Shown here: positions 1-15,879 of the stretch, one piece after another
Layout: each line of letters starts with the position of its first letter
Numbering within the stretch: position 1 is the first letter of the stretch
DNA from: an uncultured archaeon
GTDB taxonomy: Archaea > Iainarchaeota > Iainarchaeia > Iainarchaeales > CSSED10-239
Length of the DNA: 15,879 bases
NCBI GenBank assembly: GCA_964468895.1
Contig: CAYXWT010000010.1
Coordinates: 4,251-20,129 of the forward strand
Direction of reading: 5' to 3'
Position numbers and translations under genes: made by a program
Notes under the pieces: generated by a model
What the model was told of the DNA's origin: nothing
What the model saw: the letters and a program-made list of their open reading frames with translations, nothing else
Database searches by the model: none

Positions 1-644
1 AATATTTTATTACCTTTAGAAATAACACTTATAACATCTTGTGTTGTATTAGGATTACATAAATAATATTGAGATCCTTCATTAGTATAATAAGTCTGAT
101 ATTTATAATCTGCATTTTCATCGCTAGCTTCAGAAAATAGAGTTTTTTTAATCATAAAGAAATGAAATAAATCAGTACTTGTGCTTATATTTGTACCTGT
201 ATTTAATAAGTAAAATGTATAATCATATGAATCTAATGGTCTCATAATAGACTTTATAGTTTGAAATAAATTAAATTTTGCAATATTTTCATTATCAGTT
301 GTATTTAGTGCATTTATGTCTGATCCTGTTGCTCCAATATGTCCATCTGCAAAAAAATCTTGTTTGATAGCAACAATTAAATAATCTTTGGCAACAGGTT
401 TATCTAAATTTAAATCAAAGTCTAATGGAACAGTAGTGTAAAATATAGTTTTCATAGCTGAATTAGTATATTCTTGAAAATATAAATTTGAAATACTTTC
501 TTGAACTCTAAGTCCATAAGTTGAAGAATATCTAAATAATAAAACACACAAACTAACAATTATAATTAAGAAAAATAAAGAATCTGTAACTGCAGCTTGA
601 GCTTTATTTTTTTTCAAACTTATTTTTGAAATTATTTGGTTCAT
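1..644 (-). CDS. Pilin-like protein with archaeal class III (prepilin-type) signal peptide; partial, C-terminus lies beyond the left window edge
   Basis: Not in the supplied ORF track because it is incomplete. Hand translation of the minus strand from ATG 644-642 stays open to base 3 (214 codons, no stop): MNQIISKISLKKNKA|QAAVTDSLFFLIIIVSLCVLLFRYSS... It has a basic leader, a K-A-Q cleavage-type motif, then a ~20-residue hydrophobic helix. The start lies 3 nt after the stop (648-650) of the upstream gene. Confidence 0.7.
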   Translation of the reverse strand, partial: MNQIISKISLKKNKAQAAVTDSLFFLIIIVSLCVLLFRYSSTYGLRVQESISNLYFQEYTNSAMKTIFYTTVPLDFDLNLDKPVAKDYLIVAIKQDFFADGHIGATGSDINALNTTDNENIAKFNLFQTIKSIMRPLDSYDYTFYLLNTGTNISTSTDLFHFFMIKKTLFSEASDENADYKYQTYYTNEGSQYYLCNPNTTQDVISVISKGNKI

Positions 645-647
645 ATT

Positions 648-1160
648 TTATTTCCAAGTAACTATGTATATTCTTGCTGGATATATAAATTCTGTTTTTT
701 GAACAGTTATTGGGAACATATAAACAACTGTTTCTTTATCATTATTATTTCTAAAATCATTTAAATTAAAACATTGGTAATATTTTTTAACTTCGTTTAT
801 TTCTTGAAAAAGTAAATTTTGATCGCATAAATCTAACTTGTTTAGCCCTCTGTATTTCTCAGAATTTAAATCTAAATCTACTAAAAATGAATTCCAATGA
901 TATTTTGAATTTACTTTTTTACAAGCTTTATCAAAAGCATTCCAATCAGCTATAAGGGGTTCTGATTTCATTGTATTTGCAATTTTTATAGTTTCATTTT
1001 GTAAACTATAAAGATCATTACTATTTTTATAAACATTATAAGTACTCATAAATACAGCAAAAAATATTGTTAATCCTAGAAATATAGGAATTATACTTGG
1101 TAAATCATCACCAATAGCTCCAATATATGCTTTTTTTGATTTTAAAAAATTTAAATTCAT
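648..1160 (-). CDS. Pilin-operon protein with variant class III-like N-terminus (KKA|Y...), 170 aa
   Basis: The ORF track gives 648-1256. I prefer the internal ATG at 1160-1158 (MNLNFLKSKKAYIGAIGDDLPSIIPIFLGLTIFFAVFM...) because the longer form would overlap the upstream gene by 71 nt and would bury the basic-leader plus hydrophobic-helix module. A 25-nt gap separates it from the upstream stop. Confidence 0.6.
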   Translation of the reverse strand: MNLNFLKSKKAYIGAIGDDLPSIIPIFLGLTIFFAVFMSTYNVYKNSNDLYSLQNETIKIANTMKSEPLIADWNAFDKACKKVNSKYHWNSFLVDLDLNSEKYRGLNKLDLCDQNLLFQEINEVKKYYQCFNLNDFRNNNDKETVVYMFPITVQKTEFIYPARIYIVTWK

Positions 1161-1185
1161 TTTTTTCAGATTATAAATTATATTT

Positions 1186-1869
1186 TTAAGTATTACAAGT
1201 TGCTGAATCTTTAGACAGTTCTGGAATCGCACACATACAACTAATGTTTTGATCATCTACTAAAGTATCAGTAAAATCACTATTTATTTGTGCACAACCA
1301 GGGATATTATTTTTATATCCACAGGAAAAAATATATATATGTGGAACTGTATTTATTACTTTTTTTGCAATAGTAATTCTATTATCTATAGAATCTTTTT
1401 TAAGAGTATCAAAATCTAAATAGTAATACTCTCCATCAGACACTTCTTGAAAATTATATTTCCCATCATTATCTTCATTATATTTCCAATCATAGAATTT
1501 TACAACACCATTATAATCAATATCATAAGCAGCAAATATATTTTTTTTCTTATGATCTAATATAGATATTATAAGTTTGTTACCATCATCTCCACTAAAA
1601 TTAGAAATATTAAGAATGTATTTACTATTATTATAATAAGAATCTCCAGAATTAATTTTAATTTTATTTGGAATACTTACATATTTCACATTACAATAGC
1701 TACTACTTTCAATTCCACTTTTTATACTTTCTCCAACTTTATAAGTTAATTCATAACTTTGTCTTGTTCTAAAATTTGAACTAACTGTATTCATAAAAAA
1801 TAAAACAATAGCAGCTATTGCTGTTACAAATATTAACATATTTAATTTAGATAAAGCAAATTCCATCAT
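1186..1869 (-). CDS. Secreted or membrane-anchored pilin-operon protein, 227 aa, 6 Cys, non-canonical N-terminal helix
   Basis: N-terminus MMEFALSKLNMLIFVTAIAAIVLFFMNTV is a hydrophobic helix without the KKAQ motif. The remainder is an Asn/Tyr/Asp-rich globular part with a Cys cluster at the C-terminus (FSCGY..PGCAQ..ISCMCAI..ATCNT). It sits in tandem within the pilin operon, with a 35-nt gap upstream. Confidence 0.55.
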   Translation of the reverse strand: MMEFALSKLNMLIFVTAIAAIVLFFMNTVSSNFRTRQSYELTYKVGESIKSGIESSSYCNVKYVSIPNKIKINSGDSYYNNSKYILNISNFSGDDGNKLIISILDHKKKNIFAAYDIDYNGVVKFYDWKYNEDNDGKYNFQEVSDGEYYYLDFDTLKKDSIDNRITIAKKVINTVPHIYIFSCGYKNNIPGCAQINSDFTDTLVDDQNISCMCAIPELSKDSATCNT

Positions 1870-1904
1870 TTTAAATCAATATTTTATATATTTTTTTAAT
1901 TTAA

Positions 1905-2525
1905 TTAACTTCTAATTTTTTTAAGTAAGCAAACGTGAGTAGATCCACCAATATCTTTTTTAAAAATTTTATATACTCCTGATGATATATTATCAGGATC
2001 TGTATAAGAGTTAGTGGTTGCTCCAGAATTAGGAGTAATTATTTTCCACTCAGGAGTTTTTAGGTTAATACCACAATTTAGTGGATCTGATTCAAAATCT
2101 ACACTTGTTGGTAAATCCATACATAGTGGTGGTATTGGTCTTTTAATACCATTATGTCCATCATCGTAAGTGTATTCTAATAAAGTACAACTATCCATTG
2201 TACCTTGACAATAAGCACTACATTTACTTCTTACAGTATAGGTTCTTAATTTTACAGTTTCATACATTTGATTATAACAAGATTTAGAATCAAAAGAAAT
2301 AGTTTTAATTGTTAAATCTGATCCTAATATAACTTCTCTTAATGCACTTTTAAGTTCACTTAAATCTTGAGTTTTATTTCCAATACAAGTATTTTCAGAT
2401 AAGTTTTTTAAAGCAAAACTACCAGCTAAAAGTACAAATCCCATAAGTATTACTGCAATTAATACTTCAAAAGGAGCTCCAACTTGGGCTTTTTTTTTTA
2501 AACAAAATTTATTTATTAGTATCAT
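1905..2525 (-). CDS. Pilin-like protein with class III signal peptide, 206 aa, Cys-rich (8 Cys in predicted mature part)
   Basis: MILINKFCLKKKA|QVGAPFEVLIAVILMGFVLLAGSF: basic leader, KA|Q motif and hydrophobic helix. The mature part has 8 cysteines. Confidence 0.7.
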   Translation of the reverse strand: MILINKFCLKKKAQVGAPFEVLIAVILMGFVLLAGSFALKNLSENTCIGNKTQDLSELKSALREVILGSDLTIKTISFDSKSCYNQMYETVKLRTYTVRSKCSAYCQGTMDSCTLLEYTYDDGHNGIKRPIPPLCMDLPTSVDFESDPLNCGINLKTPEWKIITPNSGATTNSYTDPDNISSGVYKIFKKDIGGSTHVCLLKKIRS

Positions 2526-2582
2526 ATTTAGAATATATACAATAAAGTATTTATATAATTTAGTATTTATTTTTAAAATAAG

Positions 2583-2596
2583 AAAAATAAAAAAAA
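2583..2596 (-). terminator. Oligo-T tract (T8 and T5 on the minus strand) about 40 nt downstream of the mini-pilin gene; possible archaeal-type terminator or attenuator
   Basis: Plus strand reads aaaaataaaaaaaa, so the minus strand reads ttttttttattttt. It lies in the longest intergenic gap (108 nt) of the pilin operon. Oligo-T is the known archaeal termination signal, but T-runs are common at this base composition. Confidence 0.3.
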
Positions 2597-2633
2597 GTAA
2601 GATATTAATTAAAAATTTAAGAAGAGCTATTTA

Positions 2634-2828
2634 CTACGTAGAATTAGAAGGTAATTTAGACATACTTACAGATGTTTTCATAGAATCTACAAACATAGGT
2701 TTAATTACAGCAATTAAAACAATAGCAACAATTGCAACAATTAAAAGCATATAAAGAGTAGAAGCTGAATCAGCTTGAGCTCTTTTATCTTTTAATATTT
2801 TTTTAAATTCTTCTTTAAAATTTAACAT
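2634..2828 (-). CDS. Mini-pilin: 64-aa class III signal peptide protein (predicted mature ~47 aa)
   Basis: MLNFKEEFKKILKDKRA|QADSASTLYMLLIVAIVAIVLIAVIKPMFVDSMKTSVSMSKLPSNST. It has the KRA|Q motif, one long hydrophobic helix and a short Ser/Thr-rich tail. It starts 10 nt after the stop of the upstream pilin gene. Confidence 0.6.
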   Translation of the reverse strand: MLNFKEEFKKILKDKRAQADSASTLYMLLIVAIVAIVLIAVIKPMFVDSMKTSVSMSKLPSNST

Positions 2829-2838
2829 AATTAATCAT

Positions 2839-3396
2839 TTAACTTTTTGTTGGATAAACTATACAAGCAGTACCAGAATTGTCAAATTCAGTTTCTACAA
2901 AGTCTATATCTTGTAAAGTTGTATCCTCAGAAATATTACCACTATACAATTCATAGGACTTTCTTAATGCAATACGATCATCATCACAAAGTACCCCTAC
3001 TAAATATTTTACAGATTCAGATGTTTTTATTTTCAAAGCTGATATTTCATCTGTACTTAAAACTACAAAATCTGAATCATATCTATGAGGTACTTTAAAC
3101 TTAACTTGATTTGCAGATAGTCCTGTTCCTTGAACAACTGCAGAAGCACTTATATATGGTACATCTTTTGAAGAGAATTTAACTTCAGTAGATTTTAATA
3201 GTACACCTGGATCATCTGGTGCACTTTTTAATAAAGTATTGATTGCATCTGATGGCCCTGTTCCAATGTCTGGCCCATTTATAATCATTGGTAATAATAA
3301 AGCTAATATTGCAAGAGCAACAACTGCTGCAATAAGTAATTGAAATGTTGAAAAGGCTTGTCCTTTTTTAGATTTTAATAAATTTTTAAAACTCAT
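2839..3396 (-). CDS. Pilin-like protein with class III signal peptide, 185 aa
   Basis: MSFKNLLKSKKG|QAFSTFQLLIAAVVALAILALLLPMI is a textbook archaeal prepilin N-terminus. It has the best Shine-Dalgarno of the operon (GGAGG, plus-strand cctcc at 3405-3409, 8 nt before the ATG). The mature part has 2 Cys. Confidence 0.75.
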   Translation of the reverse strand: MSFKNLLKSKKGQAFSTFQLLIAAVVALAILALLLPMIINGPDIGTGPSDAINTLLKSAPDDPGVLLKSTEVKFSSKDVPYISASAVVQGTGLSANQVKFKVPHRYDSDFVVLSTDEISALKIKTSESVKYLVGVLCDDDRIALRKSYELYSGNISEDTTLQDIDFVETEFDNSGTACIVYPTKS

Positions 3397-3489
3397 TTTT
3401 TATTCCTCCAAAAATAATTAATATATTTTTAATAAGTTTATTGTTATACAAAATATATTTAAATATATCTTAATTGTTAGTTGTAATAT
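3397..3489 (-). promoter_or_regulatory. Possible internal promoter plus strong RBS for the 185-aa pilin gene
   Basis: This is a 93-nt gap. The minus strand carries TTTAAATATA (plus-strand coordinates 3463-3454) about 60 nt upstream of the ATG, and GGAGG at 3409-3405. The same TTTAAATATA decamer occurs in the 6796-6974 divergent promoter region (6880-6889). Confidence 0.35.
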
Positions 3490-4008
3490 CTATATAATTA
3501 AATATAAATTATAAAATATAAATGTAATTATAGTAGCTGTTATAACTGTTAATAGAACATCTAAATAATTGATTTTATTATTTTGAAAATAATTATTTTT
3601 ATTATTATTTATAACATACATATCTAAAGATTTATTATAACCAGAAGTTTTGTTATTAGTTTTTATTAAAGCCCAAAAACTACCTTGTATAATTGTACAA
3701 AATGCCCATATAATTATTATTTCATAAAAATAATTTAAAGTTAATATTTTTGAATTTAATAATGTCCAAAATATACTTAATAATATAATTGTTGTAATAC
3801 TTGTAAATAAATATTTTATAAATAATTTAATTTTATAATTATTAGTTATATTTATCATATTATTTAATAACCAACTTAAAATAAAAAAGATTGTCATTAA
3901 AGCAATAACAGAAAATATAACTATAAGTATTATTGAGCCTATAAAATATCCTAAAATTAAAATTATTGCTGCTAATACAAAAAATATTATATTATTTAGT
4001 AATTTCAT
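3490..4008 (-). CDS. Polytopic membrane protein of unknown function embedded in the pilin operon, 172 aa
   Basis: It has about 5 hydrophobic segments (IIFFVLAAIILILGYFIGSIILIVIFSVIALMTIFFILSWLL; LFTSITTIILLSIFWTLL; IIIIWAFCTIIQGSFWALI; VLLTVITATIITFIFYNLYLII). There is no class III motif. Only two Asp residues are present and neither is in a GxGD/GxHD context. Confidence 0.55.
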   Translation of the reverse strand: MKLLNNIIFFVLAAIILILGYFIGSIILIVIFSVIALMTIFFILSWLLNNMINITNNYKIKLFIKYLFTSITTIILLSIFWTLLNSKILTLNYFYEIIIIWAFCTIIQGSFWALIKTNNKTSGYNKSLDMYVINNNKNNYFQNNKINYLDVLLTVITATIITFIFYNLYLII

Positions 4009-4042
4009 AAAAATTCTTTTTTTTAAAATATAAATTATTTAG

Positions 4043-4591
4043 TTAATCGTCAATATATTCTACATTTGGTTTTTTATTAAAAAATATAACACAATATACA
4101 GGACATTGTTTTAGTTCTGTAGAATCATAAATTATATCATGATATTCATTTATTTCATCATCAGTTATGGGCGCATCTTCAAAATCACAATAAGTATAAA
4201 CATTCATTTTCTTGAACTTGCCTTGAATATTAAGGATGTTACTAGCAGTATCTTCTTTAAAACCTGGTCCAGGTACTAACTTAAAACATTCTTTGTCTAT
4301 TCCAGAATAGTTTTCTAGCTTTCTAGTACTAATAGTTCCTGAAAGTAATAAATCATCAATTACAAATTCTTTTTTTGTACTAATACCTACTGCTTTAGTA
4401 GCTGAAATTATTCCATCTTTAAATTTTTGATTACTTATTAATAAAGATTTTTCATTTATAGATTGAACCATACTATAAATTACAACTAAAAAAGCTAATG
4501 CTAAAACAAAAGCTATTAATAATCTATAAGCTTCAAAAGCTTGAGCTTTTTTTGAAAGTTTAATAAAGTTTTTTAATTTTAAATATTTCAT
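4043..4591 (-). CDS. Pilin-like protein with class III signal peptide, 182 aa
   Basis: MKYLKLKNFIKLSKKA|QAFEAYRLLIAFVLALAFLVVIYSMV: basic leader, KA|Q motif and hydrophobic helix. The mature part has 4 Cys. It starts 26 nt downstream of the platform gene. Confidence 0.75.
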   Translation of the reverse strand: MKYLKLKNFIKLSKKAQAFEAYRLLIAFVLALAFLVVIYSMVQSINEKSLLISNQKFKDGIISATKAVGISTKKEFVIDDLLLSGTISTRKLENYSGIDKECFKLVPGPGFKEDTASNILNIQGKFKKMNVYTYCDFEDAPITDDEINEYHDIIYDSTELKQCPVYCVIFFNKKPNVEYIDD

Positions 4592-4617
4592 AATTTATTT
4601 TCTTTCAAGTTATTTTT

Positions 4618-6795
4618 TTAAAATATCATACTAGATAACATTACTGTAATTATAAATAAAGTAATTGCAACAGGAAGAGTTTGAGCAATTCTTAATTTTA
4701 CAAGTGTCATATTGTCTTGTTCAATCATAGTTGTAAAATAAGTCATAATTATAACTATTTGTACAACGTAAATTGCAACAATAATAGTAAATTCAGTAGT
4801 TGTTGCTAATTGACTTACAACTTCAGTATTAATAGAACCCATACTAGTCATAGAACTAGTATTTATGTTAGCACCCATAGAGCCACCTACATCTTTAATA
4901 CTTTCTAAAGATGCTTCCATATCTTTTAATGTTCCACTATTAGCTATAGAATATAAAGTAGAAGTTACAACTTTTTGAAGAGAAGTTGTTATACCTAAAA
5001 CTATTGGTGTAATAAATTTAGACATACTTGATAAAGTTGAAGTTACACTTGTAATTAAATTTGTTAAAGTTTTATTAACATCATCTGTATTTCTAAGTTG
5101 CATAGAGTAAGACATTAAAGTTTTAGCAGCAACATTAACTCCTAATTGAACAGAATCACTTAGAAGTTGCATAGCACTATTAATTATATTAGAAGGATTA
5201 TTTTTAAGAGCACCATAACTTTTATCAAATAAAGCAGAATGTAAATTAAGTCCTAATATTTTAATATTATCTATAGTTTTTCCAAATATGCTTTGGGCTA
5301 TTAAAGAATTTGGTAAAAAGGATCTGGTATGCTCTAAAGCATCTTCAATAGGTTTATTTTCACCTAATCTACTTGCAATAATATAAAGAGCATCTTTAAA
5401 TTCATCTTCCATTTTTTCAGTTTTAAGTTGTATTTTTCTTTTGTAAATACTAACTACATAACACCATAAAGAAATTGCTAAACAAATTGTAATTAATATA
5501 CCATTAATTACATAATATGGTGTAACATCATTTTCTGGTTGTGACCAAAATTCATTTTCTTGATCTTTACTTTCAAATTCTGGATTTTCAGGGTCATATC
5601 CAGATTCTAATAATATTTTTCCTTTAGTAACTCCAAATTGGTTTTGTAGATATATACTACCTCCAATTCCTCCAACTAATAAAACTATTAAAATAAAAAA
5701 TACATTTAAATATTTTGAACCTATTTTAAATGTGTTTTTTGGAGGTAAATCAGGATGAGAATCTGGAATTTTTGGAGGAATATAAGTAGCAGGTCTTTTT
5801 TTAATTACACTTTTAGCATATACATAACATCCAATAGGTAATGCTATATTGTAAATTAATACTAAATAAACTGATTTAGCTAAAGCAGAACCAGAAAAAG
5901 CAGAACCTACTGGTAAAATAATAATTAATAATAAAGGTAATAATACTCCTAAATAAAACATAGCCATTGTTGGTTGACTTAAAGTTCTTGCATAATCTTC
6001 TAATTTATCTTTTATAGAAGACAAAGTATCTGCCATTGTTTGGTCTAATAATTGATATCTTTTAGCTTCTGAACTTTCAATTACTGAAGCTCTAATTTTC
6101 ATAAGTCCTTTTTTAAGTTCTATTGAAACATCTCCCCATTTATATGCAAGTTCGTCTATAGCTTGAGCAACACTGTTTTTAATTCCAACTTTAACTTCCC
6201 AAAGTAATTTTTTTAAATCTTCAGATATTTTTCCATGACCTCTATTGGAAGCAAATTCAATAGCTTTTTCTAAATTTGGTACTAATTTCATAGACATTAT
6301 TAGATAGCCCATAATTTCAGGAACAAAAGTTAATGCTTTTATTTTTTCATCATCAACTTTAGAAAAAGGGAAATTTTGAACATTTTTAAAAATTATTAAA
6401 AATATAGTTACAGGAATTGCAATACAAATGAAATATCCCATCATTATATTTCCAAACAATTCTGCAAGAGGAGCTAATAGATAACTCATAGCTATAGCTA
6501 TTAAAATAATTGCTAAAAAAACACCAAATATTAAAGTAAATTTAATAGTTGCATTATATTCTTCTGCACTTAAATCCCAATTTAAAAAACTAATTGCTTT
6601 TTCTAATTTTGAAGAATATTTTGTGTTCTTTCCAAGACCTGGAAATTTAGAATAAATTTTTTTGCAAAATTTAACATATGGATGTAATTTTCTAGTAGTT
6701 AATTTATCTACACCAGAACTGAAATCTCTAGAGTCTACTGATATTGAACTATATATTTTTCCAGGATTTTCAAAATTATTATCTTTTATAGCCAT
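4618..6795 (-). CDS. Type IV pilus/archaellum-type polytopic membrane platform protein (FlaJ/TadC/PilC-like), 725 aa
   Basis: It has multiple TM helices (e.g. FTLIFGVFLAIILIAIAMSYLL, MFYLGVLLPLLLIIILPV, VFFILIVLLVGGIGGSIYL, YYVINGILITICLAISLWCYVV, FTIIVAIYVVQIVIIMTYF, LPVAITLFIITVMLSSMIF). These bracket two soluble helical segments (..NLEKAIEFASNRGHGKISEDLKKLLWEVKVGIKNSVAQAIDELA.. and ..FKDALYIIASRLGENKPIEDALEHTRSF..). That is the duplicated T2SSF-like layout. It is the first gene of the pilin operon. The call rests on architecture and context, not on a search. Confidence 0.65.
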   Translation of the reverse strand: MAIKDNNFENPGKIYSSISVDSRDFSSGVDKLTTRKLHPYVKFCKKIYSKFPGLGKNTKYSSKLEKAISFLNWDLSAEEYNATIKFTLIFGVFLAIILIAIAMSYLLAPLAELFGNIMMGYFICIAIPVTIFLIIFKNVQNFPFSKVDDEKIKALTFVPEIMGYLIMSMKLVPNLEKAIEFASNRGHGKISEDLKKLLWEVKVGIKNSVAQAIDELAYKWGDVSIELKKGLMKIRASVIESSEAKRYQLLDQTMADTLSSIKDKLEDYARTLSQPTMAMFYLGVLLPLLLIIILPVGSAFSGSALAKSVYLVLIYNIALPIGCYVYAKSVIKKRPATYIPPKIPDSHPDLPPKNTFKIGSKYLNVFFILIVLLVGGIGGSIYLQNQFGVTKGKILLESGYDPENPEFESKDQENEFWSQPENDVTPYYVINGILITICLAISLWCYVVSIYKRKIQLKTEKMEDEFKDALYIIASRLGENKPIEDALEHTRSFLPNSLIAQSIFGKTIDNIKILGLNLHSALFDKSYGALKNNPSNIINSAMQLLSDSVQLGVNVAAKTLMSYSMQLRNTDDVNKTLTNLITSVTSTLSSMSKFITPIVLGITTSLQKVVTSTLYSIANSGTLKDMEASLESIKDVGGSMGANINTSSMTSMGSINTEVVSQLATTTEFTIIVAIYVVQIVIIMTYFTTMIEQDNMTLVKLRIAQTLPVAITLFIITVMLSSMIF

Positions 6796-6974
6796 AAATA
6801 TCTTTTTAGTTTTTAATTAAAAATTTTTAAATTATATTTTAATAAATATAAATATTATATTAAATATAAAGAGGAAACATTTAAATATATGTTCGTTTAC
6901 TTTTGTATATAAGTATATATTTTTTAAATTAAATAATTATAAAATATTTTTAATAAAAAGGAGTTGAAATAAAA
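6796..6974. promoter_or_regulatory. Divergent promoter region between the pilus platform operon (-) and the ferredoxin gene (+)
   Basis: This is a 179-nt non-coding gap between divergently oriented starts. It has TATA-like elements (TTTAAATATA 6880-6889; gtatataagtatatat 6904-6920) and an AGGAG Shine-Dalgarno at 6959-6963, 11 nt before ATG 6975. Confidence 0.4.
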
Positions 6975-7166
6975 ATGGTTTTTAAAATTAAACAAAATAA
7001 AGAAGTATGTATTGGATGTGGTGCTTGTTGTGCAATATGTCCTGATAATTGGGAATTTCAGGATACTAAAGCATCTCCTAAAAAAACAGAAGTTAAGGAA
7101 ATTGGTTGTAATAAAAGTGCTGCTGAAGCCTGTCCAGTTAATTGTATAGAAATTATTGAAGAATGA
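6975..7166 (+). CDS. fdx: Small single-cluster [4Fe-4S] ferredoxin, 63 aa
   Basis: It has CIGCGACCAICP near the N-terminus and ..CNKSAAEACPVNCIEI.. near the C-terminus. This is the CxxCxxC...CP ligand pattern and size of the Thermotoga/Pyrococcus-type monocluster ferredoxins. The extra Cys pair (C22/C45) sits where those proteins have a disulfide. Confidence 0.85.
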   Translation: MVFKIKQNKEVCIGCGACCAICPDNWEFQDTKASPKKTEVKEIGCNKSAAEACPVNCIEIIEE

Positions 7167-7201
7167 AATTAAATTAATTTTCTTAAAAAATTAAAGATAA
7201 T

Positions 7202-8080
7202 ATGTATAATTCTAAAAAATTAAATTTTGGCACAGCAGGAATTCCACATAGTACTTTATTAAATTATCCAAAATCTAAAAATGGAACTGCTGATGGTATT
7301 AATGAAGCTAGTAATTTAGATTTAGATGCTTTAGAAATTGAATTTGTAAGAAGTGTTTATCTTAAAAATACAAGTTTAGAAAAAATTGAAGAAATAAAAT
7401 CTAATTCTATTTCTAAAAATATTTCTTTAAGTATACATGCACCATATTTTATAAATTTAAATGCAAATGAAGATCATAAAATTACAAATAGTATTAATTA
7501 TGTTGTAAATTCTTTAATTGTTGGACAAAAAATAAATGCCAAAATAGTTTTATTTCATCCAGGTTATTTTTTAAAACAAGAAAGAAAAACAGTTTTAGAA
7601 ACTATTAATAATAATCTTAATAAACTATTAGATGAATTTGATTCTAAAAAAGAAAGTAATTTTAAAATAAAACTGGGTTTAGAATTAACAGGTAAAGAAA
7701 CACAAGTTGGTTCTTTAGACGATTTATTTTATTTTTATGATCATCTAAAAACAAGAAATATAGTTCCTGTTATTGATTTTGCACATGTACATGCAAGATA
7801 TAATGGTTATTTCAAATCTAAAAATCAAGTAGATACTTTTTTTTCTAATTTTAGTTCTTATCCTGAATTATTAAATAATATACACACACATTTATCAGGT
7901 ATAGAATATACTTTTAAAGGAGAGCGAAAACATTTAATGTTAAAAGAAAGTGATATGCCTTACAAAGAAATTTTGGAAAAACTTAAAGAATTAAAAGTAA
8001 GTGGAACTATTATTTGTGAAAGTCCAAATCCCCAAAGCGATGCAATATTATTAAAAAAAACATATGACGATTTATTTTAA
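7202..8080 (+). CDS. nfo: Endonuclease IV-type AP endonuclease / xylose-isomerase-like TIM-barrel protein, 292 aa
   Basis: The ordered motifs resemble the Nfo metal-ligand series: FGTAGIP, SIHAPYFINL, VLFHPG, LGLELTG, IDFAHVHAR, HTHLSGIEY, ERKHL, ICESP. Confidence 0.7.
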   Translation: MYNSKKLNFGTAGIPHSTLLNYPKSKNGTADGINEASNLDLDALEIEFVRSVYLKNTSLEKIEEIKSNSISKNISLSIHAPYFINLNANEDHKITNSINYVVNSLIVGQKINAKIVLFHPGYFLKQERKTVLETINNNLNKLLDEFDSKKESNFKIKLGLELTGKETQVGSLDDLFYFYDHLKTRNIVPVIDFAHVHARYNGYFKSKNQVDTFFSNFSSYPELLNNIHTHLSGIEYTFKGERKHLMLKESDMPYKEILEKLKELKVSGTIICESPNPQSDAILLKKTYDDLF

Positions 8081-8730
8081 CCTCTATAAGTTGGTATAGT
8101 ATAAGTCTTAGTTACAATATCTTTAATCATTTTATAAAGATTTAAAATCTCATAATTATTATTGTTACTATTTCTTTCAAGTATTTGTACAATATTTGCT
8201 AATGTATTAGTAATCATATCTGATTTATCTGCAATGTTAATTACTTTCTTTAATTTACGGTCATAATTAGCATATTTTAATTTAGGTATGATTTTATATT
8301 CTATTAAAAATAAGCGTCTAAATTGATTAATATAATTGGCTTCATTATTACTAAGTTCATTTTTACAAAATTGAGTAAATACTATATTACATTCTTTTTG
8401 ATCACTACATTTAGAGATTTTATTATTTAAAGAACATAATTTATTATAAAATTCTTTATAAACAATATTATTTTCTTTAATTCTAAGATCTAAATTGTCT
8501 ATAATATATTTAGAAAATTTTCTATAATCTTTTGGATTTGTGTCATGTAGTTCACTTGCTTTGTTGTTTTCTTTTAAAATCCGCATTATTTCAGAATTAG
8601 TATATTTAACTTTATTTATGTTTTTAAGATCCATTAGTAATCCAGGTACACATAAAGCTTCAATTCTATATTTGTTATACTCTTTAGATTTTAAAACTTT
8701 AGTTTTAGGAAATTTGATAACTGGACACAT
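8077..8730 (-). CDS. Hypothetical protein, 217 aa, Lys/Asn-rich, no recognised domain
   Basis: It is a long ORF 17 nt downstream of the zinc-ribbon gene on the same strand. Its stop overlaps the stop of the convergent nfo-like gene within TTAA 8077-8080. Confidence 0.55.
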   Translation of the reverse strand: MCPVIKFPKTKVLKSKEYNKYRIEALCVPGLLMDLKNINKVKYTNSEIMRILKENNKASELHDTNPKDYRKFSKYIIDNLDLRIKENNIVYKEFYNKLCSLNNKISKCSDQKECNIVFTQFCKNELSNNEANYINQFRRLFLIEYKIIPKLKYANYDRKLKKVINIADKSDMITNTLANIVQILERNSNNNNYEILNLYKMIKDIVTKTYTIPTYRG

Positions 8731-8747
8731 AATTTTAAATCATTTTT

Positions 8748-9032
8748 TTATAATAATTCCCAATCAGATGATTTTTTAGTTAATTTATTATTTAATTTTT
8801 CTTTTAAAGATATATTCTCTTTTAAATTTAAATTAGTAAAATCTTTTTTTAAATAAGAACTCTCTGTGTCTGAATTATTATTTGCTTTTAGTACTTTTCT
8901 TAACGTATTAATTTTATCAATAGAATCTTCTTTTACTTCTCCAATATAATTACAATTTAGGCATTTATATTCTGAAGATGATTTTCTTTGTAAGCTAATT
9001 GATGCACAATCTGGACAATATTTATATAACAT
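8748..9032 (-). CDS. Zinc-ribbon protein, 94 aa
   Basis: The N-terminus MLYKYCPDCASISLQRKSSSEYKCLNCNY has a CxxC-x14-CxxC motif, followed by a charged, probably helical tail. A GAAGG-like RBS (plus-strand ccttc, 9041-9045) lies upstream of the ATG. Confidence 0.6.
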   Translation of the reverse strand: MLYKYCPDCASISLQRKSSSEYKCLNCNYIGEVKEDSIDKINTLRKVLKANNNSDTESSYLKKDFTNLNLKENISLKEKLNNKLTKKSSDWELL

Positions 9033-9180
9033 AATCTATACCTTCTATATTTTTTTTAAAATAAATTTAAATAATTTCTATTACAATATATAAAAAAGGA
9101 GTATATGTTTATAAATATATTGTACTAAATTTATTTAATTTAATAATTGTTTAAAGTAATTTAAAAGTAAATGATAAATT
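9033..9180. promoter_or_regulatory. Divergent promoter region (zinc-ribbon operon on the minus strand, pilus ATPase operon on the plus strand)
   Basis: This is a 148-nt gap between divergent starts. The TATA-like ATGTTTATAAATA at 9105-9117 starts 76 nt upstream of ATG 9181. The identical 13-mer starts 77 nt upstream of the gene at 13842. Confidence 0.4.
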
Positions 9181-10590
9181 ATGGAAAAGACACATAAAAT
9201 TTATTTTAATAAAAAATATAATCTGATTATTACTAAAATTAAAGATTATAATTTAAAAAAAGAAGATATTAAAGAATATTTTCATAAAAACAAACTTGAT
9301 GATTTTGATAATAGTAGTATAGAAATAATTAATACAATAAATTCTTGGAATATAGGTATTATACTTAAAGATAATAAAATTTCTGAAAATATAAATTATC
9401 TATCTAATTATTTAAATAAAAATTTTGCAAAATACGTTGTTGATTATATTTGTGGATATGGAAAGCTTACAAATATTATGGATGATCCTAATATAGAAGA
9501 AATAATGATTAATAATTATGAAGAAATTTTTATTTTAACTAGAGATTCTAAAAAGTATGTAACTGATATTATTTTTACTTTAAAAGAATATGAAGATTTT
9601 TTAAGTGTTATTAAAAAAACTATAAATTCTGATTTTAAAAAAAGGTTTTTTATAGATGGAATGCTTCCTAATAATTCTAGAATTAATATTGTTTCTAAAG
9701 AAATTGGTTTAGTTAATATTATTACTATTAGAAAATTTACCAAAAAGCCACTTACAATATTAAATTTAATTAAAAGTAATACTTTAAATTTAGATGCTGC
9801 AGCTTATTTGTGGACTGTGGCAGATGGTTTTGCTTTAAGACCAGCAAATATTTTTATTTGTGGTGGTACTAGTAGTGGTAAAACCACGTTTTTAAATATT
9901 TTGTTAGATTTTATTAATCCAAATTCAAGAATTGTTTTAATAGAAGATACTAGAGAGATAGATTTAAGTGCTTTTAAAGATTCTATTAGTTTAGTTTCAG
10001 ATATATCTAATCCTAATAGTTTACTTGAAGTTACTATTAATACTCTTAGAATGAGACCAGATAGAATCATAATTGGAGAAGTTAGAGGTAAAGAAGCACA
10101 AGGCCTATTTGCTGCAATGGATACTGGTCATGAAGGTTGTATGACAACTTTACATGCTAATAATAGTAATGATGTGATAACTAAATTAACTTCAAAACCT
10201 TTAGAAATTCCTGAAGTGAGTATAAATTTATTAGATGTTATTGTTATATTAAAAAGAAAAATTGTAAATGGTAAAGTTCAAAGATATGTTTCTGAAATTT
10301 CAGAAATTCAAAGAGTTGGAAATATAAATATTAATAAAATATATGATTCTGAAAATAGAAATAATCTTAAATTAAATTTTATGTCTTCTTCTTTTTTAGA
10401 AAAATTATGTGTTTTACTTAATATTTCTAAAAAAGATTTACAGAAAATAATTTTATATAGATGTGCTATTTTAGAAGAACTTCTAAATAAAGATAATATT
10501 GATAGTGTAAGTTTTAGAAAAATAATTGCAAATCTTCCTGGTTACAAGGAAATTTTAATAAATATGAATAAAATAGGTGAAAAAAAATGA
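9181..10590 (+). CDS. Type II/IV secretion-family ATPase (FlaI/TadA/CpaF/PilB-like pilus assembly ATPase), 469 aa
   Basis: Walker A GGTSSGKTT (nt 9862-9888). Asp box VLIEDTREI. Walker B region RPDRIIIGEVRG (10054-10089). His box GHEGCMTTLHAN (10126-10161). N-terminal-domain motif DPNIEEIMINNYEEIFI. Confidence 0.85.
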   Translation: MEKTHKIYFNKKYNLIITKIKDYNLKKEDIKEYFHKNKLDDFDNSSIEIINTINSWNIGIILKDNKISENINYLSNYLNKNFAKYVVDYICGYGKLTNIMDDPNIEEIMINNYEEIFILTRDSKKYVTDIIFTLKEYEDFLSVIKKTINSDFKKRFFIDGMLPNNSRINIVSKEIGLVNIITIRKFTKKPLTILNLIKSNTLNLDAAAYLWTVADGFALRPANIFICGGTSSGKTTFLNILLDFINPNSRIVLIEDTREIDLSAFKDSISLVSDISNPNSLLEVTINTLRMRPDRIIIGEVRGKEAQGLFAAMDTGHEGCMTTLHANNSNDVITKLTSKPLEIPEVSINLLDVIVILKRKIVNGKVQRYVSEISEIQRVGNININKIYDSENRNNLKLNFMSSSFLEKLCVLLNISKKDLQKIILYRCAILEELLNKDNIDSVSFRKIIANLPGYKEILINMNKIGEKK

Positions 10591-11786
10591 ATATTCCCAA
10601 TGATGTAGGTGTAGTAAGTTTTGGTTTAAAAACAGGTATTATTACTTTTGATGATAATATTATTGATGTAGTAGATAAATCTATTGAAAAAAATATAAAT
10701 GATCATCCAGATACTATTCAAGATAAAGATATTATTTGTATTACTGAAGCAGTTGTTGCTATTACTCAACATAATTATGTAAAACTAGAAGATATTTCTA
10801 ATCAAATTAGAGAAAAATTAAATTTAAAAGAAAACTCAACTTTAGGTATAATGTATCCAATTTTATCTAGAAATAGATTTTCTTTAATTTTAAAAGCAAT
10901 AGCTAAAGTTGTTCCAAAAGGAAAAGTAATTATACAGCTATTATTTCCTGATGATGAACAAGGTAATCCAATTTTAGCAAAAGATTATAGAAAAAAATTT
11001 GGGAAATTGTTTGAAGATAAAATTACTCTTGAAGATATTGGTAATAATAGATTTATACATCCAGAAACAGGTGTAGATTATATTAAATATTATAAAGAAT
11101 TAATAGAATCACAAGGTTCTAGTTGTGAAATTTATCTAGCTAATTCCACAAAATATATGGTTGAAAATAATCCTGATGGTGTTCTTGTTTCAAATGTTCA
11201 TCATAGAATTGATACTTTAGAAAATTTAAAAAATAGAGATTATAATAATGTAATAACTCTTCAAGATATTTTTTCAGATTCTACTAAAGAAGTTTATTGT
11301 AAATATGGTCTACTTGGTTCTAATATATTAGATCCAGATAACAATTTATTAAAATTAGGTCCAAAAGATTGTGATAATGTTTGTGAAAAAGTAAAAGAAA
11401 GAATTAAAGAAAAATATAATAAAGATGTAGAAGTTATAATTTATGGTGATGGTGCTTATAAAGATCCTGAAAGCGGTATTTATGAACTTGCAGATCCAGT
11501 AAGTGCATTTGGAACTACTAAGGCTATTTCTTCAAATAATAGAATTGGTGTTAAAACAAAGTATCTTATGCAAAAATTATATAATCAAGGTAAAACTAAA
11601 GCAGAAATACTTGAATTTATTAAACAAGAAAAACAAAGAATAATGGATGAACAAAAGAAAGATGATTATTGTTCAGAAGGAACTACTCCAAGAAAAATAA
11701 AAAATTTAGTTTCAAGTTTAGCAGATCTTATAAGTGGTAGTGCTGACTCTAATACTCCTGTAGTAATAGTAAGAGGTTTTCTATAA
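10587..11786 (+). CDS. CofE-like protein (F420-0:gamma-glutamyl ligase family fold) with a large internal insertion, 399 aa
   Basis: The start overlaps the ATPase stop (ATGA, 10587-10590). Segments resembling archaeal CofE occur in the correct order: DIICITEAVVAITQHNY (cf. VVxSxVxSKAEGR), YGLLGSNILD (cf. NAGIDxSN), VEVIIYGDGAYKD (cf. VIITDTxGR), and the C-terminal SSLADLISGSADSNTPVVIVRGF (cf. AAxANLxMGExxxGIPxVVVRG). This comparison is from memory, with no search. Confidence 0.5.
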   Translation: MNIPNDVGVVSFGLKTGIITFDDNIIDVVDKSIEKNINDHPDTIQDKDIICITEAVVAITQHNYVKLEDISNQIREKLNLKENSTLGIMYPILSRNRFSLILKAIAKVVPKGKVIIQLLFPDDEQGNPILAKDYRKKFGKLFEDKITLEDIGNNRFIHPETGVDYIKYYKELIESQGSSCEIYLANSTKYMVENNPDGVLVSNVHHRIDTLENLKNRDYNNVITLQDIFSDSTKEVYCKYGLLGSNILDPDNNLLKLGPKDCDNVCEKVKERIKEKYNKDVEVIIYGDGAYKDPESGIYELADPVSAFGTTKAISSNNRIGVKTKYLMQKLYNQGKTKAEILEFIKQEKQRIMDEQKKDDYCSEGTTPRKIKNLVSSLADLISGSADSNTPVVIVRGFL

Positions 11787-11797
11787 ATATAAAAGTG

Positions 11798-12568
11798 ATG
11801 AATAAAATGGTTCAAACAGTTTTTTTACTTACAGATTATAAAAATTATAATCAAGTTATAAAAGAAGCAATTAATGAAAGTCATAAAAATATTAATTTTG
11901 AAGTATTTGATGATCCTTATCAATTAGAAGAGGTTCTTAAAGAAAGGAAACCAGATTTATTAATTGCGGAAATTGATTCTTTTAAAAATAGTAAACTTTA
12001 TAGAGAATTTAGTAGACCTTTAAATAGAGTTTTATGTGAACTTGCAAATAAAAATAAATTGTCAATTTTAAATCCAGGTCATGTTATGAATACAAATTTA
12101 GAGGATTTAAGATTAGTAAAAAATATGATTGTTAAATATGTTTTACCCAAAATTGACAATATTTCTAAAATAGAACCTATTAGTGTTGCTGAAATTAAAC
12201 AAAGATTATATAGTCATAAATTAAAATCTGTAGAACATTTAATGGAATCTCATAGTCATAGTGCGAAAGAATATGCTCATTTAAAAAGATTAAAAGAAAA
12301 TTATAAAAATCTAATAAATAAAAATAATAGTTCATCTTTACAGCTTAAAATAAAAATTTTATCCATCGAATCTAAATTTATTAAAGATTTTCTTAGAAAT
12401 AAAGATTTTTATGTTAATAATAGAGTTAAAAATAATTCTCTGAAAACAGTTTTTGAAAGAGGTTTGAAAATAGAAAAAGAAATAGCTATTTTAAGAAAGA
12501 AAACTTCTTTAAATAACAATAGACATAAGCCTTTATTAGCTAAAAGAATAAAACATCATTTAAAATAA
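11798..12568 (+). CDS. Hypothetical protein; possible degenerate receiver-like N-terminal domain plus basic coiled-coil C-terminus, ~256 aa
   Basis: The ORF track starts at GTG 11795. ATG 11798 (or 11807) is more likely. The N-terminus shows a beta-alpha alternation resembling CheY-like domains (VFLLTDY.., INFEVF.., KPDLLIAEID.., KYVLPK). The C-terminal half is Lys/Asn-rich and helical (..LKRLKENYKNLINK.., KPLLAKRIKHHLK). It starts 11 nt after the CofE-like gene. Confidence 0.55.
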   Translation: MNKMVQTVFLLTDYKNYNQVIKEAINESHKNINFEVFDDPYQLEEVLKERKPDLLIAEIDSFKNSKLYREFSRPLNRVLCELANKNKLSILNPGHVMNTNLEDLRLVKNMIVKYVLPKIDNISKIEPISVAEIKQRLYSHKLKSVEHLMESHSHSAKEYAHLKRLKENYKNLINKNNSSSLQLKIKILSIESKFIKDFLRNKDFYVNNRVKNNSLKTVFERGLKIEKEIAILRKKTSLNNNRHKPLLAKRIKHHLK

Positions 12569-12608
12569 AAATGAATATTGAATAAGTAAAGGTTGCTCTA
12601 TTATTAGC

Positions 12609-12624
12609 AAAAAAAAAGAAAAAA
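12609..12624 (-). terminator. Oligo-T tract (T6-C-T9 on the minus strand) downstream of the DHH gene in the convergent gap; possible archaeal terminator
   Basis: Plus strand reads aaaaaaaaagaaaaaa, about 95 nt past the minus-strand stop at 12718. A plus-strand T6 at 12671-12676 could play the same role for the gene ending at 12568. Evidence is weak given the base composition. Confidence 0.25.
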
Positions 12625-12717
12625 TTAGAAATATAAGATGAAAGTTATAACCAAATTATAAATTAGAATGTTTTTTAATAGAAATAAACAATCAAAAATA
12701 AAGTGTAATATAAATAA

Positions 12718-13686
12718 TTAAATATTTATAATATCATTTATGTCTTTTATTATAAAACCAGATGCGTTTTTATGTCCATTTCCACCATATTTTAAAGCAA
12801 TTTTTGAACAATCTATATTTCCATCTTTTCTAGATCTAATTGATACTTTATCTATTCCTAATTTATAAGATCTATACCATACAATAGTTAGTCCTACATC
12901 ATTAAATTTGTTATTTTCAAATATGTTTTCAGAAATATGACCTGGTTTAATAGTACTATTTACTATATATGTTTTATAATTATTGAATTCAATTACTTTT
13001 CCATTAACAGTATCTCTATTTGCTATTAAATTTATTTTTTCTAAAACCATTTCTCCTGATTTTATAAAATCTTTCTTATTATCTAAAAATTCAGTATTAG
13101 AAAGTAACTGTAAAAAATAATTGTGATTGATATTATATAAATTATTAAATTTAATTTCTAAAGTATGTAATATTTGCTTAGAGCAATCTAATTTCCAATT
13201 CCATAAATCCATATCTTCTATATATTCTGCAAGTAATGGTGCTTTAAGATTAAAATAAAGCCATACAAGTACACAAGCTGAATTATTTGAATCTCTTAAT
13301 CCTTCTACTTTTATCTCTTGTTCGTATTTTTCATAAATTCTTTTATGATGATCTATCCAAATGAACTTATTTTTAAATTTGTTTAATAAAAATTTCATGA
13401 TTTCTATTTCACATGAAAAATCTAATAACACCAATGATTCATAATCATCTAAATTATAATTAGTTCTTTCTATTTTTTCTAAAAGATTTTCATTACTATA
13501 ATCTATATAAAAGAAATCAAAATATTTATTTAATTTATCTATATCTAAATCTTTAAAAAATTCTTCATTTTGAATATCATCTACATAATTATTATTATAT
13601 TTAATAATTGCATAAGAAAGTGCAGATATATATCCATCTAAATCCTTATGAAATACTATTAATGTTTTTTTATCTGTATCATACAT
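12718..13686 (-). CDS. DHH/DHHA1-family phosphoesterase (NrnA/RecJ-like nanoRNase/pAp-phosphatase type), 322 aa
   Basis: Motif I VFHKDLDGYISA. Motif II LVLLDFSC. Motif III FIWIDHHK (DHH). DHHA1 motif YGGNGHKNASGF near the C-terminus. The size fits two-domain NrnA-like enzymes. Confidence 0.8.
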   Translation of the reverse strand: MYDTDKKTLIVFHKDLDGYISALSYAIIKYNNNYVDDIQNEEFFKDLDIDKLNKYFDFFYIDYSNENLLEKIERTNYNLDDYESLVLLDFSCEIEIMKFLLNKFKNKFIWIDHHKRIYEKYEQEIKVEGLRDSNNSACVLVWLYFNLKAPLLAEYIEDMDLWNWKLDCSKQILHTLEIKFNNLYNINHNYFLQLLSNTEFLDNKKDFIKSGEMVLEKINLIANRDTVNGKVIEFNNYKTYIVNSTIKPGHISENIFENNKFNDVGLTIVWYRSYKLGIDKVSIRSRKDGNIDCSKIALKYGGNGHKNASGFIIKDINDIINI

Positions 13687-13841
13687 TTTTAATCAAATTG
13701 TCTTTGTTTAATAGAATTAAGAATCTATATATTTATAAATATCTATTTTTTAAATTTAAAACTAATGTTTATAAATAGTTATAATATATTATATATGAAG
13801 TAAACTAATAATTAACTAATTAAATTAAAGAGGTATTTAAT
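13687..13841. promoter_or_regulatory. Divergent promoter region (DHH gene on the minus strand, secreted coiled-coil gene on the plus strand)
   Basis: This is a 155-nt gap. The palindromic TATA-like TTTATAAATA occurs at 13733-13742, and ATGTTTATAAATA at 13765-13777. A Shine-Dalgarno AAGAGG lies at 13828-13833, 8 nt before ATG 13842. Confidence 0.4.
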
Positions 13842-14735
13842 ATGAATAAAATATTAAAATTTTTAAGTGTATTTTTAATTTTTACAATTATATTTTCTTT
13901 TGTAAATTTAATAAATGCAGATGATTTAAATGATGTAGATTTAGAACAATCTGAAGATTTAATTATAGAACAAGATCTTGCAGATTATTCATCAACAAAT
14001 TATGCTATGAAAATTAGATTAACTCAATTAGAAAATACAGTTAATTTTAAAATTGAACAATTACAAATTATTATAGATAAGTTAAATGAAAATGAAATTA
14101 GTACTGAAGAATTAGAAACTAATTTAGGAAAATTTATTGTATTAAGTGAAGAATTAAAAGTAAAATCAGATGTAGATGAAATAATTGATGCTAAAGAAAC
14201 AACAACTTATTTTATTTCAACTAAACAAGAAAGTGTAGATTTAATGCAAAATTGTAGACAATACTTATTAGAAAATGTTCCTGAACATATTGTTCAAGAA
14301 ACTAGAGAAGAAGTACATAACTATAGAAAAGAAATTAAAGTTGAACAAAAAGAAAAGATGAAAAATCTTGTTAAAGAACATAATTTAGCTATTAGAAATA
14401 AATATAAAAAAATATTTAGTGATATTAAAGAATCACAAAGTGGAGATACAAATAAATCTATAAATGCTTTGGAGATTAGAAATAGAATTAAAGAACAAAC
14501 TAAAAATAAAATTTTAGAATCTAAAAATTCATTTGTTCAAAATCAAAAAATGCAGATTTTAGAAAATAAAGAAAAAATTGAAAAATATAAACAAAAGAGA
14601 TTAGAAACATTCAATAAATATAAAGATTCTAATAATAACCCACCTGAAATAAATTCTAAAATTAAAAATATTAGAAATAATATTAGATCTAGAATTGCAA
14701 ATAGAAACAATAATGATAATGGTGATATTGAATGA
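13842..14735 (+). CDS. Secreted or membrane-anchored coiled-coil protein, 297 aa, Lys/Glu/Asn-rich
   Basis: The N-terminal signal-like segment is MNKILKFLSVFLIFTIIFSFVNLINA|DD. The rest is heptad-like and charged (..LTQLENTVNFKIEQLQIIIDKLNENEI.., ..KEKMKNLVKEHNLAIRNKYKK..) with a basic Asn/Arg-rich tail. It has a good SD. Confidence 0.65.
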   Translation: MNKILKFLSVFLIFTIIFSFVNLINADDLNDVDLEQSEDLIIEQDLADYSSTNYAMKIRLTQLENTVNFKIEQLQIIIDKLNENEISTEELETNLGKFIVLSEELKVKSDVDEIIDAKETTTYFISTKQESVDLMQNCRQYLLENVPEHIVQETREEVHNYRKEIKVEQKEKMKNLVKEHNLAIRNKYKKIFSDIKESQSGDTNKSINALEIRNRIKEQTKNKILESKNSFVQNQKMQILENKEKIEKYKQKRLETFNKYKDSNNNPPEINSKIKNIRNNIRSRIANRNNNDNGDIE

Positions 14736-14992
14736 ATAAGAAAGTATTAATAATATCTTTTGCAATAGTTTTAATTATTGCAATAGTTTGTGTTTTAAGT
14801 TTAAATTTAAACAAAAAAGAAAATGTAGATGTAGACAAAGTACCAACAACATCAAATAGTGATAATAATTTCTCAGCAGATCAAAATATAACTACTGATG
14901 ACGAGTTATTTTCAGATGATGATATTTCAGAAATTATAGATGAAAACGAAGTAATAGACGATGATGTTGATATAGGAGATTTTTTTGAATAG
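14732..14992 (+). CDS. Small single-pass membrane protein with extremely acidic C-terminal tail, 86 aa
   Basis: The start overlaps the upstream stop (ATGA, 14732-14735). TM segment MNKKVLIISFAIVLIIAIVCVLSL. The last 37 residues contain 12 Asp and 5 Glu (DQNITTDDELFSDDDISEIIDENEVIDDDVDIGDFFE). Confidence 0.55.
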   Translation: MNKKVLIISFAIVLIIAIVCVLSLNLNKKENVDVDKVPTTSNSDNNFSADQNITTDDELFSDDDISEIIDENEVIDDDVDIGDFFE

Positions 14993-15019
14993 TTTTTTTT
15001 AAAACTATTTTCTTTTTTT
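14988..15019 (+). terminator. Hairpin plus T-tract (intrinsic-terminator-like) overlapping the stop codon of the acidic-tail gene
   Basis: aatagtttt (14988-14996), tttt loop, aaaactatt (15001-15009) form a perfect 9-bp all-A/T stem. ttcttttttt follows (T7 at 15013-15019). Confidence 0.45.
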
Positions 15020-15130
15020 GTATAGGTTTTTGTTATTCCGCTTAATATAAATTAAGCCGACTAATTAACAAACATTATTTTATAAACACATTACATCTAA
15101 TAATATAATAAATTTTAAATTAGATATATT

Positions 15131-15879
15131 ATGTTCTTTAAAAATAAAAAATCAGTTTCTACAATAATTGCAGCTGTAGTTGTAATCTTAATAGCAGTAA
15201 TTTTATCAACAATTGTTTTAAATTTTGGAAAAAATCTTACCCAAAAAGAAACTCAAAAAGTAACTGAATTTTATAAAGAAGATGCAACCTTAACTGGCTC
15301 AACTTATGTTACTGATAAACATTCTACTTGGTTTAAGTTAAAAAATACTTCTTCAAAATCATTTACTTTTACTAAATACAAAATCATTAGTAATAATGGA
15401 CCTGAATTTTTAAAGTATACATATATAGATTATAATGAACCTATAACTATAGATCCTGGTTATGACGCAATAATTCCATTTGTTTGTTCTCCAGAACGTT
15501 CTTTTAAATTAAGTTTATTAAATTCTGATAATAAAGTAACAACTATTTCTTTGGATAATATTGTAGACTATCAACAAAATCTTTGTGATGATCTTCCAAA
15601 TCCTGTTTGTTTAGGTTTAGTAGATAATGGTAGTGGAGATAGTGTTGATGATCCAATAATTGTTTGTAATGCAGGTGATCTAAATAATGTAAGAAATGGT
15701 TTAGATAAACATTATTTACAAGGAGATAATATTAATTTAGATGTTGAACTATATAATGAAGGAGAAGGTTGGGAACCAATTGGAACTTCAGTAAATCGTT
15801 TTACAGGAAGTATTGATGGTAACGGTTATGTGATAAATAATTTATATATTAATAAACCAGCAATAGATTATATAGGTTT
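15131..15879 (+). CDS. Surface protein with archaellin/Pilin_N-type class III N-terminus and onset of a GLUG-type adhesin region; partial, continues beyond the right window edge
   Basis: Not in the ORF track because it is incomplete. Hand translation from ATG 15131 stays open to the window end (249 codons): MFFKNKKS|VSTIIAAVVVILIAVILSTIVLNFG... The later segment ..IIVCNAGDLNNVRNGLDKHYLQGDNINLDVELYNEGEGWEPIGTSVNRFTGSIDGNGYVINNLYI.. matches the consensus 'L..I...l...Y.L..DIdL....W.PIG....F.G.fDGnGh.I.nL.i' that precedes GLUG repeats in large surface proteins. Confidence 0.65.
   Translation, partial: MFFKNKKSVSTIIAAVVVILIAVILSTIVLNFGKNLTQKETQKVTEFYKEDATLTGSTYVTDKHSTWFKLKNTSSKSFTFTKYKIISNNGPEFLKYTYIDYNEPITIDPGYDAIIPFVCSPERSFKLSLLNSDNKVTTISLDNIVDYQQNLCDDLPNPVCLGLVDNGSGDSVDDPIIVCNAGDLNNVRNGLDKHYLQGDNINLDVELYNEGEGWEPIGTSVNRFTGSIDGNGYVINNLYINKPAIDYIG

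Follow-up and report, generated by a model that had tools for sequence, protein, structure and literature searches.

A predicted type IV pilus-like assembly cluster conserved across the Iainarchaeota, a group of tiny DPANN archaea

The nearest match by processing motif to the locus analyzed here is found in the Epd pili of Methanococcus maripaludis, which depend on EppA and are placed in clade 1 by Makarova, Koonin and Albers (2016; PMC4858521). For the EppA substrates EpdA-E, the listed processing sites are RAQI, KGQV, KGQV, KGQL and KGQI (PMC4371748), EppA processing requires Gln at position +1 (PMC4390842), and the major pilins of Epd-type systems are ~70 aa long (PMC4858521). In DPANN archaea, type IV pilus (T4P) islands have been described in which FlaI and TadC are recognizable and unannotated "dark matter" neighbors with signal peptides are predicted to be pilins (PMC6393860, Fig. 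2A), a pattern to which the present locus conforms; the parts of that paper (Makarova, Wolf and Koonin 2019) drawn on here do not describe the families, where they occur, the order of their genes or a cleavage motif.

The window, that is, the whole 15,879-nt stretch of DNA that was analyzed, carries nine co-directional genes at positions 1-6795 of the minus strand (Table 1). The intergenic gaps from G1 to G9 are 3, 25, 35, 108, 10, 93, 34 and 26 nt, and the ORF listing with its translations agrees with the initial annotation on the nine genes and exactly on the gaps. Probably, this block is the platform and subunit operon of an archaeal type IV pilus-like filament system characteristic of the Iainarchaeota (Diapherotrites, DPANN). 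The relatives of the locus are Iainarchaeota/Diapherotrites MAGs, including Ca. Forterrea, which bears out the DPANN origin initially suspected.

Table 1. Features of the operon and the separate ATPase gene (slash, predicted cleavage site)
Feature	Positions	Strand	Description
G9, 725 aa	4618-6795	-	predicted polytopic TadC/FlaJ/PilC-type platform, very divergent
G8, 182 aa	4043-4591	-	pilin-like, SKKA/QAFEAYRLLIAFVLALAFLVVI; paralogue of G6
G7, 172 aa	3490-4008	-	polytopic membrane protein, not pilin-like
G6, 185 aa	2839-3396	-	pilin-like, SKKG/QAFSTFQLLIAAVVALAIL, alpha/beta head
G5, 64 aa	2634-2828	-	DKRA/QADSASTLYMLLIVAIVAIVLIAVIKPMF; 47 aa after predicted cut
G4, 206 aa	1905-2525	-	pilin-like, KKKA/QVGAPFEVLIAVILMGF, Cys-rich head
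G3, 227 aa	1186-1869	-	N-terminal anchor MMEFALSKLNMLIFVTAIAAIV; leader none or 3 residues
G2, 170 aa	648-1160	-	SKKA/YIGAIGDDLPSIIPIFLGL; +1 = Tyr/Phe
G1, N-terminal 214 aa	<1-644	-	pilin-like, KNKA/QAAVTDSLFFLIIIVSLCVLLF; window edge cuts gene
FlaI/TadA-type secretion ATPase, 469 aa	9181-10590	+	Pfam T2SSE 7.7e-30

Five of the small proteins (G8, G6, G5, G4 and G1) start with a short basic leader followed by a [KR]-[GA]/Gln junction and a hydrophobic helix of ~20 residues, and the five N-termini quoted in the initial annotation (KNKA/QAAVTD, KKKA/QVGAPFE, DKRA/QADSAS, SKKG/QAFSTF and SKKA/QAFEAY) are all present in the translations. As judged from sequence, these N-termini are laid out as class III signals and carry the Gln at +1 that marks EppA substrates. 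The motif was scored when [KR][GA]Q fell in the first 45 residues, had no hydrophobic stretch upstream and was followed by a hydrophobic 15-mer. By this definition, it was found in five of the nine operon genes versus none of the 11 other genes of the window and, across 85 related loci, in 187 of the 261 members of the five families versus 4 of the 2176 remaining ORFs (≥60 aa), an enrichment far beyond chance. The Gln(+1) junction is kept family by family, as seen in the consensus sequences of G8 (KG/QaFE.FRLLIA; 79 members), G5 (RA/QsEW.SSlYMLIV...VIKPMF), G4 (KG/QESAPFELLVAVIvMGFVI) and G1 (KG/QAAiTDALfFL), and is of the same form as the EpdA-E sites (PMC4371748), so that the class III signals proposed earlier stand. 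The accompanying assignment to DUF361/Class_III_signal fails: neither the window proteins nor 140 family members matched these models, and no Pfam or NCBIfam pilin model matched any of the seven pilin-like families.

An acidic residue at +5 is typical of many pilins. This position is not conserved here, the acidic residue being located at +4 in G8, +3 in G5, +7 in G4 and +6 (Asp) in G1, with none in G6. Conceivably, the small proteins could be ordinary Sec-dependent membrane or secreted proteins that lie next to a membrane protein by coincidence, a reading with which the lack of matches to pilin family models and of a known pilin neighbor for the G6 head would agree. It is, however, extremely unlikely, given that the basic-[GA]-Gln junction precedes the hydrophobic segment, which is the layout of class III rather than SPase I signals, that a T2SSF platform is linked to these genes, joined in more distant loci by a T2SSE ATPase, and that the gene order is the same in at least 27 of the 41 loci with enough flank.

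The assignment of the platform comes from the family rather than from G9 alone, which falls below the Pfam T2SSF cut-off (E 0.052, 13.9 bits; cut-off 25.2). T2SSF is matched at E ≤ 0.01 by 21 of the 27 aligned homologues, and several orthologues that align along 99% of the length with 44-47% identity exceed the curated cut-off (25.4-27.4 bits), the match covering almost the entire profile in the corresponding region. G9 contains one recognizable T2SSF domain (residues ~174-295) and a further conserved domain, cytoplasmic and helical (residues ~455-660); no T2SSF repeat was detectable in its second half. The AF2 model (pLDDT 78) is all-helical, with ~8 TM helices, and its first-ranked Foldseek match, albeit not significant (E 0.63), was 3jc8_Ca, the one PilC present at full length in the PDB copy searched; HofC did not match the G9 family profile. 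In 60 of the 67 loci with ≤50% platform identity, a T2SSE ATPase directly precedes the platform orthologue, and each of the remaining seven has <1 kb of upstream sequence. That orthologues pass the T2SSF cut-off and adjoin a T2SSE ATPase argues for G9 being a polytopic platform of the TadC/FlaJ/PilC type, as initially annotated, although a very divergent one.

The locus ATPase of the distant Iainarchaeota is a protein of ~760 aa, of which about 300 aa form an N-terminal extension, and it is absent from the window's clade (all 17 loci, platform identity 58-69%). The window encodes a 469-aa ATPase 2.4 kb from the operon, on the opposite strand, with an intact Walker A motif (GGTSSGKTT). At only 24% identity to the ~760-aa locus ATPase, it is not the orthologue of that protein; its own orthologues are stand-alone genes, one of which, in GCA_964526055.1, lies ~20 kb from the locus. 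The 469-aa protein is a candidate motor acting in trans, possibly in partnership with G9. Should the operon of this clade instead be a decaying remnant that lost its dedicated ATPase and assembles nothing, the 17 loci without that ATPase would be expected. We regard this as very unlikely, because all nine reading frames are intact, gene order and sequence are kept across the clade (34-74% identity, with motifs and cysteines conserved), and the genomes retain an intact FlaI-type ATPase, located 2-25 kb from the locus in three cases. The best NCBIfam match of the 469-aa ATPase is FlaI, a name that some sources give to its homologues, and this could suggest an archaellum, the rotary swimming filament. 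Such an identity is almost certainly wrong: the FlaI match (1.3e-61, 209 bits) is far below the cut-off of 550, no operon protein matched Arch_flagellin, no ArlC/D/E/F/G/H/X-like matches were obtained, and Gln at +1 is not a feature of FlaK-type archaellin sites (PMC4371748).

The eight genes downstream of G9 are a conserved set. The families are conserved across 40-69% platform identity, the order G8-(G7)-G6-G5-G4-G3-G2-G1 is retained in at least 27 of the 41 loci with enough flank, and the G4-G3-G2-G1 block travels as a unit. Profile comparison indicates that G8 and G6 are true paralogues (hhalign 99.3% over about 130 columns), and the N-terminal ~65 residues of G4 are homologous to both (hhalign 96% and 95%, respectively). 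The description of the operon as paralog-rich thus applies to G8/G6 and to the N-terminal region shared with G4 but not otherwise, and the claim that the C-terminal domains are unlike each other holds for most of the proteins, with the exception of the G8/G6 pair. G7, which lies in the tandem run initially described as pilin-like, was rejected as a pilin: it is polytopic, lacks the class III motif in the motif scan, has no Pfam or NCBIfam match, and belongs to a family present in only 15 of the 85 loci, all in the window's clade (at least 58% platform identity).

In six families, the near-invariant cysteines come in even numbers, as is the case for the heads of the larger proteins of the operon. 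There are four in G8, a pair in G6 (C137 and C178, both invariant), eight in G4, four in G3 and two in G2. G6, in which G12-L22 is invariant in 63 homologues, matches 663 cluster representatives (clustering at 50% identity, E ≤ 1e-3), and its AF2 model (pLDDT 89), with helices at 15-40 and 48-61 and beta strands thereafter, agrees with the pilin-like fold expected earlier, namely, a long N-terminal helix and an alpha/beta head. The model had no significant neighbor among PDB structures (best E 1.2). Sequence searches of the PDB gave no relatives. The G3 consensus, MlgFtLSKLNLLIlVTAiFAIV (44 sequences), has Phe at the putative +1, and in G2 (kKG/FIGpIGDDLPSLIP) a near-invariant IGxIGDDLPSLIP precedes the hydrophobic helix; orthologues support the G2 start at 1160, as initially annotated, over the mechanical ORF start at 1256. 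Full-length G1 is about 250 aa (248-283 aa in orthologues). G5 is the most conserved gene of the locus, with 74% identity to its counterpart in the related locus L002 versus 69% for the platform, and, by analogy with Flp and EpdE, is a candidate major or bulk subunit; its 64 aa agree with the ~70 aa of Epd-type major pilins (PMC4858521).

The likeness to Epd extends to the processing site, at least five distinct class III proteins in one locus, a single candidate major subunit of very small size (~64-70 aa), and the combination of a TadC-type platform with a FlaI/TadA-type ATPase. The Iainarchaeota differ in having a single platform gene of 725-790 aa rather than two TadC genes, the small subunit within the operon rather than as a stand-alone gene, the N-terminally extended locus ATPase, no conserved Glu at +5, and no subunit match to Class_III_signal/DUF361; EppA, FleN/MinD and the DUF2341 adhesin were not found in the window or conserved flanks, nor was any prepilin peptidase in the window or a GxGD polytopic ORF in the regions flanking the 85 loci. 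The Tad system is said to have been derived, in a 2019 proposal by Denise et al., from an archaeal Epd-like system. With Tad/Flp, the locus shares a very short major-subunit candidate followed by a run of larger pseudopilin-like genes, and an ATPase scoring well against TadA-family models, but the Flp_Fap match of G5 is weak (E 0.0095, 16 bits; cut-off 32), there is no TadE-domain match and no secretin, TadZ or TadD, and the cleavage context is Gln(+1) as opposed to G/xxxxEY. Bacterial type IVa pili and type II secretion systems are similar in the T2SSF platform, the nonsignificant top fold match to PilC, and subunits with an N-terminal helix and a disulfide-bonded head (here predicted), and the G4-G1 block resembles, by analogy only, their minor-pilin quartets; they differ by the absence here of sequence similarity and of PilMNOPQ-type or secretin components, and the leaders here are archaeal-type.

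A short pseudopilus for export or uptake, akin to the type II secretion piston, the competence pilus or the Sulfolobus bindosome, would account for many distinct "minor" subunits alongside one tiny candidate major subunit, and possible uptake of DNA or nucleotides would suit an organism with minimal metabolism; Ca. Forterrea is described as a symbiont with nucleotide-centered metabolism (PMC5905446). The 469-aa ATPase also scores against the bindosome BasE and ComGA models, below the cut-offs. We nevertheless consider a pseudopilus unlikely, as neither the window nor the conserved flanks encode a secretin, a substrate-binding protein or a DNA-binding competence protein, and the Epd pilins, the nearest motif match, build real pili. 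As regards filament length, a long pilus and a pseudopilus alike fit the present evidence.

For the pilus-like filament that we favor, the pilin-like precursors would insert into the membrane and be cut before Gln by an A24-family prepilin peptidase of EppA-like specificity encoded elsewhere. G9 and a hexameric FlaI/TadA-type ATPase, in the window's clade probably the stand-alone 469-aa protein, would then pull the mature subunits out of the membrane, and build a surface filament in which these pack through the N-terminal helices. G5 would be the candidate bulk subunit, the G4-G3-G2-G1 block a candidate minor-subunit complex for priming or for the tip, and G8 and G6 larger minor or alternative subunits. 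Overall, the locus is a variant of the known type IV pilus machine and not a novel type of system, and gene content and order indicate that this predicted pilus-assembly cluster is conserved across the Iainarchaeota, where the filament may serve to attach the cell to surfaces or to other cells, including a host.

The window has a G+C content of about 22%, and ORF listing and translation place nine minus-strand genes between positions 1 and 6795 (G1, at the left edge, to G9, the platform gene). This layout confirms the operon described in the initial annotation, whose intergenic gaps of 3, 25, 35, 108, 10, 93, 34 and 26 nt and five quoted N-termini were all reproduced. In Pfam and NCBIfam searches, the nine proteins gave only weak matches, to T2SSF and Flp_Fap, with no match to Class_III_signal/DUF361, Pilin_N, Arch_flagellin or N_methyl. 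Scans of the window for tRNAs, Rfam families and tandem repeats returned nothing relevant.

Features of the window and of related loci (L numbers, each in its own coordinates); family sizes refer to 85 loci, and the putative cut is marked by a slash
Feature	Coordinates	Strand	Product or remark	Family members	Family consensus N-terminus
G1	<1-644	minus	214 aa, partial, continues past window edge	39	KG/QAAiTDALfFL
G2	648-1160	minus	170 aa	37	KG/FIGpIGDDLPSLIP
G3	1186-1869	minus	227 aa	43	MlgFtLSKLNLLIlVTA
G4	1905-2525	minus	206 aa	47	KG/QESAPFELLVAVI
G5	2634-2828	minus	64 aa	52	RA/QsEW.SSlYMLIV...VIKPMF
G6	2839-3396	minus	185 aa	76	KG/QAFSTFQLLIAAVVALAIL
G7	3490-4008	minus	172 aa, multi-pass membrane protein without class III motif	15, window's clade only	
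G8	4043-4591	minus	182 aa	79	KG/QaFE.FRLLIA
G9	4618-6795	minus	725 aa, platform		
No family match	8077-8730		217 aa		
Window ATPase	9181-10590	plus	469 aa, T2SSE		
Window ATPase and CofE-like gene	9181-11786	plus	overlap by 4 nt		
No family match	11795-12568		257 aa		
No family match, two overlapping genes	13842-14992	plus	297 aa and 86 aa		
Second class III protein	15128-15879	plus	cut by right edge		
Genes inserted after G7, L005	13430-14209				
Genes inserted after G7, L013	13334-14101				
Genes inserted after G7, L031	13333-14966				
Trio past G1, L088	13373-19592				
Trio past G1, L002	16812-22184				
Trio past G1, L018	16666-17935				
Small pilin-like ORF, L037	9104-9319	plus	71 aa		
Locus ATPase with intein, L067	6106-9966				

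The G9 product, initially annotated as a FlaJ/TadC/PilC-like platform, falls short of the Pfam T2SSF threshold when searched alone (E = 0.052, 13.9 bits against a cut-off of 25.2, residues 174-295) and has no match in NCBIfam, but the assignment holds through its orthologues. Among the 365 scored homologues, those from named organisms belong to Iainarchaeota/Diapherotrites, with a few labelled Micrarchaeota, or to unclassified archaeal MAGs, and some carry the name 'type II secretion system F family protein'. T2SSF is matched at E ≤ 0.01 in 21 of 27 aligned homologues, and ten homologues checked singly score 24.5-27.4 bits over nearly the full profile, always in the equivalent region, with seven passing the cut-off; the full-length orthologues that pass score 25.4-27.4 bits and cover profile positions 4-125 of 125. 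The singly checked homologues are 44-47% identical to G9 across 99% of its length, so that family membership transfers, and G9 is, as judged from these orthologues, a polytopic platform protein of the PilC/TadC/FlaJ type (T2SSF). Only a single T2SSF domain can be detected; the other conserved cytoplasmic domain (~455-660), where two homologues show faint Spore_III_AB matches, is not recognisable as a repeat, and hhalign of the N-terminal against the C-terminal half found no internal repeat. The platform profile matched neither Escherichia coli HofC nor, meaningfully, any PDB sequence. The AF2 model (pLDDT 78) is all-helical with ~8 membrane helices, and its top Foldseek match among 350,542 PDB chains, 3jc8_Ca, is not significant by itself (E = 0.63); this chain was verified as PilC, the sole full-length platform protein in the PDB copy searched.

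Five of the small operon proteins are predicted to carry class III signal peptides, with a basic leader, Gly or Ala at position -1 and a hydrophobic helix following the cut. Our own rule-based scan for this motif with Gln at +1, used in place of FlaFind, detected it in five of the nine operon genes and in none of the 11 other window genes; across the related loci it was found in 187 of 261 members of the five families concerned (G8, G6, G5, G4 and G1), compared with 4 of 2176 other ORFs. The junctions in the window read KAQA, KGQA, RAQA, KAQV and KAQA, and the Gln is kept in orthologues. The N-termini of the other two subunits depart from this pattern: G2 begins SKKA/YIGAIGDDLPSIIP, and G3 reads MMEFALSKLNMLIFVTAIAAIV from its first residue. 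Between the putative cut and the hydrophobic helix of G2 (residues 12-25) lies [FY]IGxIGDDLPSLIP, almost invariant in 38 orthologues; since its two acidic residues occupy normally hydrophobic pilin positions, G2 may not be a conventional pilin. No Peptidase_A24 protein (PibD/FlaK/EppA) is encoded within the window, although its gene could lie elsewhere in the genome, and a crude test for polytopic GxGD ORFs (GxGD plus at least four transmembrane segments) as prepilin peptidase candidates found none among all ORFs of the 85 loci.

To place the operon in context, relatives were sought in one genome per species across 185,579 species of GTDB release 232. Relatives of the platform are encoded in 221 stretches, from which 80 loci were kept, including the complete genome of Ca. 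Forterrea multitransposorum (platform 59% identical); gene families were built by iterated hmmsearch over the ORFs of 85 loci. Downstream of the platform, 41 loci have 6.5 kb or more of sequence; at least 27 of them keep the order G8-(G7)-G6-G5-G4-G3-G2-G1, and some loci are divided into [platform-G8-G6-G5] and [G4-G3-G2-G1]. The G6 family alone comprises 663 representatives of 50%-identity clusters at E ≤ 1e-3, almost all annotated as hypothetical. Because G7 is restricted to the window's clade and one or two additional genes (255-271 aa) follow it in three relatives, the interval between G8 and G6 is a variable spot of the operon. Past G1, just beyond what corresponds to the left edge of the window, relatives carry a conserved trio: an opposite-strand gene for a protein of ~220-290 aa with an N-terminal RRERRxYRK motif (and a C-terminal zinc ribbon in L003), a membrane protein of ~165-179 aa, and a giant protein (1500-1770 aa) that matches nothing in Pfam. 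The trio may contribute additional components, such as an adhesin or a surface-layer protein, to the system.

The initial annotation held the C-terminal heads to be unlike one another, which is right except for G8 and G6: these two are paralogues over ~130 columns (hhalign 99.3%), G4 shares only its first ~65 residues with them, and the remaining families have at most the N-terminal motif in common. Near-invariant cysteines following the helix are even-numbered in all six larger families (4, 2, 8, 4, 2 and 2), as would fit exported, disulfide-bonded heads. In the AF2 model of G6 (63 homologues, pLDDT 89, pTM 0.76), a helix at 15-40 right after the predicted cut at Q13 and a second helix at 48-61 precede a beta-rich head; all homologues retain C137 and C178. 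The model is of the general pilin layout, bearing out the proposed N-terminal helix and head, but Foldseek against the PDB returned no significant neighbour for the head (best E = 1.2), and PDB sequence searches with the G6 profile and with G5 gave nothing meaningful.

No known pilin family was matched in Pfam by 140 orthologues of the seven small families; TadE, Class_III_signal/DUF361, Pilin_N, Arch_flagellin and N_methyl are all absent from the 25 families listed for them at E ≤ 0.1. The proposed DUF361-type membership (PF04021) was thus not borne out, no window protein matching at E ≤ 1 either. A 71-aa ORF adjoining the locus in a single relative, L037, begins MNQKA/QSGLEYLMTYGWALVII and resembles a classical small pilin of the DUF361 type.

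The [KR][GA]Q junction of the pilin-like proteins in the window is that of the processing sites of EpdA-E of Methanococcus maripaludis (RAQI, KGQV, KGQV, KGQL and KGQI; PMC4371748), whose peptidase EppA needs Gln at +1 (PMC4390842). Epd-type (clade 1) systems combine a pair of TadC genes with ~70-aa major pilins and five or more minor pilins, together with a 9-TM EppA, FleN/MinD and DUF2341 adhesins (PMC4858521). The present locus resembles them in its motif, its numerous minor subunits and its very small subunit; it differs in having a single 725-aa platform gene instead of two TadC genes, in subunits that are not members of DUF361 as Epd-type pilins are, and in the absence of EppA, FleN/MinD and DUF2341 adhesins from the window and the conserved flanks of its relatives. 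A Tad/Flp affiliation was not borne out: G5 matches Flp_Fap (PF04964) at E = 0.0095 and 16.2 bits, below the cut-off of 32.2, and only one of the 140 family members matches it (E = 0.021). An archaellum was rejected, as the operon contains no archaellins (PF01917) and no matches to the accessory proteins ArlC/D/E/F/G/H/X, and the window ATPase scores 209 bits against a FlaI equivalog cut-off of 550.

Systems of this kind are known and were anticipated for DPANN archaea, given that a 2019 overview considers DPANN islands in which FlaI and TadC lie with signal-peptide proteins of no annotation as probably encoding pilins (PMC6393860), and that genome papers credit the Diapherotrites reference genomes, in general terms, with type IV pili; the words DPANN and Diapherotrites are absent from the 2016 census of archaeal type IV pili (PMC4858521). 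In the literature examined, we found no description of this specific architecture or of the seven subunit families.

With T2SSF orthologues, the class III motif and a conserved gene set in its favour, the pilus interpretation stands in the main, without the DUF361 assignment and without G7 as a pilin. Most probably, the locus encodes a type IV filament whose class III subunits, with Gln at +1, would be assembled by a divergent platform of TadC-like type. Within it, G5 could be the bulk subunit and G4-G1 a priming or tip complex, and the function could be adhesion or cell contact.

The motor of this filament may differ between lineages. The platform is at most 50% identical to that of the window in 67 of the 85 loci, and 60 of these encode a T2SSE ATPase upstream, mostly ending a few bases before the platform gene; the remaining seven have less than 1 kb of upstream sequence. 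This locus ATPase is ~760 aa long, or ~1270-1300 aa where an intein is present or inferred. In L067, an intein lies in the ATPase core (intein_Nterm 8.4e-11); the long proteins of L023, L037, L045, L057, L069, L070 and L074 presumably also contain one, because of their length and because their ATPase match is split in two. The window's own clade (17 loci, platforms 58-69% identical) has no locus ATPase, with ferredoxin and endonuclease IV-like genes there instead.

The window encodes an intact T2SSE protein (Pfam 7.7e-30) 2.4 kb from the operon on the opposite strand. It was rejected as an orthologue of the locus ATPase, the two being 24% identical while the platforms of the same loci reach 44-45%. 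Orthologues of the window ATPase itself (~460 aa, 50-57% identical) occur as stand-alone genes; in GCA_964526055.1 the gene shares a contig with the pilus locus at a distance of ~20 kb, and in L010 the distance is ~2 kb. We infer that this stand-alone ATPase probably drives G9 in the window's clade. The next gene belongs to the CofE-like (F420-0:gamma-glutamyl ligase) family, and in L002, L005, L018 and L088 a matching set of neighbours (CofE-like, Zn-ribbon, endonuclease IV-like, ferredoxin and platform genes) occurs without the ATPase; the position of the ATPase is therefore specific to the window's close lineage and to L010.

At the right edge, the window encodes a class III protein of a second kind, with the N-terminus MFFKNKKS/VSTIIAAVVVILIAVIL of PibD/FlaK type (Arch_flagellin E = 0.0027) followed by GLUG-like repeats. 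Before it lie genes for a Lys/Glu-rich protein with an N-terminal signal-like segment (297 aa) and for an overlapping protein that combines a membrane anchor with an acidic tail (86 aa). A 556-aa protein of the same build as the GLUG-repeat one (Glug 5.7e-19, weak Pilin_N) is encoded in L087 ~1 kb from an orthologue of the window ATPase, an adjacency suggesting that this ATPase may serve, or also serve, a GLUG-repeat adhesin-like pilin. It is conceivable, though in our view unlikely, that the low-GC Forterrea-like clade lost the dedicated long ATPase and runs the pilus system on a single stand-alone FlaI-type ATPase, shared with a second, unrelated class III set, the GLUG-repeat pilin-adhesin at the right end of the window. 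One motor and one platform would then handle two subunit sets with different cleavage signatures, Gln at +1 versus Val/Ile-Ser, and in a host-dependent archaeon the task might be contact between cells or uptake of nucleic acids, and not just adhesion to surfaces; if true, the type IV filament apparatus would be a minimal and streamlined one.

The favoured interpretation, a Gln(+1) filament on a divergent TadC-like platform, reveals no new principle. DPANN archaea are believed to rely on touching other cells, and to our knowledge the structures that make this contact are mostly unknown; the present locus is conserved across a whole DPANN group. With names for its seven subunit families, and with their cleavage signature and fixed order defined, the locus offers a concrete annotation rule, a set of targets for metaproteomics, cryo-ET and multimer modelling, and a testable link to the EppA-type branch of archaeal pili, the presumed source of bacterial Tad pili.
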